Source: a virus (taxonomy: Duplodnaviria > Caudoviricetes). Taken from it: a DNA stretch of 64,000 nt. Under the pieces are notes generated by a model. The model saw only the letters and a program-made list of their open reading frames with translations. It did not search any database and was not told the origin of the DNA. The stretch covers positions 96,001 through 160,000 of the IMG/VR virus record IMGVR_UViG_3300020048_003360. One strand, written 5' to 3'. The number at the start of each line of letters is the position of its first letter. Within the stretch, counting starts at the first letter, position 1. The position numbers were made by a program, and so were the translations under genes. Positions 1 through 64,000 of this stretch are shown here, one piece after another.

Positions 1-350
1 ATTATGTCACTACCTACACATTTTTCAAATATGAAGAATAATTTATCATTCTGATAAACTCCTAAGTCGACTAATAACTGATGAAGTTTCATACCGATTT
101 CAACCACTAACTTAAGTAGTAATTCAATGTCACCCTCATACTCTTTACCAATACATTCTGAAATAATTGCTAATGAAGTATATTCTAATTCTAACTGTGC
201 TTCACTATCGAGATAAATTGCTTCAGTAATTAATAAAAAAATCTTATTTTCATCAGCATCAAAAGCTCTTAGGAGTTTAATCTTAGATCTAAAGTTCTGT
301 ACTAAAACTCTAGATTCCAAAATTAAACGTCTCTCATAATGTTGGTTCAT
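1..350 (-). CDS. Partial hypothetical protein (runs off the window start), paralog of 654..1091 and 1081..1455
   Basis: Not in the ORF track; translated by hand from ATG at 350: MNQHYERRLILESR...VVEIGMKLHQLLVDLGVYQNDKLFFIFEKCVGSDI, open to the window edge. The C-terminal motif matches the neighbours. Confidence 0.8.
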   Translation of the reverse strand, partial: MNQHYERRLILESRVLVQNFRSKIKLLRAFDADENKIFLLITEAIYLDSEAQLELEYTSLAIISECIGKEYEGDIELLLKLVVEIGMKLHQLLVDLGVYQNDKLFFIFEKCVGSDI

Positions 351-663
351 CGTGTCCTAACTTTTGTTTGTTGTCTTTTAGTAGTTTCTCATAGCGATAA
401 ATTAAGTCATTATGCGCTCGTAAAGAACAACGATAAGATTGCTCAGAAACATTATCATCCGTATCTATATAACTAATGATAGTGATTGGTCTCAATATTC
501 TAGAAAAAGCTTCTTCATATCGTTCTATACTAACTATATTTAATTTACTGAGATCAACAAAGAGTGCTGCCCAATTAACAATTTCATCATTATTTTGATC
601 AGCAATACTAGGTTTTGTATTAAACAGTCCAGACATTCCATACCCCATTAATTTTAATTCCAA
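334..663 (-). CDS. Hypothetical protein
   Basis: 109-aa ORF tightly overlapping its neighbours in a minus-strand operon. Confidence 0.7.
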   Translation of the reverse strand: MELKLMGYGMSGLFNTKPSIADQNNDEIVNWAALFVDLSKLNIVSIERYEEAFSRILRPITIISYIDTDDNVSEQSYRCSLRAHNDLIYRYEKLLKDNKQKLGHDEPTL

Positions 664-1091
664 AAATTTTCATCATGAAAACGTAGTATTACGCCTGAGC
701 CACCTAACATTTTGTAAAATGAATATGGACAGTAACCATCAATATATATGTCAAGATGATTTATTTTATTTAATATTGCAGTACCTAATTTCATTACAGC
801 AGAAAATACCAGACCTTTCTCATAATAATCCAGTCTAGCATTTTCATAAAGACCTTCACCACCAGCCATTGAGTCGGCTATAGTGCTAAGTCTATTTATT
901 AAATCGATTTCACCCTCGTTAAGTGAGATCATATCAAAAATCTGTTGCAAACAAGCAGCTAAATCTGCAGTAGGTAGATTTAAATTATCAACTACAGATT
1001 TAAACTCCTTTATTTCATTATCTAAACCCATTATTAAATATTGTGGAATATTTTCTTCTATGAGTATATGGGAGATATAGTCAGACGGCAT
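654..1091 (-). CDS. Hypothetical protein, tandem paralog family
   Basis: 145 aa; C-terminal LGTAILNKINHLDIYIDGYCPYSFYKMLGGSGVILR motif shared with neighbours. Confidence 0.8.
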   Translation of the reverse strand: MPSDYISHILIEENIPQYLIMGLDNEIKEFKSVVDNLNLPTADLAACLQQIFDMISLNEGEIDLINRLSTIADSMAGGEGLYENARLDYYEKGLVFSAVMKLGTAILNKINHLDIYIDGYCPYSFYKMLGGSGVILRFHDENFWN

Positions 1092-1455
1092 CTATTCTTT
1101 CCTTTAAAATAATGTCACGACCCAACATTCTATAAAATACAAATGGTAACTTACCATTTTGATAAGCTCTAATACTTTGTAAATATTCAAGTAACTTTAG
1201 ACCTAAAATACTTACATTTTCTTCTAGTTCTAACATATCTATAACATCTGGATCATAAGTATGCCAGACACTATCATCACGAAGTAATAGTCCACTATAG
1301 TGTAGATTAGTAAACTCAGCGTAAGCTTCATCTTCATCCATTAATATACCACATAATAATTGAATGGTGTTTAATCCACCAGTTATTACTTTAAGTGATT
1401 CTATTGTTAGGAATACCTTTCTGGTATCTAAAATTAAATATCTCTCTATTTTCAT
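1081..1455 (-). CDS. Hypothetical protein, tandem paralog family
   Basis: 124 aa; LGLKLLEYLQSIRAYQNGKLPFVFYRMLGRDIILKE motif. Confidence 0.8.
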   Translation of the reverse strand: MKIERYLILDTRKVFLTIESLKVITGGLNTIQLLCGILMDEDEAYAEFTNLHYSGLLLRDDSVWHTYDPDVIDMLELEENVSILGLKLLEYLQSIRAYQNGKLPFVFYRMLGRDIILKERIDAV

Positions 1456-1895
1456 TCTAACTCCAGTTGTCGTAGTTCACACAACCATTCCCTATATGGC
1501 GGGCTTAATAATAAATCCTGACTACCGTTAAAAGAACATCTATAGCCGTCTTCATCTAAACTACCATTTGGTATATAAGGAGCTAGAATCATACTTACAA
1601 TTCTATATACTCTAATAGCTAATATTTTAGCATCCTCTTCATCCATTCCGTCATTTATTAAAACCTTAATAGAACACTCTATCCTGTCGTTAGTTGGTCG
1701 TAGATCATCGTTAAATAATTCTTTAAAAAACTGAGTACAATTATATTCAAGAATGTATTTTACAGGAATAAATCGTTTAGTTTCTAATGTATCTGAATTA
1801 TCGATAATGTTAACTACGTGTTCTTTAAATCCATTCTTTAAAATACGAACTGGTTCTACTAACGAAATAAGTAGAATTCTCTCATTAGTTTGCAC
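1452..1895 (-). CDS. Hypothetical protein (possible distant paralog)
   Basis: 147 aa; 4-nt overlap with next gene; C-terminal YRCSFNGSQDLLL. Confidence 0.75.
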   Translation of the reverse strand: MQTNERILLISLVEPVRILKNGFKEHVVNIIDNSDTLETKRFIPVKYILEYNCTQFFKELFNDDLRPTNDRIECSIKVLINDGMDEEDAKILAIRVYRIVSMILAPYIPNGSLDEDGYRCSFNGSQDLLLSPPYREWLCELRQLELE

Positions 1896-1920
1896 TTAAT
1901 TTTCCTCATTTTAGTTTACA

Positions 1921-2448
1921 TTAGCACACCTCATTACCAAAGTGTTGTTTATACCAATGTATGCGGAAATCAATACATTTATCTATTACGATATCTGTAT
2001 ATCTAGTACGCTGTAAATGAATTATCCATTTATCAGCACCTATAAAATCTTTAATATCAACTGTTAAATTGACTAAAAGATTTTCTATCAACTCATATAC
2101 TTCAATAGTCTCTCTATACTCAGGTACTATAAAATCTGACCATAAGTCAACTATTGTGGGTACTTTTTGTTTTGACCAGGCTGAATTAGAAATCAATATC
2201 ATTTCAATATATGATTTAATTATTTCAATACCTATTTTTGGTAATTGTGGTTTAGGTTGACTAACCTTAACTACTTCACTAGACTTTCTACCATATGTAT
2301 CAAATGTAACTAAAACAGCTTCAGTGGCGGCATCATCTTTAACCACCTGCTTTAAGTAAGGTTTTGCAGTTAATTCAATTAACCTTGCTAAAGATAATGG
2401 ATCTATTAATAATACCTTAGTAGTTTCACACAGAATACCTGGTGACAT
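1921..2448 (-). CDS. Hypothetical protein
   Basis: 175-aa ORF with upstream AAGGA RBS. Confidence 0.75.
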   Translation of the reverse strand: MSPGILCETTKVLLIDPLSLARLIELTAKPYLKQVVKDDAATEAVLVTFDTYGRKSSEVVKVSQPKPQLPKIGIEIIKSYIEMILISNSAWSKQKVPTIVDLWSDFIVPEYRETIEVYELIENLLVNLTVDIKDFIGADKWIIHLQRTRYTDIVIDKCIDFRIHWYKQHFGNEVC

Positions 2449-2459
2449 TTATTTTTCCT

Positions 2460-2834
2460 TTACCATGGTTGAGTTTTAGATTGATACTCTAATATTAAAT
2501 CACGACTATTTAATTTGAGATTTACCTCATACTCACAATAAATTTGTGGTGCCTTAATATACCGAGCTGTTACTCTACTTAATGAGATAGGCATTGATCT
2601 ATCTGTTAAGTTATGTATTATTGAGTATATATGGCTATTATGCTCATGACCTCTTACAAAAATACCATATATTAATTCTAATTCCTCAGCAATTATCCAT
2701 TCAATTGCATTATTTTCAATATTTTTTTGATGTATAGGTAGGTGTAAGGACCGCACTACATTAATTACATATGGTTTTATTAATCCTAAATATTCCCCAA
2801 TACTCTGGATCAATATACTACGTCTATAACTCAT
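2460..2834 (-). CDS. Hypothetical protein
   Basis: 124-aa ORF with upstream GGAG RBS. Confidence 0.75.
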   Translation of the reverse strand: MSYRRSILIQSIGEYLGLIKPYVINVVRSLHLPIHQKNIENNAIEWIIAEELELIYGIFVRGHEHNSHIYSIIHNLTDRSMPISLSRVTARYIKAPQIYCEYEVNLKLNSRDLILEYQSKTQPW

Positions 2835-2849
2835 ACTCCCTCCTTAAGA

Positions 2850-3161
2850 CTACCGAATGTACTTAATGAATTTTCCTTTACCATATGCGGTATTAATAAG
2901 ATCTTTCAACTGAACTAAGTCATTAAGATTATTTACAAAAATAACATCAGCGCCATCCGCACTAACTAATGTGGTTACATCTATAGTGCCTAAACTACAG
3001 GTACATCGTGTGGTATTGCTATCTGTAGGATCGTCATTAGGCGAGTTAATCACTAACGATAAGATTATATCTCTATGCTGTATTTTAACCGTTACAGATA
3101 CTAATTTAGCAACTTTTGTATTTTCACCATCTTTAATATATGCGCTAGATAATCCATACAT
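2850..3161 (-). CDS. Hypothetical protein
   Basis: 103-aa ORF with upstream AGGAG RBS. Confidence 0.7.
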   Translation of the reverse strand: MYGLSSAYIKDGENTKVAKLVSVTVKIQHRDIILSLVINSPNDDPTDSNTTRCTCSLGTIDVTTLVSADGADVIFVNNLNDLVQLKDLINTAYGKGKFIKYIR

Positions 3162-3310
3162 AAACTTCTCCTAAATAAGGTTATATGTGGGGTAGGGAAC
3201 ATAAAGAACCTCCTCCTCCTACATAAAATTAGCATACTAGATAAAATAACTACTATACTTACCACTATCCATACAAAATGGATTAGGTAAGTATAGTAGA
3301 AATTAAATCA

Positions 3311-4045
3311 TCACTCAGAAGCCATTTTCATATTTTTAATTACTGTATAGCGTGTTAATAATTCTTTATTTACAACATCTATGATGTCGTCGATGTCCTC
3401 ATCAATACCTAACATAATATCGTGTTCAAGATCTTTATATACCTCGTCTACTACTTCAATAATTAAATCAGCGAGGTATGCTAAATATCGTAATGCAGCT
3501 CTAGTATTCGTTAGTATTTCCTTATCTTCTGTTCCTAGGTGATCGTTATCCTCACATACCCCACTATTTGTTGTTGTGGTATTTACAAGCTTATAGGAAC
3601 TCCAGTCTTTTATATAGCTACCATCTTTATATCCATGTTCTTGTCTAAACATATTTAAAGAATGTTTGCCTATATAGATCTTATAAAGTTCGGACCAAGT
3701 CATCTTCAAACTAAACATTACTTCTGAAAATACTTCCAACATAGAATCACTAATAGCCGCTCTCTCAGAATATTTCATTTCTTCTAAGGTCACGCTATTA
3801 TCGGACATTATCTCTGATATAATAAAATGCCAAATATCCACTATCTCTAACTTCAATTGCGGTATATTTGGTACTTGTTCTTTCCACCACTTCCACCCGG
3901 TATGATCAATAGCTTCTGAAGCTTCTAGAAGAACAGCCAGTGACCAATCATTACCTGCTTCTTTCCAATTAGGATTTACTGTTTTATTAAGTAAATCCTG
4001 CATAGATAACATAATCACTAATTGTTTTTTACTTGGTAAATCCAT
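3311..4045 (-). CDS. Dimeric (all-alpha, dUTPase_2-type) dUTPase
   Basis: Motifs EASEAIDHTGWKWWK, LEIVDIWHF and GKHSLNMFRQEHGYKDGSYIKDW. Start moved to MDLPSKK (4045) because of the AGAGG RBS there. Confidence 0.85.
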   Translation of the reverse strand: MDLPSKKQLVIMLSMQDLLNKTVNPNWKEAGNDWSLAVLLEASEAIDHTGWKWWKEQVPNIPQLKLEIVDIWHFIISEIMSDNSVTLEEMKYSERAAISDSMLEVFSEVMFSLKMTWSELYKIYIGKHSLNMFRQEHGYKDGSYIKDWSSYKLVNTTTTNSGVCEDNDHLGTEDKEILTNTRAALRYLAYLADLIIEVVDEVYKDLEHDIMLGIDEDIDDIIDVVNKELLTRYTVIKNMKMASE

Positions 4046-4081
4046 ATCGTACCTCTTTAGTTGGTGAAAAATAGAGCATAT

Positions 4082-4117
4082 AAAACACACACGCATTATT
4101 CTTAGCGTGTGTGTTTT
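4082..4117. terminator. Stem-loop between phuZ and dUTPase
   Basis: Perfect inverted repeat AAAACACACACGC / GCGTGTGTGTTTT. Confidence 0.6.
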
Positions 4118-4126
4118 AAGTATGTA

Positions 4127-5125
4127 TTATAAAACTAAACCTGTATCATGAGCTTTATCAGTATCTGACAATACTCCAACTTTCTTTACTCGTGCTGCTT
4201 GTTTTTGTTCCAGATCTGTAAGAATCTTTTGGAGATGCTTACCAGCTGCTGGGATTATGCCATCACTAATTACATAGTGGAGTGGAGCTTTACTCAATAC
4301 AGCCTCACCAATGGCCTTTGGAAGAAAACCCACACACTGGTATTCTGGCATCTCCATCAACGCAGTAGAGGTACCTTCAGAGGCTAATGTGGCCACACTG
4401 ATAACAGAGCCTAAGCTGTCGTTATTAACTTTACTTTCCATAATTGTTAATGACGCCAGTTGTACTGGGAAAGTAGTTACTTTATTAAAACACAACCAAT
4501 TATGTAAATCACGACTATCTAGTTCATGGTGTTGACGCGAAAACAACAAAGTTAACGACATAACAACATTAAACAATATATTATCTGCTTCACTTCTGCT
4601 TGTGGTATTGCTATTTTGCACATACGACATCACCACAGGGACACCTAGTATTTTAGAGATGCTTTCGTAACTCTTAATAGTTTTTAATGTATTCTGAGCA
4701 TCTAAACGTGTGTCAGCAGAACCAATAGTTAATACTACACATGGAATACCTGTACTGAGTAGTTCTTTTGTTAACAGCGGAGCAATGACACTACCTGAAC
4801 CACCAGCAGCAGAGCCAACTACAATATTTAGATCGGCTGGCTTAAATTGCTGTAGGATAGCCCGAATTCTGTTATTGATTTCATCATGGTTTTCAGATCT
4901 AATTTTTCCACTACCATCAAGATCCTCCAAGATATATGCGTTGGTTTTGTTTATATGATCTTTTAAATTTGATTTACTGGTATCAACATAAACAATATCA
5001 ATTTCAGCAAAACCAATTTCTTCTTGAGATCTATGAATCTCTAACATACTGCCGATATTGGTACCAGCTCCACCACACGCATAAATCCTAACCTTACCAT
5101 TAACATTTCTTACTATATCAGTCAT
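4127..5125 (-). CDS. phuZ: Phage tubulin PhuZ
   Basis: YACGGAGTNIG, VDTSKSN, DGSGKIR, GSAAGGSGS tubulin/FtsZ signature and C-terminal DTGLVL tail; 332 aa. Confidence 0.93.
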   Translation of the reverse strand: MTDIVRNVNGKVRIYACGGAGTNIGSMLEIHRSQEEIGFAEIDIVYVDTSKSNLKDHINKTNAYILEDLDGSGKIRSENHDEINNRIRAILQQFKPADLNIVVGSAAGGSGSVIAPLLTKELLSTGIPCVVLTIGSADTRLDAQNTLKTIKSYESISKILGVPVVMSYVQNSNTTSRSEADNILFNVVMSLTLLFSRQHHELDSRDLHNWLCFNKVTTFPVQLASLTIMESKVNNDSLGSVISVATLASEGTSTALMEMPEYQCVGFLPKAIGEAVLSKAPLHYVISDGIIPAAGKHLQKILTDLEQKQAARVKKVGVLSDTDKAHDTGLVL

Positions 5126-5189
5126 TTCTTACTTCCTTTAAAATATTAAACTTCGGCCGAAGTTAATTGCGAACACTGCTAATAGTGTC

Positions 5190-5210
5190 CATATAGGTAA
5201 TATATTGCCA
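5190..5210 (-). promoter_or_regulatory. Early (virion RNAP)-type promoter
   Basis: Minus strand TGGCAATATATTACCTATATG contains the phiKZ early motif TATATTAC; lies upstream of phuZ. Confidence 0.75.
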
Positions 5211-5345
5211 TATATTCTTTGAATCAAATAACACTATATAAATCCTATGATTACACTACCAAAAAATATTAGTTTACTGTTCATAATTTATGTCTACTTA
5301 ATAAAAAATTATTACTTACCGTAAGCTTTTAGTAAAGGAACGGCG

Positions 5346-6149
5346 ATGTTAGCGTTAGCGAAATTATTAGATGAGGTACACTTTCGTATACCAAAATCTA
5401 TACTAGAGATATGTTTTATTCCTAGAAACATTAAATGGAGACAAGCTCCCCCTAGCATAGACGAACAAATTATGGCTCTGGTAGTTAGACCTAGAGTATT
5501 AGTGGACTGTGATCTAGTAGGTGGTACTGAAGTTTTTATTAGTCTAAATAATGTACATGTAGAGAGATCTGATTATAATACTAACATATATAGAATACCA
5601 AAAACACTTACAAATAATAGATCTATTAATAGTGTATTGAATATTACGTTTTCTGATCCAAGTAGAATGCAGAGCTTTGGTGTAGCAGCACAACAGCAGA
5701 GTACAATGATGATGCAGTTGGGTTCTGGAGTAATGGATGCACATGGCCCAATTCCAATTACATCGTCAGCTAGAGTACAATTAATTGGTGAGAATGTAGT
5801 AATGGTTAAGGACGCTACTATAATTCCACCAAATGCCTATCTTAGATGTATATTAGCAAATGATGAAAACATGAGTCATTTACAAAATAGAAGTTTTCAT
5901 CATTTTTCAAACTTAGGTGTATTGGCAGTTAAGGCGTATATCTATAACGACTATATTATTCAGTTAGATATAGGTCAGTTAATGGGTGGTATGAATATTG
6001 GTAAGTTTAAAGAAATAGTAGATAGTTATGCCGATAGTGAAGAATTGTATCAGACGTATTTACGTGAGAAGTGGCAGAAAGTGGCATATCAACAAGATAC
6101 AGAAACTATGAATAGATATCTAAAACTACTAATTGGTGGTAATAGATAA
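5346..6149 (+). CDS. Conserved phiKZ-like protein, probably virion structural
   Basis: 267 aa; resembles a conserved phiKZ-family protein near PhuZ (recalled, not searched). Confidence 0.6.
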   Translation: MLALAKLLDEVHFRIPKSILEICFIPRNIKWRQAPPSIDEQIMALVVRPRVLVDCDLVGGTEVFISLNNVHVERSDYNTNIYRIPKTLTNNRSINSVLNITFSDPSRMQSFGVAAQQQSTMMMQLGSGVMDAHGPIPITSSARVQLIGENVVMVKDATIIPPNAYLRCILANDENMSHLQNRSFHHFSNLGVLAVKAYIYNDYIIQLDIGQLMGGMNIGKFKEIVDSYADSEELYQTYLREKWQKVAYQQDTETMNRYLKLLIGGNR

Positions 6150-6199
6150 AAAAAAATAACACCCGACATATGGATGTTATTTTTAAAGAGAGAGGCTAC

Positions 6200-6352
6200 C
6201 TAACAACCTCTCTCATGGTTCCGATGATCGAGATCCATCAATTCTTGTAGTCTAACTTCATCATCCTGGCCTACCTCTTTACACAGGACATAGCTGACGA
6301 CTATGTCCTGTTTCTTACAACGTTGGCAATCGCCAATCTCTTTTTCACACAC
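6200..6352 (-). CDS. Small Cys-rich early protein (50 aa)
   Basis: Hand-translated from GTG after an AGGAG RBS: MCEKEIGDCQRCKKQDIVVSYVLCKEV...RGC; downstream of the promoter at 6400. Confidence 0.5.
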   Translation of the reverse strand: MCEKEIGDCQRCKKQDIVVSYVLCKEVGQDDEVRLQELMDLDHRNHERGC

Positions 6353-6399
6353 GACAATACTCCTAAAAAATTAGCTAGTAGAGAAATTCTAATAGCATA

Positions 6400-6420
6400 C
6401 TCACTTTAGTAATATGTGAC
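6400..6420 (-). promoter_or_regulatory. Variant early promoter
   Basis: GTCACATATTACTAAAGTGAG, nearly identical to 41202..41222. Confidence 0.6.
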
Positions 6421-6441
6421 CAAATATTTCTGCGATAAAAA

Positions 6442-6678
6442 CTAGTTGGTTCTTTTCTTTAACTCTTCTAGTATGGCTTTTTTAGAATTTACAAAATACT
6501 CATCTATTTGTTTGTGTTTTTCTACCTTTTCTATGATAGTATCACAGAGATCCACCAGACTATGGATCTCTGTATCTAATCGATCCAAATATTGTAGTTG
6601 ATCTCGAAATAGTGTTTCCCGAATTCTATTAATCATTTCACTACACTTATTATTGATTTCGCTATGTTCATCAGACAC
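6442..6678 (-). CDS. Hypothetical early protein, coiled-coil-like
   Basis: 78-aa ORF downstream of the promoter at 6727. Confidence 0.65.
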   Translation of the reverse strand: MSDEHSEINNKCSEMINRIRETLFRDQLQYLDRLDTEIHSLVDLCDTIIEKVEKHKQIDEYFVNSKKAILEELKKRTN

Positions 6679-6726
6679 GATTCATCTCCTAAAAACTAAC
6701 CAATAGAACAATTCTATTGGTCACTA

Positions 6727-6747
6727 CATATATGTAATATATTGCCA
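6727..6747 (-). promoter_or_regulatory. Early-type promoter
   Basis: TGGCAATATATTACATATATG. Confidence 0.72.
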
Positions 6748-6784
6748 TAGAAATTTAGAATCAATCTTTATAGGATAACTATTA

Positions 6785-7210
6785 ATGGATCTTAAACGTT
6801 TAGAAGTGTATAAAATAGGTATAAAACCTATAGACGAAGAACACTTTTCTTGTTTCATTATGTTAGATGAGTTAGAAAAAGCATTAATGTCTAACACCAT
6901 AACTGAAGATAATATTAATAAAAGTAGTATATGGTTAGATTTTGAAAATAAATTAAAAACACATTTTCAAAATGAAGAACTCTTAATGGAGTCTCTTAAT
7001 TACCCATATGTAAAAGAACATAAACGACAACATGTAGAATTGTTAACAAAATTTTATATTATTTTTAGTTTTAATCCTTCAAATATTAACATACATCCAC
7101 AGCACATAGTTGATGATTTTTTTAATTTACTATTAGAACATATCGACCATCACGATATTAACTATGCTGCTTTTATAAAAGAGTGTATAAAATATGGAAA
7201 ACACAGATAA
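6785..7210 (+). CDS. Bacteriohemerythrin (di-iron, O2-binding)
   Basis: Full ligand pattern visible: IDEEH, HFQNEELLM, YPYVKEHKRQH, EHIDHHD. Confidence 0.9.
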   Translation: MDLKRLEVYKIGIKPIDEEHFSCFIMLDELEKALMSNTITEDNINKSSIWLDFENKLKTHFQNEELLMESLNYPYVKEHKRQHVELLTKFYIIFSFNPSNINIHPQHIVDDFFNLLLEHIDHHDINYAAFIKECIKYGKHR

Positions 7211-8228
7211 GTTTGAAAAAATAAAAAGTGCTGAAGTACTGCGTTTAATAATATCAAAAATAGCAGAACATCCCGCAGCATTTACTCCAGAAACATATGC
7301 TGTTTGGTATGAATTTATTACTGCAATTAACCCATTATTAAACGACTCGGTACTAAGATTAATAAATACAGGATATAAATTAGATAATGCAACTATCAAA
7401 AAACTCTACGATAAACATATATCTAAATGCATGGCTTGTGCTGAAAATAATAATGTAAAATTAAAAAACGAAATAGTTAGTCTCTTTAGTAATCTAATGA
7501 TAGATACTGAAGAGACTACTAAGCTAACAGATAGATTTTCTACTGATCTAACTACTTATGACGAAAGACTACAAACAATATCAACTATAGTAGATTTACA
7601 GAATCTAATAGTAACCATGACTTTAGAAACTAATGCTACTAAGACTTTAGCTAAAAATCTACATAAAAAACTATTAGATAGTAAATTACATATAACTGAA
7701 TTACGTAAAGAGTTAAAATCAGCACGTGTTGAAGCAAATATAGATCCATTAACTAAGTTATTAAATAGAAGAGGTTTGGATTTAGCTGTTGCAGATATAG
7801 ATATAAGTAAATTATGTATTTTGCTAATAGATATAGATAGATTTAAACAAATTAATGACGATTATGGACATTTATTTGGTGATGATGTGATTAAAAAAAT
7901 TGCAGATATATTTACTTCTAAAATTAGAAAAAATGATATATCCGCTAGATTAGGTGGTGATGAATTTATGATTATATTACCAACCATAGACATTAATCTC
8001 GCTTATAAATTAGCTGAAGATATTAGGCACACTATAGAGCTAATGACTGTCCCACACAATACATATAAGAAAATTGTAAACAATATAACTGTCTCTATAG
8101 GAGTAGTAATTTCTTCTACAAGTATGGATATTTTTAAATTAATTGACAAAGCTGATAAAAGTTTATATATTTCAAAAAATACAGGTAGAAATAAAACTAC
8201 CATTTACAACTTAGATCTAAAGGAATAG
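7194..8228 (+). CDS. Diguanylate cyclase (GGDEF) with N-terminal helical/coiled-coil region
   Basis: DPLTKLLNRR, DIDRFKQINDDYGHLFGD, RKND I-site, RLGGDEF, TVSIG, ADKSLYISKNTGRN. The N-terminal TPETYAVWYEF motif is typical of a cytoplasmic bacterial DGC family. Confidence 0.93.
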   Translation: MENTDKFEKIKSAEVLRLIISKIAEHPAAFTPETYAVWYEFITAINPLLNDSVLRLINTGYKLDNATIKKLYDKHISKCMACAENNNVKLKNEIVSLFSNLMIDTEETTKLTDRFSTDLTTYDERLQTISTIVDLQNLIVTMTLETNATKTLAKNLHKKLLDSKLHITELRKELKSARVEANIDPLTKLLNRRGLDLAVADIDISKLCILLIDIDRFKQINDDYGHLFGDDVIKKIADIFTSKIRKNDISARLGGDEFMIILPTIDINLAYKLAEDIRHTIELMTVPHNTYKKIVNNITVSIGVVISSTSMDIFKLIDKADKSLYISKNTGRNKTTIYNLDLKE

Positions 8229-8231
8229 AAA

Positions 8232-8798
8232 ATGAAATTTTTACGTCGTGCACTAGAAGCAGATATTAACGAAAATGATGATTTAGATAAAAAAACAATA
8301 GTAGTAAAAGGACCATTATCTGAAGTCTATACTAAAGCACTGCATGTAGCATACGCTAAAGATCCAGCTGAATCAGATGGTGATGAGAATGTGGTTTTAG
8401 AAGCCATTTCTAATACATCCAATAGAGGTGGTAGTGCATTGCGTAGAGCATTAGTTTCTATGGAAACGCAACAAATGGATAGTGCTATAGTAGAAAGATT
8501 AGCACGCACATTAAACGGTATGGGTGATATAACGCCAACTAACAATACTACTCTCTATGCTGTGAGTAAAAATGAATTAACTGACCAAACAGTGGTAGAT
8601 ATAACCAGTGAACTAGTAGAGGCAGATGATAGTGATAGAGTGTTTTTAATTATCGATGGAACACTACCTGGTGATAACGGCAACGCCAGTAGTCCAATAG
8701 AAAGAGTATCAGAATTAAGTGCGGTTATTGAGTCATTAGCTGAAAAACATAAATGTAGAGTATTTTATTCTTTACAAGACGCAGTTAGACACATGTAG
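8232..8798 (+). CDS. Probable head protein with protease-cleaved propeptide
   Basis: Begins MKFLRRALEA, with several A/S-x-E sites (VLEA, SMET) matching gp175 cleavage specificity. Confidence 0.55.
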   Translation: MKFLRRALEADINENDDLDKKTIVVKGPLSEVYTKALHVAYAKDPAESDGDENVVLEAISNTSNRGGSALRRALVSMETQQMDSAIVERLARTLNGMGDITPTNNTTLYAVSKNELTDQTVVDITSELVEADDSDRVFLIIDGTLPGDNGNASSPIERVSELSAVIESLAEKHKCRVFYSLQDAVRHM

Positions 8799-8850
8799 CA
8801 GTATATTACTACTTTAAACAAAAAAATAGTTTAGAGTAGTAATTATGCCG
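8796..8850. terminator. Bidirectional terminator-like hairpin
   Basis: TTACTACTTTAAAC / GTTTAGAGTAGTAA stem between convergent genes. Confidence 0.6.
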
Positions 8851-8910
8851 TAAATAAAAAAAATACCACCACAGCAGAGGACTAAGAATCTAGTCATACT
8901 GGGGCGATAC

Positions 8911-9456
8911 CTAGTCTACTATTTTAGCGTATAGAAAGCCACGTTCCATAGCTTGCTGACCTAGTTCAGTGGTACCTACTAAACTTAAATCAGTAGACTC
9001 TGACGGACGAATTGGTCTGCCTGGATGAAAAGTCCAAAGATCCCCATCTGGACCCACTATAAGAATAGTGTGGTCCACAGCCTCACCCACTTTCCCAGGT
9101 TTAATACAAAACACTTTACCACCCTTCTCTTTGTAAGTGTACCAGGAAAGTGGTTGTATTTCCTCTACCCCCATAACTCCAGGAATAGAAGTGGTTGTAT
9201 ATGCTACACAACCCTCTATTATTATCGGGTTGTTATACTTACTCCATTCCGCATTCCTCAATGCGTCCTCAAGTTCCTCTGGGACTTTAAATAGGGTTCT
9301 AGACCCAACCCCAGACACAAGTCTGGACTGGAGAGTTTGTGCCCAGTATTCTGGATCCATTTCGATTACTTTATCTATAGCAGCATTAACCGCAATTGAT
9401 GCCATAGATTGTTCCGTTTCCACATGTTCCATTATACCACTCCTTTTTACTTCCAT
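8911..9456 (-). CDS. Hypothetical early protein
   Basis: 181-aa ORF, LWTFHPGRP motif, in the operon downstream of the promoter at 10009. Confidence 0.7.
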   Translation of the reverse strand: MEVKRSGIMEHVETEQSMASIAVNAAIDKVIEMDPEYWAQTLQSRLVSGVGSRTLFKVPEELEDALRNAEWSKYNNPIIIEGCVAYTTTSIPGVMGVEEIQPLSWYTYKEKGGKVFCIKPGKVGEAVDHTILIVGPDGDLWTFHPGRPIRPSESTDLSLVGTTELGQQAMERGFLYAKIVD

Positions 9457-9740
9457 CCTGGATAGTGTTTATCTAACCAGGTTATGAAGTCATTCTTCTG
9501 GTTTGATGAATTTGATGGAGTTCTTGGTCCATTCCAAACAACAGGTGCCATCCAGCCTTCATTGGCATCTACACACCAGTAACCATTAAGACAGATATAT
9601 AATCTTAACTGAATTATTGGTAGTTCAAAATTACATACTCCAGAGGAATCAAAGTAATTTTCATCGTCAGCAGCAACTTTTACAAAACCGAGAGATTCCA
9701 CTAACTCTACAGTTGCTTCTCTTGTTGCGTATTTGAGCAT
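9447..9740 (-). CDS. Hypothetical early protein
   Basis: 97-aa Trp-rich ORF with GGAG RBS. Confidence 0.7.
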   Translation of the reverse strand: MLKYATREATVELVESLGFVKVAADDENYFDSSGVCNFELPIIQLRLYICLNGYWCVDANEGWMAPVVWNGPRTPSNSSNQKNDFITWLDKHYPGWK

Positions 9741-9751
9741 TTCATAACTCC

Positions 9752-9985
9752 TTAGTGCCAGCGAGCTAAGATACGCTCAACCACTATTAGGAAATCATCA
9801 AACTGTTCTTCTGGTTTTGTATACTCACTATATCCAGCCAGATAAAACTTATTATTCTTAACAGTTACTCTAGCATATGGAGTCCCATCATCTCCCCTAG
9901 CTATCATAAATAATTGTCCAGCATTTGCTGTTGTAGACTTTACTAACTCAGTAGCCAGTACAGATACTTCTAACATCCGTTTCAT
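9752..9985 (-). CDS. Hypothetical early protein
   Basis: 77-aa ORF, AGGAG RBS, directly after the promoter. Confidence 0.7.
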   Translation of the reverse strand: MKRMLEVSVLATELVKSTTANAGQLFMIARGDDGTPYARVTVKNNKFYLAGYSEYTKPEEQFDDFLIVVERILARWH

Positions 9986-10008
9986 TTTACTCTCCTAAGG
10001 TTAAACTA

Positions 10009-10029
10009 CATATAGGTAATATATTGCCA
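10009..10029 (-). promoter_or_regulatory. Early-type promoter
   Basis: TGGCAATATATTACCTATATG, exact copy. Confidence 0.75.
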
Positions 10030-10078
10030 TAATAAACTACAATCCTTATTTTATGACGATAAATTAGGAGTATCTGTA

Positions 10079-11407
10079 ATGAATAACAGTAATGCTGAAT
10101 TAATAGAAAATAATTTTGACTATAATTATAACGCATTACGCCATAAATTACGCTTAGCAAAGACATCAGTAATTACTGATGTTCCATATGCTATTAAAAA
10201 TATCTTCGATGAACACTGTAAAGACCTTTCAATAGATAATAATCTTTTGAAAAGAATACATATGTTTCAAGTAGGTTTTGTCAATAAGAATCAAGAACAC
10301 ATTGAGTTTTTTGGTGGTAACTTAACTGGCGTGCAAGTAGTTAGATTCTTACCATCAGATAGAGATCGTTGGTTTGATGAAGTAATTGAAACTAACGATA
10401 CACCTCTTAGTGAGGAACTCATTCGATTGCCTACTGTAAATAAGGATTGGTTTATCTCATCGGATACATTAAACCTATCTTGTGTTTGGCTAGCAAATGC
10501 AATTACAAATAGTAGCAAGTTTAATGATAAACAAAAACACGATGCTTTGATAGATATCTTTTTAATCCTTCAGTATAAATACATAACTAGTATTTTATAT
10601 CATTGGTTTAGATATCCAGCAGATAGATCATTAGCTGAAGCAACGTATGCTCAGTTAAGCTATAAATACACTATTAAGATACATGGTAGCTGGAGTGCAT
10701 TATTACTAGCTAGAGCTGAAGAAATTATATCTAAAACCAGTATCCATAATCACGTCATTAAAGAAATGAAAAATGACGTAGAAGTAACTTACATGTTAAA
10801 CGATATACAAGGTCGTATTAAAGATATTCTAAAAAATATCTATATAGTGTTTGATAGAGTCCATAACTCAAATGCTAGAATGCGAACTACTAGTTCAGTA
10901 ATGATAGATCATGAAGGTGAAGAGATATTAAAAGATAGGTCTAAACACCTAGCTAATTATACACGTTATGTTAATTCAATAATATCCGATAAAAATACAT
11001 TCATCAAACATGAACTAACTGACATTATTGAAGGTCTAATCCACACAATGCCCAGTAAGTTATTCTTAATGACATTAGATTGGATGTCGAATAACTATAA
11101 ACAACGTGGTGCTGATGAAATAGAAAAGTTATTAACTGAAATAATGATTTATACCTTTTCTTTTATTGCTGATAATAAAGAATTAATTAGAAAAGAAAGT
11201 GATTTAGCTATTTTATTAAGTAAATTAAAAGGATCATTAATGTCTTCAAGAGCTAGTGATTCAGCTTTAATAGGCTTAAGAGATTTAGGAGAAGTAATAG
11301 TGAAGAAGGCCACTAATAATAAAAATGATTCAGTCATCGCTAGTACTCGTACTGGAATTATTTTATATGTGGTATTAAGAACCTTAACAATGAAACACTA
11401 TAGTTGA
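10079..11407 (+). CDS. Conserved phiKZ-like virion structural protein (gp32-like position)
   Basis: 442 aa; FFGGNLTGVQVVRF motif; synteny next to the terminase. Confidence 0.65.
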   Translation: MNNSNAELIENNFDYNYNALRHKLRLAKTSVITDVPYAIKNIFDEHCKDLSIDNNLLKRIHMFQVGFVNKNQEHIEFFGGNLTGVQVVRFLPSDRDRWFDEVIETNDTPLSEELIRLPTVNKDWFISSDTLNLSCVWLANAITNSSKFNDKQKHDALIDIFLILQYKYITSILYHWFRYPADRSLAEATYAQLSYKYTIKIHGSWSALLLARAEEIISKTSIHNHVIKEMKNDVEVTYMLNDIQGRIKDILKNIYIVFDRVHNSNARMRTTSSVMIDHEGEEILKDRSKHLANYTRYVNSIISDKNTFIKHELTDIIEGLIHTMPSKLFLMTLDWMSNNYKQRGADEIEKLLTEIMIYTFSFIADNKELIRKESDLAILLSKLKGSLMSSRASDSALIGLRDLGEVIVKKATNNKNDSVIASTRTGIILYVVLRTLTMKHYS

Positions 11408-11461
11408 GTTACGTATCGGTATAGTATGAGACATTAGAGTAATAACGATAGGTATTTTAAA

Positions 11462-11866
11462 ATGAGAATATTTATTTTAATACTCGGGTGGATTTTCTAT
11501 ATCGGAGAACTATTTAAAGGTAGAAAAATCGTAACTGTCGTAGTTGATCCACCTGGGACAGATAAACCACTATCAGTACGATTTGGTGAATCTAAACTAG
11601 TAATACACTGTGATAAAAAACAATATAGACGTAGTTACGACAAATGGTTTATTCCCACGGATAAACATACAGTCTACTCTCTTTATTGTGAAGTTAGTGA
11701 AGATGCAGATCCATCATTAAAGCTTGCGTGTAGTGTTAAAGTAGATCTACCCGCATTATTACCAAAATGCGTTATAGATGACTATCAAAAGGTTGCAGCG
11801 ACACATGCCTTTATAGATATCATTACTGGTAGATTACAGAGAATTAAGGTTGGCTTACCACCCTAA
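11462..11866 (+). CDS. Hypothetical protein with hydrophobic N-terminus
   Basis: MRIFILILGWIFYIG, 134 aa. Confidence 0.6.
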   Translation: MRIFILILGWIFYIGELFKGRKIVTVVVDPPGTDKPLSVRFGESKLVIHCDKKQYRRSYDKWFIPTDKHTVYSLYCEVSEDADPSLKLACSVKVDLPALLPKCVIDDYQKVAATHAFIDIITGRLQRIKVGLPP

Positions 11867-11920
11867 CAGCATATTTCCTATACCTACCCTATTATTGAGG
11901 TAGGTATAGGTTTTATGCCG
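11867..11920. terminator. Bidirectional terminator-like hairpin
   Basis: CCTATACCTACC / GGTAGGTATAGG stem between convergent genes. Confidence 0.7.
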
Positions 11921-11923
11921 CTA

Positions 11924-14161
11924 CTATCTATTAGCTATTTCAAATGTAGTTAATGGTCTATCGCTATATACACCATCGGAATATGCTAAACGATTATCTG
12001 CATATCCATTTCTAAAATCAATACTATCTTGTTTATTGAAATTAGTGGTGCGTCGTTTATTTTTCTTAACCTCTTTAGCTCTTTCTATAAGACCATCTAA
12101 ACTATATACTTCATCACTTTCTAGAATAATTTGTTTATCCAATACCCTTAGTTCGTGCTCTAAACGTAGTGATACAAAATCATCAGTTTCCTTAGTGAGT
12201 TGATCATATATACTTTCAATTCGAGTTCTAATTAACTGCTGTTCTAGTTTATTTTCAATATCTACCTTAGACTCCCCAATTTCTAATCCTAAATTAGACA
12301 TTATTTTACTAGTGTCAATTCCGTAAAATGATAAATTTTTACCATGAAGTATTAACCACTGAGTTAAAAGCCAGCCAATTACCAGATCGTCATGTTCACC
12401 TACTTCATGATCTACCCTGCCGTTCTTACTAACTAAACCAGTAATCTGACCAATTAATTCTTTATCGTAAATATTATTACACCCTCTTTTAGCCGCATTT
12501 TGTAATGTGGTGGAGTAGATTTCACTACGACTAGCATAGCCAACTGCTGAAGTAGCAAACCCAAATGTCTTTTTGTATTTGACGTATATATCAATAGATC
12601 GTCTTACCATTGGTGTTTTGATTTCTGAATATCTTTCTGGATACTCATCATAATCATTTACCACTCTATTAAATATCCGTTTAAAGGGGTCTATACCCTT
12701 CTCTGGCAGCATTAGTAGTAAGTAGTCCATAATCATACCACCAGTTGATCTACGTTCAATAATGGTCGTTATGTTGACGTAGGATACCATTATTGAAACT
12801 AACCACTCTGAAAACATAATTAAATTAGTCTCATTAAAAACACCAGTCATAATTACTTCTAATGTCTCCACATCAACCATAACACAACCAATATCATCAC
12901 CGCCACTAGCATCACTGGTATCTATACCCAGTATAAATTTACTACTCATTAATCTATTGTGAATTTTTTCTTCTGATACATACCACCTAGTAACGTAGCC
13001 ATGTGGTTTACTAATATCTGTATACGATACAGGCTTAAGACTATTAGCTATTTTTTCTAGAATAATGTCAGATAGTGGATTACTCTCACTACCAGATGTC
13101 CATACATTAAAATAATCTCGTGAAGCATCATCTCCAGTTTGTAGTGAATCATCTAGTTTTGTTTTTAGCCACTCATCTGTCTTACCTAACTGGGTATGAC
13201 TGAGCGTAACGCTTACTCTTATAGCACCAGTACGTGAGTTATGTTTTATTAAGCGTTCTAAATCATCCTGATCTTTTGCATCAAAGAATGGTTCGGCCCA
13301 TACGGCAGATTCTGAAATTAATCTAAAAACAAATTTACCATCCTTATCGTCTTTTTTACCAGCAGTATTAGTTAGTATGGTGCCGTATGGTGCATTGGCT
13401 AATTTAGCTGCATCTACAGCAGCACCAGTAGCAGCTAATGCAGCTGGTAATGCTATTGCGATATTCGGCTGGAATGGACCTTCATCCACAATGAATATTG
13501 GACTAGTTAGACCTCTACCTAGGTTATATGCGCGTTTAGGCGATGCCTGTGGTACGTGTGTGATAAAACTATTGTTTAAACTACGTATCGTTAATTCTTC
13601 GCCGTTATTAACATCTAGTTTAGTTTTTTGATCTAAATATCTAGGTAGTTCACTAGCTATTTCTTTTAACCTTTCGATATTTCTGCGACGTAAAATATCG
13701 TCTTTAGTAAGTAAATTTATTTGTGTATTAGTACATAATACATTCATTAATAGTGTAACTAATACATCAGTAGAAAAGGATTTACCAGTCTGTCTACTCT
13801 GTGTTAAAATCGTCATTACGTGATTAAAAAATAACCACCATAAAGCTATATTACCTCTATTGGCTTCAACCATAACAGATGGTCTACCGGCAATAGCAGG
13901 TGCTCTAGCTATATTTCTAAAATACCACCATGGATTATCTCTAATTTCTAAAGCAATCATAGCCATTTGTTCTATAGATAACTTAGGATCAAATGGATCT
14001 ACACCTATTAGTTCTGGATTTAATGTAGCTAACATAAAACTATTATTTTCAATACCCATAGTTCTATATAAACTAGCTACTCTTAGAAAACTCTTATTCT
14101 TTGTATCCACATCTATTACTGCTTTAGGATACTTTTGCCAGTCATTTCTAAATAAAATCAT
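11924..14161 (-). CDS. terL: Terminase large subunit (phiKZ gp25-like)
   Basis: Walker A SRQTGKS, Walker B IFIVDEG, nuclease LGIDTS and HDDLVIGW; 745 aa. Confidence 0.92.
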   Translation of the reverse strand: MILFRNDWQKYPKAVIDVDTKNKSFLRVASLYRTMGIENNSFMLATLNPELIGVDPFDPKLSIEQMAMIALEIRDNPWWYFRNIARAPAIAGRPSVMVEANRGNIALWWLFFNHVMTILTQSRQTGKSFSTDVLVTLLMNVLCTNTQINLLTKDDILRRRNIERLKEIASELPRYLDQKTKLDVNNGEELTIRSLNNSFITHVPQASPKRAYNLGRGLTSPIFIVDEGPFQPNIAIALPAALAATGAAVDAAKLANAPYGTILTNTAGKKDDKDGKFVFRLISESAVWAEPFFDAKDQDDLERLIKHNSRTGAIRVSVTLSHTQLGKTDEWLKTKLDDSLQTGDDASRDYFNVWTSGSESNPLSDIILEKIANSLKPVSYTDISKPHGYVTRWYVSEEKIHNRLMSSKFILGIDTSDASGGDDIGCVMVDVETLEVIMTGVFNETNLIMFSEWLVSIMVSYVNITTIIERRSTGGMIMDYLLLMLPEKGIDPFKRIFNRVVNDYDEYPERYSEIKTPMVRRSIDIYVKYKKTFGFATSAVGYASRSEIYSTTLQNAAKRGCNNIYDKELIGQITGLVSKNGRVDHEVGEHDDLVIGWLLTQWLILHGKNLSFYGIDTSKIMSNLGLEIGESKVDIENKLEQQLIRTRIESIYDQLTKETDDFVSLRLEHELRVLDKQIILESDEVYSLDGLIERAKEVKKNKRRTTNFNKQDSIDFRNGYADNRLAYSDGVYSDRPLTTFEIANR

Positions 14162-14274
14162 TTTTTACTCCATTACTAAATTTGAAGCAGTATTCGTATT
14201 TATTAATTAAAGTATCAATCTAATCCACAATTATTCTCTAAGTACTGAGAACAAAAGTGGATTAGATCTTACTG

Positions 14275-15987
14275 TTAAATTTGATAAACTGGCATTGCTG
14301 AAATACCTAATTGTAAATCATTATCAGGCATTCTCATTATGAACTTAATAAAGATAGTACTATTATTAGGTACAGCACCAGGTAAAGTTAATGTGGTGTT
14401 CCATGCTGTAATCGGAAACTCCACATCAACACCATCTACCACTAATGCAAACATATTTGGAACTGGTGGTACTAGTTCTGAGGCTAAATCAGTTAACGGT
14501 AATGTTTTGTAGTATAGTCTATCTAACCAATCCGCCAGTGAACTGGCCGCACTAGTTAAGTTTATACTCCATATAGCACTAGGAACACTACCTAGAGGTT
14601 GCTGTACCATTGTACTAATAGCAAAGTTATCATTACCAAATGGTGGTGTTTGATTTGGTGCAAATCCAATAGTCCAATTTGTAGTGCGAGCAGTGCCAGG
14701 TGCAACTAATGTAATATCTACCGACTGTACATGTTTATAATCACTAAATATCGCATTAACGTTTTGTAAATTCACAGAAACACCCAGCGTTTGTTTAATA
14801 CCGTAACCGACTGGATTAAATGGGATAGAGTTAGAGTTAAAACTCACGTATGGCGTAACGTCATATACATTAGATCTATCGAGAGTATACATATACCAAC
14901 GTATTTGATAACCAACTAATTCATTAACCCAAACTGGATATGGATATAATTTAATACTAAACGCGCCATTAGCTTTTAATGTAATGGCTCTATAGTTACT
15001 AGTTATGAAATTACCACCCAATTGATTTCCAATACTCTGAGCGCCATATACTACCTCATCTGAAGACAAGGTATATTTAAGTACTAAATTAAATTTTTGT
15101 CCGACAATAGTGGCTATGTATCCAGCAAAACCAAAAATAGAGAACTTACCACCATCCACAGGCATACGTAATTGTGAACCGTCACTATACGTAACTACAC
15201 CAATTAACATTAAACCATTAATTGGTACATTCAGTGGATACTGGATTAGTTTATTATCGTTTTGAGATAAGAATGGGGATTCTAATCTAATATCAATAAT
15301 ATACTTAATTGAATCATCTGTGTTTCTGATAAATGCTGTATTTTCTATTAGTAACTGTCGTTTAGAAACTACAATACCATTGGCTGAATAAAAAACAACA
15401 GTCACTACTTCACCATCTAATAAATCAGATACTGTATGGCAAACTGGTACTGTTTTAATAGCTAGGTTTAATCCATTATTAACACCCACTAGTTCTAATG
15501 GAATATTTTGACCTAACATATTTCCAGATTGATCATAAATAGCACTAATAGCCACAGCACTACCATCTAGGTGACTACCTTTATAAATAATTGCGCTATT
15601 TGCATTACTGCCAAATACTCTCAATCTAGCATCTACACATAAGGTATGTGGTAAAACTGATTTATTAATATAACAGCGATAGGTGTCACTTTGTGTACCA
15701 GGACCTACACCTAGTAGTTTATCTACACTACTAAAATTATCCTCAGGAATAACCTTTATTATTTCCAATGTAGGAACGAATGTAACTGGATTAATTGCAG
15801 TTACTGAATACCATTCATTAGTACTTAAGTCTATTACTCTATCATTTACATTCGGTACGTATCTATTAGCACCCACACTACCTGTATATATTTCTGCTAA
15901 TGACCATATCTGAAAACGACTATTTGGTGAATAAACTGGAACTTCACCATCTAGTCCAGTTATGTGGGAGAATGCAGTATTACTCAT
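14275..15987 (-). CDS. Virion structural protein (gp26-like, baseplate region)
   Basis: 570 aa, beta-rich; phiKZ synteny terL-gp26-gp27-gp28-sheath. Confidence 0.65.
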   Translation of the reverse strand: MSNTAFSHITGLDGEVPVYSPNSRFQIWSLAEIYTGSVGANRYVPNVNDRVIDLSTNEWYSVTAINPVTFVPTLEIIKVIPEDNFSSVDKLLGVGPGTQSDTYRCYINKSVLPHTLCVDARLRVFGSNANSAIIYKGSHLDGSAVAISAIYDQSGNMLGQNIPLELVGVNNGLNLAIKTVPVCHTVSDLLDGEVVTVVFYSANGIVVSKRQLLIENTAFIRNTDDSIKYIIDIRLESPFLSQNDNKLIQYPLNVPINGLMLIGVVTYSDGSQLRMPVDGGKFSIFGFAGYIATIVGQKFNLVLKYTLSSDEVVYGAQSIGNQLGGNFITSNYRAITLKANGAFSIKLYPYPVWVNELVGYQIRWYMYTLDRSNVYDVTPYVSFNSNSIPFNPVGYGIKQTLGVSVNLQNVNAIFSDYKHVQSVDITLVAPGTARTTNWTIGFAPNQTPPFGNDNFAISTMVQQPLGSVPSAIWSINLTSAASSLADWLDRLYYKTLPLTDLASELVPPVPNMFALVVDGVDVEFPITAWNTTLTLPGAVPNNSTIFIKFIMRMPDNDLQLGISAMPVYQI

Positions 15988-15999
15988 AACTTAGTTCCC

Positions 16000-18567
16000 T
16001 TAGGAAGTGACACTTACGAATTCTGATAATTGGATTAAATCAGGCATATAGATCTTAATTACACGACTAATAAACTTATACTGATATATATTAAGATCAA
16101 CTACATTTGGTAAGTTATGTGGGTGAATTTTAATATACGCATTAGTAGCTAATGTACTTATCTTTGTAGGATCAAACTTCAGTATACGTTCATAACTACT
16201 AACTAATTCCATAACTACTTCGTCAGTATAATGCTCCATTAATCTTGGATCATCTATATAACCTGCCTTTAAATCGTAGATGATCTTACAGCAAAATGGA
16301 CTATAAATGGTATATAGATTTTCAATTACGTTAGGTGTAGTTAAAATAGGTTCTGGTAAAAAATTAGTTAAATAATCCGATACTAATTTATCTATAGCTA
16401 ATGAATTACGTTTAGCTAGATAAGTATCTACAGTACCAACACCTCTTAACGGAACAATAACATCTCTAATAGAATACGGTATACCATTCTTTGGGTTGGG
16501 TATTGTTATGCCGTTATTATTCTCTGCAAAAAGTAATTCATCTCTAGAATAATATTGACCACCCACCACTATTCGTAGTACTTTATCGTCTCTAAGATTA
16601 AACTGACTATTATGAGATAGTAGTCCGTACTCTATAAAACCTCTATCTATAATAGAATCGCTCTTAAGGTCTGCATTACAAAATCCACTATATCTAACTG
16701 TAATTTTTTGTGGTTTTGTTAAAACATCTTTTAAGTAAATTTTATTTATAATTATTACTTCTGGGAAATTAAAAACATAATCAATACCTTCTATTAGACT
16801 ATATCCATTTAAGATTATGTCTAATTCTCCCATTGGTACTGTCATTTTCCAAACACTGCTTTTATTATCTCTAAGTTGTTTACTAGTGAGATCAAAACTA
16901 ACCAATCCATCATCAGCTATTAGAAATAAATCATATGCCAATATATGTTTATTACTACGCACTAGAGTGAGATATTGACTATCACTAACCAACCACATTA
17001 AAACATTGTCGACTATTTGATACTTATTAGTATTAGTTACGTCTACCCAAGCATAAGTGGGGTTACCATTAATAATTGGACAAATATAAAAACGATAGTC
17101 TGCGTCAGGATCCAAAATAATATCAGAACCAGAATAAACTTCATCTATATTCGTTGTGCCAATACCAGCAACCATTTCTACTAATCTACAATTAGAATTA
17201 TGTGGGTAGTATTTATTACCAAACTGATGTTGATGCCATTCTAGTAATAAACCTTCATCATCATATTCGTACATTATGGATAACTCTACTAAACCATCTG
17301 GCACATTAGCAATCGGTAGACCACTACTTAAGTCAGCGATAACTGGTGTATTACCTAATATTTTACTAATGGAGTTATACCCATATGCATTCTCTACTAA
17401 CTGGCGATTAATGCCAGCATAACTCGTACCCATTAACGTTAAATAAGTTGAACTTTCTAAAGTATCAGCTGTCCAATTATGAACTGTTGAGTTAGCACCA
17501 ATCATAGCGTTTACTAACTCAGTGTTTGGTAATTTATAAAGTTCATTAATACGGTTATTTTCTAGTATTAAGCTTCTATCGTATCCAGATTTACGAATAT
17601 GTAATCTTACCGTAAAATCATTTATACCAGTCCATTCTGAATTAGTAGCCATATAACCCACTAAATATGACACCACTAAAGAATAATCTCTATGCGTAAC
17701 CATACGTACTGAATCATTTGTATTTTTATGGTAATAAAGACCAATGTGTCTGTTATTAGTTAATGGCTTTATTATAAAAAAATCAACATCATCTAAATAA
17801 TGAATAGTGTCGACGTCATTATCCGTGTAGTGTATTAAATATTTACTTTTATTATCTAGCGAGCTAATAAAGGTAGGTAACTGACTTATTGGTAAATCAA
17901 TTACACGCTCAATAGAGCTATCGTAAACGTATTCCACTACATCACCAGGCACTACACTAATTAAATCTACTCCAGCTACCTTATAGCCGTTTACGAAAGC
18001 ATATGTAGTGCCAGCCAATACACTTAGTTCTTCAAATTTTGTTTGTAATTCTACTATTTCATTAGTAGTATTTAAAACACCACCTTTTACACTAATAAAG
18101 TCATTTAATGCATCTGATCGGTCTGATGCAAAATATGAATTACTATATGTTCTAATAAATATTGATTCTGTATTAAAATTAATATTTATTTTAGGTTGAG
18201 TTTTCACAGCCAGAATTAGATTTCCATCTGTCAGTATCATGTACCAAACATGTATACGGGGTAACTGTAAACCACTATTGGCGTAAATATCTACTATAGT
18301 TTTATTACTATTACAAGCAGAAGCTATTGTGAACCATATATTACGTGTTTTTGTTAATCCAAGTTGAATTGGATCAATATTTCCAATCTGATAGATATGG
18401 AATCTAACATTTCTTAATGGTAAATTTATTCTTCTGTTTAGAATATTAGCTGTATTTAAAACACCATCAAATGGTGAAATTTTAGCAGGTTCAATTATTA
18501 ACTGCCTATCCTGATCTGGCGTACACCAGACATTCTTAATAGCATGGTCTACTAAAAAATCACGCAT
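16000..18567 (-). CDS. Virion structural protein (gp27-like)
   Basis: 855 aa; N-terminal HAIKNVWCTPDQDRQ motif; synteny. Confidence 0.65.
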   Translation of the reverse strand: MRDFLVDHAIKNVWCTPDQDRQLIIEPAKISPFDGVLNTANILNRRINLPLRNVRFHIYQIGNIDPIQLGLTKTRNIWFTIASACNSNKTIVDIYANSGLQLPRIHVWYMILTDGNLILAVKTQPKININFNTESIFIRTYSNSYFASDRSDALNDFISVKGGVLNTTNEIVELQTKFEELSVLAGTTYAFVNGYKVAGVDLISVVPGDVVEYVYDSSIERVIDLPISQLPTFISSLDNKSKYLIHYTDNDVDTIHYLDDVDFFIIKPLTNNRHIGLYYHKNTNDSVRMVTHRDYSLVVSYLVGYMATNSEWTGINDFTVRLHIRKSGYDRSLILENNRINELYKLPNTELVNAMIGANSTVHNWTADTLESSTYLTLMGTSYAGINRQLVENAYGYNSISKILGNTPVIADLSSGLPIANVPDGLVELSIMYEYDDEGLLLEWHQHQFGNKYYPHNSNCRLVEMVAGIGTTNIDEVYSGSDIILDPDADYRFYICPIINGNPTYAWVDVTNTNKYQIVDNVLMWLVSDSQYLTLVRSNKHILAYDLFLIADDGLVSFDLTSKQLRDNKSSVWKMTVPMGELDIILNGYSLIEGIDYVFNFPEVIIINKIYLKDVLTKPQKITVRYSGFCNADLKSDSIIDRGFIEYGLLSHNSQFNLRDDKVLRIVVGGQYYSRDELLFAENNNGITIPNPKNGIPYSIRDVIVPLRGVGTVDTYLAKRNSLAIDKLVSDYLTNFLPEPILTTPNVIENLYTIYSPFCCKIIYDLKAGYIDDPRLMEHYTDEVVMELVSSYERILKFDPTKISTLATNAYIKIHPHNLPNVVDLNIYQYKFISRVIKIYMPDLIQLSEFVSVTS

Positions 18568-18573
18568 TATTTA

Positions 18574-19473
18574 TTACTCCTTAATTAGATTCAGCGTAGC
18601 TCTTAAAAAATCATCGCCTAATTTACGATAACTATTGCGTTCCGTGATTTTAACAATCTGTGAGTTCTTATATGTACGTTCACTAAATGCAGCTACAAGA
18701 ATAGACACCCATGTAGGTGGATGCTCAACTGCAACAGCAATGTTTTCTTTAGCGTTTGTACCAAACCACGTACCACCCAACAACATATATAGAATTCCTG
18801 GATTTAATTCACGTAGTCGCACACTCTCGGTTGCTTCTTCTGCTTTAGCACAAAAATCAGCAACATTATTTACTACTGATATTTTATCTAGGATAGTAAT
18901 TACATCCTGAGCAGATGCGTGTAAAGCACGAGTCAGTGTGTTAATAATGCGTAACTTATCACGCTCATCTAAACCCACTGTATCCGTAAATTGTGAGTTA
19001 TAAAAAATTGCAGCTAAGATTCCTAAGTCAAATTGTTCTTTTGGATTTAAACCATATCTTCTACCAACAGATTCACTAATCCAACTAGCATAAATAGCCA
19101 TCGGAATATGTGAAATATTACGAAACGATCTAGATGCATCATCTATCCAGACAGAATTTAACTTAGCTCTAATTAAAGCTAGTGTGTGGTCAGGCTTATT
19201 CTGAACCTTAAAAGTTCCATCAACATTATCGTATTTTCCAAAACTACGCACATCTAAAAATAAATTATCTTTATTTTCAATATTCATTAATAATGGATGT
19301 GCGAATGACGGAACATCATTCGCTGCGGCATTACCACCATGTAAAAGATAAATATTATAGTTATCTATTTTTTCAATATCTCTATTGATAAACGCTATTT
19401 TTAATGTAGCGGTAGTACTATCTAATCTATAGCCGCTACATGCTGTAGTGTCGTATGCTGTTTTAAAAAACAT
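18574..19473 (-). CDS. Conserved virion-associated protein (gp28-like)
   Basis: 299 aa beginning MFFKTAYDTT; divergent from the sheath gene as in phiKZ. Confidence 0.6.
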   Translation of the reverse strand: MFFKTAYDTTACSGYRLDSTTATLKIAFINRDIEKIDNYNIYLLHGGNAAANDVPSFAHPLLMNIENKDNLFLDVRSFGKYDNVDGTFKVQNKPDHTLALIRAKLNSVWIDDASRSFRNISHIPMAIYASWISESVGRRYGLNPKEQFDLGILAAIFYNSQFTDTVGLDERDKLRIINTLTRALHASAQDVITILDKISVVNNVADFCAKAEEATESVRLRELNPGILYMLLGGTWFGTNAKENIAVAVEHPPTWVSILVAAFSERTYKNSQIVKITERNSYRKLGDDFLRATLNLIKE

Positions 19474-19754
19474 TTTGTATCCTTAAAATATAAATACTGT
19501 GAATGTATTGATACCATATATTCATTCTATGATTCATCAATAATCAACCATAATCAAATATCGTAGATTATCCTATTACTAATACTTATGAATCACCGTC
19601 TCAACATACAATCGTCTTTTTTTAGTCATATAATTTCATCGTAAGTTATATGGTGCATTATAGTTAGTTATAGTGCATACCAAGCATAAAGACTAGTAGT
19701 AAAAAACTCTATGTATAGAGATACCGTAATTTAACATCGTTATTGGAAAAAAAC

Positions 19755-22058
19755 ATGTCAGCTACTATTGTTAATGCAGCACCAATGTCAATCATGCTTG
19801 GTACACAAGACTTAAGTACACGGACTCTACCGTCCGTACCTGAAGTTTTACCAACGCACTTACCAAAGATTTATCTTTATGCCGAAAAAGGTCCTATTAC
19901 CCCGCAACTATTGAGTGGTAGTGAATTGGTTGCTATGTATGGAGCCAATACATTTGATCTACGTAAACAGTATGCCACCCATGCAACTGTCTTAGCTAAC
20001 CTGATTAATGCTCAGGGTAATGCTATTATGACCCAGCGCGTACAGCCTGCCGATGCATCAGCACCAGCATCTATTACGCTCTATCTTGATGTTCTACCCA
20101 CTAAGATTCCAGTTTATGAACGGAATCAGGATGGTACACATAAAGTAGATGTGGATAATAATCCAATTCCAGTTACCCCTGCAGAAACTGTAGATGGTTA
20201 TAGCGTTATGTGGGTTGTTAAGAGCGTTGCTGTGGATGCTCAAGGTAATAGTCAGTTTGGTATGGCAAATACCAAACCAGGTATTCAAGTTAATCCAATT
20301 ACTAGTGGACAGTCTACCCAATACCCAATTATGGATTTGGTAGTTTCTAATTTTGGTGAGTTTGGTAATAATATTGGTTTGCGTATGTGGGCACCTACTG
20401 CCAAATCATCCTCACCGATTAATCCAGCACTAATCAGCAGCGCACAGTGTTACCCCTTCCGTTTAGCATGTGTAAGTCGTCCTGATCCAGCTACTACACC
20501 CAGCATTGTTTCTAACCTAAATAATGAACAATTCGTTAACGTTGTTTTTAAAGCTAACGTTATCGATATGTCTACAGATACATTGGTTAGTATCAACGAC
20601 GTTTTCATTCCTTCGTATGAAGCACTAAATGTTCCTGGATACGCTCCTAAGTATGGTCCTTTTGGAAAACTACATACTTATGACTTTTATATCGACATGT
20701 TATTGAAGCAGTTCTATACTGCTGAATTACCATATGCTAATGGTTTTTCTGATATCGTCGGTATTGCTGGTGAAGAATACGTTTTCAATATGATTTCTGG
20801 TGTAGCCTCTAGCGGCGCACCATATACGACTTTTACTGTTGCTAGTAGCGGCGTCGATACCGTTTACTTAACTGAAAACACCACTATTTATGCAAATGGT
20901 GGTTCAGACGGCACAATGGGTGAAGATGCAGTACTTAGTGTTGCTATTGTCACTGGTTCTATTGCTAATGATGAGCTCACGATCACTGGTGGCGATACCA
21001 CTAAATTAGCTCCAGGTCAGTTCCTTAGTGGTGCTGGTGTTGAAGAAGGTACTCGACTAGTGTCTGGTTCTGGTAATGATTGGATTGTTAGTGAGAGTCA
21101 ATTAACGTCATCTACAGCCATTTCTATTACTGTACCTGGTTTTGCGTCATTGGTAGCTACTGAAATTGCAGAATATGGCAATATTAATAGCCCACTACAA
21201 GATAGTGCTACTTATCCAGAATCAATCTTTTATGACTCTGGCTTCCCACTCTCTACCAAGTATGCATTAGCTAACTTTATCGCTATTCGTAAAGACACTG
21301 CTGTTGTGATCTCTTGTCACGATGTCAATCTACGCACACTTACAGCTACTGAAGAATCCTCACTAGCTATCGCACTACGTACTCGTCTACAGATGTTCCC
21401 AGAATCTGAATTCTTCGGTACTGCCACAATGCGTGCGATGATTGTTGGTCGTTCTGGTAAACTACTTAATAGTCAGTATGGTAAACATCTTCCATTGACC
21501 ATTGAAATTGCTACTAAAGCAGCTAAATACATGGGTGCTGGTAATGGTGTTTGGAAAGCTGGTTTTGCTTTTGATAGCGCACCTAATAATCAAGTCTTAA
21601 TGTTTAGTGATGTAAATGTTACTTTCACACCAGCATCAGTCCGTAATAAGGATTGGGCAAATGGTTTAGTTTGGGTTGATGCGTTTGATCGCCGTAGCCT
21701 ATACTTCCCAGCATTGAAAACTGTTTATGATAACGATACTTCAGTTCTTAATAGCTTCTTCACTATGATGGCTATCGTTGAGCTTGAAAAAGTTGGTGAA
21801 CGTGCACGTAGAGAATTTTCTGGTATTGCTAGCCTAACTAATGCACAGTTGATTTCTCAAGTTAATAATTTTGTAAATCAACGTACTCAAGGTCGTTTTG
21901 ATGGTCGCTTTATTATCAGACCAAACACCTTCTTTACTGCTGCTGATATTAGTCGTGGTTATTCTTGGACGTTACAGTTGCAAATCTTTGCACCTAACCT
22001 CAAGACAGTTGCTACTATCTCTGTTCAAGCATATCGCATTAGTGACTTGGAAGGCTAA
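19755..22058 (+). CDS. Tail sheath protein (phiKZ gp29-like)
   Basis: N-terminal IVNAAPMSIMLGTQDLS and C-terminal DSAPNNQ...WANGLVW...RGYSWTLQ motifs; followed by the tube gene. Likely start MSATIV. Confidence 0.9.
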   Translation: MSATIVNAAPMSIMLGTQDLSTRTLPSVPEVLPTHLPKIYLYAEKGPITPQLLSGSELVAMYGANTFDLRKQYATHATVLANLINAQGNAIMTQRVQPADASAPASITLYLDVLPTKIPVYERNQDGTHKVDVDNNPIPVTPAETVDGYSVMWVVKSVAVDAQGNSQFGMANTKPGIQVNPITSGQSTQYPIMDLVVSNFGEFGNNIGLRMWAPTAKSSSPINPALISSAQCYPFRLACVSRPDPATTPSIVSNLNNEQFVNVVFKANVIDMSTDTLVSINDVFIPSYEALNVPGYAPKYGPFGKLHTYDFYIDMLLKQFYTAELPYANGFSDIVGIAGEEYVFNMISGVASSGAPYTTFTVASSGVDTVYLTENTTIYANGGSDGTMGEDAVLSVAIVTGSIANDELTITGGDTTKLAPGQFLSGAGVEEGTRLVSGSGNDWIVSESQLTSSTAISITVPGFASLVATEIAEYGNINSPLQDSATYPESIFYDSGFPLSTKYALANFIAIRKDTAVVISCHDVNLRTLTATEESSLAIALRTRLQMFPESEFFGTATMRAMIVGRSGKLLNSQYGKHLPLTIEIATKAAKYMGAGNGVWKAGFAFDSAPNNQVLMFSDVNVTFTPASVRNKDWANGLVWVDAFDRRSLYFPALKTVYDNDTSVLNSFFTMMAIVELEKVGERARREFSGIASLTNAQLISQVNNFVNQRTQGRFDGRFIIRPNTFFTAADISRGYSWTLQLQIFAPNLKTVATISVQAYRISDLEG

Positions 22059-22060
22059 TA

Positions 22061-22096
22061 TTGAGTCGTACATAATTAACCTTATGTACGACTCAA
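22061..22096. terminator. Stem-loop between sheath and tube genes
   Basis: TTGAGTCGTACATAA / TTATGTACGACTCAA, 15-bp perfect stem. Confidence 0.55.
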
Positions 22097-22144
22097 CACC
22101 TAGCAACTAACACTATTTAGAACCATCGTTTAAGGATCACTAAT

Positions 22145-23098
22145 ATGTCACGTTTAACCTCAGCACTAATTAATTTAACACCCGCTACAGCTGGAGACCT
22201 AACTGCGGGTCGCAATGCTCCAATGCTGGATCTAACTTATGGCGGAATGATGGGGTTTACCCCAGAACTAGCCGAATGGGTTAGTAATCAAACTTATGTA
22301 CGTAAGAATGTAATCTGTATTCTTATTGAAGCACCTACTGGTTTTCAAAGACTACCTAATGCAGCAGTTTGGGTACAAACACTACGTTCTCTAGTAGAGC
22401 TACATGCACTGTCTATTGATGGTCTAAATGCTGGTCTAGAAGTTGAGTTTGCTTCTAATCCAGTTGGTGGCGCTGGTCAGGTTCAGGAAGACTTTACTGA
22501 TGTAAAAGAAACTCTTTCTAACGTTACTTTCCGTTGGAATGAAAAATATGGTATGCCAGTAGCAAACTTCTTCAGAGGTTGGATTACAAACCTAATGATG
22601 GATCCAAATAGTAAAGTAGCTAATATGTTTACTATTGCTGCTGGAAGCGGTCCTACTGATCAACTATCGGATGTTACTTCAGCAACCATGTTATTCTTAG
22701 AACCAGATCCTACCTATACTAAGGTAGTTAAGTCATGGCTAATTACCAATATGATGCCTAAGAGTACCGGTGAAATCACTGGTAAACGTGATTTAACTCA
22801 GGCAGCTGAGGCAGTTACGTACGATATTCAATTTACCGGTATTACTCAGTTTGGTAATGGTGTAGATTTGTTTGCTCAGTCAATTCTTGAGACTATCTCT
22901 ATCACTGGCGCTAACCCACTAAATCGTCCGGCATTTGTTAAGGCATATACCACACAAAATGCCAATGCCACTACTAACACACCTCCAGCTGATGCCAGTG
23001 TTGGTGGTAATTACGGCGATGTCAATGTCAATGCTGCGACAAAGAACTACGCTAGTGACGTAGTGTCAGACATTGCTACTTCTGCAATTAGTGTTTAA
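22145..23098 (+). CDS. Tail tube protein (phiKZ gp30-like)
   Basis: 317 aa directly after the sheath; SIDGLNAGLEVEF, WNEKYG and LFLEPDPT motifs. Confidence 0.82.
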   Translation: MSRLTSALINLTPATAGDLTAGRNAPMLDLTYGGMMGFTPELAEWVSNQTYVRKNVICILIEAPTGFQRLPNAAVWVQTLRSLVELHALSIDGLNAGLEVEFASNPVGGAGQVQEDFTDVKETLSNVTFRWNEKYGMPVANFFRGWITNLMMDPNSKVANMFTIAAGSGPTDQLSDVTSATMLFLEPDPTYTKVVKSWLITNMMPKSTGEITGKRDLTQAAEAVTYDIQFTGITQFGNGVDLFAQSILETISITGANPLNRPAFVKAYTTQNANATTNTPPADASVGGNYGDVNVNAATKNYASDVVSDIATSAISV

Positions 23099-23111
23099 AT
23101 AAAAAAAAAAA

Positions 23112-23166
23112 TAGCATACTGACTAGTGTATCCTAAATTACTTAGGATACACTAGTCCTTATGTCG
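23112..23166. terminator. Bidirectional terminator-like hairpin
   Basis: GACTAGTGTATCCTAA / TTAGGATACACTAGTC with flanking A-tract. Confidence 0.75.
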
Positions 23167-23170
23167 TCTA

Positions 23171-23635
23171 TTACTGTTTATCAAGTATAACTAAAGTGTG
23201 ATCTTCGTCTTTTAGTTCTTCATCAATTATTTTCTCTATAATATCCCAGTCACCACCACCATATCCAGCACCAATTTTTGGATATGCTATCTTAAGTCCA
23301 GTAAATTCTCTTTTAACTATCTTCATAATCGATCTAACTGCAGCATAGTCTACATATTGCAAGTTATCTTTACCATAGTTATACTGCGTATAGGCATTTA
23401 CTATAACGACTGGTTTAGGCAGTCCAATAGAAACCTCCACATAGGTTAAACCACCTAACTTACCATGATCGCCTGGTTTTGTTTCCTTATCTGCTAGTTC
23501 TGCATCCATAAATGCTTTACGTACTTCTTTAGCTATACCCGCACCCATAGTGCAGAAACAATTACAACCATGCACTAATACATCTATTTCACCATTTAGT
23601 GCCAATTTTATAATATCGCCATTCACTACTTTCAT
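23171..23635 (-). CDS. Macrodomain protein (ADP-ribose hydrolase-like)
   Basis: GDI, VHGCNCFCTMGAGIAK, NAYTQ and YPKIGAGYGGGDW macrodomain loops. Confidence 0.88.
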   Translation of the reverse strand: MKVVNGDIIKLALNGEIDVLVHGCNCFCTMGAGIAKEVRKAFMDAELADKETKPGDHGKLGGLTYVEVSIGLPKPVVIVNAYTQYNYGKDNLQYVDYAAVRSIMKIVKREFTGLKIAYPKIGAGYGGGDWDIIEKIIDEELKDEDHTLVILDKQ

Positions 23636-23707
23636 TTTAATATTCCTCTACTAATTTATGATTTTAAATGCGGCATAAAAAATAAACCACTATTTTTATA
23701 TAGTGGC

Positions 23708-24070
23708 TTAAAGTTCACCTTTCTGCACCACACTATAACCTACACTATTAAGATATTTTTCCATTAGAATTTTAAATACGTGCCTATGACAGTATTTACC
23801 AGCACCACAATAACAAGCTAATGCTACTTGTGGTTTATTTTTTAACGTACTCCATATATCTGGATATAAAGAAAAAGATGACCTCATCCTTTCGATATAT
23901 TTTTGTTCGTAATATGCTTCTGTTATTAGATTAGCTTTATAATCCATAACTAATTTATAATCTGGAGCAAAGGCCTTAATACCACTTTTTGCTGTAATAT
24001 CTAAAAGTGGTATTTGTAATCTTTCTGCCTCTCTCCATCGAGATAATGAAGTAGTCCATATCTCTATCAT
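23708..24070 (-). CDS. DUF488-like protein
   Basis: DITAKSG...FAPD and C-terminal VALACYCGAGKYCHRHV. Confidence 0.7.
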   Translation of the reverse strand: MIEIWTTSLSRWREAERLQIPLLDITAKSGIKAFAPDYKLVMDYKANLITEAYYEQKYIERMRSSFSLYPDIWSTLKNKPQVALACYCGAGKYCHRHVFKILMEKYLNSVGYSVVQKGEL

Positions 24071-24084
24071 TATTAAAGACTCTA

Positions 24085-24396
24085 TTAACGAGCCAGACGG
24101 GTCATAAGGCGGTCTAATACCTCTTGCTTAACCCTACCTATAGGTTTGAGCTTAGCAGCGTCAATACTGGCCTCCCAACGCATCCCACCATCTTCAGATA
24201 CAACTACGAGTGGAGATAAAGAGATTACCACACCAAACGTGTATTCATAAGTACTATTTATGAATTTTATATATAGTGTATTTTTTGGAAATGCTACAGG
24301 TCTAGCAAATGGATCAAGTGGCGTAACGATAGAACCTACTTCTAATACTGGTTCTACATCATCATCACCCATTGCCATGATATCGATAATAGCCAT
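24085..24396 (-). CDS. Hypothetical protein
   Basis: 103-aa ORF, AGGAG RBS. Confidence 0.7.
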   Translation of the reverse strand: MAIIDIMAMGDDDVEPVLEVGSIVTPLDPFARPVAFPKNTLYIKFINSTYEYTFGVVISLSPLVVVSEDGGMRWEASIDAAKLKPIGRVKQEVLDRLMTRLAR

Positions 24397-24457
24397 ACAT
24401 ATACTCCTATTGGTTAGATGTGGACTTAGTCTATATTAGACTAAGTCCACATATAAA

Positions 24458-24958
24458 TTACTTCCCGAACGCGGCGGTAGCCTGTTCTGACAAAAGCTCT
24501 TTGATCTTTTTGAGATCGCCGCGCTTACCTACCCCGTAAATATCCATCTTGACACTTGTGGTGCCAAATGATGAACGAGTAGTGTTCGTACCATCTTCTT
24601 CACGAAACGGAACCTGACGACTACGTTCCATCTCCAGTTCCAACTTATCCTTACCAATCATTGGAACCACAAGAGAAACTTTCTCCAGTTCTTTTTGCTT
24701 GGTAAACACTGGAATAGCTGCCTCACCTAGCGCATACAGTGATGCAGCCGCAAACTCCATATTATAAGTCTGCAGGCGTTTGGCGACATCCTCATTCAGG
24801 TCGACTGGCATGAGCTTGACATATGTATCATCAGGCACTGCTGCAATACCAGTTGTCTTTTCCATGGTAAGGGATTGTGAAACCCGATCAGCCAGGTCCA
24901 TTACTTCTTGGCTGATAGGGGTGTGTTTTACTACTGGGGCATCTACTTTTATGGTCAT
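24458..24958 (-). CDS. Hypothetical protein (higher-GC gene)
   Basis: 166-aa ORF with GAGGAAAG RBS, flanked by hairpins. Confidence 0.75.
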   Translation of the reverse strand: MTIKVDAPVVKHTPISQEVMDLADRVSQSLTMEKTTGIAAVPDDTYVKLMPVDLNEDVAKRLQTYNMEFAAASLYALGEAAIPVFTKQKELEKVSLVVPMIGKDKLELEMERSRQVPFREEDGTNTTRSSFGTTSVKMDIYGVGKRGDLKKIKELLSEQATAAFGK

Positions 24959-24975
24959 GTTTCTTTCCTCATTAA

Positions 24976-25500
24976 TTAAAAAGACTTACTTTTACTAGAA
25001 CTAACTCTAAAGCCAGCTCCCTCCAACTTCGCCTTGATACTCAACATCGTTTTACCTCTTTCAACCTCATCAAGGAGTTTACCATATACTTTATCAACGG
25101 TTTCCTCTATTGTCTTGGTCGGTGTTGGTAACTTAACTTGAACGTCCATTACTACGGGCGTAACTACCGCTTTTACTACAGGTACTTCTACCTCTGGCAA
25201 ATACCTAGTCGACTCCAGGTACTTTACAGACATTAATTTACCACTAAGAATACTAACAGATGGATCAGCTTCTGTCATGATTCTAATGGTGTTTAATTTG
25301 TAAAATCCACTAAGTAGATGATATTTACCATCTAACTTAACAAATCTTACCTCAGAATGATCAACTCTAGCATTACCATTCTCACAACAATGTGTTAGTT
25401 TGGCAATATTAATGTCGATTATCGGAGCCTTTTTACTTCTCTGCTTAATCAAAGAGAAGTCGTACTCAACCCCCATTAGTACGAGTGTATCTCTTTTCAT
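24976..25500 (-). CDS. Hypothetical early protein, paralog of 25497..25865
   Basis: VRFVKLDGKYHLLSG...LSGKLMS. Confidence 0.7.
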   Translation of the reverse strand: MKRDTLVLMGVEYDFSLIKQRSKKAPIIDINIAKLTHCCENGNARVDHSEVRFVKLDGKYHLLSGFYKLNTIRIMTEADPSVSILSGKLMSVKYLESTRYLPEVEVPVVKAVVTPVVMDVQVKLPTPTKTIEETVDKVYGKLLDEVERGKTMLSIKAKLEGAGFRVSSSKSKSF

Positions 25501-25865
25501 GAAATCCTCGCTTTCTTAAGAGCAATGTGAGAGATAAGTCTACCCGATAAAGTACCGTTATACTTGGGCGATAGTATAATATCATTTGCCGTTTTAGTAC
25601 CTAGCAATATGACATACTTACCTTCTTGTTTAAGGAAGATAATACAACCATCATTACTAAATTCACCCATCGTACTAATCTTAACGCAATCATTATCTGT
25701 GTTTAATTGATCTTCGGTAACACTTATTACTGGACCGCTTTCTCCAATAATCTTTACCTTGTCTAAATTGTGATCATGTCCAGCCACAGTTAACACACTA
25801 CTCTTCATCAAGGACTCTCCTTTGGTGGGTTCATTAACAACATACGTTGTCATTACATTAAGCAC
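25497..25865 (-). CDS. Hypothetical early protein, paralog of 24976..25500
   Basis: IIFLKQEGKYVILLG...LSGRLIS. Confidence 0.7.
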   Translation of the reverse strand: MLNVMTTYVVNEPTKGESLMKSSVLTVAGHDHNLDKVKIIGESGPVISVTEDQLNTDNDCVKISTMGEFSNDGCIIFLKQEGKYVILLGTKTANDIILSPKYNGTLSGRLISHIALKKARIS

Positions 25866-25903
25866 TTAAGTATTTTTTAATTAGAAAATACTATATTAGT
25901 ACT

Positions 25904-25924
25904 CATATAGGTAATATATTGCCA
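25904..25924 (-). promoter_or_regulatory. Early-type promoter
   Basis: TGGCAATATATTACCTATATG, exact copy. Confidence 0.75.
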
Positions 25925-25969
25925 AAATTATTTTGAATCTATTTATTTTTTATAAATTAGTATCTACGA

Positions 25970-26737
25970 TTACCACTTTAGATATGCTGGAGTTTTAGAA
26001 AAATGCGGCTCTACCCAATTCATAGCTTTGAATAATTCATTTACTGTGAGTAATGAAGATTCTGTAGCAATACCCAGAGCAATGGAAATATTAGCACCTC
26101 TTTCAATTTCACCTCTAGAAAATGATAGACCATCTTCTTTAGCAAATGCTTCTAATGCTGGTGATTTAAATTTCTCCGCTACAGCAATACCAGGTTCCAT
26201 TACGTAGTCAAAAGTCACTACAGATTTTAGTATTCTTTTAGTAATACCATTTTCACGGAAGTCGTCAGTAAATGCACGAATAGAAAAACAGACATTTTCA
26301 TCTTTATTTTTTAATGATCTTTCTAAAGCAGCGCCATTTGGTCCAGATGGACATACTTTACTAATGATGGCAATTACTGGTTTACCATCAGCATCTTTTA
26401 CACGATCAAAATCTAATGTAATTTCTTTATGATGACAACAGGTATTTTCTTCGTGAATAGACATTACTCTATTGGCAAACTGATCATTAGACATACCAGG
26501 AAGCGGTTTGGGATGGCCATATTCCCCACGTAGTGCACCACGTGATACTCTACGCATTAATTGACTAGAAGACTCAAATAGCTCTTTAGCTTGCTCATAG
26601 ACATAATAATGTCCAGCTGAGTTAAATACGTTTAATGCACCCACTACGCATTCGTAATAACCATTACTATCTTGCTTAAGTACGCCAACTTTATTTACAC
26701 CAGCAAGTGCAGTGCAGGCAAATTTAACACTAGGCAT
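25970..26737 (-). CDS. Head maturation (prohead) protease, phiKZ gp175-like
   Basis: LRGEYGHP (catalytic His), CFSIR (catalytic Ser), VTFDYVMEPGI; C-terminal self-cleavage site ALEA. Confidence 0.9.
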   Translation of the reverse strand: MPSVKFACTALAGVNKVGVLKQDSNGYYECVVGALNVFNSAGHYYVYEQAKELFESSSQLMRRVSRGALRGEYGHPKPLPGMSNDQFANRVMSIHEENTCCHHKEITLDFDRVKDADGKPVIAIISKVCPSGPNGAALERSLKNKDENVCFSIRAFTDDFRENGITKRILKSVVTFDYVMEPGIAVAEKFKSPALEAFAKEDGLSFSRGEIERGANISIALGIATESSLLTVNELFKAMNWVEPHFSKTPAYLKW

Positions 26738-26747
26738 GATATTTCCT

Positions 26748-27203
26748 TTAAAAATCTAATGTAAGTTGTATTCCGCTAATATCCACTACAGCTGGTTTAT
26801 TTGAGATAAAGCCGATAGTGGATATACCATATATATTATTTTCAGTTGATCCATATTTGCAGTAGATAAGGCTACCACACATACTGTCTAAAAATCTAAA
26901 TACCTTATCATAGATATCTAGTTCTGTTTGATGTCCTTCTGCAGTTTTACCACTGGTGCAGTATGCTTCTACAGCTTCTGTAAATATACCAGTAGTCCAA
27001 GAATTAACTTTATGTGGGGCAATAATAGATTCTATATCCACTAATATAAATCTAATGTAATATTGTTTCTTATATTCAGTAGCACATCTATCACAGAGCC
27101 AGTCAAATTTTTCTCTATCTTCAGCTAAGTAACTATAGTGATGTGGTGTAACACTACCTATTCTAGATCCAGTTGTTTTACAGTTAGAGCAAACGTAGGA
27201 CAT
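26748..27203 (-). CDS. Hypothetical Zn-ribbon protein
   Basis: CSNC ... CDRC motifs in the N-terminal third. Confidence 0.65.
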   Translation of the reverse strand: MSYVCSNCKTTGSRIGSVTPHHYSYLAEDREKFDWLCDRCATEYKKQYYIRFILVDIESIIAPHKVNSWTTGIFTEAVEAYCTSGKTAEGHQTELDIYDKVFRFLDSMCGSLIYCKYGSTENNIYGISTIGFISNKPAVVDISGIQLTLDF

Positions 27204-27225
27204 AATCTTATTTTAACCTCTTTAA

Positions 27226-27576
27226 TTAAGCTTGATATACAGCGTATCCTTTAGCTCTTAATAGGTGAGCTAATTCAAATTCTTTCTTTATAGCATCATC
27301 ATAAGTCATTGGGTTATACTGTTTGTATAAGTCAACTAATAGCCTAGTCCCATACTTATAAACATATGCATTATGTTTAATACCTAATTTATGTTTTTTG
27401 AATCTTTCTTCTGGAGATAGTCCAGTACTACCAACATATACACAAATACTATTTGGTTTAGCATGTGGATTTAGTTTTCTAAATTTATCTTCGTGTAGTA
27501 CATCTCTAGAAAGCTCAATTACATATACGTTATGGTAAGGTGTAGACGCCTCTAATGCTAAATTAAGTATATACAT
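27226..27576 (-). CDS. Small GIY-YIG-family nuclease
   Basis: VYVIEL ... VYVGSTG-x2-PEERFKKH ... conserved E in KKEFEL. Confidence 0.75.
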   Translation of the reverse strand: MYILNLALEASTPYHNVYVIELSRDVLHEDKFRKLNPHAKPNSICVYVGSTGLSPEERFKKHKLGIKHNAYVYKYGTRLLVDLYKQYNPMTYDDAIKKEFELAHLLRAKGYAVYQA

Positions 27577-27582
27577 ATTCTA

Positions 27583-28296
27583 TCATCTTCTCAGTATATT
27601 TTCAATTTTTTCTACACGCTCGGTATCGGTTACTAATGCACTGGTTATACCAGTCGACATATAACTACCGGCTAGTTTATTTGTAGTATTGGTAGCTGAG
27701 TACGTCACACTACGCAAACTAACGTATGTAGGTGGTTGATTATCGTTTTCAATTGTTTGGCGATAGTATTTGTGTCTATCTTTAGAACTTCTAGCTATTA
27801 GTGATGCCAGTAGTTCGGTTATCTCATGTCTACTACCTATATTGGCGCCAGCATGATATCTAGCACTATCAAATAGCTTACCTAAATCACCATAACTAAT
27901 ATACCACGGCACTTTAGCTTTAGATATAATCTCATCATAAATACGATATACCAATTGATCGTTCTTTACTAGATTTACACTAGGTGTAATGGTACTACCT
28001 GGATCAAAAGTAAATTCATAGTAACTAGATCCATCTATCTCTATTTTCATAGTAGAAGTAGGTTCAATCCTCATCATCGCATTTACTAATGAGATAGCAA
28101 AAAAAGTATCATCTAGAACAATGGCATATATACCTACAATATAGGTTTCTACACCCACACTAGCTAAGTTACGCTCTTCAAATCTGGTAGGTATATATAT
28201 TTTTAATAATTTAGTAGTTACTAATCTGCCATCAGGAAGTTCTGTTAGGCAGTTATGTATCTTACTTGCGTCTCTAACTAATTTCTTTATATCCAT
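27583..28296 (-). CDS. Conserved phiKZ-like virion protein (gp176-like position)
   Basis: 237 aa, between the protease and RNAP beta as in phiKZ. Confidence 0.6.
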   Translation of the reverse strand: MDIKKLVRDASKIHNCLTELPDGRLVTTKLLKIYIPTRFEERNLASVGVETYIVGIYAIVLDDTFFAISLVNAMMRIEPTSTMKIEIDGSSYYEFTFDPGSTITPSVNLVKNDQLVYRIYDEIISKAKVPWYISYGDLGKLFDSARYHAGANIGSRHEITELLASLIARSSKDRHKYYRQTIENDNQPPTYVSLRSVTYSATNTTNKLAGSYMSTGITSALVTDTERVEKIENILRR

Positions 28297-28300
28297 GGTA

Positions 28301-28966
28301 TCACCAAGTAGAATATATGGGTTTGTCTAATGATTCTTGTGTTAGTTTAATTGATTTTCTAATATTATTGCCTATAGTTATTTTATTTACGTGATTAATT
28401 AAAATAATACCACTTTTAGGATATAACATTAGATGCGGTACATTAGCTGCATACTTCCTAATATTTTCTTGAAAATCATGTCTTTTACTAGCTGCAATAT
28501 AAGCAGCTCTAGTTGTGCCTACATATTTCTTTATTTGGTTTTCTAAATTATCAATACCATTACCAGTCTCACCATTCTTTCTCATTCTCTCTCCTTCTTT
28601 AAGGAGATATTCATGGAGAAAGTCATCTGTATCTATCCAGTCAGTATCATCTAGTATTTTTACTTTATTTGGCGATTCTACTAAACTAAAAAGCATATCT
28701 GGTTCTAAATTTCTAGTCTCCACCACATATTCAAATAGTTTGTTACCAGTTAACCAAAAATCATTTTGTCCATTATAGAGTCTTCCAATTATATCACTTG
28801 GCATTGGATCAAAAAAGAAACTAATGCTGTCGGTATATGGACCTACTGTATTATTTTCTCTAGACCACTTAGTGGCTATAGATATTTCTTCTTTAGTAGC
28901 TCTACCTCCTTTACTCCTAGTTGTCAATACTGGGTATTGTTCTTTTGAGTAATGATACAGATTCAT
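28301..28966 (-). CDS. Hypothetical protein, possible ADP-ribosyltransferase fold
   Basis: MNLYHYS ... GPYTDSISFFFDPMP ... FEYVVET; C-terminal TQES...PIYSTW. Confidence 0.5.
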   Translation of the reverse strand: MNLYHYSKEQYPVLTTRSKGGRATKEEISIATKWSRENNTVGPYTDSISFFFDPMPSDIIGRLYNGQNDFWLTGNKLFEYVVETRNLEPDMLFSLVESPNKVKILDDTDWIDTDDFLHEYLLKEGERMRKNGETGNGIDNLENQIKKYVGTTRAAYIAASKRHDFQENIRKYAANVPHLMLYPKSGIILINHVNKITIGNNIRKSIKLTQESLDKPIYSTW

Positions 28967-29043
28967 TATAGCCTCTTTTATTTAGATATCTATAAGATCC
29001 ATAGACTCAATATAAATTACATATTGAGTCTATGGATCTATAG

Positions 29044-30570
29044 TTAGACTTTTACAGTTACTTTAAACTGACTAGTTAACCACCAAGCACAGTATTCAAT
29101 CATGCTAATGGCTGCACACTCTCTAACATCTACGTGTGGATTTTCTTTCTTTACACGCTCAATTCCTAAAAGAATACGTCTAGCTTCAGTACGTACAAAT
29201 CTAGAGGCACAGAGTAGTTTCAGAACTGCATCCCATAAATCCTGTAACTCATCTTCACGTAGGTTTGTTAAGCAATCATTAAAAGCTTTTATAATGTTTG
29301 CTCTACTATCTGGACCACCTACTTCATCATCAGATACTTCGACTAATTGTTTATTAAATTCGTGTGATAAAATTTCTTTTGTGCGATTAAATAAACGATT
29401 ACGTTCTACACTAGAGATCAATGTTGCGTGTTTAACCCAAAGTTCTTTTAGAGTAGATGCATTGGCATCAATAGCTGACAATGTGACTTCTTTACCAGCA
29501 CTTAGGGCATTGCCAAACAGTACTTCATTATCACCACCAGCTTCAATCCATTTAGCATATACATCACCATTTACGGTAGTGACACTGCCTTCTACTTTAC
29601 GCACTAGTAATCCAGCTTTGGATATTTTATCTAGTTCATCAAAAGCAATACTGAGTCTATGTGCTGCGTGGTTACGATACTCAATGATGGTTTTGTTATA
29701 TGCATTGAGATTCATTTCTGTATCTGGTAATGGACCATCTTCTAGCTTACGGGCTAGTAGATATACAGCTAGTGCATTATCAATTGCATCTACACTATCG
29801 AATAGAAAAGTCTTAAACGTAATTGGTTCACGTTCATGTAGTTCAGCCTGTTTAATCTGAAATACATTTTCCCAGATATTAATAAAGAATAGATCTCCTT
29901 TACTAGCTACCCATTCTGTGATATCGTCATCTAAGCTTCTAGAACCAGTTTTCATTAACTCAACAATTTCACTAGCAGAAATAGTCGGTAGTTTCATGTT
30001 CATTACTGGAATATCAAATGGTAGATCACTAAACTTACGCACTGCACTTTCTAGATTAGAATTAGTGAGTGGTTTTGGTGGATTATAGACTACCACTTCC
30101 ATGGACATTAATGCCGATGGCGTTAATGTAGCTAAAACTGTTTGAGTTCTAGTAACCAGATTTTCTACAGCTGCAGCTACTACATCTTTAGCAAAGATCA
30201 TATGGTTACGAATAGCTTCACTAGCTACACTAACTACATGATCCATTACTAAGTCATGTTGGCTAGAAATGTTGGGTATTGTTTCTATAGTTGGATCTAT
30301 TTGTTGTAGCTTAAGTTCTGGACTTTTACAATTAGCAATATACTCAATATTTACAATATCTGGAGTATAACAACCTGCTGAGACGCCACCACTACTTCCA
30401 GCAGACCTATCCATACCCTCTGGTACAACATCATTAAAATTTGTATCTGATCTAGTAGCAGCCACAATAGCATCTAGTGGACTACCAGTAACTGGAGTAA
30501 GTATTAAGCCACGACTATCTAAGACCGTAGCTAGGGGTAATGCTGCCTTTAGAGATTCCATTGTTAGCAT
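29044..30570 (-). CDS. Conserved phiKZ-like protein, probably virion head
   Basis: 508 aa, begins MLTMES (x-x-E site); synteny downstream of RNAP beta. Confidence 0.6.
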   Translation of the reverse strand: MLTMESLKAALPLATVLDSRGLILTPVTGSPLDAIVAATRSDTNFNDVVPEGMDRSAGSSGGVSAGCYTPDIVNIEYIANCKSPELKLQQIDPTIETIPNISSQHDLVMDHVVSVASEAIRNHMIFAKDVVAAAVENLVTRTQTVLATLTPSALMSMEVVVYNPPKPLTNSNLESAVRKFSDLPFDIPVMNMKLPTISASEIVELMKTGSRSLDDDITEWVASKGDLFFINIWENVFQIKQAELHEREPITFKTFLFDSVDAIDNALAVYLLARKLEDGPLPDTEMNLNAYNKTIIEYRNHAAHRLSIAFDELDKISKAGLLVRKVEGSVTTVNGDVYAKWIEAGGDNEVLFGNALSAGKEVTLSAIDANASTLKELWVKHATLISSVERNRLFNRTKEILSHEFNKQLVEVSDDEVGGPDSRANIIKAFNDCLTNLREDELQDLWDAVLKLLCASRFVRTEARRILLGIERVKKENPHVDVRECAAISMIEYCAWWLTSQFKVTVKV

Positions 30571-30767
30571 TATTTAACTCCAATATGACCAGCTAAACTA
30601 CTTTGAAACGTAGTCTGTGCTAAAGAATGAATCAACTCACGTGAAAGCGAGCTACCGTTAAATGTGTCAGCAATTTCATTACCAACAATATTGTGCGTAA
30701 TAGCCACCACCAGTTCACTAGCATTAGCTAACGTCACTACCGTTCTTTCTGTTTCGGGGAATCGCAT
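30570..30767 (-). CDS. Small hypothetical protein
   Basis: 65 aa, 1-nt overlap with the next gene, AAGG RBS. Confidence 0.6.
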   Translation of the reverse strand: MRFPETERTVVTLANASELVVAITHNIVGNEIADTFNGSSLSRELIHSLAQTTFQSSLAGHIGVK

Positions 30768-30853
30768 AATGTTACCTTTATCGTTGTTTCAGCAAATGAG
30801 GTGCTGATCATAAAATATAAAATTTATTTATGATCAGCACTATTCAGTAATAA

Positions 30854-31063
30854 CTACTCTTTAAAATACATTGATACTGCTGCTTTTCCTATAACATCTA
30901 AAAGTGTATTTGTAGTGCCAATGAGTAATGGACTCAATACGATTCTATTAGAAATTGATTTCATTCCAAATATTGCTCCTATTTCAGCTCCACTTTCCGA
31001 TAGAATGGGTTCATTATAGACATTACCAAATACAGATTTCATTTGATTACTAAAAACGCCTTT
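30854..31063 (-). CDS. Virion RNAP beta subunit (gp178-like), exon 3
   Basis: Begins KGVFSNQMKSV, completing the conserved GDK motif with exon 2; 69 aa. Confidence 0.88.
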   Translation of the reverse strand, partial: KGVFSNQMKSVFGNVYNEPILSESGAEIGAIFGMKSISNRIVLSPLLIGTTNTLLDVIGKAAVSMYFKE

Positions 31064-32700
31064 CGATATATTCAATATGGTTCGTTAATCCATACCCGCA
31101 GCATTACCTGCAGCTCTAGCTCTCACTAGATGTCCAGACTATATCTTCACCCTCACTATATAGTGATAGGGTGTCTCCTATTTCCACTCACTTGAGTGTA
31201 CTCCCAGCTACGGGATAGTCGTTGAACGTTCTCCATAGAGCAGAGGGTGGTTTACACCACTCTCCATCTTACAGGAGCTTCGCTGCTGATTGTCTCTATT
31301 TGATTCTTTTCAAACCTTCATAATCTCTTTTCAGGATTATTGTGGTGAATCAACTTAAACGAGAGTTTCCAGCAATTAAAGAGAAAACTAATTGATTATT
31401 ACTAATCAATAGGACTATTGTGAGGTATTTCTTCCTTAAATAACCAACCATGGTGAGATTTACCAGAATGAAGTTTTTCTTTTAAGGTTCTTTTATCAAT
31501 CGAGAGATAACCAACTAACTTTCTAATGCTATTAAATTTTAATACTTCAGCTGTATTTAAATTAGTCGCTATAATCTTTCTAGGTGCAGTATAGACAGTA
31601 GATTCATATTCTGCTGGCCATTTATCTTCACACTTTATACGAAAAATATAGTTTTGACAACATTTTGGTTTAGTTGATCGCAATGCATTCAGGATTCTTT
31701 CTTCAGAAATTTTTGTTTCTTTGGTTAGAATCTTAATTGTATTTCCCTCAATTATAGATCCGGTTTTAATATTGTAAGCTTGGTATGGTCCTTTTAAACG
31801 AAGAACCTCATCACGGTTTAATTTTGAGTAATACCACTCACCTGAGTCATCGGCTAACTTTATTTCATATCGATTTAGAAATAAAATTGGAATATTACTA
31901 CTGCCTATGCTTCTAGAGATTTTTTTACTCTTTGACGTTAATCCAATTTTAGATAACGCAAGACCAATTGATGGGAATGATGTTTCTTGTCCAGTATCTA
32001 TATCGCGTACTCTACAAGGAAAATTATCATTCCTAAGACCACTTCTTACAGCATGTAAGTTATTACCTCTTGAAGAAGTCCATTGAAGGTTTCTTAGAGC
32101 ATAATTTAGCTTATTTCCGTCTCTATGGTTAATAAAACAACAGTAACCAGGATTATCGTTTCTAACAAATGCCCTAGCAAGAAGAATGTGCGTACTAACG
32201 CTTCTCCACTTACTCTTATCTGGATCATAAATATTGACGTATGGATACCCATATGGACCTATAGCTTCTTTTAGTGTTCTGCCGGTTTTACGTGACATCA
32301 CTAAACCATCTTTATTTATAATAAACCCAGGAAAGCCGGGTATAAGTCTAAAATCGTCTGGATATTCTATTGGTGTTTTTATCACCATTAAATAACCACA
32401 CTTAAGACCAATGACTTTTGATCTACACTCGATAAAACTAATTTTTGAAACTTCACTGTATGACAAATCAACTTCATAGTGCGCTATTAATCCTAACCAC
32501 CTTTTATTAAGTATCTGGTTAACAGAATCAATTACTATACTTATTAAGTTAGGATCACCATAACAATTGGTTTGATTATTGATATTACAATTACCATCAA
32601 AATCAAACATATATTGTTCATTAAGAAATAATTTTTTTAGCTCCATTGTACTTACTCCATGTTAGTCATAGAATGTACAACAGAACAATACTCACAGTTA
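31064..32700 (-). mobile_element. Group I intron 2 in RNAP beta, 1637 nt, containing an HNH gene
   Basis: 5' exon ends GAT(U); intron ends ...ATATCG before AAAGGC. Core elements TTAATTGCTGGAAACTC (P), CAATCAGCAGCGAAG (Q), GTTCAACGACTAT (R), GAAGATATAGTCTGG (S). Confidence 0.9.
31402..32646 (-). CDS. Intron-encoded HNH homing endonuclease (NUMOD4-like + HNH + NUMOD1-like repeats)
   Basis: IPGFPGFIINKDG...GYPYVNI; HILLARAFV...INHRDGNKLNYALRNLQW...NNLHA; three C-terminal xDxxTG...F.SI repeats. Confidence 0.88.
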   Translation of the reverse strand: MELKKLFLNEQYMFDFDGNCNINNQTNCYGDPNLISIVIDSVNQILNKRWLGLIAHYEVDLSYSEVSKISFIECRSKVIGLKCGYLMVIKTPIEYPDDFRLIPGFPGFIINKDGLVMSRKTGRTLKEAIGPYGYPYVNIYDPDKSKWRSVSTHILLARAFVRNDNPGYCCFINHRDGNKLNYALRNLQWTSSRGNNLHAVRSGLRNDNFPCRVRDIDTGQETSFPSIGLALSKIGLTSKSKKISRSIGSSNIPILFLNRYEIKLADDSGEWYYSKLNRDEVLRLKGPYQAYNIKTGSIIEGNTIKILTKETKISEERILNALRSTKPKCCQNYIFRIKCEDKWPAEYESTVYTAPRKIIATNLNTAEVLKFNSIRKLVGYLSIDKRTLKEKLHSGKSHHGWLFKEEIPHNSPID

Positions 32701-33612
32701 ATCGCCAACTCCTGCACTAACGTCACCAGTAATGTAGAATTTAATATTGAGAGTATCGATAGCTAATGCCTCGCCATCAATACGATAACTCTCATCTACT
32801 TGACCTGTAAAGGCTTTTTTACCAATGGCTTTATTACGCTTAGCTAGTAGTTTATTTGTAGTGGTAGTTAGTTCCCTTAAAGATTGAGACATGTCTTCAA
32901 GATCACCATGATAGAAAATCTCTATCTTTTCTACCACACCAGTAGCTTTTGCTTGTGGTGTCATTGCACTGAGTATGCGTAAAGTATCTATAGATTCTTT
33001 ATCAAACAAATTAGATTCAGCTGACACAGCATCTTCAATGATGCACAAAATATCTTCTGAAGATACATCAGCACCTACTTTTACTAAGTTATGTATGCTT
33101 TGTTTAAAATCTACAATTACGTTCTTTACTTTAGTAGTTTTAGTACTCAGTAGTGCGGCTGTCTTAAGAGAAATAGATGAACAATCCTCAAACGTAGCTG
33201 AGGACTCCATCAGTGCTGTTTTAACAATAATACCTGACTTCATTACTATATTACTGGGATTCAGTAAATCTTTTTCAAAAAAGTTACTATTAAATGAAAT
33301 AATATCACCTTCTTTAAATTTCTGACCTTCTTTCATCTCAGTAATTAGTTGATGCGGTATCGTTAAACCAGCTGCTGATCCAAATCTTCTACCTAATTCA
33401 TAACCTATTTCGCTACCGTCTTCATAGATTACTATAATGCCAGTATCTGTGATTTGTTTTACCTTACCACCGCTAGTGGCTGCTACGGCAAACATATCGC
33501 CAGTACGTTGTGCTATTACCTGTTCATATCCAGTACGCACCATACCTTGTCTATATCCAGCTGCAGCTACTACATGACTATTTTGGATATTTATAAAATT
33601 TACTCTTTTTGG
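32701..33612 (-). CDS. Virion RNAP beta subunit (gp178-like), exon 2
   Basis: PKRVNFINIQ ... TFEDCSSIS ... GVGD; 304 aa. Confidence 0.88.
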
Positions 33613-33953
33613 CGGTTTCTTCAATATGGTTCGTTAATCCATACCCGTGCACTAAAGCACTGCTCTAGCTTTCACTAGATGCCGAGACTATATCTTCACC
33701 TACTATTTAAATAGTTTAGGTGTTTCCTATTTCCACCCACTTGGGTGTACTGGCTGATAAAGCCATAGTCGTTGAACGTTTCTCATACTCTTTGAGGTTA
33801 GAGACTTCGCTGCTGATTGCCCATTGTACTATCTATTTCTTTTCAAACTATCGCATCTATCTTTTCAGATTACGCTGTAGTGAAATAGCTTTAGGGAGTT
33901 CCAGCAATTAAAGAAAATTCAATTAACCATTACTGATTAATCGGACCATAATA
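33613..33953 (-). ncRNA. Group I intron 1 in RNAP beta, 341 nt, no ORF
   Basis: P1 UGAU|UAUUA pairs with UAAUGGUUA, giving U-G at the splice site. P/Q/R/S elements present. Terminal G at 33613 precedes CCAAAAAGA. The junction restores DDPKR (equivalent to RpoB HDDANR). Confidence 0.9.
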
Positions 33954-36900
33954 ATCATCCATATCACTACCTGGTGCATTTAGTGCTGACGTACTCAATA
34001 GAGCAGTGGCACCACTTTCACCTACTGTATATCCCTTAGTCATACCTCTCAAATTAGTAAACTGTGGATCAGCACTGGTAAATGTATTTATAGCTACATC
34101 ACTACTATCTACAGTGGCCTCAGAAATAGTACCCATGTCATTTTTATGGTAGAGTCTAGTGCGTTTTGTCATACTGCGACTATTACGACCACCAGTACCA
34201 CTATAGGTAACAGCTTCAGTTTCTTTTAGATTCTGAATTGGATTAATATCATTTACAGTTACTACTGCCGGATCCTGACGTAGAGACATCCAAACTGCAT
34301 ACGGATTTAACTCAATTTGCTTATTACCCTTACCTGGTTTGGCATTATGCGCTCTAATTGCTTTAACCATTTCTGTATAGACTACACCAGCTACTCTTTC
34401 ATATCCTTTAATACGCATATGGCTGGGATCTAATTCATCTGGATGTTCTTCCGTTAACAGTAGTTCACAACTACGGATTAATAATCCATGGAATGTAGTG
34501 GGTTCTTTCATTTCCCGCAATAGTTCTTTAGTAATTGGATCAATAAACATCTGATACATCAGGTCTATTTCACGCAAATACTTAGTACTAGCACCATCTG
34601 TTTCTAATACATTCAAATAGACACTGGGTTTATCAAAGTCATATACACCATAGTCAATAATTGCTTTATGGTATTCATTGAATCCAGCCAGTATAATTGA
34701 TGCCTTCCTATCGTCTTTAGAAAATACTAGAGTCTCATCACTGAATACTAAAGAATATTCGTGTGATTCTAAATTCACTCTAGTGCCGGTATTCACACGT
34801 CTAGGCACCACACCCAGCAGCTTAATTAACCTACTCAAACCTAACTCATATCCTAAGATAATTCCAATCGGAATCTCTCTACCCATTACCTTAAGTTCAG
34901 CATGATCTACAGGTGCCTTCTTAGCATCTAGACCTAATAGATCTTCAATAGAGCAGAGATCTACCAAATCACCATTATTGCCAGTATATAATGCACCATC
35001 TGAATCCATTACTAAATAAATGTTAGTACCTAATGGACCAATGCCTTTTGTACTAGTAGTGGTATTTAAACCGACTATAATAGCACCATCTTTTTCATAT
35101 GCTTCAATGGCTTCTTTACCATATAGATCTAGACGTTCAGTATGGTCAAAATTAAGAACATATGTAGTTTCTTTACCAGTAATACCACTGTTAGCAGTAA
35201 AGCCCCTAAAGTTTTGAGCCAGTGAATTATACACTCTAGGTGCAGTAAATTGATTATCAAATACATTACCAGTATAGAGTTTAGTAATTGTTAGATTTGT
35301 ATTATCTAAACCCAATACAGTAATATTATTTTTTAACCATTGACAATAGTCATTTACTTTCTTATCACTCCTACTAATAAATGTTTTAGAGTAATAACTA
35401 GTAAGAGCTACGGTATCTGGAGATACCTTTCGTATAGGAAGGTCACCACGTTGCCTTCGTAACTTATACTTAACTCCATTAGACGTGTAAGTGCCGTCAC
35501 TACCAATTACCGGTAACTTATACCTCATTATAGAAGGCATACCTTCTACTGGTTTTACTTTGACAGTATAAAGTTCATAATCGCCCATTACGTCTTCTAC
35601 TACTTCTTTATCATATCCAGTTAATATAACTCCAGCATTCTGAATACTCACTACCATACCAGCAATATCTTTTTCTAATACATTAGAAATGTATTTTTTA
35701 TCAAAGTCATGTAAACTACTCTTTAGCATGCTCTTATCGATAACTGTAGGTATGTCTTTAAAACTATGTGATGATTCTATTTTTAAAGACTCTGGATTTA
35801 CATCAATAAACTTATCTAGAGTTTCCTTTCCATTTGGAGCTACAATACTACGATATGTTTTAGATAGTTCATTGAGTTTTTTATACTCACTAGCTGACAT
35901 CATCCCCATATCTGCCAGTCTATCACATACTCGTAATACACCATCTTCTAGTGTAGGCGCATCTCCTACTATTACTATATCTTCTATTTTATCTCCATCA
36001 TCATTCATGTCACCGTGGTGATTTATAGAGATAGTTTCTAACTCAGATAATTCAGCTTCTATTTCCTTATCTAACTCATCATCAGCAGTAATAGTTTCGT
36101 CTACATCTACTTCAGTTGTATAATCTATTTCCTCACTGCTATCGTCAGTAATCTCCTGACCACTACTTTGAGCAATTATTGCCTTATCTATATCCTTAGC
36201 TATAGTAGTACTATTATTTACTTCTGGTATAGTTACATCTTGTTTTATTACAGTAGTTTTAATAGTATCTATCTTAGATTTCTTAGCTAACTTAGCTGCA
36301 GCTGTTCTCACCTGGAATAGAGCCATCATAAGACGCAGGAAACGCATCTGTAGTTGCTTTGGATCAATACCCTTAGTGTTGGCATCGGGATTGAGTTCTA
36401 GCTCTTCCTTAGTGGCTACACGCCATCTATTTAGCCTACCTAAGTTTACTACAAAAAACTTACCTGACTCTTGAAAAATAATATTTACTTTATCTAATTT
36501 ATCATCTGGTACATTTGCTAATGCAGATTCTTTTCTATCCGGACCTACCCACTTCCACAACTCTAATAGACTTAGACTTTCAGGACTATTAAAGATCTTT
36601 ATGGTTTTTTGAGTAATGCCTTTACTGGCTAATCTTAAGTCAGCAATACTGGGTAAAATATTTGGTAGATTATACAAAATAAACTGATTTCTGTCAACTT
36701 GACCCGCTACTTCGGCTATTTTCTTCCATACAGCAGTTTCAGTATTCCACCATTTATAGTAAGCAGTATAATAAGACCGTAAATATCTATAAAGTCTAGG
36801 AATTACTCCATAATTAAATATAACCAGAGTATTAGCATCTTTACACGCATTAGTTAATTCTCGCATAATCCGAAATCTACGATGCTTAATGTGGTACGTA

Positions 36901-37175
36901 CGTATCATAGTGCCAGACGCTACTGACAATGGTCTGGGGTTACCTTTATTATCTCCATTTTCGATTACATGATCCATCATAATTGGACGAGTAATATTCC
37001 TAAAAATAAACTCATCAGAAGCAGGTCCTACTTCTACTGGAGATACTGTAACATAATGCAATATTGATTGTTTGGGTAATGATAATAGTTCTAAGTTTGT
37101 TAACGGAGGCGACAGCAATTGACCAGCCACCCGTATGCCGTATTTTAAATAAAACTGTTGAAAGTACATACTCAT
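33954..37175 (-). CDS. Virion RNAP beta subunit (gp178-like), exon 1
   Basis: 1074 aa; RRQRGDLPIRK, TYSGTGGR, GTISEATVDS. The spliced product totals 1447 aa. Confidence 0.9.
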
Positions 37176-37186
37176 TTTTAATTCCT

Positions 37187-38806
37187 TTATTTAGTCAAAT
37201 TATGCATGACAAAATTCGTAGTATCGGTTCTAATAGATGACTTTAGTCTTCCATCTACACCTACGTAGGCTTCACGAGACGCTAAATAATTTTTCACCTC
37301 AGCTATAGACTCATCTGAATATAGTGCTGTAGCGCTACATACATCTCCGTCATAATCAGCTACCATGCCTTTTACTTTAGATGGATGTGGTACTAAGGAG
37401 TTTAGATATGATCCGGCTATTGGAAATGAATGCGCTACGTATTGTTTATCCATAACAGACCAGCTCTCTGATAGCTCTTTACGTACTTCAGACTTTACTG
37501 TGGTCCGTACATACATCATACTACAATACGTACTACCTACACCGGCAATTGGATACCTAGTCACAATCACTGGTACGTTTTTCAATCTCACATAGGTAGA
37601 TGCATATAGTAGTTCACAAAACGTCAATGGATATACATCTGACTTATCCATACCCTCTGGTAACTCATCTATATCCTGCATTAGTTTAAAAGTCATATCT
37701 GGACCTTTATATATCAATCCCATATAGTGACCTTCTATTTCCAATGGTAAGTCTCTTAGTCTTTCTTCTTGAAAACTAGTAATGATCTTTTCAATACCTT
37801 CATCTGTCATCCACTTATCAAAATATCTGGTATTCAATACTACATTTTCAGACTTCAGTGTTTTCTTATTTACTAGCTTCACTGGCATATTCGGAGCAAT
37901 AAATACCTTCGATAAGAAACCAGTTTTAATATGGTATCTAGCTACTGGCATTATAGACTTTAATGCCTGATATAATCCCATTACCGTATTGTTTACACCC
38001 ACTGCACCATCACTACCTAAAATAGGCATACTGGTATCCATAGATGTAATTACATTTCTAGTACCATTAAACACTCTACGTGATGCCCATTTACCCAATA
38101 GTAGTTTTTTCTTTCCTTTTACCATATCTATAATCTGGTCATAGATGGCATTAAAAGTCATTTGTAAACCCAATCTACTATTATTTATCAATTCAGTATT
38201 TGATCTTAAATTAGCATCACTAATACCATTACTAATAGATAGTAGTTTTCTATATAGGGTATTTATTTCATCTGTTTCATTCCTACCATCATCTCCAATC
38301 TCCATATCCCTCAATCCAGCAGGCATCACTACTACTTTACTAGTAGTAGCTATTTTTTTATGTTTTTCTATTAATTCAATATTCTGTTCTCTTTCTACAC
38401 TATTGTTTTTCTTAAATACAATATCTTCCCAATATTGCATAAAGTAAGCAAATCCACTCTTACCACTCAATGGATTACTTCTTTCAAAGTCTTTAATTTC
38501 GTCATTCCACAATACATATTCGCTACCATTAATAATTCCACCATATAGTCTTTTTAAATCTACCAATGCATTATAGATTACTGGATGAAATATTGGTACT
38601 TTAATATCGATATAGGAGAATCTACGGTTACGTAATTCATCACCTACCTTACCAAAGATCTCTGGTGAATATAGTCCATCTGGATGAAATACATTTGTAT
38701 TACCTACAAAATCATCTAGAGTAGATATTTTTCTAATACTACGTAATTTCTCAGGAGTTAAGTTAAGTAAAGAAATATTAAATGGTATATCTAATTTAGT
38801 GGACAT
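37187..38806 (-). CDS. Virion RNAP beta-prime subunit with active site (gp180-like)
   Basis: HPDGLYSPEIFG, VMPAGLRD, RRVFNGTRNVIT, TRYP and active-site ADYDGD. Start placed at MSTKL; the upstream start at 38878 is also possible. Confidence 0.9.
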   Translation of the reverse strand: MSTKLDIPFNISLLNLTPEKLRSIRKISTLDDFVGNTNVFHPDGLYSPEIFGKVGDELRNRRFSYIDIKVPIFHPVIYNALVDLKRLYGGIINGSEYVLWNDEIKDFERSNPLSGKSGFAYFMQYWEDIVFKKNNSVEREQNIELIEKHKKIATTSKVVVMPAGLRDMEIGDDGRNETDEINTLYRKLLSISNGISDANLRSNTELINNSRLGLQMTFNAIYDQIIDMVKGKKKLLLGKWASRRVFNGTRNVITSMDTSMPILGSDGAVGVNNTVMGLYQALKSIMPVARYHIKTGFLSKVFIAPNMPVKLVNKKTLKSENVVLNTRYFDKWMTDEGIEKIITSFQEERLRDLPLEIEGHYMGLIYKGPDMTFKLMQDIDELPEGMDKSDVYPLTFCELLYASTYVRLKNVPVIVTRYPIAGVGSTYCSMMYVRTTVKSEVRKELSESWSVMDKQYVAHSFPIAGSYLNSLVPHPSKVKGMVADYDGDVCSATALYSDESIAEVKNYLASREAYVGVDGRLKSSIRTDTTNFVMHNLTK

Positions 38807-39195
38807 AGTCTCAGTCTCTGTGTAATGGGTCATAGCATTGGAGATAGATGTAAATAATCTATTTTTACTATACGGCATAATAGCCTGAAATTATGTCAGG
38901 CTATTATTATGTTTATTCTAAATAATAAAGATTAATTTTCAGTAAGATCGCTTCGCTCACTGTTTGGAACCCCAATCCCCTTAACTAGACTATTTTTTCT
39001 TTATCTTAGAGTATTAGATTAATAGATATAAATATTTAATCACAATCATCTAACGGGAGTGCAGCCTAGGCATGTGACCAGGCAAGATTCACATACGCAT
39101 ATAAAGTATAACTCAAGTATTTTTTATTTTTTAAATAAAGAAAAAAATAAAGATCCCAATACTACAGGATCTCTATTTACTTAAACCAACTAATA

Positions 39196-40068
39196 TTACC
39201 AGCTTATTGGTCTATGATATCCGTACTTCCGTTGTTGCTCAGAAAACCAGGCTGGTGTTACACTATCAGCCATACCAACTACATGGGGTTGATAATTTAC
39301 TACATCATTTCCCCATTTATAAAGTATAGGACCACGTACTATTTTCACATAGGCTCCATATTCCACATTGCGAAATCTATCATAGGTTTTTATAAAATCA
39401 AAAAATTCTATAAAATTTTGAAATTCTGGAGTATTTAGAAATGCTGCAGAATACACAAAATTCCAGCGATGTATATCACCATTTACTACCGGTATCATTT
39501 TCTTTAGCATCTCTGGTATTTTTTGATTAACATTTACAAAAGCAAAAACATTTATATGTATGGAAATTCTAAATTCAATAGGAATGTCATCATTGAGTTT
39601 ACAAATATCTATACTTTGCTCCGCATATCCTCTCACATCTGAAGACTCGTGGTTTTGACCAACAGTACTACTTTTCGCCTCGTCAATCAATGAGCTTAGT
39701 TTTGCTACTTGGTCTTTCAATATCGACCACTGTAACGCAATCTCAACCCTCTTAGTTTCCTCTAAACTAGGAGTGAGATTAAAGTTTTTGTTTGTATTTC
39801 CTTTGATATCGGCCCTTAGGAGTGCTTCCTCGTTTGGATCGATAAAGTCTTTGGTTAATGCTACCACTTTAATATCGCATTTAGACCAATGTCTGTCCAC
39901 CACCATAATTTCTCGGGGACTAGCACTCTCATTAGCACCAATGACAATATCGTCAGGCAACAGATCCTTAGTAGCTATCTTCATTCTGAGGTAGCCTGTA
40001 TCGCTCATAAGCGTTGCGTTTCCCAACTCCACTACAGCTTTTGCGTAAGTCATCTTAATTCCTTTCAT
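39196..40068 (-). CDS. Hypothetical early protein
   Basis: 290 aa; N-terminal domain shared with 40311..40592. Confidence 0.7.
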   Translation of the reverse strand: MKGIKMTYAKAVVELGNATLMSDTGYLRMKIATKDLLPDDIVIGANESASPREIMVVDRHWSKCDIKVVALTKDFIDPNEEALLRADIKGNTNKNFNLTPSLEETKRVEIALQWSILKDQVAKLSSLIDEAKSSTVGQNHESSDVRGYAEQSIDICKLNDDIPIEFRISIHINVFAFVNVNQKIPEMLKKMIPVVNGDIHRWNFVYSAAFLNTPEFQNFIEFFDFIKTYDRFRNVEYGAYVKIVRGPILYKWGNDVVNYQPHVVGMADSVTPAWFSEQQRKYGYHRPISW

Positions 40069-40079
40069 TTAGTTAAAAT

Positions 40080-40262
40080 TTACTGGATAACATCTTTACC
40101 GCTAATCGCATCTACAAATTTCAAGCCATAGGCTTTTATAGTTGGGGCAATACCAGCTATAAATAGATTTCGTTCTTTTAGAAACTCTTGTTTAGCCCGA
40201 AGCCTCTCTAATAAGGCATCTAATTCTTCGATTGAAAGTGTGCTAATATCGCAGTCCATCAT
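40080..40262 (-). CDS. Small hypothetical early protein
   Basis: 60 aa, GAGGA RBS; LSIEELDALLERL helix. Confidence 0.6.
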   Translation of the reverse strand: MMDCDISTLSIEELDALLERLRAKQEFLKERNLFIAGIAPTIKAYGLKFVDAISGKDVIQ

Positions 40263-40310
40263 GATATTCCTCTACTATGGGATCCAGAATCTTTCTGGAT
40301 CCCTAGTTTG

Positions 40311-40592
40311 TTAATCTACCTCAGTCCTACGCTCTACTGGCATAGTAGGAGGATCAATACCCTCCCTAAATTTAGGTTGAGGATTAACCTCACCCAACAG
40401 CTCAACAATCTGCAGTTCACACTGCGTCCAGTGTCTACTAATGACGATCGTGCCGTCAGGAGTAGATGCGGGAGTAATAACTACGTCATCGGGTTTTAAC
40501 CATGACGCTTTTACCCGCATTTGGAAACTGTTGGTTTCCGGTACGTATGTTGTTCCTGGAGGGGATATTGCGATTACTTTGAATCGTGCCAT
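40311..40592 (-). CDS. Hypothetical early protein
   Basis: 93 aa, AGGAG RBS, directly after the promoter at 40638. Confidence 0.7.
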   Translation of the reverse strand: MARFKVIAISPPGTTYVPETNSFQMRVKASWLKPDDVVITPASTPDGTIVISRHWTQCELQIVELLGEVNPQPKFREGIDPPTMPVERRTEVD

Positions 40593-40637
40593 TTTGACGC
40601 TCCTTAAGGTTAAAATAAGTAATTCTAGAGAATACTA

Positions 40638-40658
40638 CATATAGGTAATATATGTTTA
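40638..40658 (-). promoter_or_regulatory. Early-type promoter (variant)
   Basis: TAAACATATATTACCTATATG. Confidence 0.68.
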
Positions 40659-40763
40659 TAATATTCTAGAATCACACATTTAGTATAATAAATAAAAAAA
40701 AAATAAGTACCCAGTTACGGGTACTCTCTCCCAACTAAAACATCTAGTGGGGAGGCGATACGA

Positions 40764-41123
40764 CTAACCCTTGTACATCCGCTCTTCCGAGCGGATTTCC
40801 TTTCTTTCTTCGTGGCGCAGTTTCTGCGCCTCTTTCTTGAGGGATAACTCGTCGGCCCGAAGGCCTTGAACCATCGCCACCAGTTCAGAAAACATCGGGG
40901 CCAACGTCTTGTATATCTCGGGGATTTCCCCCGCCTCGTACTCCAACTGGATCTCGACGGCGTCGAGATTGAAATTAATATCCTTAGCCGCAGATACTTC
41001 AGTCCGATCAAGTTCTGGGACTTCCAACTTAACCCCATTGCGGGCCGTTACTAACACCGGCGTGGTGCCGCTCTCTACCTTTACGTTGATAGAGAAACTG
41101 CCCAGTTTGAAATTGGTTTTCAT
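40764..41123 (-). CDS. Hypothetical early protein, GC-rich gene
   Basis: 119 aa, AGGAG RBS, charged helical C-terminus. Confidence 0.75.
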   Translation of the reverse strand: MKTNFKLGSFSINVKVESGTTPVLVTARNGVKLEVPELDRTEVSAAKDINFNLDAVEIQLEYEAGEIPEIYKTLAPMFSELVAMVQGLRADELSLKKEAQKLRHEERKEIRSEERMYKG

Positions 41124-41201
41124 GCTACACTCCTATATTTGCTATTCACCCGTAGCACGGGTTGGTCATTTGACCTTAAGAACATACATTATTGTAATGT
41201 C

Positions 41202-41222
41202 CTCACTTTAGTTATATGTGAC
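41202..41222 (-). promoter_or_regulatory. Variant early promoter
   Basis: GTCACATATAACTAAAGTGAG, 20/21 identical to 6400..6420. Confidence 0.6.
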
Positions 41223-41312
41223 TGAAAAAATCTGGAATCAACCATTTGCGTTACTTATAATAAATAATAATCCTAAGTCGTTATTTTATGATCTAAAATA
41301 GGAGTACTCGTA

Positions 41313-44300
41313 ATGGCTAAGAAGACACAAAAGTTTAAAACAGATGATTTTGACTTTAATGACGGCATGGATGGTTTAGATATACCGGACTTTGGTGGTA
41401 TGCCAGATGGAGATACTGCAGTACAAAATAGTCGCACTGTAGCTACCGTTAAGACAGTAGGTGCTGTAGGTGCTGGATTTATAGATCAGGCCGCTAGTAT
41501 TTCTTTTATGAGAAATATGGTTAAAAAGACATTACCGTCTGGCTATGGTCAAGCTATGGATATGGTGGATGATACTGCTAGTACTATTCGCAATACTTAT
41601 AGTGAAGCTGTTAAAGAGATCAAGCCAGCTATTATAGATATAAAAAGAATAACTGCTAGAGTCTTACCATCGGTACAATCTGTATTACCACGTAGTGTGT
41701 CTGAAAAGATTAAACAGTGGACAGAACCAAAGAATAAAATTAATGATCTATCTAAAGAACAACAAGAAGAAGCTTCATTACAGATGCAGTTGGGTGAAAT
41801 ATTCCAAATGCAGGCTCAGGCTGACGCCACTAAAAGTTCTCAAGATAATGCAAAAGAAACAATTCAAAATGCTATCGAGCATGGCAGACACCAAGATATG
41901 TTTGGCGTACTGGACACTATGCGGATCAGTATGCAACAGTTGGCAAACTATCAGAATAAGATAGGTATTAATTTTCAAAGAAAGTCATTAGAATTACAAT
42001 TCAGAAGTTATTTTCTAGCACAACAATCATTAGTTGAGCAAAGAGAGTTTTTTGTAAAATCAATACTCAATCTAGAAGGTATTCTAAAGAATACTGGATT
42101 ACCTGAATTCTTAAAATTAAGGAATTCAGAACGTTTAAAAGAAGCATTGCGTAATAAGTTTATAGATACGGTAAGTGATACTGTTATAGGTAAGCGTAAA
42201 GATCTTGTAAAGAATGTTTTAAACAATGTAGGTGAGGCAGCTAAGAATAAGATATCTGAAACCATGAGTGCCATACGTAGTGGCATTGATATGGGTGAAC
42301 AGCTACACGAAATGTCCAGCATGATGAAAGAGTCTGGCATGGGCGGATCAACTAGCGAGTTGGTAGGCGGCATGGTAGGTGGTGCTGGTGCCGACTACAT
42401 AGGTGATAAGATAGCTAGGTCTGGACGTAGTCTATTTCGTGATGAAGAGGGTAAGATCAGAAGTAAAAGAAGTAATGAATTACTAGAAGATTATGATAGT
42501 GAGGAAAATAAAAAGAAATTAAGTATGTCTAAGCGCTTCGGTATGTGGTTAGATAAAACCATGCGTGATAACATACCACAAGAGCGTATTGATCAGATAG
42601 AAAAGTATGGTAATAAACTTAGTTATACTACTGAGAATATGCCACAACAAATGTTAGGTTGGCGTAAAAATAGAGAAAATGGTACTAGTATAGAAAGAGA
42701 GGGTTTCTTTGGTAAATTATTAAGTTTACTTGATCCCAATGGTGCACTCAGTGGCGTAGGTGATGTAGTTAGTGATTCTATCGGTAATGCAATGTCTACT
42801 GATAATGTCCTAACTGGCGATAGTGCTGGCAGTATGCAAGATTCCAGTGGTGCTGGATTTACCAGAGGCGCTAGTAAGTCAGTTACGGAAATCATTCCTG
42901 GATACCTAGCTCGCATTTATCAAGAATTACAGATTATACGGACAGGTAATGATAAAGTAGAGTTAGTAAGATATGACTTTAAAAATAATAGATTCGATAC
43001 AGCATCTAGTATAACTAAAGGCGTGGTTTCGTTATTAACGGGTGCTGACAAGAATGCTGAAGATAGGGCTATAGAACTAGATAAGTTTGTAAAGACAAAA
43101 AGATTAACTCCTGAGAAATTAAGAAAATTAGATACTGTAGATCCAAAACACCCAACTGATTTAACTGATCTATTAAAAGAATTAAAAATAACTAATGCTG
43201 AGTATTATAAATATAAAGGTCTTAAAAATGCTACTAAATCCACTAGTTCAGAAGAGGTTAAAAGACAGGCAAATGAACTAATTGAATTAATAGAAAAAGA
43301 TAAGCCTAAAGAAAAAAGATTAAATTCTAAACAAAAGGTAGCACTTAGAAAGATGCTCATTAAGAGCAGTATGGATGGTGAAATAGGTAGTTTTGAAAGA
43401 CTAAGTGATCCAGATACTTATAACACAAGAGAGACTAGGCCCTATGCGGATATTTATGCTGAATGGTTTAAGGAATATGCTGATGATGAAAACAATACAG
43501 ACGAAGAGTCTGCATCTAAAGATAGAGATTTTAAACAAAAAATAATAGCTAGAAAATATAATGAAATTGGCGATAGAGTACAGATACTAAATAGTCCACT
43601 TCAAGATCTACTAAATACTGGCCATAGAGATATTTTAGAAGAATTAGGTATACTAAAACCAGGTAGCGATAGATTAGAAGTAGATAAAATAAGAGAATAT
43701 CAAACCGGTGGTGTTAGCTTTGGAAAGAAAACCACTTATAAGAAACCTTTAGAAGCTGTGGTAGAGGATACTGAACCCCAATATGATTTAGACTTTACTC
43801 AGAATCCTCAAAATTCATTTAATTTTGGTACTACTAATGAGATCAATACTAAAGATAAGTTAGCTTTTAGTTCAAAGAGATCTAAATCATTATTTACAGA
43901 GCCTACAGACGTTACTCAAAATACGTCTACTGTAATAGGCACTGGTGGAATTAATGGTTCTATATTGGGTACATTAAAAGAAATTAATAATACAATTAAA
44001 ATAACCGTAGGTGATGTATTACTGCGTATAGAGCAACTCTTATCTAAGGATAGATCTGTTGATAGTGAATCTACAGGTTTAGATTGGGATATTCCTGAAG
44101 GACATGCAGATGGTGGAGTTATATATGAACCAAATTCAAAACTACGTGGTGGTGATTCTGTAGATAAGAAACTAAAACCAGGTAGCTATGTATTGCCTAC
44201 AGATACTACTAAGAAATTAGGATTATCTAGTGGTGGTTTAGTAGATACTAAACTAATGCATGGTGAGAGAGTATTAGATCCAGCTACCGTAAATAAGATT

Positions 44301-47300
44301 GGTGTAGATAAATTAGATGCTATAAAAGATGCCACACATACTCAACATCTAGCTGATGGTGGTAGTGTAGAAAGATCTAATTTAATAAAGGCAATTAAAG
44401 AAACTGCAAAAGATCTATTAGTAGTTATTAAAGAATCTAATAGTAAGAAAGAAATCATAGCAGTCAATACTACTCTAGAGCGTATTGAAAAACATCTAAA
44501 AGATGGACTAGTAGTGAATGTAAATGGAGTGGGTACTGGTAGCACCGGTAATACCTCTACTGGTAATAAGAAGCGTTGGTATAACGAGTCACTAAAGAAT
44601 GCAGCTGGTAGTTTATTTGGAGCTGGTGTCAATGCTGTAGGTGCTGTAGGTAAGTTTGCAGGTAAAGCTATAGGTGGTGCGTTTAGCAATACTGGTAAAT
44701 TATTGTTTGGTACTAAAAAGACAGTAATAAATAAAAATGAACCACTAACACCCACTACAGAAAAAGCTCTATTGGATATGGATCCAGCAGAGTTTAATGA
44801 AAAATATAGTAATACCCCAGCTTCTGAATTAAATCAGATGTTTGATCCTAAGTATGTACCAAAAACAGAACAAGGCTTTAGGGGTTTATTCGGCATAGGT
44901 AAAGATTTAATAAAATCTACATTTGGTAAATTCACAGAAGTTAAAGATATATACATTAAAGGTGAGTTTATTCCTAGACTAACAGCTTGGAAATTAAAAG
45001 CTGGTATGTATAAGGATCAGTTAACTGGCACTATAATTAAGTCTTATAAAGATATTGCTGGTGCTGTAGTGGATTCAGAAGGTAATATAGTACTCACTGC
45101 TGAAGAGGCTAAGAAAGCATTTATAAAAACTAATATTGGTGAAAAACTAATATCTGGCTTAGGTTCTATAGTCAAGGGTATTAAGAATACAGCTGGTGCT
45201 ATTATAGGTAGATTACCTGCAGTATATAGATTTGGTATTGAGGTAGTTAAAAAGCTATATAACCTTACCAAGATGCCACAAGATGTCTATGTGAAAGGTA
45301 AGAAAGATCCAGTACTATTAGCGAGAGTAATGAGAGTGCCTGATGGTTATATTTCTTCAGTAACTGGAAATATGATCAAGCATCCAGGTGATATTGATGG
45401 TCCAGTATATGGTCCAATTATTAATGGTAAAAGAGAAACTGTTTTAACCATGGAAGATCTACAAGCTGGTTTAGTAGATTATAATGGTAATCCAATTCGT
45501 AGTGGGTTGGGTAGAGTAGTTGGTTTCTTTACTGATAAAATTAAAACTGTAGGTAAATACGCTAAGAAAGGATTTGATTATGTTAAGACTAAAGTTAGTG
45601 GTGGTCTCAGTTATCTTGGTAATAAGATTAAGAATGCTGCCCAAGGTGGAGGATCTTCATTTGGCAACATCTCAATAGGTAATCCATTTGGCGGTAACAA
45701 TTTAGTAATAAAAAGACTAACTCAAATTAGAGACTTAATTAATCTTGGTTTACCAGAAAGTAGTAGACAGACATTTAATGATGCTGAAGATTTAAAATCT
45801 GTTATTAATTTAGGTGATAAGGCAAAAGAAGCAGTAGCTAGTGCAAAGTCAGCTATAAAGAATGTAATGCAATCTAGAACTGTAACTAAAGCCAAGACAC
45901 AAGCTAAAGATCTAATTAAAAAGGTAAATAAAAATAAATTTGTTAAGCAAGCAGTAGGTGAATTCAATAAGTTAAAAGTAGATCCAAATGAGCCTCTAAC
46001 TAGAACTACAGTAGAAGCTATGATGGCTATTTCCTCAGAAGAATTTAATGAAAAGTACGGTAATTCACAATTAACTAATGCTGAATTAAATGCTCAATTT
46101 GATCCCTCTAAAACACTAAAAGGTAGGGCTTTAACTAGTATTAAAAATACTTTTAATAAAGTATCAGAATCAGTAAAGAAAAGAACCACTGGAATTACCG
46201 GTAAGCTAAAGAAAGCATTAGGTCTAAAGCCCAGAGATCCATCTGATACAGCCACTGTTATTGCAGCTGGTCAGAAGAGTATTTTAGATGTACTTAAAGA
46301 AAGATTACCAGCTATAAAGAAACGTATTATTGGTGATGCTGATGGTGATGGTGATCGTGATGGTAGTTATTTAGATCAAATACGTAATAAGTTTAAATCG
46401 AAAGATAAGTCAGCAGATGGAACTACCCCAACAGATGGTAGTGGTATAGCTGGTAAAGGACTATTGGGTACTATAGCTAGTTTATTTAGTAAGAAGAAAA
46501 AAGACGATTCTGCTGCTACTGCAAGTCCATCTGGCGTCATTGGTGGTGTATCAGATCTAGCTACTGGTGCTGCTGCTGGCGGTATAGCTAGTAAAGCCTT
46601 AGGTTATGGAAAGAAAGCTTTAGGTTGGGTAGCTAAAGGTGCATTAGGTCTAAAGGCTTTAGTTGGTCTAGGTGGTGCTGCTACAGCTGGTACGGCTGCT
46701 GCTGGAGCTGGTGGTGCTGCTGCGGCAGGTGGTGGCTTATTAGCTGGGACAGCAGCATTATTAGCATCTCCTGTGGTATTGGGTGTTTTAGCAGTAGCTG
46801 CTACAGCAGCAGTAGGATACGGTCTTTATAAAGGTTATAAATTCTTAACTAAAAAGAAAATTACTCCTTTATCTAAAATTAGATATGCTCAATATGGCTT
46901 CCTTGAAAAAGATACTGAGCATTTACAAGGAGTATTTGGTTTAGAAGATATACTTAAAGAGGCTGTTAGTTATAAAGGTGGAGTAGCCACTTTAGATGGG
47001 ACTAAGATAAAGGTTAAGGACATAGTCGGTGCGTTTGGTGTAGACTTAGAGAACAAAGATCAATTCACTAAACTAATGCAGTGGATTACAAATCGTTTTA
47101 AACCAGTTTATCTAACCCATCTAACTGCCTTACATAGTGTAGCTCCTGGTAAATCTTTAGATAGAGTAGAATCTTTAAAACCCACTGAACAGAAGCAATA
47201 TCTAAATATCGCTAAGTTCACTGAAGGTCCATATAGCTACAGTGGCTCACCATTTCCTAAAGATGGTTCTTTAGCAGCTGGTCCAAACGATGTAAAGAAA

Positions 47301-50300
47301 GCAGTAGCTGAAGTAGAAGAAACACTAAAAGATGTAAAAGATATAGCTGTTCCTGGTGCCGCTGCTTTAGTAGGTGCAAATGCAGCAGCTAGAAGTAATG
47401 ATCTTACGGAAACAAAAACCGGTAAGGTCATGAAAGCTGAAAAAGAACCAGAGTCACTATGGAGTAAAACTAAATCAGCCTTAACTAGTAAAACTGCAGC
47501 ATATACGGCAGCAGGTGTATTGGGTGTATTGGGTTTAAGTAGTGCTGTATTTGGCATAGGTGCCACAGCCTCTGCAGTGGGCGGTACGCTTGCATTAGGC
47601 GCTGGTGCTACTGTAGGTACGTTGGGACTAGCTGCCGGCCTAATAACGGGCATAGCTGGCCTTCTAGCTACCCCTGTAGTTATAGGTACATTAGTAGCTG
47701 GTGCTACAGCTTATGGTTTATATAAAGGCTATAAACAATTAACTAAAACTAAATTAAATGTTTTGTCTAAAATTAGATACGCTCAGTATGGTTTCCTAGC
47801 TACCGACGAAGCTCATCTAGAAGTAGTATTTGGTTTAGAAAAAATAGTTAAAGATGCTGTAGCTTATTCTGAAGGACAAGCACAATTTAGAGAAGATAAA
47901 TTAGCTAAAGTTCTTAAAGAAGCACTTAAGAGTTTTAATATAGACATAAATGATAAACCAGCATTATCTAAGTTTACTACTTGGTTTGGTTTGCGTTTTA
48001 AACCAGTTTATTTATTACATCTTAGTGCCCTAAATACGGTAGGTAAAGATAAAACTCTATCTGACGTAGGAACTATGTTACCAATAGAGAAACAAAAATA
48101 TCTAGATCTTATAAAGTTCTCAGATGGTCCGTATAATGAAAAGACATCACCATTCCCTAATGACAAGGAATTAGTAGCTACAGGAACTGAAGTTAGGACA
48201 TATATCGATATCGCATCTAAAGAAATTAAAGATCAATTAAGTGGTAAAAGACCTAATCAAACTAAATTAGGTACCACAATCCTAGCTGGCGCTACAGAAG
48301 GATTTAAAAAGGCTGGTGTTTTAGGCGCCTTAGCTGGTGGTTCTATGGCATTAACCAATGTAGTTGCTAACAGTTTAATTGGGGATGCCAAGGCTAAGGC
48401 TTTAGATCCTAAAAAGATCGCTGGTGACGCACTTAAGTTAGCTACTGGTGAATCTAGCTCTGATATTAATATTTCTGTAAATGGTATTCCTGGTAATTTA
48501 AATGCTTTCAATAAAGGTAAGCTAGACGCATTAACTACAATTAGGTATAAAACATATGGTTTAGTAGAGATGGAATTGAGTAAGGTAAAGGCACTAGATG
48601 CTTTAGAAACACTCATTAGTAAGAGAGTCGTTTATAAAGGTGATATTGCCCATTGGGAAAGTTCAATTGAGAATGTTATAAATACCATAGGTAGTACATT
48701 TGGTGTTAATAACTATACTAGTAAAGAAGCAATTAAGTTTACCTCTTGGTTTAATTTACGTTTCTTACCTGTGTATTTAAACTTTCTTACTACTTTAACT
48801 AAACTTACTGGTAGTAAAGTAAAAACAACCACACTAACTACACTCAAACCAGAATCACTATTAGATTTAGCTATATCTATCTACACAACCAGTACTAAAA
48901 ATGAAGGTAATACCATTAGTGTTTGGAGACTACCCGATAGTCCATGGGATGGATACGTACTGAATGATGAAGTAAAATCAACTGAAGGTAACGTACAGTC
49001 CATTAGAGATGGTATTAAAGAGTCTGTTTTAGCTGAAGAAAATGCTAAAGATAAAGCAGGTCCAGTAAAGAATCCATTCTTAGATAAGGTTAAAGACACC
49101 GCATCAAATGTTTTTGATAAAGCAACTACTGGACTTAGTAACTTTGCTAGTAATATTGGTTTAGGTGCTGTCAGTAAAGGTATTGATAGTGTTTCTTACG
49201 ATATTGGACAGGCTCTTTTTGGAGGTAAGGAAGTTACACATGCTGGGAATGGTACTGGTGGCGATATTAACAGCATTCCATTACCTAAAGGAGATGGTTC
49301 ATGGGATGCTGTAAAAGACACCATCGTAGCTGCTTCTAGAATGGTTGGTGTCGATGAAAAAGTAATGGCCACTATGGCCGCAGTTGAATCTGGTTTCCGT
49401 ACAAGAGTTAAGGCCGAAACTAGTAGTGCTACAGGTCTTTATCAGTTTATTAAAGATACCTGGAAAAGTATGATTCTGAAGTATGGGAAGAAGTATGGTA
49501 TACACCCAAGGACAGAGCCCACTGATCCTAGAGCAAATGCCCTAATGGGTGCTGAGTATATTAAAGAAAATATTCAGGCGATTAAAGGTACCTTAAAAAG
49601 ACCATTAACCGATACTGATGTTTACTTAGCACACTTCTTAGGTGCTGGTGGGGCCAAAACATTCTTTAGAGCAGATACAAATGAAATTGCCGCTAGAGTA
49701 ATGCCCAAAGCAGCAGCTGCTAATAGTAGTATTTTTTATCATGCCAATAGAACACCTAGGACTATAGGAGAAACATATAGTGAAATAAATCGTAGATTTA
49801 GATCAAAGGCTAAGAAGTTTGAAACAGCTGAAATGGGAATGAGTAGTTCAGTACCCACCAATACTAAAGGTGCTACAGCTCCTATTGCTGGTGCTACGCC
49901 TAAGGTAGATAAGACGCAACCTACTATAGCTAAAGCACCTGAAGCTACAACTACTAGGAAGGGTAGAGGATCTACTACAGTAGATACTAATAAACCAGTT
50001 TTAACTACAGTACCTACAATAGCTAAAGCGGCTAATGATCCTATGGGATCTAAAGTACCTATATTAGCTGCAGTACCTACAGTAGCTAAAGTTGATTCTA
50101 AACCTACAGTAGCTAAAGTTGATTCTAAACCCACACTAGCTAAAGTTGTTAATGAACCAATGACAACTAAGGTACCTACAGCGCCATTAGGAGGTACTAA
50201 ATCTAAAGTAGATATCATTCAGCCAACTCTAGCAGAAGTACCGCCTATAGCTACTCCTAAGGCCCCTAGTGATGTTCCTACTAAAGTAGTACTTAGTGAC

Positions 50301-50972
50301 GAAGATGCAACAGCTAAAGTTATTGCAGAAAAAGCATTTGATAACTTAGCCGCCGGAATGCATGCTGATAAAGTTGCTAAGTATGTAGCAAAACACGGTA
50401 AGCAACCGTCATGGGCTAATAGAGACACATCTAGTGGAGTCTCTCTAACTACTGCTAAGTTAGATAATACTTCAGTTAAACTTAACACGACACCAGTTAA
50501 GCTTAAAGATGGTGGTCTAGTAGAAGATAGGAAGTTATTTGAGATTAGTGACCAGACGCCTGGTTTAGTGGCTGCTAGATCTACTACTAAACCAAAAATA
50601 AAGGTAGTTAAGAGTAGTGAGAAAACTGAAAATGACGTTAGTGGTATAGCAAATGGTGGATTTATGTCTCCTAGAGCTAGAGATGCAATTGCTCAAAAAG
50701 ACTATCAAAAGTCTGCTACTGCTGAAACACTAAAGAAAGTTAGTAAGACTCTAGATTCTTCACTAAGTGTTAATGAAGATCAATTAGAAGTTTTAAATAA
50801 AATACTAGCTACAATTACTAAAGGTATTGTTAACAAGGCTAAAGCAGACTCCCAATCTACTAGCAAGATTACCAATAGTAATCCACAACCTACTGGCACT
50901 AATCACTCTATGAATAGAGGAGCAAGTAGAGCTCCAGAAGCTCCTGTATCTATGAGTAAAAGAACTGCTTAA
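41313..50972 (+). CDS. Giant tail-associated lytic transglycosylase / tape-measure-like protein (phiKZ gp181-like)
   Basis: 3219 aa; SLT domain MAAVESGF...SSATGLYQFIKDTW...ANALMGAEY...YLAHFLGAGG; Gly/Ala hydrophobic segments; position next to RNAP beta-prime. Confidence 0.88.
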   Translation: MAKKTQKFKTDDFDFNDGMDGLDIPDFGGMPDGDTAVQNSRTVATVKTVGAVGAGFIDQAASISFMRNMVKKTLPSGYGQAMDMVDDTASTIRNTYSEAVKEIKPAIIDIKRITARVLPSVQSVLPRSVSEKIKQWTEPKNKINDLSKEQQEEASLQMQLGEIFQMQAQADATKSSQDNAKETIQNAIEHGRHQDMFGVLDTMRISMQQLANYQNKIGINFQRKSLELQFRSYFLAQQSLVEQREFFVKSILNLEGILKNTGLPEFLKLRNSERLKEALRNKFIDTVSDTVIGKRKDLVKNVLNNVGEAAKNKISETMSAIRSGIDMGEQLHEMSSMMKESGMGGSTSELVGGMVGGAGADYIGDKIARSGRSLFRDEEGKIRSKRSNELLEDYDSEENKKKLSMSKRFGMWLDKTMRDNIPQERIDQIEKYGNKLSYTTENMPQQMLGWRKNRENGTSIEREGFFGKLLSLLDPNGALSGVGDVVSDSIGNAMSTDNVLTGDSAGSMQDSSGAGFTRGASKSVTEIIPGYLARIYQELQIIRTGNDKVELVRYDFKNNRFDTASSITKGVVSLLTGADKNAEDRAIELDKFVKTKRLTPEKLRKLDTVDPKHPTDLTDLLKELKITNAEYYKYKGLKNATKSTSSEEVKRQANELIELIEKDKPKEKRLNSKQKVALRKMLIKSSMDGEIGSFERLSDPDTYNTRETRPYADIYAEWFKEYADDENNTDEESASKDRDFKQKIIARKYNEIGDRVQILNSPLQDLLNTGHRDILEELGILKPGSDRLEVDKIREYQTGGVSFGKKTTYKKPLEAVVEDTEPQYDLDFTQNPQNSFNFGTTNEINTKDKLAFSSKRSKSLFTEPTDVTQNTSTVIGTGGINGSILGTLKEINNTIKITVGDVLLRIEQLLSKDRSVDSESTGLDWDIPEGHADGGVIYEPNSKLRGGDSVDKKLKPGSYVLPTDTTKKLGLSSGGLVDTKLMHGERVLDPATVNKIGVDKLDAIKDATHTQHLADGGSVERSNLIKAIKETAKDLLVVIKESNSKKEIIAVNTTLERIEKHLKDGLVVNVNGVGTGSTGNTSTGNKKRWYNESLKNAAGSLFGAGVNAVGAVGKFAGKAIGGAFSNTGKLLFGTKKTVINKNEPLTPTTEKALLDMDPAEFNEKYSNTPASELNQMFDPKYVPKTEQGFRGLFGIGKDLIKSTFGKFTEVKDIYIKGEFIPRLTAWKLKAGMYKDQLTGTIIKSYKDIAGAVVDSEGNIVLTAEEAKKAFIKTNIGEKLISGLGSIVKGIKNTAGAIIGRLPAVYRFGIEVVKKLYNLTKMPQDVYVKGKKDPVLLARVMRVPDGYISSVTGNMIKHPGDIDGPVYGPIINGKRETVLTMEDLQAGLVDYNGNPIRSGLGRVVGFFTDKIKTVGKYAKKGFDYVKTKVSGGLSYLGNKIKNAAQGGGSSFGNISIGNPFGGNNLVIKRLTQIRDLINLGLPESSRQTFNDAEDLKSVINLGDKAKEAVASAKSAIKNVMQSRTVTKAKTQAKDLIKKVNKNKFVKQAVGEFNKLKVDPNEPLTRTTVEAMMAISSEEFNEKYGNSQLTNAELNAQFDPSKTLKGRALTSIKNTFNKVSESVKKRTTGITGKLKKALGLKPRDPSDTATVIAAGQKSILDVLKERLPAIKKRIIGDADGDGDRDGSYLDQIRNKFKSKDKSADGTTPTDGSGIAGKGLLGTIASLFSKKKKDDSAATASPSGVIGGVSDLATGAAAGGIASKALGYGKKALGWVAKGALGLKALVGLGGAATAGTAAAGAGGAAAAGGGLLAGTAALLASPVVLGVLAVAATAAVGYGLYKGYKFLTKKKITPLSKIRYAQYGFLEKDTEHLQGVFGLEDILKEAVSYKGGVATLDGTKIKVKDIVGAFGVDLENKDQFTKLMQWITNRFKPVYLTHLTALHSVAPGKSLDRVESLKPTEQKQYLNIAKFTEGPYSYSGSPFPKDGSLAAGPNDVKKAVAEVEETLKDVKDIAVPGAAALVGANAAARSNDLTETKTGKVMKAEKEPESLWSKTKSALTSKTAAYTAAGVLGVLGLSSAVFGIGATASAVGGTLALGAGATVGTLGLAAGLITGIAGLLATPVVIGTLVAGATAYGLYKGYKQLTKTKLNVLSKIRYAQYGFLATDEAHLEVVFGLEKIVKDAVAYSEGQAQFREDKLAKVLKEALKSFNIDINDKPALSKFTTWFGLRFKPVYLLHLSALNTVGKDKTLSDVGTMLPIEKQKYLDLIKFSDGPYNEKTSPFPNDKELVATGTEVRTYIDIASKEIKDQLSGKRPNQTKLGTTILAGATEGFKKAGVLGALAGGSMALTNVVANSLIGDAKAKALDPKKIAGDALKLATGESSSDINISVNGIPGNLNAFNKGKLDALTTIRYKTYGLVEMELSKVKALDALETLISKRVVYKGDIAHWESSIENVINTIGSTFGVNNYTSKEAIKFTSWFNLRFLPVYLNFLTTLTKLTGSKVKTTTLTTLKPESLLDLAISIYTTSTKNEGNTISVWRLPDSPWDGYVLNDEVKSTEGNVQSIRDGIKESVLAEENAKDKAGPVKNPFLDKVKDTASNVFDKATTGLSNFASNIGLGAVSKGIDSVSYDIGQALFGGKEVTHAGNGTGGDINSIPLPKGDGSWDAVKDTIVAASRMVGVDEKVMATMAAVESGFRTRVKAETSSATGLYQFIKDTWKSMILKYGKKYGIHPRTEPTDPRANALMGAEYIKENIQAIKGTLKRPLTDTDVYLAHFLGAGGAKTFFRADTNEIAARVMPKAAAANSSIFYHANRTPRTIGETYSEINRRFRSKAKKFETAEMGMSSSVPTNTKGATAPIAGATPKVDKTQPTIAKAPEATTTRKGRGSTTVDTNKPVLTTVPTIAKAANDPMGSKVPILAAVPTVAKVDSKPTVAKVDSKPTLAKVVNEPMTTKVPTAPLGGTKSKVDIIQPTLAEVPPIATPKAPSDVPTKVVLSDEDATAKVIAEKAFDNLAAGMHADKVAKYVAKHGKQPSWANRDTSSGVSLTTAKLDNTSVKLNTTPVKLKDGGLVEDRKLFEISDQTPGLVAARSTTKPKIKVVKSSEKTENDVSGIANGGFMSPRARDAIAQKDYQKSATAETLKKVSKTLDSSLSVNEDQLEVLNKILATITKGIVNKAKADSQSTSKITNSNPQPTGTNHSMNRGASRAPEAPVSMSKRTA
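50076..50147 (+). repeat. In-frame 27-nt tandem repeat (PTVAKVDSK, about 2.7 copies)
   Basis: CCTACAGTAGCTAAAGTTGATTCTAAA twice, plus a partial third copy. Confidence 0.85.
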
Positions 50973-51000
50973 TTAATCTATGGTGTAGTGAAGAAATTAA

Positions 51001-51031
51001 TAGGTGTGTCTATTGTATATGGACACACCTA
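51001..51031. terminator. Stem-loop after gp181-like gene
   Basis: TAGGTGTGTC / GACACACCTA followed by CTTTT. Confidence 0.6.
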
Positions 51032-51047
51032 CTTTTAAGGAATTACA

Positions 51048-53204
51048 ATGGCAGTTGCTTATGTTTTAAAAGATGCGGATTGGGTACGGCAAGCTTTTTT
51101 AGTAGCTAGTCGTCATCTAACTGATGATAACGCTAGACAAAGAACATTTAGTACAGTTAGTTATAAGTATACAGATACTACACCTGGTGGTAATTTGGCA
51201 ATTAACCCACCTCCACAATTTACACGTACTGCTGATATTCCAGTAAAAGGTGTATTTGCTGGTAGTAGTTCTGGTATGGGTAATATAACTGATGGTGGTA
51301 GTATGGGTAGGTACTATAGTGAAGCTATTGATGATAATGCCCAACTCATCTATATACGACTTGGAGTACCTCGCTTTAATTCATTAACTACTTTTTTTAC
51401 TGGCTTCTATGATAGTGGCGCTAGTCAGTTAGCACGTACTGGTAGAGTGGGTGGTGCTTTTTATAGACTAGGGCAAGCAATTGGGTTTGTAATCAGTATA
51501 ATTCATTGGAAAATAATAGCAATACATCTTACTGGATTAGCTTATAGATTTGCTACTGGTAGTCCATCTAGTAAGTTTTATTATCTAAAACCTACTATGC
51601 CGGTATACTGGACAGCTGTTACTACTATAGTAAATCAATTATCAGTAAATAGAGGTATAGTACCAAGACTAGGTGGTAAAGATCAAGAACGATTTGCTGG
51701 TGGATATGAGTTTGATGATAACGGCTTAAAACAACTTCATAATTTATTACCAGATATTTTCTCACGTGGTGGTGGTATAGATGTATACGCACTAGCTAAT
51801 AGGGCTCAACGTTTAGCTAGAAAAAGATATAAGGAAATGAAAACGCAACTAGATATGGTAGAGAGATTAAACCTAGCTGAAGCTGCTAGGGAGATAATGA
51901 CAAAACCATTAGCTGATGATACAAAAACATCATATAACGATTATATAGAGAAGTGGTTAAAGAACGATCAATCTAAACCCACTGCTGATCCACCGAGTCC
52001 AGCTGTCAATAGCAGTACCGGTACATTAGCTGAAGGTCAGGCTGCTGCTGCTGGTAATACCAATGCCGGTGAGATTAGAAATCCAGCTACTGGATATGCT
52101 GTAGAGAGTATTCCAGATACGGATCCAGATAGTAAAACTGGTTTTTGGGAATTCTTTACAGCTGAGTTAGACGACGGCTCAGCGTTTGCTACGTTTAGAG
52201 TAAACTCTACTGGATCCGTTAGTGAAAGTTTTAGTAATAGTGTAACAGAGTCGGAATTAGCACAGCAGATTAATAATGCATCTAGTAGTGCTCGTAGTAC
52301 TACGTTTGATTTTGCTGGCGGCAATATAGTAGGTGGTGTTATAGGTGATGTACTTGGTGGTGTATTTGGCGCTGTAAAGAACGTTATTGCCGGTGCAGCT
52401 GATGGTTTAGGTATTAGTGGTTTAGCGGCATTAGCTGGTACTGCATTCGTAGATATACCTAAACACTGGCAGAGTTCATCTGCATCGTTACCTAGATCTA
52501 CATACACTATTAATTTAGTGAGTCCATATGGTAACCCAATATCTCAAATGTTAAATTTAGATATACCGCTAGCTATGTTACTGGCTGCCGCGCTACCATT
52601 AGCAACTGGTAAACAGTCCTATACTAGTCCATTTATTTTAGAACTCTATGATAGAGGTCGATGCCAGACTCGTTTGGGTATGATTGATTCATTATCAATT
52701 ACTAGAGGTACTAGTAATTTAGGTTTTAATAATGACGGACATGCATTGGCTATTGATGTGAGTTTTTCAATAGTGGATATGTCATCAGTGTTAACTATGC
52801 CAATTAGACAGAACTTTAATGGTATATTTAATAAAGCCGCAGTAGGTGTAGCTACAGTAGCTGGTGCGGCTGGGTTACAAGTGAGTTCAGATTCATTTGG
52901 ACCTAGTGATGGTAAAATCGCTCTAGCATTGGCTGGTGCATTTGGTGCTGCAATAGGCACTGGTATGTTTGATGATGATACTGTTTTTACTGACTATATG
53001 AACGTTTTAGCTGGTATGAATTTACAGGATCAGATTTATACATGGCGTAAATTTAAACTCAATGCAACAAGAGCTATGAAGACCTGGGAGAGTTTTAATA
53101 GTCCCGCTAACTGGGCTGGTATGTTAGGTGATATACCTCCAGCTAGACTATGGTCTGGATTACATAAAGGAATTGGTACTGGCACAATTAGTGGTAATAA
53201 CTAA
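51048..53204 (+). CDS. Virion structural protein (gp182-like, tail tip/baseplate)
   Basis: 718 aa after gp181; LAINPPPQFTR, SPYGNP and GMIDSLSITRG motifs. Confidence 0.7.
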   Translation: MAVAYVLKDADWVRQAFLVASRHLTDDNARQRTFSTVSYKYTDTTPGGNLAINPPPQFTRTADIPVKGVFAGSSSGMGNITDGGSMGRYYSEAIDDNAQLIYIRLGVPRFNSLTTFFTGFYDSGASQLARTGRVGGAFYRLGQAIGFVISIIHWKIIAIHLTGLAYRFATGSPSSKFYYLKPTMPVYWTAVTTIVNQLSVNRGIVPRLGGKDQERFAGGYEFDDNGLKQLHNLLPDIFSRGGGIDVYALANRAQRLARKRYKEMKTQLDMVERLNLAEAAREIMTKPLADDTKTSYNDYIEKWLKNDQSKPTADPPSPAVNSSTGTLAEGQAAAAGNTNAGEIRNPATGYAVESIPDTDPDSKTGFWEFFTAELDDGSAFATFRVNSTGSVSESFSNSVTESELAQQINNASSSARSTTFDFAGGNIVGGVIGDVLGGVFGAVKNVIAGAADGLGISGLAALAGTAFVDIPKHWQSSSASLPRSTYTINLVSPYGNPISQMLNLDIPLAMLLAAALPLATGKQSYTSPFILELYDRGRCQTRLGMIDSLSITRGTSNLGFNNDGHALAIDVSFSIVDMSSVLTMPIRQNFNGIFNKAAVGVATVAGAAGLQVSSDSFGPSDGKIALALAGAFGAAIGTGMFDDDTVFTDYMNVLAGMNLQDQIYTWRKFKLNATRAMKTWESFNSPANWAGMLGDIPPARLWSGLHKGIGTGTISGNN

Positions 53205-53206
53205 AA

Positions 53207-53260
53207 CAGCATATATCCCATACATATTCTCAATTAGGGAATATGTATGGGTATATGCTG
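53207..53260. terminator. Bidirectional terminator-like hairpin
   Basis: CAGCATATATCCCATACATATTC / GAATATGTATGGGTATATGCTG. Confidence 0.75.
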
Positions 53261-55024
53261 TTAATCATAGTCATAGTGGTGCGTTATTAGTGAGCCGTCG
53301 CTAAGTATTCTTTTTTCTACTGTTTGTGTAGAAATAATTACTCCATTATTATAATACGGAGAATCGTAGTGCTTATAGGTTTGGTCACTAGTACGTACCC
53401 AATCTCTAGTCATGTCTGGCTTAATGTTAGAGTAAGTATCTGTATGTGTTGTTACCTTTGCGGTATCGTACTCTAATTTTGCCTGCACAAATGCATCCGT
53501 TGGAGTCACTACTGTAGTTGTTTTAGGAACACTAACCAATGATCCATTATGAACTATAATATTTTCCTTAGCATTATTAGTTGTTTTGGCCTGTCCTTTA
53601 AATAACGATACTGGATCGCTAAGTGTTTTATTAAGTCCACTTAATCTATCACCAACTTCTAGTATTGTTTTAGGAAAATTACTAAAAATAGATTTTTCTA
53701 CAGTAACTGGTTCTGAAAAAGATTTTGCAAATAAAAGATCTTGATTAGGTACACTATCTGTAGACAATGCTACAATACTATTGGTAAAGACACTACTAGT
53801 TGGCGCTGGAGTTAATATACTATCTAAACTAATACCTTCACCAACTACATTAGTAAAATCACTACTAGCACCAATTGCATTAGATAAATCACCCACTTTA
53901 CCATTACCAACCGTATCTGTAGATAACCAATTACTATCTATGGTATTAAACCCACTCATCATATCTACATATGAGTCCTTACCTGTCATAGTTACGCCAG
54001 GTGCTGACTTACTAAAGTTTTTAGCAAAATCTTTAATTATAGTAGGTCCAGATTTCTTTAATAATCCTTTAGCGGTTGATAATGCCATTGCTTTTAATGA
54101 TTTTAAATCACTAAATTTACTAATAGATTTAGCTAAATCTTTAGCTACTTTACTAACAGTAAAGATGTCATTTAATCCACATATTAGCGAACTAAATATT
54201 CCACCCATACCTAAACCAGCGGCTATTTTACCTACATTCGACAATGCAGCTGCTTTTGTCTTTCTATCATCAGTACCAAATGGTGTTGTAGTACAACCAT
54301 TACTTTTAGCTAATGAGTTTATAATGTCGCCCATTGCTAAACTACAATTTAGATCTTTATTTTTTATTCTATATCTACCACCACCATTTGTTCCGTATTT
54401 ACGTGAATTTAATAAATCTCTATTAATACCACGTATTAATGAATTACCAGCACCATCACAATTTTTAGATACTCTATTTATACTGGGAAATAATGTAGGA
54501 AATGTTTTATCCAACATAGCTGTTGGATTAGATAAATCCTTTACTTTTATTTTTTTACTAGCATTGATTAATTTGTCAGTTAAACTACTTTCACTAGCCT
54601 TACTACCCTTTAATGCAGCAACTGGTTTACTTACGTCAGTAGCCAATATATTATTAATTGTTTTACCAGTATCTGCAAGACTATATATATCAGCCGCAGC
54701 AAATGTATCATTAGGTCCAGAACTAAATGTAGGTATAGCTAAACTAGAAGACGCCTTACTTAATTCAGCTACTGAACTAGCTAAAGATATATTCATTCCA
54801 TCAGTAAGTGATATAGGCGGAGTAACGCTTAAGTTAGCAGCCACAGCACTTGAGGCCGCGCTACCCGCTTTATTTAAATCTTTTGTTATTGTTAGTATAT
54901 TGGATTCTTCAAAAGCGTCTGAAACAGCAGTAGTGGTAGCAGCATTATTTTTCGTAAGTGCTGTTTTTGCTTTTTTTGCTGACTTTAATAAAGATAAGCC
55001 CATTTCATATATACTATCGGCCAT
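53261..55024 (-). CDS. Hypothetical Ser/Thr/Ala/Lys-rich protein, probably virion-associated
   Basis: 587-aa ORF with AAGGA RBS; low-complexity N-terminus. Confidence 0.65.
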   Translation of the reverse strand: MADSIYEMGLSLLKSAKKAKTALTKNNAATTTAVSDAFEESNILTITKDLNKAGSAASSAVAANLSVTPPISLTDGMNISLASSVAELSKASSSLAIPTFSSGPNDTFAAADIYSLADTGKTINNILATDVSKPVAALKGSKASESSLTDKLINASKKIKVKDLSNPTAMLDKTFPTLFPSINRVSKNCDGAGNSLIRGINRDLLNSRKYGTNGGGRYRIKNKDLNCSLAMGDIINSLAKSNGCTTTPFGTDDRKTKAAALSNVGKIAAGLGMGGIFSSLICGLNDIFTVSKVAKDLAKSISKFSDLKSLKAMALSTAKGLLKKSGPTIIKDFAKNFSKSAPGVTMTGKDSYVDMMSGFNTIDSNWLSTDTVGNGKVGDLSNAIGASSDFTNVVGEGISLDSILTPAPTSSVFTNSIVALSTDSVPNQDLLFAKSFSEPVTVEKSIFSNFPKTILEVGDRLSGLNKTLSDPVSLFKGQAKTTNNAKENIIVHNGSLVSVPKTTTVVTPTDAFVQAKLEYDTAKVTTHTDTYSNIKPDMTRDWVRTSDQTYKHYDSPYYNNGVIISTQTVEKRILSDGSLITHHYDYD

Positions 55025-55076
55025 TTTAGTTCCTTAATAACAAAAAAAATAAGGGAGAAACAACCTCCCTTACTTC

Positions 55077-55646
55077 TTATACTTTAAAAATTTCTTTATA
55101 ATCCAGGTAATCTGGTCGTTCACCTATTTTCATTAGGACACGATTTTCTTCAAATGACTCTACTAGCCATTTATAGTTATTTAACTTAACCACTACCTCA
55201 CCTTGTCCTTCAGCATCACCAGTGGCCTGATGTAACCAATACTGATCAAAAGGTAATGTAGTTTCTATAAACAATTTTTGCAGTTTTGGATTCTGCTCAA
55301 TCTTGTAGAAATTAGCAGCTGCTATTACATCATGAAATTTATCTACACGACACCATGTAAGTGATTTACCATAGTTTTTAGCGGCCATGCCAGATAGAGA
55401 ACGTAATTTATCGTCACGTTCTATATTCTGTATGAAATGCCAAAAACCTTCCATACTGTTAAATGATCCAAAGTATGGATGTTTAAATGGTAATTCGTAA
55501 AAATGAGATAACATCTGCCCTAATTCAGTCTTACCACGTATCCAAATATTGATGTGTGTGACTCCATCTTGATTAGGATCTATATCACTAACTAATGTAT
55601 GTCGCTCACGTGGACGATCTATGGAATATTGAGTACCCGCTAACAT
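55077..55646 (-). CDS. NADAR-like protein (T4 gp30.3-type)
   Basis: DGVTHINIW-x2-GKTELGQMLSHF...FNSMEGFWH...KIEQNPKL. Confidence 0.7.
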   Translation of the reverse strand: MLAGTQYSIDRPRERHTLVSDIDPNQDGVTHINIWIRGKTELGQMLSHFYELPFKHPYFGSFNSMEGFWHFIQNIERDDKLRSLSGMAAKNYGKSLTWCRVDKFHDVIAAANFYKIEQNPKLQKLFIETTLPFDQYWLHQATGDAEGQGEVVVKLNNYKWLVESFEENRVLMKIGERPDYLDYKEIFKV

Positions 55647-55657
55647 TTTATTACTCC

Positions 55658-56116
55658 TTACTCATTATCTAGATATTCAATAGATTGAACTTCTTCTAAT
55701 GATTCTGATTGATCTAGTTGTTTAGTAAATAGATGACCAGTATGTCGACCACCTAAGTTAATTTTTGCTTTATGTTCAGTAACTTTTGTATTTGCGTGGT
55801 ATGCAGTTAGCGTAATCTCTACTTTTAAAATATTAAGAAAGCGTAAGGCTTTCATAAATACTTTCCACGTCATTTGTGGTTTAGCTAACTCCTTCGTTAA
55901 GTTACTTCTATAGGAAATCTGATCTTTCTTATTATTTGGTATGCCATTCAAAGGATTAGTTACATGATCTTGTAGTATAATCCCAAAACGTTCTGGACCT
56001 ATACCTAAATCCAATAATATCTGTCTCCAGAGTCTAGAAAGAACTCCGTTTCCTCCGAATGTTTTTGTTACCTGCTTATCCGGTGAGTTTAATATTTCGT
56101 GCATACTCGATTGCAT
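55658..56116 (-). CDS. Conserved phiKZ-like hypothetical protein
   Basis: GVLSRLWRQIL...NLTKELAKPQMTWKVFMKAL. Confidence 0.7.
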   Translation of the reverse strand: MQSSMHEILNSPDKQVTKTFGGNGVLSRLWRQILLDLGIGPERFGIILQDHVTNPLNGIPNNKKDQISYRSNLTKELAKPQMTWKVFMKALRFLNILKVEITLTAYHANTKVTEHKAKINLGGRHTGHLFTKQLDQSESLEEVQSIEYLDNE

Positions 56117-56157
56117 TTTGATACTCCTTATTTAAAAACTTAATTAACTACACATTT

Positions 56158-56703
56158 TTAGTGAACAATATCAATTTCATTCCCATGTATTGAAAAGAAT
56201 TCCTTATAGATATAATCACTAACCCACACAGTACTATCGTACTCACTATCTAATTTTTTCAAATACTCATGAAATTTAGATACTTCGGTAAAATCATCTG
56301 TCTTACTCGCTATAAAGTCAGATAAGTCAGAAAATGCTAACCAGAGTTTGTTATTACGACGTACCTCTAACTGTACGTAATTATTTTCTTTTATAGATAT
56401 CACTCTATAAAATAAATCATTATTACCATCTATAGTAAATAGACTAGATCCTAATCTACTTAAAATTTCATCGGCATCTAATTCTATTTCAGTAGTTTTT
56501 ATTTTGTTTTTAGCTAGTAATTTTAGAGTGAGATTCAGAGTATCCACACCCATATTTATATCTTTCAAGTCTATTAGTAATCTCATACCGCTCACACCTA
56601 AATCATAATAGTCCAATATAGCTCTTCTTAGTGCAGTGGGTCCAATTTTTAGTTTTTCCAAAACACTTAAATATAACGCATAATACATAGTGGTTTCTAA
56701 CAT
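56158..56703 (-). CDS. Hypothetical protein
   Basis: 181-aa ORF, AAGGA RBS. Confidence 0.7.
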   Translation of the reverse strand: MLETTMYYALYLSVLEKLKIGPTALRRAILDYYDLGVSGMRLLIDLKDINMGVDTLNLTLKLLAKNKIKTTEIELDADEILSRLGSSLFTIDGNNDLFYRVISIKENNYVQLEVRRNNKLWLAFSDLSDFIASKTDDFTEVSKFHEYLKKLDSEYDSTVWVSDYIYKEFFSIHGNEIDIVH

Positions 56704-56717
56704 TTTAGTTCCTTTAT

Positions 56718-57254
56718 TTAGATACTTACTTTGACTATTTCGTTTGATAAATTATAAAGATTAGTGATTAACTTCGTTAAAATCCTTTTGTTATGTTCCG
56801 CTAATCCAACTTCAGCACTATCACAACCCTCTAGCAATTTACAGAGCCTTAATGTCTTTTCCCTATAATTAAACACAAGATACTCCACATCAGTATAAAA
56901 GCCATCGACAGTGAGAATTTGATTTAGTGGCAGAATTTTATATTCCTCACCAACTAATTTAGCTGGTACTATCTCACCATTATGAATTACTTTAATTATG
57001 AAGTCTAACTTATTAACACATTCATTTAGATCCTTAAAATTAGTTAATATTTCCACTGGCATTACTGAACCAGAGCTAATATTACGAAACCATACTGGAT
57101 ATATTAATGTAGTTATTTCTTCACACTGTTTTCTGTTAAATGCATATGGATCTAAACGAATTTTATTATATTTCCATAATTTATATCTTATTAATAATTT
57201 CTGAAATACCTTAATGAAAAACATTACATTTCCTTTTACAGGATTACTGGACAC
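56718..57254 (-). CDS. Hypothetical early protein
   Basis: 178-aa ORF immediately after the promoter at 57256; true start may be a downstream Met. Confidence 0.7.
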   Translation of the reverse strand: MSSNPVKGNVMFFIKVFQKLLIRYKLWKYNKIRLDPYAFNRKQCEEITTLIYPVWFRNISSGSVMPVEILTNFKDLNECVNKLDFIIKVIHNGEIVPAKLVGEEYKILPLNQILTVDGFYTDVEYLVFNYREKTLRLCKLLEGCDSAEVGLAEHNKRILTKLITNLYNLSNEIVKVSI

Positions 57255-57255
57255 T

Positions 57256-57276
57256 CATATAGGTAATATATTGCCA
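57256..57276 (-). promoter_or_regulatory. Early-type promoter
   Basis: TGGCAATATATTACCTATATG, exact copy. Confidence 0.75.
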
Positions 57277-57335
57277 TAAATTCTTTGAATAGCTTACTAT
57301 ATCATGTGATCTATATTATATCAATGGAGTTTAAT

Positions 57336-57749
57336 ATGTCCAATAGCGTCAATGATGATGGAGAAGAAATTCTCTCATACGTACATGAAAAAAGAACACA
57401 AGTAATAAGTCATTTAATGGCAAAGGGTGTACCTAACGATCTAGATACTGTAAAAGTACTTTTAACAGCACTAAAAGATATGGATGGCCAAACTCTCAGT
57501 AAGAAGAGAATTAAACTTGAAGAAAAAGTTAATGATAATCAAGCCCAAGCTGCAGCACTCATAGCTAAGATATTAGGAACAACTGGCAGGACAAACAATA
57601 CTGATGATTTTATTGATGCCGATGTCATCATCCCATCATTACCTGATTCCATTCCTTCACCAGTTTTAGTACCTGGTGAAATTGACTTGATACAAAAAAC
57701 TTTAACGTATGAAGAATTTATTAATAAATTCATAAGTTCAGATGATTGA
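57336..57749 (+). CDS. Conserved hypothetical helical protein
   Basis: Start MSNSV after GGAG; LLTALKDMD-x4-SKKRIK motif. Confidence 0.65.
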   Translation: MSNSVNDDGEEILSYVHEKRTQVISHLMAKGVPNDLDTVKVLLTALKDMDGQTLSKKRIKLEEKVNDNQAQAAALIAKILGTTGRTNNTDDFIDADVIIPSLPDSIPSPVLVPGEIDLIQKTLTYEEFINKFISSDD

Positions 57750-57751
57750 TT

Positions 57752-57796
57752 CTAACGCTACTAAATCCTGATTTATTTAGGATTTAGTAGCGTTAG
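57752..57796. terminator. Bidirectional terminator-like hairpin
   Basis: CTAACGCTACTAAATCCT / AGGATTTAGTAGCGTTAG, 18-bp stem. Confidence 0.75.
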
Positions 57797-58503
57797 AGTT
57801 TTTCATTTATTATGCTGTAAAAACTTATATCAATTATCTCTAGTGTTATAATACCCATAGCTAATGTTTTTAATGCCTTCATTGGATGTACTGACTCCTT
57901 TATCATTTTTTCTAATTCATTAGGAGTTGGTTTCTTTACAAAGTATATTGCTGGTATAAATAATGTAATTTCTGGTATTTGAGTGACTAGGAATAATTCA
58001 GCATTAACCTCTAACCATTCTTCATAGTTGTACATTATCATAACTGTAAAATTATTCTTACAGTAAATTGGTGTTAATTCCCTAGGTGATATACTAACAA
58101 ATTCAATTTTTACCGTATCTGGTAAATGAGTAAGTATAGCTGCTCCTACGGCAGTTCTTTCCTCACCATTTAATTCATAGGGATATAAATTAACAACAAT
58201 ATTTATTTTTTTCTGTACTGGTGTGGTCTCAGACTGTTCTTGTAACTTAAGCACCATAGTTCTTAACAACGACATCATATTGGTAAGAATTGAGTTAGCT
58301 AAGGTTTCTACATTTCTATTCTTATAAAGTTCTCGATATGTCTCCATATCAACACCACTAAACTCATCAATATCGCGCGTATGGTATTCACCATCTAATA
58401 AAAGCTTATTTACTACATTTGTATCTATTCGTGCTATTGTACCTAGTCTGGTATCTAATAGTGAATCCATACTAACTAAAATTGTAGTTTTTTCATCAGA
58501 CAT
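57793..58503 (-). CDS. Conserved phiKZ-like hypothetical protein
   Basis: Likely start MSDEK; LVSMDSLLDTRLGT motif. Confidence 0.65.
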   Translation of the reverse strand: MSDEKTTILVSMDSLLDTRLGTIARIDTNVVNKLLLDGEYHTRDIDEFSGVDMETYRELYKNRNVETLANSILTNMMSLLRTMVLKLQEQSETTPVQKKINIVVNLYPYELNGEERTAVGAAILTHLPDTVKIEFVSISPRELTPIYCKNNFTVMIMYNYEEWLEVNAELFLVTQIPEITLFIPAIYFVKKPTPNELEKMIKESVHPMKALKTLAMGIITLEIIDISFYSIINEKL

Positions 58504-58504
58504 T

Positions 58505-59011
58505 TTATTCTTTATTAAGTGGTGTTGATAAAGACATAGCGCGTTTATCAATAATATCTAACGTAACAAATAACTGTAGCAATAATAAAATCACTAACCA
58601 ACTGTTACTTCTTAGCAGCGCTTTAGTATTTGTAACACTAGCTAAACCACTAAGGATGTCATTGGGCATTAGATTACTATTAGCACCTACCGAATACAGG
58701 CCAGCACCATTAGCTATGTTATCCGCCAATCTACCATATGCGTCCTCATCTTTACCCCATCTACTAAAAAATGTAAAATGTAATGTAAAAATAAAATCAC
58801 GATATTCTTCATTTATGAAAACTAACTCAATAGCTCTCTTAATACCAGCACTAGTAACCAGCATATATGGCTTTTCTTGTAGAATAATACCAGCAATAAA
58901 TGTAGTGACTACTCCCTTAGACTCTGGCAATAAATTTGATAAAACGTGTTTTACAGATTCTTGAAATATAATTGCGACATCTACCATGTCTACTGGTTCA
59001 ATATTAGTCAT
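58505..59011 (-). CDS. Hypothetical protein
   Basis: 168 aa; FFSRWG motif; hydrophobic C-terminal helix. Confidence 0.65.
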   Translation of the reverse strand: MTNIEPVDMVDVAIIFQESVKHVLSNLLPESKGVVTTFIAGIILQEKPYMLVTSAGIKRAIELVFINEEYRDFIFTLHFTFFSRWGKDEDAYGRLADNIANGAGLYSVGANSNLMPNDILSGLASVTNTKALLRSNSWLVILLLLQLFVTLDIIDKRAMSLSTPLNKE

Positions 59012-59033
59012 CTTATTCTCAATTTAATATATG

Positions 59034-59723
59034 CTATAAAGTATTTTGTAAATGAGCACTCTGTAATAGTACTTTCAATGTCTGAGTACTCTCTACACCA
59101 CCAGCTAGATGTTCCACACCACTAATACTAAAACCACCAGTATGTGATATGTGTTGATTGGACGCATTAAAAGCCTTTGAGTCACCACCTCTAATTTTCA
59201 TTAGTTCAGTTAGAGTATCTTCTAAATTCAATGATGCCAAAATTTGTACTTCAGGATAAGATATTTTACTACCTTTTGATTTTCCTGTAGGTTGACCAGT
59301 CATATCGTCTACTGACTTATTATCTTCTGGAATAGATATCTTCTTAACTAATAATTGAGCTTGTCTACGTAATGGTAGATCTACAATTAAGTATGGTATT
59401 GGTGTTAAGTACGCTGGACTATCACTATCAGAATCTTTCATCCAGATACGTTCAAAGAAGTTATGTCCTAATTCTTTAGCTAATTCTAAATTTCTCTCTA
59501 CAGATAATTTATCTTCACTTAAATTAGGTGCTATTAATGCTAATTTAATATCACCATTCTTTAGAGACAACATAAAATCATTAAACTGTTTGTCAGACAT
59601 ACTGGCAAATAAAGTTTTATATATTTCTTGATTAGCTGTAGTTTTATTTTCTGAATTTGGTAATAATGCACCTATATACTTCAATATATAGGCTTCAGTT
59701 ATTTTTCTCTTATCGTTAGCCAT
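59034..59723 (-). CDS. Virion RNAP beta C-terminal subunit (phiKZ gp149-like)
   Basis: RRQAQLLVKK...TGQPTGKSKGSKISYPEVQIL...ELMKIRGGD aligns with the RpoB C-terminal [21 protein letters not shown]...EMLTVKSDD. Confidence 0.85.
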   Translation of the reverse strand: MANDKRKITEAYILKYIGALLPNSENKTTANQEIYKTLFASMSDKQFNDFMLSLKNGDIKLALIAPNLSEDKLSVERNLELAKELGHNFFERIWMKDSDSDSPAYLTPIPYLIVDLPLRRQAQLLVKKISIPEDNKSVDDMTGQPTGKSKGSKISYPEVQILASLNLEDTLTELMKIRGGDSKAFNASNQHISHTGGFSISGVEHLAGGVESTQTLKVLLQSAHLQNTL

Positions 59724-59776
59724 ATCTATTCCTTTTTAAATATACCTATACTGAGCTGACCCACCCTCATCCATTA

Positions 59777-60016
59777 TTACTCTGGATTCACTTTAGTAAA
59801 AATACGTCCTTTTTTACCTTCATTAGAAGTTATTAATTTCCACTGTCTCATTTTTGCAGTTTGTGTATTAACTTTAGTAATAGATATTTTCCATACTTCA
59901 GCTGCTTGAGTAGGTGTAAATTGATCAGGAAGTAAAGACAGACGATATTGTCGTATAGCATCAGCATCTTTAAATGACTTAAGGTTACATTTAGCATAAT
60001 GGGCCTTTATTGTCAT
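59777..60016 (-). CDS. Small winged-helix DNA-binding protein
   Basis: FTPTQAAEVWKISITKVNTQTAKMRQWKLI helix-turn-helix pattern. Confidence 0.6.
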   Translation of the reverse strand: MTIKAHYAKCNLKSFKDADAIRQYRLSLLPDQFTPTQAAEVWKISITKVNTQTAKMRQWKLITSNEGKKGRIFTKVNPE

Positions 60017-60025
60017 AATTTTATC

Positions 60026-60205
60026 CTACTGCAAGATAGTAACTTGATTCATCGCATACGCATTATCTACATCTCTATCATCAACCTTTTCTATTACTAT
60101 TAAATTAGGTGTATTTGTACCCAATATATTAGTGAGCATTGCTGGTAATAGTTTTTTCAAATGACAGTAATAATGATTACCATCCTGTAGTTTAATAATA
60201 CGCAT
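60026..60205 (-). CDS. Small hypothetical protein (59 aa)
   Basis: Hand-translated MRIIKLQDGNHYYCHL...VTILQ, with AAGGA RBS. Confidence 0.5.
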   Translation of the reverse strand: MRIIKLQDGNHYYCHLKKLLPAMLTNILGTNTPNLIVIEKVDDRDVDNAYAMNQVTILQ

Positions 60206-60247
60206 AATTTATTCCTTACTTATTAAATAAATAAAAAAAAAATAAAT

Positions 60248-60283
60248 TACCCTATCAGTCATATTATTTTGACTGATAGGGTA
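60248..60283 (-). terminator. Terminator closing the tRNA-region transcript
   Basis: 14-bp stem TACCCTATCAGTCA / TGACTGATAGGGTA, followed by a T-tract on the minus strand. Confidence 0.75.
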
Positions 60284-60611
60284 GTTAAGTAATGGGTGGG
60301 GTGTGATACGTTAGATTTTAATCATACCATAGCGACCGCATCAAAAGTTTCCAAAGCTTTATTGGAAGAACACCCCATTGATAATTTACATCCCATAGAA
60401 CACTACACAAAATATATTGCATAATGCTCTACAGGTTGCACACTAGTAGTTATGGGAGTACTAACGCCATAAAACTAATGACAGCTTGCAGTTATATTAA
60501 GAATCACTTAATATAACTACCGTACGGTTATGAAGAGTGATTAGTTCTTCTACATTCACCGTAAGTTAATCCTCACATTATCCCATAAAGTACGTATGGA
60601 ATGTTTGGAAT

Positions 60612-60648
60612 TGGTGGGCCCGCCCGGACTCGAACCGGGGACCAAATT
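60612..60648 (-). pseudogene. 3' half of a tRNA (Ile2/Lys-like), 5' half absent
   Basis: TTGGTC CCCGG TTCGAGT CCGGG CGGGCCC A CCA; no complementary GGGCCCG strand or D arm upstream. Confidence 0.75.
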
Positions 60649-60650
60649 AT

Positions 60651-60818
60651 TTAAATTTCTACGTCAGCTCTTACAAGTGGTCTATTCATAAATTGTTCTG
60701 CAACTAATCTATGTTCATAAACATAACCTTCCATTGCTCCAGATCTTACAGCTTCTGGATGTTCAGGATTATAAACCATTCTATATTCATTAACAATACG
60801 TAATTCTTTTTTAGCCAT
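60651..60818 (-). pseudogene. Truncated HNH endonuclease fragment (55 aa)
   Basis: MAKK...VYNPEHP...GYVYEHRLVAEQFMNRPL, stopping just before the expected VHH HNH core. Confidence 0.65.
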
Positions 60819-60840
60819 TTTTATAATCCTGTTAAGTGTT

Positions 60841-60916
60841 TGGTGGGACCGGAAGGAGTTGAACCTTACATTCTTGGCTTTATGAGAACCCTGCTTCACC
60901 GTTAAGCTACAGTCCC
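60841..60916 (-). tRNA. tRNA with CAT anticodon (Met or lysidine Ile2)
   Basis: Cloverleaf GGGACTG/CGGTCCC, GCTT/AAGC D stem, CTCATAA loop, TTCAACT T loop, encoded CCA. Confidence 0.85.
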
Positions 60917-60943
60917 AATTTACTACATTTAACTTCTCAAAAA

Positions 60944-61470
60944 TTGTGCTCCTTAAGATATTTCTATCTATACTGTCATTCTAAATCAAGAGCATTATTT
61001 AGAATCTAGACTATGTTATCACCATATATTTGGTAGCTCTTACTCACCACACAGGTGGCTTGCTCAAATACTTAGGTATTCCGTTTCTAGTCTCTACACC
61101 TTCCTGTTATTCCTTAACGACTGTACCACTTCGATCCGTGGCCTTGGTAGGAATACTACGAGTTCAGGCTGGCTCGGCGCTGGCATATTAATAACTACCT
61201 TAGAACAGTCTTACTGCCGATGATTTTTCTTCGGAAAACCATGAAACCATCATCTGCTTCAGATACTTATTAACTTAGCTTTTGCCGAATTTACGGAAAT
61301 ACTACTAGCGGGTTTCCCTTGATACGTTACGCCTTTTCGCGTTCGTCTTACTATACCTGATTCCATTAAGGACTCACAAACATTTCTGCTTGCTCTTCGG
61401 CGATTATCCTATCCAGGTTATCGAAAACTGACTACCATATCATTTTTCGCTAGTGACCTATTACGACACT
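60944..61470 (-). ncRNA. Group I ribozyme core A, host gene not identified
   Basis: P3 TTCCGT/ACGGAA; P AAATTCGGCAAAA; Q GCCGAGCCAGCC; R GGTGTAGAGACTA; S ACATAGTCTAG; P9 hairpins; 3' TAAG. The 5' boundary is uncertain. Confidence 0.75.
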
Positions 61471-61476
61471 TTATTC

Positions 61477-61743
61477 TCACACTATATTAAACCTACCATC
61501 AAACAATAGGTTTTCATTTTGTAATCTGATGTCTCCAGAGACGTTCAAATAGTAGGCATCCTTAACCACGGAGCCGTCTTCTAGATAAACATTTATCCTT
61601 AAGACATGATTCCCAAGCGTTTCCTTTATGTCCAGAAACACTCTATCCTTTACAGTAACTCTGGTAGTTACTTTAAGGTCTTCACTTTCTCCAATAGTGA
61701 AGTCATTACCAATAAAATACCTAATCATTTGCACCTCCATCAA
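61477..61743 (-). CDS. Hypothetical protein between the two ribozymes
   Basis: 88 aa, GAGGAG RBS. Confidence 0.6.
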   Translation of the reverse strand: MMEVQMIRYFIGNDFTIGESEDLKVTTRVTVKDRVFLDIKETLGNHVLRINVYLEDGSVVKDAYYLNVSGDIRLQNENLLFDGRFNIV

Positions 61744-61761
61744 TTAACTCCTCATTAAAGA

Positions 61762-62510
61762 TTGTGCACCTTAGAATGTTTCCATCCATTTAGTCATTTA
61801 TGGTCAAGTGTATTACCATAAATCTAGACTATTATGCTCCTTCATTAACTGTGGTTCATATTAGAGCTTCTGACAGCCATATGGTATTTTAGGTACATCA
61901 GAATTTAAGTACCACAACTACTAATCTACTAGACAACTAACTTAGGATTCCGTTTTTATAATCACACCTTCCTGTCGTGTCTTTGGAGGTACTTCTATCC
62001 TCAGTACTTTATGGGGTCTTAGTCCCACTACAGGCTTGGCTCAGTATCAACATATTCTTTAAAATAGGCTCTTCATTACATTCGGGCAACCCTGCTAGAA
62101 CTAACCGAATGAATTCTATTTACTCAAACCCGTGGCAGGATTTAACTTCGATTTGAGTACCGTCTCTTAAAGAACTTAGTTTTTACTGATTTTACGGAAA
62201 CTGATATCTTTGATTAGATCATTGTGTCATTTAGAATGGTAGGTAAAGGAATTAAGTTTTTACACTACCTTTTTAACCTATTTTATCCATAGCCACGACT
62301 ACAGTGCTAATCTAAAGTAACCAGTGCGGTACTATGCTAGGTGCATAATTGTATAACTCTGCCTAGCGCAAAGCGTGTGTCCTTTACTACTAAAGTTCAC
62401 GGGAGTAAATGAAGCTATGGACTTCATTCAGGGATTTTTCTTCTGATTATGCTCATTGCCGAAGATCCACCCGTCGCACGGTCGTATACCCATGTCCATA
62501 GCATGGGTTC
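61762..62510 (-). ncRNA. Group I ribozyme core B, host gene not identified
   Basis: P3 TTCCGT/ACGGAA; P AAAATCAGTAAAA; Q ACTGAGCCAAGCC; R GGTGTGATTATA pairing with S ATAATAGTCTAG; same 3' architecture as core A. The 5' boundary is uncertain. Confidence 0.7.
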
Positions 62511-62511
62511 C

Positions 62512-62661
62512 CTACTTGCTGAAAATCTTTCTACACGAGTAATCTATCACTCGCTTATCGTTTATCATGTAAGACAGTCCCACATAATTACATCCTGATT
62601 CGGTTTCTATCTTGGAGTAAATAACTTCTCCAGATATAAGGAAAATAATGAGTAGATACAT
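62512..62661 (-). CDS. Small protein with hydrophobic N-terminus (49 aa)
   Basis: Hand-translated MYLLIIFLISGEVIYSKIETESGCNYVG...CRKIFSK after AAGGAG. Confidence 0.5.
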   Translation of the reverse strand: MYLLIIFLISGEVIYSKIETESGCNYVGLSYMINDKRVIDYSCRKIFSK

Positions 62662-62678
62662 TTATCTCCTTACTTAAA

Positions 62679-62728
62679 TGGCCTCCCGTAGTGGACTCGA
62701 ACCACTGACCCCAATCTTAGAAGGATTG
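62679..62728 (-). pseudogene. tRNA-Arg(TCT) 3' fragment (positions 27-76 only)
   Basis: CAATC CTTCTAA GATTG GGGTC AGTGG TTCGAGT CCACT ACGGGAG G CCA; no D arm or 5' acceptor strand. Confidence 0.75.
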
Positions 62729-62734
62729 TTTAAT

Positions 62735-62816
62735 TGGCGGGACAGGTGCGACTCGAACGCACATACTCCAATTACGCGGTTAACGACGGCTTAGAAGGCC
62801 GTTGCGATACTGCCCC
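62735..62816 (-). tRNA. Non-canonical tRNA-Arg(TCT)-like RNA lacking the D arm, with a long variable region
   Basis: GGGGCAG/CTGTCCC acceptor stem, ACGGC CTTCTAA GCCGT anticodon arm, GTGCG TTCGAGT CGCAC T arm, G-CCA end. Confidence 0.7.
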
Positions 62817-62826
62817 AATTATACTC

Positions 62827-63078
62827 TTACCTAGCAGACGCCATACCCATGGTGGCTCTATGGATAGGTACTACATTGTCGCCGCTCTTCCTCGCCAACT
62901 CTCCATAGCAATCAGCTCTGAGCAACTCTTTCAGTCGCTCAATTGTGTCCTTATCGGAAGTTACGACCAAGTGCAAAGAAGCTGTATCATCGATGTTAGA
63001 GTCAATTACAGCTAACTGCACTGTTTCTTGCTTCGTTGAGTGTGTGGGCGCAAACATCCGTGTAAACCAGTTAAACAT
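62827..63078 (-). CDS. Hypothetical protein
   Basis: 83 aa, AGGA RBS. Confidence 0.6.
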   Translation of the reverse strand: MFNWFTRMFAPTHSTKQETVQLAVIDSNIDDTASLHLVVTSDKDTIERLKELLRADCYGELARKSGDNVVPIHRATMGMASAR

Positions 63079-63114
63079 TTTATTCGTCCTATTATTTAGT
63101 TGATCGATGTCTTA

Positions 63115-63381
63115 CTACTGAGTACTCTCTACAGATTCACTACTAACTTCCTTTGCTGAGATCATCCATTCAAGAAAGCTATGATACACACTCATTGCTT
63201 CATTTTCATCAACCGGCACTCTAATTCCTCTCACATAGAAGCCATCTTCAGCAATTCTAAGGACAGGTTCACCAGTTTTAGCATGGTGAAAGATTACAGA
63301 ATTAGGATATAACTCTGCAGCAGTCATAGCCACTTCTGAATGAACTTCGTTAATTGCCACTGCATCCACATTTTCTTCCAT
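63115..63381 (-). CDS. Hypothetical protein
   Basis: Start moved to MEENV after AAAGGA because the longer ORF overlaps tRNA-Thr; VLRIAEDGFYVRG motif. Confidence 0.6.
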   Translation of the reverse strand: MEENVDAVAINEVHSEVAMTAAELYPNSVIFHHAKTGEPVLRIAEDGFYVRGIRVPVDENEAMSVYHSFLEWMISAKEVSSESVESTQ

Positions 63382-63401
63382 GATCATTCCTTTAAATAAG
63401 A

Positions 63402-63476
63402 TGGTGCCCAAGGTGGAAGTCGAACACCAGATCCCCGCATTACAAGTGCGGTGCATTACCATTCTGCTACAAGGGC
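63402..63476 (-). tRNA. tRNA-Thr(TGT), degenerate T and acceptor stems
   Basis: CCGCA CTTGTAA TGCGG anticodon arm, GCA/TGC D stem, CCA end; two U-U acceptor mismatches and a broken T stem. Confidence 0.65.
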
Positions 63477-63489
63477 TATTTATTAAATA

Positions 63490-63792
63490 TTAATTTGATT
63501 GACCAATTGCCATATCGACAATATCTTTCAATGTAATATTATCTTTATACATTCCGTATTCATACTCCTCTAATGGAAAATGAATTAAACTAAACGCCTT
63601 ACTTAGCTTTTCAGGATCTGAAATAACAACAGTTTCTTCTAGCTTAACTTGAGTTTCAATATTAACAGATTCCAAATGAATCTTATTAGTACCAATTATT
63701 TCAACATTTGTTTCAAAAATCTTTTTCATTTCATTTCCTAAATAACCTTTATTCCATAAGGATTTAAAAAGCTCTTGTAATTCCAAGATCAT
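63490..63792 (-). CDS. Hypothetical protein
   Basis: 100 aa, AAGGAG RBS. Confidence 0.6.
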   Translation of the reverse strand: MILELQELFKSLWNKGYLGNEMKKIFETNVEIIGTNKIHLESVNIETQVKLEETVVISDPEKLSKAFSLIHFPLEEYEYGMYKDNITLKDIVDMAIGQSN

Positions 63793-63811
63793 TTTGTTCT
63801 CCTTATGGAAA

Positions 63812-63842
63812 TCCGGCGCTCTACCAACTGAGCTATTGAGGA
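63812..63842 (-). pseudogene. 5' fragment of an Asn-like tRNA (positions 1-31)
   Basis: TCCTCAA TA GCTC AGTTGGTA GAGC G CCGGA, then no anticodon loop and the RBS of the next ORF. Confidence 0.7.
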
Positions 63843-63852
63843 TTATTGTAAC

Positions 63853-63903
63853 TGGTGGGGGTAATCGGAGTCGAACCGATATACCTTGCGGTGAGGGATT
63901 TTA
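63853..63903 (-). tRNA. tRNA-Leu(TAA), 3' exon (5' exon outside the window)
   Basis: TAA AA TCCCT, variable arm ACC GCAA GGT, ATCGG TTCGACT CCGAT, TACCCCC A CCA. Confidence 0.8.
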
Positions 63904-64000
63904 CTTACCACTTCGGTTTTCACCGCCAGTCTTAGCCCTTGCGGGTTATCTTCTGTTCGTGGTCTGGACTATGCTATCGCCATATTACGATTTATCACCT
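63904..64000 (-). ncRNA. 3' part of a group I intron in tRNA-Leu(TAA)
   Basis: S element GATAGCATAGTCCAG, P9-type hairpins with GCAA and GAAA loops, terminal TAAG directly before the anticodon. Confidence 0.75.

Follow-up and report, generated by a model that had tools for sequence, protein, structure and literature searches.

Within the window, by which we mean the whole 64,000-nucleotide stretch of DNA from a giant, uncultured phiKZ-like phage analysed here, three open reading frames on the minus strand resemble successive parts of one RNA polymerase subunit and are separated by two other segments. Do they form a single gene that is interrupted by two group I introns, as a first-pass annotation had proposed, and if so, by which route could two introns have settled in one polymerase gene?

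Three open reading frames form one virion RNA polymerase beta gene

Joining the three minus-strand exons (Table 1) leads to a frame of 1447 codons (1074 + 304 + 69) with a single terminal stop. Exon 1 finishes with the codons GAT ATG GAT GAT (..D M D D) and the spliced junctions read ...GSDMDD↓PKRVNF... and ...GVGD↓KGVFSNQ..., where the arrow marks the insertion point, restoring DDPKRVNFINIQN and GDKGVF as they occur in intron-less relatives. The junctions and the total of 1447 residues given in the first-pass annotation are therefore borne out, as the frame is free of stops, DDPKR and GDK are restored, and the three pieces together cover the PHROG profile phrog_3148 without a gap. Residues 1-1444 of the joined protein are colinear with the uninterrupted phiKZ gp178 (37% identity, E=0). 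In tblastn searches exon 1 (residues 1-1074) was colinear with phiKZ gp178 and PhiPA3 gp211; exon 2 shows 58% identity to Burkholderia phage FLC9, and exon 3 is colinear with the C-termini of relatives. The upstream neighbour, a homologue of phiKZ gp180, is uninterrupted in the present phage, whereas in phiKZ the gp179 intron interrupts gp180 between residues 508 and 509 (tblastn). None of the three polymerase pieces matched a Pfam family; they were identified via PHROGs, and a megablast search with the locus returned a 58-nt intron fragment in Brochothrix phages as its sole match.

On the basis of full-length homology and of the adjoining gp180 homologue, we assign the gene to the virion RNAP beta subunit of phiKZ-like phages (phiKZ gp178 family), in agreement with the initial assignment. 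By orthology with the system described in PMC11620839, its product would be packaged into the virion and would transcribe early genes. The DD motif of the phage corresponds to E. coli beta D674/D675 (PMC11620839). In a profile search the phage GDK aligned with the bacterial GDK (K1065), with weak E-values (0.09-1.5) and with 12 of 14 matches being RNAP beta in the expected region.

Table 1. Features of the split beta gene and its surroundings (window positions)
Feature	Position	Strand	Evidence or remark
Upstream neighbour, homologue of phiKZ gp180 / PhiPA3 gp212 (virion RNAP subunit)	37187..38878	-	phrog_2986, E=5.8e-201
Exon 1, virion RNAP beta gene (1074 codons)	33954..37175	-	phrog_3148 3-1050, E=0
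Intron 1, 341-nt group I, DD↓P site	33613..33953	-	RF00028 91.7 bits, model 1-253
28-nt terminal hairpin, intron 1; stem GGUAUGG/CCAUAUU, loop AUUAACGAA	33620..33647	-	identical to 31071-31098
Exon 2 (304 codons), PKRVNFINIQN ... GVGD	32701..33612	-	phrog_3148 1051-1354, E=1.6e-122
Intron 2, 1637-nt group I, GD↓K site (E. coli beta D1064↓K1065)	31064..32700	-	RF00028 76.9 bits, core 31114-31465
Intron 2 P1 5' strand, exon UGGCGAU then intron UAACUGUGAG	32691..32707	-	pairs with 31410-31424, U.G exactly at junction
HNH homing-endonuclease gene (414 aa), inside intron 2 P1 loop	31402..32646	-	phrog_59, E=5e-29
Intron 2 P1 3' strand, internal guide sequence CUCACA-A-UAGUC-CUA, just 5' of P2	31410..31424	-	RNAduplex -16.2 kcal/mol
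28-nt terminal hairpin, intron 2	31071..31098	-	identical to 33620-33647
Exon 3 (69 codons + stop), KGVFSNQMKSVFG...	30854..31063	-	phrog_3148 1355-1421, E=1e-19

Both introns belong to group I and share a terminal hairpin

Two group I introns had been proposed to break the gene at catalytic motifs, and the group I model confirmed this, as both match RF00028 over its full length (model 1-253) on the minus strand with 91.7 and 76.9 bits (gathering score, 50 bits). For intron 1 the match spans 33663-33966. Introns 1 and 2 have the P/Q/R/S core elements AAUUGCUGG, AAUCAGCAGC, GUUCAACGACUA and AAGAUAUAGUC in common, and their cores are 71-72% identical overall. Both introns are inserted between codons, follow a 5' exon that ends in U and end in G themselves, and their P10 pairings reach at most 1 bp. 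Intron 1 is devoid of an open reading frame and presents an in-frame stop after 7 intron codons; intron 2 opens with an in-frame TAA. Both ribozymes are predicted to be self-splicing.

The relatedness of the cores had been recognized in the first-pass annotation, together with an identical 28-nt block near the 3' ends (33620-33647 = 31071-31098), and both observations hold. The block forms a hairpin that is located 7 nt before the 3' splice site of intron 1, and no further copy of it exists in the 208-kb genome. Among 16-22 family members the stem covaries and the loop is conserved; a partner of the loop (UAACGAA) was sought by eye, and no covarying complement was found. Since the exact 28-mer also ends the thymidylate-synthase (td) intron of an unrelated phage (IMG/VR locus L005), the core of which is just 63-65% identical to the present introns, the block is best read as a conserved structural module of the intron family, and not as a duplication scar or the mark of a recent copy.

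Intron 2 carries an endonuclease gene at a rarely occupied site

In the P1 of intron 2, G31415 pairs with the last exon U, and the resulting U.G wobble coincides with the homology-derived junction. The guide UAGUCCUAUU is found in the same place in the intron of Bacillus phage AgentSmith. The P1 duplexes were not significantly better than shuffled controls in the case of intron 2 (fraction 0.10) or of AgentSmith (0.09), and a guide-sequence scan (≥5 contiguous pairs) of intron 2 gave chance-level matches only, inside the open reading frame.

The HNH gene within the P1 loop looks intact and is preceded by GGAG, 9 nt upstream of its ATG. Its product has Pfam matches to NUMOD4, HNH_3 and NUMOD1, all below the curated cut-offs, and shows 34% identity to AgentSmith CDS 112 over the full length (E=2e-75). 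His174 of this protein aligns with the catalytic H82 of PhiPA3 gp210, of which the mutant H82R is inactive (PMC11620839). The survey of intron occupancy in relatives that had been suggested in the first-pass annotation revealed that DD↓P is split in at least 17 of 251 phage records and that GD↓K is occupied in 1 of 268, namely in AgentSmith, whose intron is inserted at the identical nucleotide and encodes a homologue of the endonuclease. As both positions precede K-G-V, GD↓K was suspected to be homologous to the intron position of phiKZ gp71/gp73. This was rejected, because the profile alignment puts the phage GDK 8 codons before the phiKZ site K1073; BLASTP of exon 3 against phiKZ gp73 gave no match.

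Are the two introns siblings?

According to the first-pass annotation, a single ribozyme lineage had been duplicated inside the gene, for example by reverse splicing into the second site, which would make the two introns true siblings and the 28-nt block a remnant of the copy. Among 22 sequences, the best identity partner of intron 1 is indeed intron 2 (72%). However, the cores have diverged by 28%, and intron 2 has closer counterparts (76-77% identity) in the DnaB-like helicase gene of PhiPA3 and in Pseudomonas phage 124.01. Phylogenies disagree: the best IQ-TREE tree (22 taxa) pairs introns 1 and 2 weakly (support 67/83), but FastTree places them in different clades, and in the AU test a sister pair was neither supported nor rejected (p 0.31). 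When trees were built separately from the 5' and the 3' portion of the core, no clear sign of a recombination break between the two introns emerged. Both guides offer GUC to an exon ending in GAU, as copies might. The identity of the 28-nt block needs no local copying, given the exact 28-mer in the unrelated td intron. The endonuclease of intron 2 is closest to that of AgentSmith. The ribozyme is not, since IQ-TREE places the AgentSmith core with an intron of PhiPA3 (98/96 support), and the core of intron 2 may thus have been exchanged for that of a local relative or acquired from one by conversion. Both sites are filled in other phages, in the case of GD↓K together with a homologous endonuclease, which points to ordinary, endonuclease-driven homing. 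As far as the sequences tell, the two ribozymes resemble each other no more than they resemble introns located in other Pseudomonas phage genes. The evidence for one intron copying itself within the gene is weak, we consider such a duplication unlikely, and spread by reverse splicing is unsupported in the form in which it had been put forward.

The 5' splice site of intron 1

The junction of intron 1 given in the first-pass annotation is not the one that local P1 pairing prefers, which lies 3 nt further upstream. The internal guide sequence GGUCC comprises intron nucleotides 7-11 and, although a U occupies position -1 of the 5' exon, a U located 3 nt further upstream forms the more stable pair with the same guide G, the isolated P1 hairpin being at -5.4 kcal/mol in the upstream register and at +1.2 kcal/mol at the homology-derived junction. 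The Rfam alignment agrees with the upstream register, in that its consensus U.G wobble falls at GGAU, and a guide-sequence scan (≥5 contiguous pairs) yielded no match for the downstream junction. The upstream register would cost the protein one Asp, and both registers are in frame.

Intron 1 might thus splice after ATGGAT (between 33957 and 33956) to leave a single Asp (..MD-PKR..), or a mixture of forms might arise; in the extreme, a P1-truncated intron lacking an open reading frame would splice poorly. In favour of this register, a change of the second Asp is tolerated by phiKZ escape mutants, which are viable (PMC11620839). However, DDPKR is retained by every intron-less relative examined. 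PhiPA3, 201phi2-1 and IMG/VR locus L009 also have the DD↓P site occupied, and in these three a long-range P1 fits a junction after GAUGAU with an exon pairing of just 3 bp (GAU/GUC), the same short pairing that is used by intron 2 and AgentSmith. In the duplex test against shuffled sequence, the long-range P1 was significant for L009 (0.003) and PhiPA3 (0.04), and the join of 201phi2-1 gp273/274 is annotated as identified by mass spectrometry. We therefore regard splicing of intron 1 at the upstream register as quite improbable.

It is hardly credible that the three open reading frames stay unjoined and are made as separate polymerase subunits, like natural beta/beta' splits, with the ribozymes as relics: RNAP subunits of jumbo phages are naturally split into several polypeptides (PMC7598289) and the listing of open reading frames gives TTG-initiated frames for pieces 2 and 3, but these TTG starts lie within the conserved intron hairpin and lack a Shine-Dalgarno sequence, piece 3 has 69 residues only, the breaks fall within invariant motifs at exact codon boundaries beside intact ribozymes that follow a U at -1 and end in G, and most relatives carry the same gene uninterrupted.

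Discussion

Two mobile group I introns very probably invaded the virion RNAP beta gene, each at a conserved codon boundary in the active centre, with the ligated mRNA giving rise to one subunit and the 28-nt hairpin representing a module of the intron family. Both introns would belong to a family that is common in phiKZ-like phages. Intron 1, at the well-known DD↓P hotspot, would have been stripped of its endonuclease gene and of the extended P1 still present in relatives, and intron 2, at GD↓K, carries in its P1 loop the gene for a predicted HNH nicking endonuclease of the I-HmuI/gp210 type. Once transcribed, the ribozymes would excise themselves and the ligated mRNA would encode a single beta subunit of 1447 residues. 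The most likely target of the intron 2 endonuclease is the intron-less GD↓K allele of co-infecting relatives, where nicking would lead to homing, and with both sites filled, the phage's own gene would be shielded from matching endonucleases.

In PhiPA3, an intron endonuclease in this gene acts as a weapon against co-infecting phiKZ, that is, between jumbo phages (PMC11620839). A more speculative extension, to which we give some, but clearly less, credence, is that the two introns act as shield and sword between co-infecting nucleus-forming phages: intron 1 would destroy the DD↓P target of rivals' gp210-type nucleases, and the HNH endonuclease of intron 2 would nick, in the essential virion polymerase gene of rivals, the GD↓K site, a second target that is hardly ever protected (empty in 267 of 268 records). 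Forms that skip exon 2 or are shorter by one Asp may also arise. Because neither intron interrupts a codon and the 3' terminal module is common to both, a transcript that lacks exon 2 yet stays in frame may be formed, and exon skipping or recombination via the shared block is possible.

With a nuclease-free intron at DD↓P and a nuclease-bearing one at GD↓K, the gene provides a natural case for how many such hotspots an essential polymerase gene can carry. The present phage allows asking whether introns devoid of open reading frames act as immunity, and it offers a handle on the reassortment of ribozyme cores and endonuclease genes, since the endonuclease tracks the site and the core does not. 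For annotation, the three open reading frames should be merged as one gene, and the AgentSmith record contains an unannotated intron of the same kind. Overall, the virion RNAP beta gene was already known to harbour such selfish elements; the present locus adds a well-founded but unremarkable case and does not alter current views of group I introns in phages.

Comparison with known systems

The closest known system is the mobile group I intron in the virion RNAP beta gene of PhiPA3 (gp211 / gp210 / gp209; Birkholz et al., Science 2024, PMC11620839). This precedent, invoked in the first-pass annotation, is real and concerns the same gene and the very site of intron 1, a point that had been missed. 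Like intron 1, the introns of PhiPA3 and of 201phi2-1 (gp273/274) are inserted right after the two conserved Asp codons, belong to the same ribozyme family and have the same type of terminal hairpin. The HNH domain of PhiPA3 gp210 is common to the intron 2 endonuclease (33% identity over 129 aa, catalytic His conserved). In contrast to the PhiPA3 intron, intron 1 has no endonuclease gene, a feature shared with 201phi2-1, and only a minimal P1. The second, endonuclease-bearing intron 304 codons downstream is absent from PhiPA3, 201phi2-1 and phiKZ.

Bacillus phage vB_BspM_AgentSmith (CDS 111 / 112 / 113, MW749006.1) contains an RNAP beta intron at the identical GAT↓AAA of GD↓K, with the endonuclease gene located towards the 5' end and followed by the ribozyme core, as in intron 2. 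However, AgentSmith is a very distant phage, its core is just 52-56% identical and belongs to a different intron clade, and its DD↓P site is empty. In MW749006.1 the large exon is labelled 'HNH endonuclease' and the join is unannotated.

In phiKZ, the non-virion RNAP beta gene (gp71 / gp72 / gp73) is interrupted by a group I intron of the same family, and the spliced chain is present in PDB 7OGP_C. The HNH protein gp72 shows 26% identity to that of intron 2 (E=4e-22). The phiKZ intron cuts this paralogous beta gene in the same conserved region, directly before a Lys-Gly-Val stretch, but at E. coli beta position N1072↓K1073, compared with D1064↓K1065 for intron 2.

Landthaler and Shub reportedly described in 1999 three introns, and exon skipping, in orf142 of phage Twort (cited in PMC11620839 and PMC11878797). 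The DNA polymerase and terminase genes of Bastillevirinae are further multi-intron phage genes (PMC11878797). In these systems, which concern other phage groups and other host genes, two or three group I introns reside in a single essential phage gene, as in the present phage, where splicing is predicted from the sequence. In the SIOphi terminase, exon skipping between neighbouring introns was observed experimentally (PMC11878797), and the exon-skipped product proposed in the first-pass annotation therefore has a precedent.

The polymerase gene and its interruptions

The IMG/VR viral contig that carries the window at bases 96001-160000 (208 kb, estimated to be 78% complete) encodes a virion RNA polymerase (RNAP) beta protein that most resembles its counterparts in Burkholderia phage FLC9 and Ralstonia phage RP12 (55-58% identity), with remoter matches in phiKZ-like phages from many hosts. 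Three ORFs tile the corresponding family, phrog_3148, with no gap and no overlap. When the exons are joined, a 1447-codon frame is obtained in which the sole stop is terminal, and the joints read ..GSDMDD|PKRVNF.. and ..GVGD|KGVFSNQ.. (bars mark junctions). Residues 1-1444 of the joined protein align with the uninterrupted phiKZ gp178 (37% identity), and the IMG/VR relatives without introns (L010, L011) have ..NDDPKRVNFINIQN.. at the first site and ..GAGDKAVF.. at the second. Therefore, the exon arithmetic and junctions of the first-pass annotation are right at the protein level. The inverted repeat behind exon 3 is likely a terminator or processing hairpin.

Features of the window around the RNAP beta gene
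Feature	Position	Strand	Remarks
Polymerase ORF 1	33930-37175	minus	phrog_3148 'RNA polymerase beta subunit', family positions 3-1050
Polymerase ORF 2	32698-33624	minus	as above, positions 1051-1354
Polymerase ORF 3	30854-31075	minus	as above, positions 1355-1421
Joined exons	33954-37175, 32701-33612, 30854-31063	minus	1447 codons
Intron 1	33613-33953	minus	341 nt, no ORF
Group I match, intron 1	33663-33966		RF00028, 91.7 bits
Intron 2	31064-32700	minus	1637 nt, in-frame TAA at start
Group I match, intron 2	31114-31465		RF00028, 76.9 bits
Intron 2 ORF	31402-32646	minus	414 codons, ribozyme core 3' of ORF
Upstream neighbour gene	37187-38878	minus	homologue of phiKZ gp180 / PhiPA3 gp212
Inverted repeat	30800-30850		long, perfect, AGTGCTGATCATAAA ... 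TTTATGATCAGCAC, directly 3' of exon 3 stop codon
tRNA matches (Rfam), three	60844-63476	minus	

Ribozymes and splice sites

An Rfam search matched both gaps to the group I model over its full length, above the cut-off of 50 bits. Each 5' exon ends with U, each intron ends with G, and both insertions lie between codons. On sequence grounds, both gaps hold genuine group I introns. The ORF of intron 2 matches the HNH endonuclease family phrog_59 (E=5e-29), matches to Pfam NUMOD4, HNH_3 and NUMOD1 all being sub-threshold, and its predicted His174 aligns with H82 of gp210, the endonuclease of the PhiPA3 RNAP beta intron, where mutation of H82 abolishes nicking (PMC11620839). In intron 2, a predicted P1 is formed by UGGCGAU|UAACUGUGAG (32707-32691) and CUCACA-A-UAGUC-CUA (31424-31410), directly upstream of P2, with the U.G wobble falling exactly on the homology-derived junction. 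The endonuclease gene therefore lies in the P1 loop.

A point not made in the first-pass annotation is that the 5' splice register of the ORF-less intron 1 is ambiguous. Exon 1 ends with GAUGAU and the guide sequence of the intron is GGUCC. The Rfam alignment and free energy favour a UGGAU/GUCCG pairing with U.G after ATGGAT (-5.4 kcal/mol), which, if used, would give an in-frame protein one Asp shorter; the junction that restores DDPKR fits a GAU/GUC pairing only (+1.2 kcal/mol). PhiPA3, 201phi2-1 and the IMG/VR relative closest to this phage (L009) have a long P1 extension compatible with the junction after GAUGAU, and their exon pairing is an equally short GAU/GUC, which is also found in intron 2 and in Bacillus phage AgentSmith. 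Homology argues for the junction after GAUGAU. Intron 1 seems to derive from such a form by loss of its ORF along with the P1 extension.

Relationship between the two introns

The two introns had been proposed to be siblings that spread within the gene. They have common core elements and 71-72% identity over about 277 alignable columns, which is no higher than what either shares with introns that other phages carry in other genes. For intron 1 the values are 70-72% with the phiKZ gp179/gp180 intron and 71% with the DD intron of 201phi2-1; for intron 2 they are 76-77% with two introns, one from the PhiPA3 DnaB-like helicase gene and one from phage 124.01. The trees disagree. FastTree separated introns 1 and 2, IQ-TREE with 16 sequences joined the phiKZ gp180 intron to intron 1 and placed intron 2 beside that pair, and IQ-TREE with 22 sequences paired both introns weakly (support 67/83). 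A sister pair was not rejected by the AU test (p 0.31). No signs of recent copying between the introns appear in the identities or trees compared; the sequence data allow, but do not show, an old common origin.

The 28-nt block identical in both introns had been noted alongside the proposal of spread within the gene. It forms a hairpin (stem GGUAUGG/CCAUAUU, loop AUUAACGAA) whose end lies 7 nt upstream of the 3' splice site in both introns. A hairpin sits at the equivalent place in all family members examined, with a UA(A/G)CGAA-type loop and compensatory stem changes among members (for example UAUCA/UGAUA, UAAGG/CCUUA, AUAG/CUAU, CAGAGG/CCUCUG). In four other IMG/VR contigs the exact 21-nt core, GGTATGGATTAACGAACCATA, terminates group I introns or sub-threshold intron-like elements at their 3' ends, always in other genes, namely in a thymidylate-synthase gene (L005, 94.1 bits) and in terminase-like regions (L006, L007 and L008, 33.7-43.4 bits). 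L005 contains the complete 28-mer, yet its core shares only 63-65% identity with introns 1 and 2; perfect identity therefore arises without local duplication. The block is best described as a conserved module of the intron family, and the sequence of its 21-nt core seems unusually well conserved for such a 3' module. Being direct repeats 2.5 kb apart, the two copies could support deletion of exon 2, and the product, if made, would be an essential enzyme missing 304 residues. The earlier observation of a virion RNAP beta gene split by two group I introns stands, and its interpretation is upheld in part.

Intron occupancy in other phages

Both sites were surveyed across phage records. Of 251 records, 234 matched at least 80% of the DD|P probe (102 residues) as a single stretch, and in at least 17 others the match broke at the DD position; among the latter are Serratia phages Kodama and Totoro, Shewanella phage FishSpeaker and EL-like phages. 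Across GD|K, 267 of 268 records gave an unbroken match to a 138-residue probe, AgentSmith being the sole exception. In PhiPA3 the same gene (gp211/gp210/gp209) has its intron at DD|P, the site of intron 1 (PMC11620839). L009 carries a 1.4-kb ORF-bearing intron there, and 201phi2-1 gp273/274 an ORF-less one, for which the record annotates the join and identification by mass spectrometry. In two further IMG/VR relatives (L012, L013) introns follow ..DDPKR or ..DDSKR, about 3-4 codons beyond DD, so that this motif attracts a cluster of two or more distinct insertion points.

The second Asp of DD corresponds to E. coli beta D675 (PMC11620839). With a profile of the family's C-terminal region, the phage GDK aligns with bacterial beta ..VGDKMAGRHGNKGV.. 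(12 of 14 matches were RNAP beta, at weak E-values), so that GD|K would correspond to E. coli beta D1064|K1065. Equivalence of GD|K to the intron site in phiKZ non-virion gp71/72/73 was rejected, as the profile alignment puts that site 8 codons later, at K1073.

A third group I intron, which carries an HNH gene, was found in the same genome (genome positions 85465-86814, minus strand; RF00028, 89.1 bits), about 9-10 kb before the window start. It lies in a beta'-like RNAP gene (phrog_2987), where the break falls exactly at NADFDG|DQLN, has its 331-aa HNH ORF 3' of the ribozyme core rather than in P1, and does not have the 28-nt variant of the hairpin.

Comparison with known systems

The analysis adds a gp178-type gene occupied by two introns. 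PhiPA3 has four RF00028 matches, and in phiKZ (region 181353-191645) the gp180 gene is broken by the gp179 HNH intron, opposite residue 508|509 of the uninterrupted homologue in the window. The short second exon of phiKZ gp180 (about 54 residues) is unannotated in AF399011. Phage Twort reportedly has a multi-intron gene with exon skipping, according to a paper title. In Bastillevirinae, some genes are documented to carry two or three group I introns and to undergo exon skipping between them (PMC11878797).

Also added are a rarely used GD|K site common to this phage and a Bacillus phage, and discordant histories of endonuclease and ribozyme. AgentSmith has an intron at the identical GAT|AAA position with the layout of intron 2, the guide sequence UAGUCCUAUU as in intron 2, a ribozyme of 81.8 bits, and an endonuclease homologous to that of intron 2 over its full length (34% identity, E=2e-75). 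In its record (MW749006.1, 111864-117989), CDS 111, labelled 'putative HNH endonuclease', is the RNAP beta subunit, CDS 112 the intron endonuclease and CDS 113 the last exon; intron and join are unannotated. Endonuclease and site of intron 2 match AgentSmith, but the AgentSmith ribozyme falls elsewhere: in the 22-sequence IQ-TREE it joins, with firm support (98/96), a PhiPA3 intron from a different clade. Ribozyme cores and endonuclease genes have therefore been reassorted, and independent evolution of intron and intron ORF has precedent in the titles of references 36 and 37 of PMC11620839.

Follow-up and report, generated by a model that had tools for sequence, protein, structure and literature searches.

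The window, by which we mean the whole 64,000-nt stretch of DNA analysed here (bases 96001-160000 of a 208-kb IMG/VR record), carries a tRNA array on its minus strand. Contigs from four aquatic metagenome runs of one study reproduce this DNA without differences, and no variant lacking the element described below was found in the four DNA runs. Read along the minus strand, the array includes a tRNA-Leu(UAA) gene interrupted by an IC3 intron of 444 nt (63853-64000, continuing past the end of the window; L004:4853-5381), a heavily altered ribozyme (element B), an ORF of 83-88 aa with a GGAGG-type ribosome-binding site (61477-61743), element A (60952-61464) and, 35 nt downstream of it, a complete tRNA-Met(CAU) gene (60841-60916). 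The end of the ORF forms the 5' flank of element A; no relatives of this ORF, no clear Pfam family and no endonuclease or maturase motifs were found. No intrinsic terminator was found between the tRNA-Leu gene and positions 60283-60248, where a strong one (14-bp stem and T run) follows, beyond the last tRNA fragment, ~300 nt of non-coding DNA with long hairpins (60290-60600, minus strand), a stretch without matches to Rfam or to the covariance model R1 described below. Debris is found in the array at 63838-63800, 62816-62738, 62735-62680, 60815-60651 and 60650-60606 (minus strand). It comprises the 5' part of a tRNA running into the ribosome-binding site of an ORF, a tRNA-like gene lacking a D arm, a tRNA-Arg(UCU) reduced to its 3' two-thirds, and a truncated HNH endonuclease ORF of 54 aa, next to which lies a T-arm/acceptor fragment of a tRNA.

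Element A is a full-length group I ribozyme of the Azoarcus type (IC3), the kind that resides in tRNA introns. The IC3 core covariance model R1 spans P3 to P7', and its seed comprised four bacterial introns and one compact phage tRNA intron, all taken from other genomes and recognised by Rfam RF00028. Its match to element A (61006-61299) covers the whole model with 68.2 bits and an E value of 3e-15. Since this score lies inside the range of the tRNA-resident phage introns (58-96 bits), the identity of the element is confirmed. With the same model, the phage's own tRNA-Leu intron reached 85.4 bits (E 1.6e-19) and element B only 20.2 bits, while nhmmer aligned element A with the tRNA-Leu intron at an E value of 5e-17. 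The original prediction had claimed a complete catalytic core and an S region closely resembling that of the tRNA-Leu intron, and both claims hold: element A keeps 50 of the 54 core columns that are at least 95% conserved among 25 tRNA introns, and its ATATGGTGATAACATAGTCTAGA has 20 of 23 bases in common with the tRNA-Leu counterpart. The search with group I models that it proposed had a divided outcome, in that RF00028 misses element A even at E<=10, whereas the purpose-built R1 finds it. RF00028 also fails, at the same threshold, on the genuine tRNA-Leu intron, and is thus insensitive to insert-rich introns such as these two.

The element is taken to extend on the minus strand from the first nucleotide homologous to the family (GUAAU, 61464-61460, as at the L022 junction) to the final G of a UAAG (60955-60952). 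A guide-like AGGUC (61455-61459), which lacks a partner at the homologous 5' position, precedes the P2 domain (61304-61454). The latter contains P2 (61454-61448/61310-61304), P2.1 (61442-61436/61326-61320), P2.2 with an insert of ~95 nt (61432-61331) and a GG-GAAA-CC hairpin (61318-61311). The long-range CTAGCG/CGCTAG stem noted in the first reading is present and encloses 137 nt, but it does not constitute extra 5' structure: it is P2, and all members of the phage family have a P2 domain with inserts of varying size, as does the tRNA-Leu intron among them. The core begins with the 5' strand of P3, J3/4 AAA and the 5' strand of P4 (UUCCGU AAA UUCGGC, 61284-61298), which form P3 (61298-61293/61084-61079) and P4 (61289-61284/61178-61173). 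Then follow a P5 domain with a receptor-like GCUAAG/UAUGC and a long extension (61183-61279), and a P6/P6a domain (61099-61172) with the pairings CC/GG and CCUG/CAGG and the inner UAUUCCU/AGGAAUA and CCAC/GUGG. J6/7, the 5' strand of P7, J7/3 and the 3' strand of P3 occupy 61078-61103, a 26-mer that equals that of the family save for one base (GAAACGG instead of GAGACGG). P8 with the 11-nt receptor CCUAAG...UAUGG (61076-61022) and J8/7 (61021-61014) come before the 3' strand of P7 (61092-61088/61013-61009, 3' strand UAGUC), whose G-binding pair is G61092-C61009. The 3' domain (60952-61004) is peculiar to elements A and B and consists of a P9 hairpin of 8 bp with a 10-nt loop (61004-60979), a UGAC linker and an AGAUA-GAAA-UAUCU hairpin (60969-60956) ahead of the terminal UAAG.

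Helices P2 to P9 are thus all represented, together with two canonical GAAA-tetraloop/receptor clamps and a G-binding P7 with GACUA/UAGUC intact. All of the ~115 listed base pairs form, the sole flaw being an A.C mismatch at the end of P4. Minimum free energy folding was uninformative (z = -2.0). The P9 loop (60987-60996) could pair with 61391-61397 of the P2 domain (UGCUCUU/AAGAGCA, 7 bp), and in element B the corresponding loop (61805-61814) could pair with 62261-62266 (UACACU/AGUGUA, 6 bp), with two positions changed on both sides relative to A; against shuffled loops, this kissing pair is only marginal (3.9% for A, 33% for B). A module of 73 nt in the P5 extension (61196-61268, minus strand) is identical at 65 of 76 positions to the P6 extension of a tRNA-Leu intron on another contig (L005:737-810). 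Related ribozymes have apparently exchanged this peripheral module from one helix to another.

The placement of the terminal G at 60952 agrees with homology, because the tRNA-Leu intron, whose limits are given by ARAGORN, ends in ...GUGGUAAG, and the UAAG at G60952 aligns with this family end. With P9 rearranged, G60951 or G60977 are also possible. Homology to real introns starts at intron nucleotide 1 and stops at the UAAG, and the arrangement of GUAAU and guide seen at the 5' end also follows the terminal G at the L022 junction.

No exons were recognised on either side. ARAGORN with introns allowed found the tRNA-Leu gene with its 444-nt intron and no split tRNA around element A, while the only Rfam match in the region was to tRNA, at tRNA-Met, with no riboswitch. 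Coding exons are likewise missing beside the element, the flanks having stops in two frames and running through the tRNA gene in the third. The sequence downstream had been described as neither a tRNA nor a CDS exon, and this is correct: it amounts to 35 nt followed by tRNA-Met at 60916-60841. The absence of a 5' exon and of a U-G P1 was also rightly noted. In tRNA-resident relatives, the exon GACU| pairs with GGGUC over a loop of 5-7 nt, whereas the 5' flank of element A (...GUGUC|GUAAU) is unable to pair with AGGUC at the homologous site, so that a U.G P1 is absent there. Looser 4-bp matches to the guide number 42 in 2.5 kb, which is the level expected by chance. A tmRNA search with ARAGORN was negative, the flanks contain no T-loop or CCA end, and Rfam tmRNA matches nearby reach only 11-13 bits and fall on tRNA fragments away from the element. 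Readings of the flanks as a tmRNA intron, a permuted intron or a decayed upstream ribozyme were dropped because their defining parts are missing. The 3' flank (60922-60951) has the form GNGCACAAUYUUU...GAGRAGUUAAWUG, common to A and B, and no pairing partner in the ribozyme body was found that is consistent across the two.

More than 120 bacterial genomes contain the 17-mer GAAGGTGTAGAGACTAG, which element A has in common with the tRNA-Leu intron; of 163 instances of the motif, 120 lie inside intron-split tRNAs, and compact bacterial copies of these introns pass RF00028. In the phage's own tRNA-Leu gene, the intron is inserted as ggact/intron/taaaa between nucleotides 33 and 34 according to ARAGORN, one position 5' of the classical cyanobacterial site, and its removal restores a perfect tRNA. 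Exact-pattern scans yielded 10 viral and 28 metagenome loci, most of which are tRNA introns (Leu, Met/Ile-CAU and others). Nine distinct full-length ribozyme loci lie outside any tRNA (L010, L012, L013, L014, L019, L036, L038, L025 and L040), mostly just upstream of a ribosome-binding site and an ORF starting with ATG.

These exon-less loci differ from the tRNA introns in their guide. The base before GGUC is G in all 14 distinct tRNA-resident members and A in all eight exon-less ones, element A included. The guide of element A reads AAUAGGUC followed by ACUAGCG, lies directly 5' of P2 and carries this A-GGUC signature, by which the element groups with the exon-less relatives in other phages; its 5' end, AAUAGGUCACUAGCG, is identical in L038. 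Where the contig includes the 3' end of an exon-less locus, a short hairpin begins at the terminal G, with a loop complementary to the guide and a U.G at the third pair. Guide AGGU is combined with loop ACU|U in six loci (L010, L012, L013, L014, L036 and L038) and guide AGCC (AGCCC) with loop GGU|U in two (L025 and L040), so the pairing of guide and loop covaries, as do the hairpin stems. This suggests that the P1 of these relatives may be formed with a substrate located 3' of the ribozyme. An intact core and a covarying guide-hairpin pairing show the exon-less lifestyle of the relatives to be real. No such guide-pairing hairpin is present after G60952, and no UUACUUAA hairpin was found in the 208-kb genome.

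Searches for an orthologue of element A in IMG/VR, the metagenome collection and GenBank phages found none. In GenBank phages, blastn in distant mode returned nothing for A, and for the tRNA-Leu intron no more than a match of 34 nt, while IMG/VR patterns for the 3' domain of A and B and for the P5 module of A found L005 alone. Two contigs reached through a neighbouring 229-aa protein (L015 and L016) have no tRNAs or ribozymes there. One contig (L027:1-1459) shows an exact period of 549 nt, with no mismatches at lag 549, and in it the terminal G of a family intron runs straight into UUAUUGGGUC, the 5' end of that intron; we read the contig as a full-length circular intron or a perfect tandem.

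Several derived traits are common to elements A and B and absent in all other members: P7' reads UAGUCU where the others have UAGUCC, J7/3 has an A, AAAA and CUAAG occur at J4/5-P5, and the GAAA hairpin now lies outside the P9 hairpin. The ~28 nt after the terminal G are near-identical as well, and the shared 3'-flank motifs are found only at A and B in the 208-kb genome. Given these derived traits and the common flank, A and B are sister copies, probably of a unit that already lay outside a tRNA. In B, the shared flank is the ribosome-binding leader of the next ORF (GAGGAG...AUG); at A, the homologous GAGAAG...AUG is followed by UAG, with tRNA-Met in place of an ORF. The flank is better conserved between the two than the peripheral helices, which hints at a functional flank.

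The differences between A and B are also informative. The P9 stem differs at five of eight pairs, each time on both sides, and the GAAA hairpin at two pairs, again on both sides; relative to the family consensus, P2.1 of element A has two double compensatory changes and one wobble-compatible change. Such compensatory changes reflect selection on structure in the exon-less state. Together with the guide signature of the exon-less relatives, they support the view that A has long been outside a tRNA with its helices maintained. Of the 54 near-invariant core columns, four have changed in A (J5/4 A>G, deletion of an A in J6, J8/7 G>A and P7' C>U), whereas B deviates at 19, with a heavily altered core and remodelled J6/7 and J8/7; no such deviation occurs in the tRNA-Leu intron or in five further exon-less members. 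The contrast of four deviations with 19 suggests that purifying selection acted on A during much of the time it has been without exons, and it may do so even now. In group I introns, J4/5, J5/4 and J8/7 are the elements that dock P1. An erosion of P1-docking joiners in A fits with the absence of P1, in numbers too small to test. In a related phage (L009:3230-3370, minus strand), a module ~78% identical to the P5 extension of B, with compensatory stem changes, lies beside the T-arm fragment of a tRNA as well as a homologue of the 49-aa ORF preceding B; on the same contig, a tRNA-Met gene comes directly after the tRNA-Leu intron.

To our knowledge, group I ribozymes of bacteria and phages are almost only known as introns in tRNA, rRNA, tmRNA or protein genes, and we know of one well-studied exception, a regulatory ribozyme in a Clostridioides difficile leader. 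In our literature searches, no description of exon-less group I ribozymes in phages was found. A eukaryotic parallel is GIR1, the lariat-capping ribozyme of twin-ribozyme introns, whose core derives from group I but lacks P1; it no longer splices and instead cuts just before a downstream message. GIR1 is small, is housed within another intron upstream of a homing endonuclease gene, and its junctions are rearranged in a way of their own. Element A resembles it as a group I-type core without P1 and, unlike it, is not located within another intron.

Among bacterial IC3 tRNA introns, such as those in Azoarcus tRNA-Ile and Anabaena/Nostoc tRNA-Leu(UAA) and the classes of Williams 2020 (bioRxiv 10.1101/2020.01.27.920355), all bacterial examples in the last catalogue lie in tRNA or tmRNA genes. 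Element A has in common with these introns the J3/4 AAA, the P4 UUCGGC/GCCGAG, the GAAGGUGUAGAGACUAG motif, CAUAGUC in P7', two clamps formed by GAAA tetraloops and 11-nt receptors, and a probable terminal G. It departs from them in lacking tRNA exons and P1, in its large phage-family P2 domain, in its rebuilt P9 and in the four near-invariant core changes. With the exon-less phage leader ribozymes it shares the full length, the location outside a tRNA and the A-GGUC guide, and the GAGAAG...AUG kept in its flank may correspond to their position ahead of a ribosome-binding site. Unlike them, it lacks a 3' guide-pairing hairpin, and its P9 differs from theirs; a tRNA follows it instead of an ORF, and it shows four core deviations where the five compared have none. 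The c-di-GMP-controlled group I ribozyme in a 5' UTR of C. difficile (Lee et al. 2010, reviewed in PMC3984707) interrupts no gene, and the choice of its site of G attack shapes the ribosome-binding region of the mRNA (PMC3984707). Element A likewise interrupts no gene. In C. difficile, however, both splice sites of the ribozyme are defined and a riboswitch lies next to it, whereas A has neither a 5' site nor an aptamer. Truncated tRNA-Leu IC3 intron relics were observed in bacterial genomes (for instance L053, L072 and L089), cut in the core or with one tRNA half gone, and show the ordinary decay of the IC3 family. They are, like A, IC3 copies minus one or both tRNA halves, but they are fragments cut within the core, whereas A is full-length with every helix intact.

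We tentatively favour the explanation that element A is a stranded intron copy, unable to splice, in early decay and with no demonstrated current role, and place it a little short of an even chance. A and B would descend from one unit of the exon-less phage class, a ribozyme plus a leader of ~28 nt, whose folding would have been kept by selection after its exit from tRNAs. Element A would then have lost the partner of its guide, being left with no P1, no exon on either side and none of the 3' substrate hairpins of its relatives, and the ORF once served by its leader appears to have been replaced by the AUG-UAG and tRNA-Met. Given that no intrinsic terminator was found between the tRNA-Leu gene and 60283-60248, it is probably transcribed within a long minus-strand tRNA/ORF precursor, in which it would fold. 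Without P1, both splicing steps should be impossible, and the remaining chemistry may at most comprise binding of G and hydrolysis after G60952, 35 nt ahead of tRNA-Met. We rank this explanation first because of the loss of the hairpin and of the leader ORF, the core changes, and the debris around the element (the truncated HNH gene and the tRNA fragments). Against it stand the ~115 pairs, all of them intact, the compensatory changes in P2.1, P9 and the GAAA hairpin, the canonical state of both tetraloop/receptor pairs, the retention of the guide GGUC, a core far better kept than that of B, and the conserved 3' flank.

The same observations bring close behind it, at what we judge a lesser yet substantial probability, the reading that A is a stand-alone ribozyme or structured RNA still in use and acting on the tRNA-operon transcript, given that the helices are intact, the guide is retained and decay has been much slower than in B. 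It could, for example, cut after its terminal G and separate the mRNA of the upstream ORF from the tRNA-Met precursor, or its guide AGGUC could act in trans on GACU|U RNAs, a sequence that is also that of the spliced tRNA-Leu(UAA) anticodon loop. Helices and tertiary clamps have remained intact under compensatory evolution, the core is much better kept than in B, and the parts that read the splice sites have been remodelled in A and B (J4/5, P9 and the 3' tail) along with a new receptor-like P5 motif, which resembles adaptation more than decay. At least eight other phage contigs have exon-less relatives in front of genes that keep a perfect core and a guide-hairpin pairing that covaries, A and its neighbours are not divided by any terminator before 60283-60248, and there is a precedent for domestication in the C. 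difficile 5' UTR ribozyme (PMC3984707). A continuing use must be set against the fact that no substrate helix is identifiable for A and that four near-invariant core positions have changed, compared with none in the tRNA-Leu intron and five exon-less members; moreover, no orthologue was found elsewhere, the ORF of the leader has been lost downstream of A, and the sole 4-bp match to the guide in the 3' flank lies inside tRNA-Met (GGGACU|G), where a cut would destroy the tRNA. The four core changes and the missing substrate hairpin fit a stranded copy at least as well as the repurposing that the original prediction put forward. A broader version, in which A, B and the exon-less relatives form a class that does not splice and works as stand-alone RNA-processing or RNA-targeting enzymes, seems to us unlikely. 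The guide AGGU would match the ACU|U found both in the hairpin loop of the relatives and in the spliced tRNA-Leu(UAA) anticodon loop, and the hairpin-less A would either act in trans on RNAs with ACU|U or cleave the transcript of the tRNA operon where A itself ends.

As a conventional cis-splicing intron of a non-coding or leader transcript with a distant or non-canonical 5' splice site, an arrangement that we consider improbable, A could use GACU|U at 61704-61700, with the 83-88-aa ORF in the P1 loop, or GGUU|UA at 61493-61488. The GACU|U at 61701 does form 5-6 bp with AGGUC(A), its U.G being in register, the P1 loops of L023, L032 and L035 tolerate insertions longer than 45 nt, and ORFs in peripheral loops are common among group I introns (PMC3984707). 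Nevertheless, such matches are as frequent as chance would have them (42 sites in 2.5 kb). A splice at 61701 would remove the ORF, leaving its codon 9 fused to a stop codon; neither a P10 pairing nor a recognisable product is apparent, and the ORF lacks relatives as well as endonuclease or maturase motifs. Still less probable, in our estimate, is a two-ribozyme system in which A and B would circularise the mRNA of the intervening ORF by back-splicing, in the manner of permuted intron-exon constructs, or would splice in trans. The layout of B, ORF and A with near-identical sequence after both terminal Gs would suit it, as would the pairing of the guide of A with UGACU| at 61793-61789 in the 3' domain of B and the circle chemistry of the family seen in the 549-nt circle-like contig (L027). 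Circularisation, which the first reading had raised, falters on the missing P1 at the 5' edge of A, since back-splicing of the ORF between B and A would require one between the ORF end and the guide; both copies are whole ribozymes instead of halves, and the core of B is heavily altered, at 20 bits. That the resemblance is due to chance or an assembly artefact, with no ribozyme at all, we regard as scarcely credible: the failure of RF00028 even at E<=10 would favour it, but RF00028 misses the genuine tRNA-Leu intron too, R1 scores 68 bits with an E value of 3e-15, and the contigs of four runs reproduce the DNA without differences.

Element A is a full-length, well-maintained IC3 ribozyme that lies between genes without exons, and the phage intron family to which it belongs has several such exon-less members. 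Should these RNAs act without splicing, nature would offer in them instances of a group I core put to new use in cleavage or targeting, and they would provide a direct experimental handle on group I ribozymes after the loss of P1. If A is only stranded, A and B would form a dated decay series in which the P1-docking joiners go first and the peripheral helices last. Three other group I introns, of a different type, are present in the same phage at 31114-31465 and 33663-33966 (minus) of the window and at C1:86570-86871 of the genome, and exceed the Rfam threshold with 77-92 bits.

Follow-up and report, generated by a model that had tools for sequence, protein, structure and literature searches.

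A folded RNA of 580–745 nt, here termed B, lies on the minus strand within the tRNA cluster of a giant phage, in the 64,000-nt stretch of DNA that was analysed (the window). Its group I core (P3–P9) spans 61770–62350 and is preceded by a structured 5' extension that reaches up to 62511. Sequence comparison identifies B as a diverged copy of a self-splicing intron, the one that interrupts the tRNA-Leu gene of the same phage, and its present state is either that of a slowly dying intron relic or that of a ribozyme put to new use. We tentatively favour, with a confidence just short of even, a retained, non-splicing, cis-acting ribozyme module. B would descend from an IC3 group I intron resident in the tRNA-Leu genes of the phage lineage and would have lost both tRNA exons as well as P1 and the 5' splice site, because of which it could not splice like a classical intron; its folded RNA would be maintained by purifying selection. 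At the level of sequence, the analysis demonstrates that B descends from the tRNA-Leu intron subfamily, that it lacks exons and P1, and that its P3–P9 fold, with the L9 GAAA loop and the P5 receptor, is otherwise complete. It likewise demonstrates that the stems evolved by compensatory change and that the joining regions and the 3' flank are conserved. Details of the individual parts are presented in Table 1.

Table 1. Parts of B and related copies in the window (positions are those of the window).
Feature	Position	Strand	Remarks
5' extension, hairpin-rich	62351–62511	-	bounded by the 49-aa ORF's stop codon and B's core
Guide-region homologue of the tRNA-Leu intron	62340–62350	-	B AAUUAUGCACC; C ..AAUGGGUCA; by sequence reading
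P2 domain, long irregular hairpin with closing CUGGU/AUCAG	62201–62331	-	compared with A and C by eye
P3 5' strand UUCCGU, J3/4 AAA, P4 5' strand AUCAGU, J4/5 AAAA, receptor half ACUAAG	62175–62199	-	
P5 peripheral domain, ~105 nt	62058–62161	-	homologue at L106:3261–3366, minus strand
Receptor half UAUGU, P4 3' strand ACUGAG, P6 start CC-AAG-CCUG	62031–62054	-	holds GAGCCAAGCCUG
P6 3' strand CAGG..GG, J6/7, P7 5' strand G(U)GAUUA, P3 3' strand ACGGAA, P8 start CCUAAG	61941–61974	-	
P8 3' strand ACAGUUAA, UGAAGG, J8/7, P7 3' strand UAGUC	61827–61852	-	
3' module: P9 (9 bp), AAUGAC linker, GAAA-capped hairpin, CUAAG to the presumed terminal G61770	61770–61826	-	
Conserved 3' flank (tail) GUGCACAAUCUUUAAUGAGGAGUUAAUUG	61741–61769	-	3-codon frame, Shine-Dalgarno and start of the 87-aa ORF
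Core A, mosaic paralogue: tRNA-Leu-intron-type body with B-type 3' module	60952–61465	-	35 nt upstream of tRNA-Met
Copy C, 3' part; intact gene for tRNA-Leu(UAA), interrupted after U33 by a 444-nt intron	63853–64000	-	ARAGORN (introns allowed) and sequence

All the motifs quoted in the original prediction were located on the minus strand at their predicted positions, and the strands of the canonical P3–P7 pseudoknot, P4–P6 and P8 are all present in the right order. P3 is formed by UUCCGU (62199–62194) and ACGGAA (61953–61948), the latter followed by CCUAAG. P7 pairs GAUUA (61963–61959) with UAGUC (61831–61827) and is retained, as had been predicted, through a U.G wobble at the position of a C-G pair in A; its guanosine-binding site retains the G-C and A-U pairs, has U.G as the third pair and carries a U instead of an A in the bulge. 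P9 consists of AUUUAUGGU and ACCAUAAAU (61823–61796), the GAAA hairpin reads GGAUG-GAAA-CAUUC (61787–61774), and the 3' end runs as ...CUAAG to G61770, after which GUGCACAAUCUUU follows. This terminal G of B (..CUAAG, then G) aligns with the ends of A (..UUAAG) and C (..GGUAAG), the point at which the tRNA-Leu exon starts in C. The parts of a tetraloop-receptor contact are also present, namely the L9 GAAA loop and the P5 receptor ACUAAG..UAUGU, whose first pair is compensatory relative to A.

B carries the IC3 hallmarks GAGCCAAGCC, GGAAGGUG.., ACGGAAU-CCUAAG and AUAGUC, and the hallmark GAGCCAAGCCUG is common to B, A, C and 41 other loci. The P3/J3-4 word TTTCCGTAAA was found in only six of the 119 related phage loci, five of them in tRNA genes according to ARAGORN. 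The intact copy C lies 2 kb from B and continues beyond the end of the window to genome position 160381. These comparisons place A, B and C in a single small subfamily of IC3 introns (Azoarcus/Anabaena-like) whose other members were found mostly in phage tRNA genes, and the proposal that A and B define an undescribed class had to be given up in favour of diverged members of this single tRNA-Leu-intron subfamily. In a partial literature search, group I ribozymes without exons were not found to be reported from tRNA clusters of phages. The Rfam model RF00028 (Intron_gpI) matched neither A nor B even at E ≤ 10. It was also silent on C and on the tRNA-Leu-borne introns L018 and L120, and its silence on A and B is therefore uninformative. 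The seed of this model contains no bacterial sequences (Williams 2020). GOLLD, ROOL and other large phage ncRNAs found near tRNAs were considered as well and rejected, there being no Rfam match to them and the core being plainly of group I.

The description of B as a twin of A holds from P9 onward, but up to P7' A follows C. A and C are 80–94% identical up to P7' and 47% identical thereafter, where A and B share 70%; the best BLAST matches of A are the tRNA-Leu introns L018, L120 and L106. By this pattern, A is a recombinant whose C-like part ends at P7' and of which only the remainder is B-like.

No trace of the lost exons could be recovered around B. In the 208-kb genome ARAGORN, with introns allowed, reported only tRNA-Met and the tRNA-Leu gene of C, the Rfam tRNA model gave no match flanking B, and no ORF runs continuously across B, in keeping with the prediction of a real group I-type fold that lacks recognisable exons. 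The flanks of A and B were compared with tRNA-Leu exons and their similarity was not above that of shuffled sequence (p = 0.19–0.85), and so their assignment as decayed exons was dropped. The upstream 49-aa ORF was likewise dropped as a 5' exon, its end coinciding with that of its L106 homologue. The 87-aa ORF between B and A is neither a plausible intron-encoded protein nor an exon: it belongs to no Pfam or PHROG family, a stop codon stands directly before its start, and no homologue was found except an identical 1265-nt contig. The 5' extension folds with -50 kcal/mol (z = -2.8 against 200 shuffles; 62351–62512) and the P2 region with z = -3.2 (62201–62350), and the predicted hairpin-rich, exon-free 5' part is thus significantly structured. 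No homologue of the extension was found in Rfam (E ≤ 10) or by BLAST against every fetched locus.

P1 is missing from B, for which sequence reading found no 5' exon partner that would give the guide-region homologue its U.G pair. A lacks a U.G 5' splice site too; the GACU partner of GGUC in C reads GUGU/UGUC in A. Several further parts of B are altered. J6/7 is shortened by 3 nt relative to A and C (GGUGU-GAUUA versus GGUGUAGAGACUA in the alignment), the P8 receptor has UGAAGG where A carries the receptor half UAUGG, with the CCUAAG side kept, and the GAAA loop that caps the P2 domain of A and C is absent, the P2 domain of B having no GNRA loop at all. Together with the U in the P7 bulge, these changes count against the module that we favour, and any one of them, as read from the sequence, could cripple catalysis. 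The cluster itself is eroding. The tRNA array of the original prediction is present, but it is small and partly broken, with a 5' half-tRNA at 63805–63842, a 3' half-tRNA at 62680–62735 and small ORFs without relatives such as the 87-aa ORF.

It is a serious, although minority, possibility that A and B are dead remains of intron-bearing tRNA-Leu gene copies with no present function. The exons would then have been lost through the deletions and small-ORF insertions by which other tRNAs of the cluster were also broken, and the intact helices would reflect a past intron life with too little time for decay. The missing P1, the altered J6/7 and P8 receptor of B, the half-tRNAs and relative-less ORFs nearby, and the recombinant nature of A, which indicates that the region rearranges, are in agreement with such an origin. 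The lack of residual exon similarity in the flanks is also what deletion, rather than slow decay, is expected to leave.

The pattern of change between A and B is less easily explained by decay. Among the 41 length-matched pairs that were compared, 28 are identical, 10 are changed on both sides and still paired, two are changed on one side and still paired, and just one is broken in B, so that 40 remain paired; two of the compensatory pairs lie in P4, and P5b and P8b are of unequal length in A and B but fully paired in each. In the 3' module (homologous module in A at 60952–61008), the alignment of A, B and the third copy X described below has 14 pairs with 100% of the cells paired, seven of them double-changed. 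Slid alignments gave 0–1 double-changed pairs and the observed value was reached by two of 500 shuffles, in a covariation analysis that is based on two to three sequences. The predicted covariation of the A and B stems is thereby confirmed, but the compensatory changes in P4, P5 and P8 may predate the loss of tRNA-intron work, as the body of A is C-type.

The distribution of conservation bears more directly on the state without exons. Paired positions are identical in 13 of 28 cases (46%) versus 32 of 39 (82%) for unpaired positions (Fisher p = 0.0035), and the flank past the terminal G is identical at 23 of its 26 aligned letters (88%). Since stems cannot evolve faster than neutral sequence, the loops and the flank must be constrained. 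The earlier suggestion that the sequence past the terminal G points to constraint rather than free decay is therefore upheld. Moreover, the non-tRNA flank is common to A and B and its first bases also occur in X from a distant phage, which places the exon-less 3' end before the divergence of P9/P9.1 with its seven compensatory changes. Both observations speak against inert remains, and the slower change of loops and flank than of stems argues, on these comparisons, for selection on the exon-less state.

The extent of the conserved tail turned out to be ~29 nt past the terminal G rather than 17, with one 3-nt indel between A and B. In X the GCACAAU tail is not kept, and only GUG and a U run remain. 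Within the tail a 3-codon frame reads AUG AGG AGU UAA in B versus UUG AGA AGU UAA in A. Several explanations of the tail were tried and rejected. Its 15 exact matches elsewhere were judged to be chance, consensus scans placed no promoter or terminator at the tail and gave site counts near shuffle expectation, and a reading as anticodon and stem of a lost tRNA (GUG/GAG-CA-CAAUY) would put a C at position 37 and is not followed by a T arm. A pairing between the loop of P9 and the terminal-G/tail region (UGCUCUU/AGGAGCA in A) has one covarying position and is not significant (p = 0.04, 0.46 and 0.11).

The conserved flank invites an explanation without any ribozyme, in which the 3' module and flank alone are selected as a translation or processing signal, made of a Shine-Dalgarno-like UAAGGAG/UAAGGUG, a leader frame of three codons and coupling to the start that follows, and the rest of B is a passenger. 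The shared (U/A)UG AG(A/G) AGU UAA with its synonymous AGA/AGG change and 3-nt indel would fit such a signal, as would the facts that the 3' module always adjoins the next gene and that X keeps the 3' module and P7 without a recognisable P4–P6. It is nevertheless very improbable, as tRNA genes rather than ORFs follow X and A, compensatory maintenance is seen in the P3–P8 and P5 domains of B as well, and the pairing between loop and tail lacks statistical support.

The guide-region homologue shows a further peculiarity. Its UGCACCU (62346–62340) is a perfect 7-nt complement of AGGUGCA (61771–61765), the stretch spanning the terminal G, and the two segments pair in the minimum-energy fold of the whole of B; this exact fit to B's own present 3' junction supports the retained module. 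The complementarity also resembles P10 and, with the retained core and terminal G, raises the possibility that B still splices, as a leader intron of the 87-aa ORF in a non-coding part of a polycistronic transcript, with its 5' site in the extension and the tail as 3' exon. A close relative at L115:1030–1529, which is intergenic and has an intact-looking P1 (CGAU/..GUCG, with a U.G pair) and a P10 (CAUUAC/GUAAAUG) fitted to non-tRNA flanks, appears able to splice in this manner; no relatives were found for its downstream gene. Since L115 is intergenic, extragenic copies of the subfamily do occur elsewhere. For B itself continued splicing is quite improbable. No 5' exon stretch was found that pairs beside the P10-like segment with a U.G pair, the guide segment can alternatively form a local 7-bp hairpin, the upstream 49-aa ORF ends normally, as does its L106 homologue, and A shares the tail, yet its tRNA-Leu-type guide (GGUC) mismatches it.

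Copies of B outside this genome are rare. A blastn search of the INPHARED phages gave no further copies, four A/B-specific patterns returned nothing or chance matches only in viral contigs, a metagenome pattern gave 94 chance matches with no BLAST similarity, and prokaryote genomes gave two chance matches within a coding gene of Thiothrix MAGs. Patterns from the lineage's tRNA-Met and the B P5 domain led to L106 only, the sole related contig found, and B-type sequence is thus known from two genomes. The P5 domain is the only part of B with a BLASTN homologue outside the genome (77.6% identity over 107 nt, in agreement with tblastx), and both of its stems differ between B and L106 by compensatory changes. 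A covariance model of the 3' module (R1) scored 108.5 bits on the module of B and recovered X in L106 (L106:2505–2583, 23.3 bits, E = 0.003), 7 nt upstream of a tRNA-Leu gene, but matched only A and B in the whole genome.

L106 can be read in two ways. Apart from the 49-aa ORF, its neighbouring protein genes have no detectable similarity to those of our genome (tblastx, E ≤ 1e-5), and the retention of the P5 domain and 3' module in a second, otherwise very divergent phage supports the retained module over a relic. Its B-type copy, in turn, is reduced to the P5 domain between a tRNA-Leu 5' end (GTTTGAATGGTGAAATT..) and the T arm and acceptor end (TTCAAAC), as would be expected of a relic. This truncation and the loss of a recognisable P4–P6 in X suggest that such copies evidently decay. 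The earlier suggestion of a host-gene-free class is not supported by the L106 B-type copy, which sits truncated within a decayed tRNA-Leu gene.

Under the reading that we prefer, B would probably be co-transcribed with the tRNAs and small genes clustered on the minus strand, and the selected unit would mainly be the core and 3' module (P7', P9, GAAA hairpin, UAAG/G). At three sites the next gene follows this module directly, namely the 87-aa ORF (ORF88) behind B, tRNA-Met behind A and tRNA-Leu behind X. The most likely activity would be a cis reaction at the terminal-G site, either hydrolysis of the 3'-splice-site type or structure-dependent processing, which would fix the downstream RNA's 5' end or its translation-start region. 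It is also conceivable, although unlikely, that A, B and X represent a phage family of group I-derived ribozymes that no longer splice and instead act as self-contained processing modules, which cut, or in the manner of lariat-capping ribozymes modify, the 5' end of the tRNA or mRNA directly following them. If so, such a family could help a nucleus-forming jumbo phage, whose transcripts are produced at a distance from the RNases of the host.

As a rule, group I introns are viewed as selfish elements whose survival depends entirely on clean splicing from their host gene. In one giant phage, a tRNA-Leu intron lineage includes gene-less copies without a 5' splice site; their stems keep pairing through compensatory change, and their joining regions and 3' flank are conserved, across two distant phages. 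A processed or active RNA would illustrate the domestication of introns in viruses and offer a self-cleaving module that is tractable to study; an inert one documents the erosion of intron-bearing tRNA genes in phage genomes and the failure of tRNA finders and Rfam to detect this whole intron subfamily.

Among known systems, the IC3 tRNA introns of the Azoarcus type are the closest to B. The Azoarcus architecture includes the tetraloop-receptor contacts L9–P5 and L2–P8. B shares with these introns the P3–P7 pseudoknot, P4–P6 with GAGCCAAGCC, the J8/7–P7' AUAGUC, the L9 GAAA with an 11-nt-type receptor in P5, CCUAAG in P8 and a terminal G after the last hairpin, and its sister copy C is inserted after U33 of tRNA-Leu(UAA), the Azoarcus-type position. 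Unlike them, B has no tRNA exons, P1 or U.G 5' splice site, its J6/7 is shortened and its P8 receptor half changed. It is also larger (580 nt, with large P2, P5, P6 and P8 insertions, versus ~200–250 nt), its 3' domain consists of two successive hairpins instead of a closing P9 helix, and its setting in a phage and between genes is different. The L115 copy is of the same subfamily as B, interrupts no gene and likewise precedes a phage gene, but only L115 has a plausible P1 and P10.

Lee et al. are said to have described in 2010 a c-di-GMP-II riboswitch-controlled group I ribozyme in a 5' leader of Clostridioides difficile. Like B, this ribozyme lies in a non-coding leader, and a reaction near the Shine-Dalgarno sequence decides translation of the ORF there. 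It has working 5' and 3' splice sites and a riboswitch aptamer, whereas B has no 5' splice site and no match to an aptamer family in Rfam. The C. difficile locus is mentioned in PMC3649979.

The lariat-capping ribozyme (GIR1/LCrz) occurs in the twin-ribozyme introns of Didymium and Naegleria (PMC4167309, PMC3679873). It resembles B in being group I-derived, P1-less and non-splicing, in standing directly upstream of a protein-coding RNA and in having a 5' segment that pairs just past the reaction site. LCrz is eukaryotic and nucleolar, resides within another intron and has no sequence relationship to B; its size of ~180–190 nt, DP2-DP2.1-P10 junction, P15 pseudoknot and branching reaction have not been identified in B. 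To our knowledge, no other group I ribozyme is accepted as having been recruited for a different task. If A, B and X did form a family of the kind considered above, they would represent the first LCrz equivalent from bacteria or phages, and group I introns would have been domesticated independently for a second time.

A BLAST search of the whole genome (a 208-kb virus record, of which the window is bases 96001-160000) with element A as query identified a third copy, C, lying in a tRNA-Leu(UAA) gene that straddles the window end. Its 5' exon GGGGGTATGGTGAAATTGGTAGACACAAGGGACT is followed by an intron which starts with CTTTAATGGGTCACTAGCG and ends with GTGGTAAG, and the 3' exon opens with TAAAATCCCT and continues through the T arm to CCA; the insertion point is therefore after U33. 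GACU and GGUC form P1, which includes a U.G pair, and P10 is formed by UAAA and UUUA. C was missed by default ARAGORN and by Rfam, and was found by ARAGORN with introns allowed. The Rfam search of the window identified two conventional group I introns on the minus strand (31114-31465, 76.9 bits; 33663-33966, 91.7 bits), which belong to another subgroup than A, B and C, and gave no match at A or B, even at E<=10. Since C and the tRNA-Leu-borne relatives in two other phage contigs, L018 and L120, are missed too, this silence is uninformative; missing these three fits with the absence of bacterial seed sequences from the Rfam group I model (Williams 2020, bioRxiv 10.1101/2020.01.27.920355).

At least 119 IMG/VR contigs contain the word GGAAGGTGTAGAGACTAGA, common to A and C; in 66 of these it is located in tRNA anticodon loops, mostly Leu-UAA (ARAGORN, introns allowed), and in the remainder mostly in interrupted protein genes such as capsid genes. 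The nearest relatives of A and C by BLAST are in L018, L120, L106, L115, L024 and L104, and among the at least 119 loci only these carry TTTCCGTAAA (P3 plus J3/4), which is also present in B. The architecture of A, B and C, which from the Azoarcus and Anabaena introns we take to be IC3, includes GAGCCAAGCC at P4'/P6, an 11-nt-type receptor in P5 (GCUAAG..UAUGC in A, ACUAAG..UAUGU in B), a GAAA-capped last hairpin and CCUAAG in P8. A and B had been proposed as an undescribed class; by these family words and the IC3 features, B instead belongs, as a diverged copy, to a known tRNA-Leu-type intron subfamily. In L115, from an unrelated, GC-richer phage, a close relative of A and C lies between two ORFs (1030-1529, plus strand), with P1 (CGAU/GUCG with U.G) and P10 (CAUUAC/GUAAAUG) fitting its non-tRNA flanks; this copy looks like an intergenic intron competent for splicing. 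A 70-nt peripheral module, 87% identical between A (61198-61267, in P5) and the L018 tRNA-Leu intron (737-805, in P6), suggests that peripheral domains move between positions within the subfamily.

Features of the locus and related elements (window coordinates unless stated)
Feature	Coordinates	Strand	Remark
Odd tRNA-like gene	62816-62738	minus	first in transcription order
tRNA-Arg(UCU)-like 3' half	62735-62680	minus	second
49-aa ORF	62661-62512	minus	third
Element B	62511-61770	minus	fourth
87-aa ORF	61740-61477	minus	fifth
Element A	61465-60952	minus	sixth
tRNA-Met	60916-60841	minus	seventh
C in tRNA-Leu(UAA)	63853-64000 and beyond (genome 159853-160381)	minus	intact gene, 444-nt IC3 group I intron
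B106	L106: about 3480-3215	minus	tRNA-Leu-like gene relic with B-type P5 domain
X	L106: 2870-2505	minus	ends 7 nt upstream of tRNA-Leu gene

All motifs originally quoted for B were found where they had been placed. Between B and A, 28 helix pairs are identical, 2 are changed on one side and still paired, and a single pair, the outer one of P4, is broken; 10 are changed on both sides with pairing kept, which bears out the stem covariation first noted. P5b and P8b are unequal in length yet fully paired in both elements. P1 is missing from B, in which no 5' partner forming a U.G pair exists for the guide-region homologue AAUUAUGCACC. The J6/7-P7 segment of B is GGUGU-GAUUA as compared to GGUGUAGAGACUA, being 3 nt shorter with the bulged A replaced by U; the P8 receptor half is UGAAGG where A has UAUGG, and no GAAA loop like that of A and C is present in the P2 domain. 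All of these are departures from a working intron, and the lost P1 and altered core make it quite possible that B is an intron relic. Similarity to tRNA-Leu exons in the A and B flanks is not above that of shuffled sequence (p = 0.19-0.85), and the Rfam tRNA model has no match adjoining either element. Significantly better folding than in shuffles was obtained for the 160 nt separating the core of B from the 49-aa ORF (z = -2.8) and for the P2 domain (z = -3.2).

UGCACCU in the guide region of B (62346-62340) exactly complements AGGUGCA across the terminal G, a pairing present in the minimum-energy fold; the chance of a 7-mer complement at that particular place is roughly estimated at 1%. This P10-like complementarity, together with the L115 copy, would suit a leader intron that still splices, which we consider improbable for B. 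AGGUGCA occurs twice within 45 nt on the minus strand, at the terminal G (61765-61771) and at 61729-61735, inside a second Shine-Dalgarno-like GGAGGUG just before an internal AUG at 61728, and UGCACCU could pair with either copy.

A had been described as the twin of B, which holds for only part of its length. From the guide region through P7', A is 80-94% identical to C and 54-83% to B, whereas after P7' it is 70% identical to B and 47% to C, the switch falling between CATAGTC and TAGATT. These identities show A to be a recombinant of a tRNA-Leu-type body with a B-type 3' module and flank. The end of the tRNA-Leu 5' exon is still seen in A (AAGUGUCG vs AAGGGACU), as a remnant which no longer pairs with GGUC and has lost the U.G pair. 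Given this mosaic, the compensatory changes that separate A from B in P4, P5 and P8 may have arisen in two lineages of functional introns, and evolution in the exon-less state is informed solely by the 3' module and flank.

B-type sequence was found in only two genomes. The second, L106 (IMGVR_UViG_3300020048_000120), has in common with the studied genome tRNA-Met, an intron-bearing tRNA-Leu, the 49-aa ORF and two B-type pieces, B106 and X, while neighbouring proteins have no detectable similarity. The 5' end of B106 resembles tRNA-Leu (GTTTGAATGGTGAAATT..), and a T arm and acceptor strand TTCAAAC lie at the other end, the acceptor pair GTTTGAA/TTCAAAC being perfectly complementary. The interior of B106 holds little beyond the P5 domain of B (~105 nt; 77.6% over 107 nt), in which both stems are rewritten by compensatory changes; for a relic, this domain is unexpectedly well preserved. 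B-type introns thus formerly resided in a tRNA-Leu paralogue, and truncation of copies does occur, the latter being a further point for B as a relic. X retains both P7 strands, P9 (AUUACAG/CUGUAAU), AAUGAC, the last hairpin and CUAAG followed by GUG, with no recognised P4-P6 domain, and is the top match in L106 for a covariance model from A and B only (23.3 bits, E = 0.003).

The main argument that B-type elements were kept without a host gene comes from the conservation pattern of stems, loops and flank. In P9 and the last hairpin, 14/14 pairs are intact across A, B and X, 7 of them with both partners changed, as compared to 0-1 such pairs in slid controls; the observed value was reached in 2/500 shuffles. 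Paired positions of the 3' module are identical between A and B at 13/28 as compared to 32/39 unpaired ones (Fisher p = 0.0035). Compensatory change cannot be faster than neutral change; the lower conservation of stems argues that loops, linkers and flank must be constrained, or else that stems are actively diversified. Sequence beyond the terminal G is conserved as first noted, 23/26 positions being identical with one 3-nt indel. A and B have this non-tRNA flank in common, X has its first bases too, and the stem changes in the 3' module thus seem younger than the exon-less 3' end. The argument is weakened by the few sequences, and by the chance that some gene formerly used the flank as a true exon.

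The flank is not a general motif; its 15 exact matches in viral contigs have no relation to group I cores. It carries Shine-Dalgarno-like UAAGGAG/UAAGGUG and a 3-codon frame (UUG AGA AGU UAA in A, AUG AGG AGU UAA in B; a synonymous difference), adjoining the 87-aa ORF start in B, and ATG-TAG and then tRNA-Met in A. That the 3' module and flank act as a signal for translation or processing, the remainder of B being a passenger, is very unlikely in our view. In a candidate pairing of the P9 loop with the terminal-G region a single position covaries, and the pairing is not significant.

The elements, tRNA pieces and small ORFs all lie on the minus strand. Of two abutting tRNA-Arg(UCU)-like pieces (62680-62816), the first comprises acceptor stem, anticodon arm, a long extra region and the T arm, with only 4 nt in place of the D arm (Rfam tRNA, 34 bits), and the second is a 3' half, anticodon arm through CCA, without a 5' partner; their L106 counterpart is a single intact tRNA-Arg(UCU). 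A tRNA 5' half at 63805-63842 (acceptor strand, perfect D arm GCTCAGTTGGTAGAGC, 5' strand of the anticodon stem) is cut short within the anticodon loop, where the Shine-Dalgarno of the following small ORF (63792-63490) lies. Small-ORF insertions erode the tRNA cluster, which also favours the relic explanation. A tRNA at 63405-63476, whose anticodon loop carries UGU (Thr) and whose acceptor stem has mismatches, was detected by Rfam (41.7 bits) and missed by ARAGORN. Downstream of tRNA-Met, a short element with a weak tmRNA-model match (60612-60698, 13.5 bits) is among the few stretches conserved with L106 (905-946).

We tentatively favour the view that B is retained as a module that acts in cis and does not splice. 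The activity that we consider most likely would be a reaction at the terminal-G site or structure-dependent processing, which would set where the downstream RNA begins. A review covers the introns and homing endonucleases of nucleus-forming phages (PMC12908238), and our literature search, of partial coverage, turned up no account of exon-less group I ribozymes within phage tRNA clusters. The accepted case of a group I fold abandoning splicing is the lariat-capping ribozyme (PMC4167309, PMC3679873).

What the first reader, a model, noticed from the sequence alone, without database searches (positions are those of the whole stretch)
62735..62816. D-arm-less tRNA-Arg(UCU)-like RNA with a D-loop-like sequence moved to the variable region
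Seen: the acceptor, anticodon and T arms are well paired and CCA is encoded. Only about 7 nt (TATCGCA) lie between the acceptor strand and the anticodon stem, while a 21-nt variable region contains TAATTGGA, a typical D-loop string with the GG pair. It sits 6 nt upstream of a second UCU anticodon fragment. Known: D-armless tRNAs are typical of animal mitochondria, not of bacteria or phages. Inference: a rearranged tRNA that might rebuild the elbow with swapped topology and serve AGA codons (abundant here), evade host nucleases, or act as a mimic.
Basis: partly seen in the sequence, partly recalled or inferred. Interest (0 to 1): 0.62.

Follow-up and report, generated by a model that had tools for sequence, protein, structure and literature searches.

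The report
Phage arginine tRNA with rewired D-arm
This 82-base gene of a giant aquatic phage is very probably a working arginine tRNA for the AGA codon whose D-arm is not missing but split around the anticodon arm; many unrelated phages share this non-cloverleaf layout, and I found no paper that describes it.

Summary
On the minus strand at 62816..62735 lies a tRNA-like gene with a 7-bp acceptor stem, an anticodon arm (UCU), a T arm, discriminator G and encoded CCA. There is no D hairpin, and a D-loop-like UAAUUGGAGUAU sits before the T stem.

It is not truly D-armless. In 67 distinct homologues from phage contigs, CGC (62806-62804) pairs with GCG (62777-62775) across the anticodon arm. That pairing holds in every sequence, with 4 and 3 pair types at the two variable pairs. 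D stem and anticodon stem therefore form one continuous hairpin, and the D loop runs straight into the T stem.

The same layout occurs in 171 distinct phage sequences:
- Arginine anticodons (UCU, CCU, UCG, ACG) always carry A after GG, the ArgRS determinant A20 (104/104).
- NAU anticodons carry U there (66/67).

Three whole phage genomes with 19-26 ordinary tRNAs have no other UCU tRNA. AGA makes up 49% of arginine codons in this phage. A truncated ordinary tRNA-Arg(UCU) lies 6 nt downstream.

The best reading is a functional, rewired tRNA-Arg, at about 0.7. Expression, charging and decoding are untested. This scan has reported the same class before on many other genomes. Ten literature searches found no description.

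The parts
62735..62816 (-). Whole rewired tRNA-Arg(UCU) gene, 82 nt including the encoded CCA
   Evidence: Sequence. Rfam tRNA 34 bits. Family model R1 scores 101 bits, single copy in the genome.
62810..62816 (-). Acceptor stem, 5' strand GGGGCAG
   Evidence: Pairs with 62739-62745. This helix is 99.4% paired across 67 homologues, and all 7 pairs show changes on both sides.
62739..62745 (-). Acceptor stem, 3' strand CUGUCCC
62807..62809 (-). U8, A9 and an invariant U (equivalent of position 22, facing U at 62774)
   Evidence: UAU is invariant in 76 distinct members. The assignment to positions 8, 9 and 22 is inferred.
62804..62806 (-). D-stem equivalent, 5' strand CGC (takes the place of positions 23-25)
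   Evidence: Pairs with 62775-62777. Alignment columns 13-44 are C-G in 67/67; columns 14-43 are UA 39, GC 15, AU 12, CG 1; columns 15-42 are CG 53, GC 7, UA 7. No unpaired cell. These rank 4th and 9th among all column pairs by mutual information.
62803..62803 (-). A opposite C 62778: equivalent of the 26-44 non-Watson-Crick layer
   Evidence: Across 76 members: A.C 42, C.A 13, C-G 8, A-U 5, U.G 5. The assignment is inferred.
62786..62802 (-). Anticodon arm ACGGC CUUCUAA GCCGU; anticodon UCU at 62795-62793
   Evidence: Stem 93.7% paired, all 5 pairs with changes on both sides. Loop YUUCUAM in all 37 loci matched by the scan whose pattern did not fix the anticodon.
62779..62785 (-). Conserved 7-nt bulge CGUUAAC (family consensus C-R-U-Y-A-A-N) between the anticodon stem and the D-stem strand
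   Evidence: C, U, A, A are invariant in 76 members. Its role is unknown. It may fill the D-stem groove as the variable loop does (inferred).
62775..62777 (-). D-stem equivalent, 3' strand GCG (takes the place of positions 10-12)
62763..62774 (-). D-loop equivalent UAAUUGGAGUAU: A14, A15, G18 G19 (62769, 62768), A20 (62767), A21, then U as the partner of A15 (position 48)
   Evidence: GGAGUAU followed 73 of the 74 family-like 5' halves found by a scan that left this part free. A after GG goes with Arg anticodons in 104/104, and U with NAU anticodons in 66/67. The position numbering is inferred.
62746..62762 (-). T arm GUGCG UUCGAGU CGCAC
   Evidence: 99.1% paired, 3 pairs with changes on both sides; T loop UUCGA conserved.
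62735..62738 (-). Discriminator G and encoded CCA
   Evidence: The discriminator is G or A in 70/76 members, and CCA is encoded in 51/76.
62679..62728 (-). Truncated ordinary tRNA-Arg(UCU): positions 27-76 only (anticodon arm, 5-nt variable loop, T arm, acceptor 3' strand, CCA), with no 5' part
   Evidence: Aligns with canonical phage tRNA-Arg(UCU) genes from the anticodon stem to the 3' end. Weak blastn matches to annotated phage tRNA-Arg genes. Read as the relic of the gene that the rewired one displaced (inferred).
62827..63078 (-). Upstream small ORF (83 aa, no PHROG match) ending 10 nt before the tRNA: context of a co-oriented array of tRNAs and small ORFs

Best explanation
This is a gene for a functional elongator tRNA-Arg that reads AGA. 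It has all the standard tRNA parts, joined in a different order. In an ordinary tRNA the chain runs 9 > 10-13 > D loop > 22-25 > 26 > anticodon arm > variable loop > T arm. Here it runs 9 > (22-25) > 26 > anticodon arm > 7-nt bulge > 44 > (10-13) > D loop (A14, A15, G18, G19, A20, A21) > U48 > T arm. The D stem and the anticodon stem normally stack end to end; here they form one continuous hairpin. The D loop leaves the far end of that hairpin and enters the T stem directly. From there G18 G19 can still dock on the T loop, U8-A14 and A15-U48 can still form, and A20 is still offered to arginyl-tRNA synthetase.

Shown:
- the helices, by covariation;
- the strict conservation of the loop residues;
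- the link between the A20 or U20 equivalent and the anticodon;
- the lack of any other UCU tRNA in the carrier phages examined;
- the heavy use of AGA in this phage.

Inferred:
- the 3D fold;
- processing by RNase P and 3' trimming;
- charging by the host ArgRS, and use by EF-Tu and the ribosome.

The layout can arise by tandem duplication of the D-arm-to-anticodon-arm segment followed by two deletions. What advantage it gives, if any, is unknown.
For: 1. Conservation. 67 distinct homologues of 85-86 nt come from phage contigs. GenBank phages of E. coli, Klebsiella, Salmonella, Serratia, Proteus and Streptomyces also carry it. The flanks are unrelated between phages.
2. Covariation. 94.5% of cells are paired, against 64.1% in shuffles. 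The covariation score is 0.779, against 0.191 in shuffles and at most 0.155 for slid partners. The new helix is 100% paired at its 3 core pairs, with 4 and 3 pair types at the two variable ones. All top mutual-information pairs are model helices.
3. Anticodons. A scan that left the anticodon free found only arginine anticodons in this subfamily: UCU 77, UCG 2, CCU 2.
4. Identity elements. The bacterial Arg identity set is A20, C35, U/G36 and A/G73 (PMC9976931), and all four are present here. Across 171 distinct sequences of this architecture, Arg anticodons have A after GG in 104/104 and NAU anticodons have U in 66/67. In the second subfamily the search pattern left that base free: A in 27/27 and U in 77/78, and NAU members have discriminator A in 78/78.
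5. Complementary distribution. Of 827 ARAGORN tRNAs next to members, five were called Arg(tct); three of those calls overlap the rewired element itself, leaving 2 ordinary ones. Three whole phage genomes with 26, 25 and 19 ordinary tRNAs have no Arg(tct). An annotated 15-tRNA array has no Arg gene apart from this 'tRNA-OTHER'.
6. Codon use. AGA is 49% of Arg codons, 18.6 per 1000, in this 35% G+C phage.
7. Local context. It sits co-oriented in the tRNA array, and a truncated ordinary tRNA-Arg(UCU) lies 6 nt downstream.
Against: - There is no RNA evidence of any kind: no RNA run holds this DNA, and I found no published tRNA sequencing of a carrier phage.
- No structure or modelling shows that the rewired core fits ArgRS, EF-Tu and the ribosome.
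- The conserved 7-nt bulge has no assigned role.
- Minimum-free-energy folding does not recover the short helix, and the fold is not unusually stable.
- About 10 of 73 members lack CCA and extend the acceptor stem by 12-16 bp of leader-trailer pairing. That is unusual for a tRNA precursor.
- In the two loci that also hold an ordinary tRNA-Arg(UCU), the rewired copy lacks CCA.
- The sequences are related and were gathered with patterns, so counts are not independent events. In this subfamily the patterns fixed GGAG.
Confidence: 0.7

Rival explanations
1. It is a tRNA mimic or decoy. The RNA is made and folds like a tRNA, but its job is to soak up or mislead a host factor, such as an anticodon nuclease or another tRNA-directed defence or toxin aimed at tRNA-Arg. 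It does not deliver arginine to the ribosome.
For: Phage tRNAs that counter tRNA-cleaving defences are known (background knowledge, not tested here). The layout is found almost only in phages: 4 members in 185,579 prokaryote species genomes, all on metagenome-assembled contigs. A minority lack CCA and have a closed, extended acceptor helix. Where an ordinary tRNA-Arg(UCU) coexists, the rewired copy lacks CCA.
Against: A decoy for an anticodon nuclease has no need for the synthetase determinant A20, a purine discriminator or a 7-bp acceptor with CCA, yet these are kept. The A-or-U base after GG switches with the amino-acid class of the anticodon, which points to synthetases. Most carrier phages have no other AGA-reading tRNA.
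Confidence: 0.12
2. It is a rewired tRNA that does decode AGA, and the rewiring itself is the adaptation. The changed D-arm connectivity would let the phage tRNA escape a host nuclease, modification enzyme or toxin that needs an ordinary D arm, while it stays usable by ArgRS and the ribosome. This is a refinement of the best explanation, not an exclusive rival.
For: The layout persists in very different phage lineages, with strict conservation of the bulge and loop. It has spread to two amino-acid classes, Arg and Ile. In this window it sits beside the relic of the ordinary gene it seems to have replaced.
Against: No defence system aimed at the D arm of tRNA-Arg or tRNA-Ile was identified here. 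Neutral origin by duplication and deletion, followed by horizontal spread, explains the same data.
Confidence: 0.15
3. It is a decaying tRNA pseudogene, a by-product of the recombination that also left tRNA fragments elsewhere in this array.
For: The array holds several tRNA fragments (62679-62728, 63806-63850 and the 3' half near 60612). ARAGORN does not call the element.
Against: At least 171 distinct sequences keep the same architecture, with compensatory changes in four helices and invariant loop residues, across unrelated phages. Pseudogenes do not covary.
Confidence: 0.02

Closest known systems
Ordinary class I bacterial and phage tRNA-Arg(UCU) (Rfam RF00005; for example the canonical genes at L021:1522-1598 and L091:4106-4178)
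   Same: 7-bp acceptor stem, 5-bp anticodon stem with loop CUUCUAA, 5-bp T stem with UUCGA loop, U8, A14, G18 G19, A20, A21, purine discriminator and CCA. It sits in phage tRNA arrays. It passes Rfam's tRNA threshold (34 against 29 bits).
   Different: There is no D hairpin between positions 9 and 26. The two D-stem strands lie on either side of the anticodon arm, and the D loop follows the anticodon arm and leads into the T stem. A conserved 7-nt bulge replaces the variable loop. ARAGORN misses it.
D-armless mitochondrial tRNAs of animals (for example tRNA-Ser(AGY), nematode and mite tRNAs)
   Same: No hairpin at the usual D-arm place; a short connector between the acceptor and anticodon stems.
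   Different: Those tRNAs have truly lost the D stem and the G18 G19 / T-loop contact, and they work with adapted mitochondrial factors (background knowledge). Here the D stem, the D loop and a canonical T loop are all kept, only reconnected. The hosts are bacteria with ordinary translation machinery.
Circularly permuted tRNA genes of the red alga Cyanidioschyzon merolae (Soma et al. 2007, recalled from memory)
   Same: The gene order of tRNA segments differs from the order in the cloverleaf.
   Different: There the 3' half precedes the 5' half, and processing through a circular intermediate yields an ordinary mature tRNA. Here the acceptor ends are in the normal place, the swap is internal, and covariation supports the rewired fold itself. 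No excision could give an ordinary tRNA.
tRNA-like modules of bacterial and phage Y RNAs (YrlA) and viral tRNA-like structures
   Same: Non-standard connectivity that still gives a tRNA-like shape.
   Different: Those lack an anticodon loop used for decoding and are not in tRNA arrays (recalled from memory, not tested). This element keeps a standard anticodon loop restricted to Arg anticodons, plus synthetase identity elements.

Membership tests
Canonical tRNA (Rfam RF00005 cloverleaf) | Score at or above the curated gathering threshold of the tRNA covariance model | tested here: met
   34.0 bits against 29, E = 0.0025 over the window. The alignment deletes the D arm and inserts 20 nt.
Canonical tRNA (Rfam RF00005 cloverleaf) | D-arm hairpin (stem 10-13/22-25 closing the D loop) between position 9 and the anticodon stem | tested here: not met
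   Only UCGCA lies there. The cmscan alignment shows 15 model positions replaced by 4 nt.
Canonical tRNA (Rfam RF00005 cloverleaf) | Acceptor stem of 7 bp, anticodon arm of 5 bp with a 7-nt loop, T arm of 5 bp with a UUCRA loop, discriminator and CCA | tested here: met
   Sequence. Covariation in all three stems.
Canonical tRNA (Rfam RF00005 cloverleaf) | Detected by a standard tRNA finder | tested here: not met
   ARAGORN finds only tRNA-Met in the window and in the whole genome. In GenBank records the homologues are mostly unannotated, and sometimes labelled 'tRNA-OTHER' or 'tRNA-Undet'.
Rewired-D-arm phage tRNA class (defined here; no published name found) | A helix of 3 Watson-Crick pairs between the strand after U8-A9-U and a strand 3' of the anticodon arm, enclosing that arm | tested here: met
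   CGC 62806-62804 pairs with GCG 62777-62775. The family pairs are 100% paired and covary.
Rewired-D-arm phage tRNA class (defined here; no published name found) | D-loop-like U-A-A-N(1-2)-G-G-N... directly between that strand and the T stem | tested here: met
   UAAUUGGAGUAU at 62774-62763. Model R1 scores 101 bits, against at most 38 bits for ordinary tRNAs.
Rewired-D-arm phage tRNA class (defined here; no published name found) | The base after GG matches the amino-acid class of the anticodon (A with Arg, U with Ile-type NAU) | tested here: met
   A at 62767 with anticodon UCU. Across the class: 104/104 and 66/67.
Functional arginine-accepting tRNA | Bacterial ArgRS identity set: A20, C35, U/G36, A/G73 | tested here: met
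   All four are present in sequence. The identity set is taken from PMC9976931. Whether A 62767 occupies the A20 pocket in 3D is inferred.
Functional arginine-accepting tRNA | Expressed, processed, aminoacylated and used on the ribosome | not testable with these tools
   No RNA run holds the stretch. No biochemical data were found.
Mitochondrial-type D-armless tRNA | Loss of the D stem and of the D-loop/T-loop contact residues | tested here: not met
   A D-stem equivalent is present and covaries. G18 G19 equivalents and the UUCGA T loop are invariant.
Permuted tRNA gene processed to an ordinary tRNA | 3' half upstream of 5' half, with joined acceptor ends in the precursor | tested here: not met
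   The acceptor strands are at the two ends of the gene and pair directly.

The most novel reading that the evidence does not exclude
Bacterial viruses carry a widespread second tRNA architecture. It is a non-cloverleaf fold in which the D stem is made as an extension of the anticodon hairpin and the D loop feeds into the T stem. On this reading it is charged by the host ArgRS (and, in the sister subfamily, IleRS) and used by ordinary bacterial ribosomes. It would show that the universal cloverleaf connectivity is not required for translation in bacteria, and would give a natural scaffold for orthogonal or nuclease-resistant tRNAs.
Probability: 0.6. Interest if true: 0.9.

Novelty: new variant of a known kind. 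Interest (0 to 1): 0.8.

Why it matters
Outside animal mitochondria, tRNA secondary structure is treated as essentially invariant. Gene finders, identity rules and structural models all assume the cloverleaf order of arms.

A conserved, covarying and apparently synthetase-recognised tRNA with a different strand order would be a natural experiment. It would show which features of tRNA are topological accidents and which are required by ArgRS, IleRS, EF-Tu, RNase P, the modification enzymes and the ribosome.

It also has a practical side. These genes are mostly unannotated in well-studied phages (Felix O1-like, rV5-like, Sugarland-like and Streptomyces phages). As a result their tRNA sets, and their match to codon usage for the rare codons AGA and AUA, are currently misdescribed.

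Tried and rejected
- **Variable-arm hairpin (GUUA/UAAU, alignment columns 35-38 with 45-48).** Three of its pairs never vary. One breaks without compensation in 4 sequences. The fourth has 21 of 76 unpaired or gapped cells. It would also knot with the covarying helix. Rejected.
- **Second 'D-armless tRNA' formed by the downstream piece borrowing the first gene's 3' strand.** Only 5 of 7 acceptor pairs would form, the fold is no better than shuffles (z = 0.05), and the piece aligns as positions 27-76 of an ordinary tRNA-Arg. Read as a truncated relic.
- **RNA evidence.** No RNA holder is listed for the stretch; the four holders are DNA runs of one aquatic study.
- **Literature.** Ten full-text searches covered D-arm and phage terms, the conserved motifs as strings, tRNA-Undet/tRNA-OTHER, permuted and non-cloverleaf. 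None described this layout. One search was badly posed and uninformative.
- **A scan with a degenerate 5'-half pattern.** It was useful only to show that 73 of 74 family-like 5' halves are followed by GGAGUAUG.
- **PHROG search of the four neighbouring small ORFs.** No family found.
- **Close relatives of this phage among other carriers.** None: only the tRNA itself matches.
- **Minimum-free-energy folding.** It does not predict the short D-stem helix, so thermodynamics alone neither supports nor refutes it.

Full report
**What is there.** The window is bases 96001-160000 of a 208-kb IMG/VR virus record with 35% G+C. On the minus strand, from 62816 to 62735, the sequence reads GGGGCAG UA U CGC A ACGGC CUUCUAA GCCGU CGUUAACC GCG UAAUUGGAGUAU GUGCG UUCGAGU CGCAC CUGUCCC G CCA. 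Only seven bases lie where a D arm should be. A D-loop-like string sits before the T stem. Rfam's tRNA model passes its threshold (34.0 against 29 bits) only by deleting the D arm and inserting 20 nt. ARAGORN does not call it. Six bases downstream starts a second UCU anticodon arm (62728).

**It is conserved far beyond this phage.** Blastn against GenBank phages found the same element at 80-87% identity. It occurs in Klebsiella Sugarland-like siphoviruses, in Mydovirus and other Vequintavirinae, in Stephanstirmvirinae, and in 77-78-kb and 350-kb coliphages. A related form occurs in 130-kb Streptomyces phages. It is mostly unannotated there, and sometimes labelled 'tRNA-OTHER' or 'tRNA-Undet'. 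Pattern scans of IMG/VR gave 67 distinct full-length sequences of 85-86 nt, which align with a single one-base indel. The flanks are unrelated between carriers. The same pattern in one genome each of 185,579 prokaryote species gave 6 matches. Four are members, and all four lie on metagenome-assembled contigs.

**The D stem is not missing.** It is split around the anticodon arm. On the 67-sequence alignment, the three-base strand after U8-A9-U (CGC here, 62806-62804) pairs with a three-base strand that follows the anticodon arm and a 7-8-nt linker (GCG here, 62777-62775):
- The first pair is C-G in all 67.
- The second is U-A 39, G-C 15, A-U 12, C-G 1.
- The third is C-G 53, G-C 7, U-A 7.
- There is not one unpaired cell.

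For the whole structure, 94.5% of cells pair, against 64.1% in shuffles. The covariation score is 0.779, against 0.191 in shuffles and at most 0.155 when partners are slid. In a mutual-information scan of all column pairs, the 14 highest-ranking pairs are helices of this model. Next to the core helix lie two more layers: an invariant U.U, and an A.C / C.A / C-G / A-U / U.G layer.

The rival reading is a small hairpin within the 'variable region'. It is not supported: its pairs either never vary or break without compensation. Minimum-free-energy folding does not find the short helix, and the fold is not unusually stable. The evidence is comparative, not thermodynamic.

**Mapping onto the ordinary tRNA core (inferred).** In an ordinary tRNA the D stem stacks on the anticodon stem, and the strand 39-43-44 continues helically into 10-13. 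Here that continuity is covalent. The chain runs acceptor, U8, A9, then the equivalent of 22-25, then 26, the anticodon arm, a conserved bulge (C-R-U-Y-A-A-N), the 44 equivalent, and the equivalent of 10-13. It then continues A14 A15 N N G18 G19 A20 G U A21, a U that can pair with A15 as position 48 does, and the T stem. All residues that build the elbow and core are invariant in 76 distinct members: U8, A14, A15, G18, G19, A21, U48 and the UUCGA T loop. A duplication of the D-arm-to-anticodon-arm segment followed by two deletions would produce this order.

**Evidence that it works as an arginine tRNA.**
- A scan that did not fix the anticodon returned 81 distinct members of this subfamily, all with arginine anticodons: UCU 77, UCG 2, CCU 2.
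- The bacterial arginine identity set is A20, C35, U/G36 and A/G73, with A20 the strongest determinant for E. coli ArgRS (PMC9976931). All four are present here; the A20 equivalent is 62767. The discriminator is a purine in 70 of 76 members.
- Searches with a covariance model built on the family (R1; searches) and one further pattern scan uncovered a sister subfamily. It has the same wiring but a different linker (N-G-A-A-A) and loop (UAANNGGNNACAU), with 105 distinct sequences.
- In that subfamily the base after GG was left free by the pattern. It is A in 27 of 27 members with arginine anticodons (ACG, UCU, CCU, UCG). It is U in 77 of 78 members with NAU anticodons (UAU, GAU, CAU). The NAU members have discriminator A in 78 of 78, as the isoleucine set requires.
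- An architecture scanner run over everything fetched gave 171 distinct sequences: A in 104/104 with Arg anticodons, U in 66/67 with NAU anticodons.

A base in a loop that switches with the amino-acid class of the anticodon is what recognition by synthetases predicts. It is not what a nuclease decoy or a relic predicts.

**It fills the place of the ordinary tRNA-Arg(UCU).** ARAGORN called 827 tRNAs in about 100 loci around members. Most of the common phage isoacceptor species appear about 20-45 times. Arg(tct) is called five times: three calls are the rewired element itself, and only two are ordinary genes. Three whole phage genomes of 88,487, 111,103 and 146,203 bp carry 26, 25 and 19 ordinary tRNAs but no Arg(tct). 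The 88-kb genome covers all 20 amino acids and uses AGA for 36% of its arginine codons. The annotated 15-tRNA array of Escherichia phage VivaForever has no arginine tRNA other than this 'tRNA-OTHER'. In the window's own phage, AGA is the commonest arginine codon at 49%, 18.6 per 1000.

**What is particular to this window.** Directly downstream, at 62728-62679, lies the 3' two-thirds (positions 27-76, with CCA) of an ordinary class I tRNA-Arg(UCU). It aligns with canonical phage genes from the anticodon stem onward. I read it as the relic of the ordinary gene that the rewired one displaced; this is an inference. It is not a second armless tRNA: borrowing the first gene's 3' strand gives only 5 of 7 acceptor pairs, and the fold is no better than chance. 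The gene sits 10 nt after a small ORF, in a co-oriented array of tRNAs, tRNA fragments, small ORFs and group I ribozymes (earlier notes on this genome). The family model finds one copy in the genome (101 bits). The architecture scanner finds only this site and nothing in 20 shuffles.

**What remains open.**
- Nothing here shows that the RNA is made, trimmed, charged or used. No RNA run holds the stretch.
- The 7-nt bulge is strictly conserved but unexplained.
- About 10 of 73 members lack CCA, and their leader and trailer extend the acceptor stem by 12-16 bp. This could be an RNase III-type processing helix or a different use. The two loci that also keep an ordinary tRNA-Arg(UCU) have CCA-less rewired copies.
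- Why the rewiring persists is unknown. Escape from a host factor that needs an ordinary D arm is possible, but no evidence supports it.
- Counts are over related sequences gathered with patterns, so they are not independent events. The variety of pair types is the stronger argument.

**Known or new.** Ten full-text searches found no description of this layout. The library lacks most subscription journals, so a description may exist. After I had reached the reading above, I looked up this scan's earlier notes. The same rewired Arg and Ile tRNA class has been reported by other agents on more than a hundred other genomes. They found no paper either. Later checks rated the observation high and the functional claim at about 30/100, and reported that part of one such claim fell, without saying which part. 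I therefore keep the functional claim at about 0.7. I state plainly that tRNA finders do not uniformly miss these genes: Rfam's model passes, and some records carry 'tRNA-OTHER'. I classify it as a new variant of a known kind: a tRNA with a new, conserved strand order.

Noticed in passing
L109:5504-5587, L228 (G025:C1:74540-74623), L229-L345 (many): A sister subfamily has the same rewired D-arm layout but linker N-G-A-A-A and loop UAANNGGNNACAU, with 105 distinct sequences. Most have anticodons UAU, GAU or CAU, with U after GG and discriminator A (isoleucine-type). The rest have arginine anticodons with A after GG.
   Followed up: partly
L005 (phage FH3), L004 (phage A7_1), L008, L013, L021, L023, L046, L050, L059, L074: About 10 of 73 rewired tRNA-Arg genes lack CCA. 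Their 5' leader and 3' trailer pair for 12-16 bp in continuation of the acceptor stem, giving a helix of about 20 bp capped by the tRNA body. This may be an RNase III-type processing signal or a different use.
   Followed up: partly
window 62679-62728 (-): The 3' two-thirds of an ordinary tRNA-Arg(UCU) (positions 27-76 with CCA), without a 5' part, 6 nt after the rewired gene. Probably the relic of the displaced ordinary gene.
   Followed up: yes
window 63405-63476 (-): tRNA-Thr(UGU) scores 41.7 bits with Rfam but is missed by ARAGORN. Its acceptor stem has two adjacent U.U mismatches (GCCCUUG / CUUGGGC).
   Followed up: no
window 63806-63850 (-): A 5' tRNA fragment (acceptor strand UCCUCAA, a perfect D arm GCUC AGUUGGUA GAGC, the 5' anticodon-stem strand). 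It runs straight into a Shine-Dalgarno sequence and the ATG of a 100-aa ORF (63792-63490) with no PHROG match.
   Followed up: no
window 60612-60698 (-): Weak tmRNA-model match (13.5 bits). It consists of a T arm plus acceptor 3' strand ending CCACCA, and is another isolated tRNA 3' piece in the array.
   Followed up: no
L001:2871-2955 (-) (Klebsiella phage Roth37): A second gene annotated 'tRNA-OTHER' has a normal-looking D arm and T arm but about 30 nt of extra sequence around the anticodon region. It is a different kind of odd tRNA from the one studied here.
   Followed up: no
L068:3786-3870 and L068:4085-4169; L113:12997-13082 and L113:13346-13431: Some phage contigs carry two rewired arginine tRNAs a few hundred bases apart with different anticodons (UCG + UCU; CCU + UCU). 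This points to duplication and anticodon switching within the class.
   Followed up: partly
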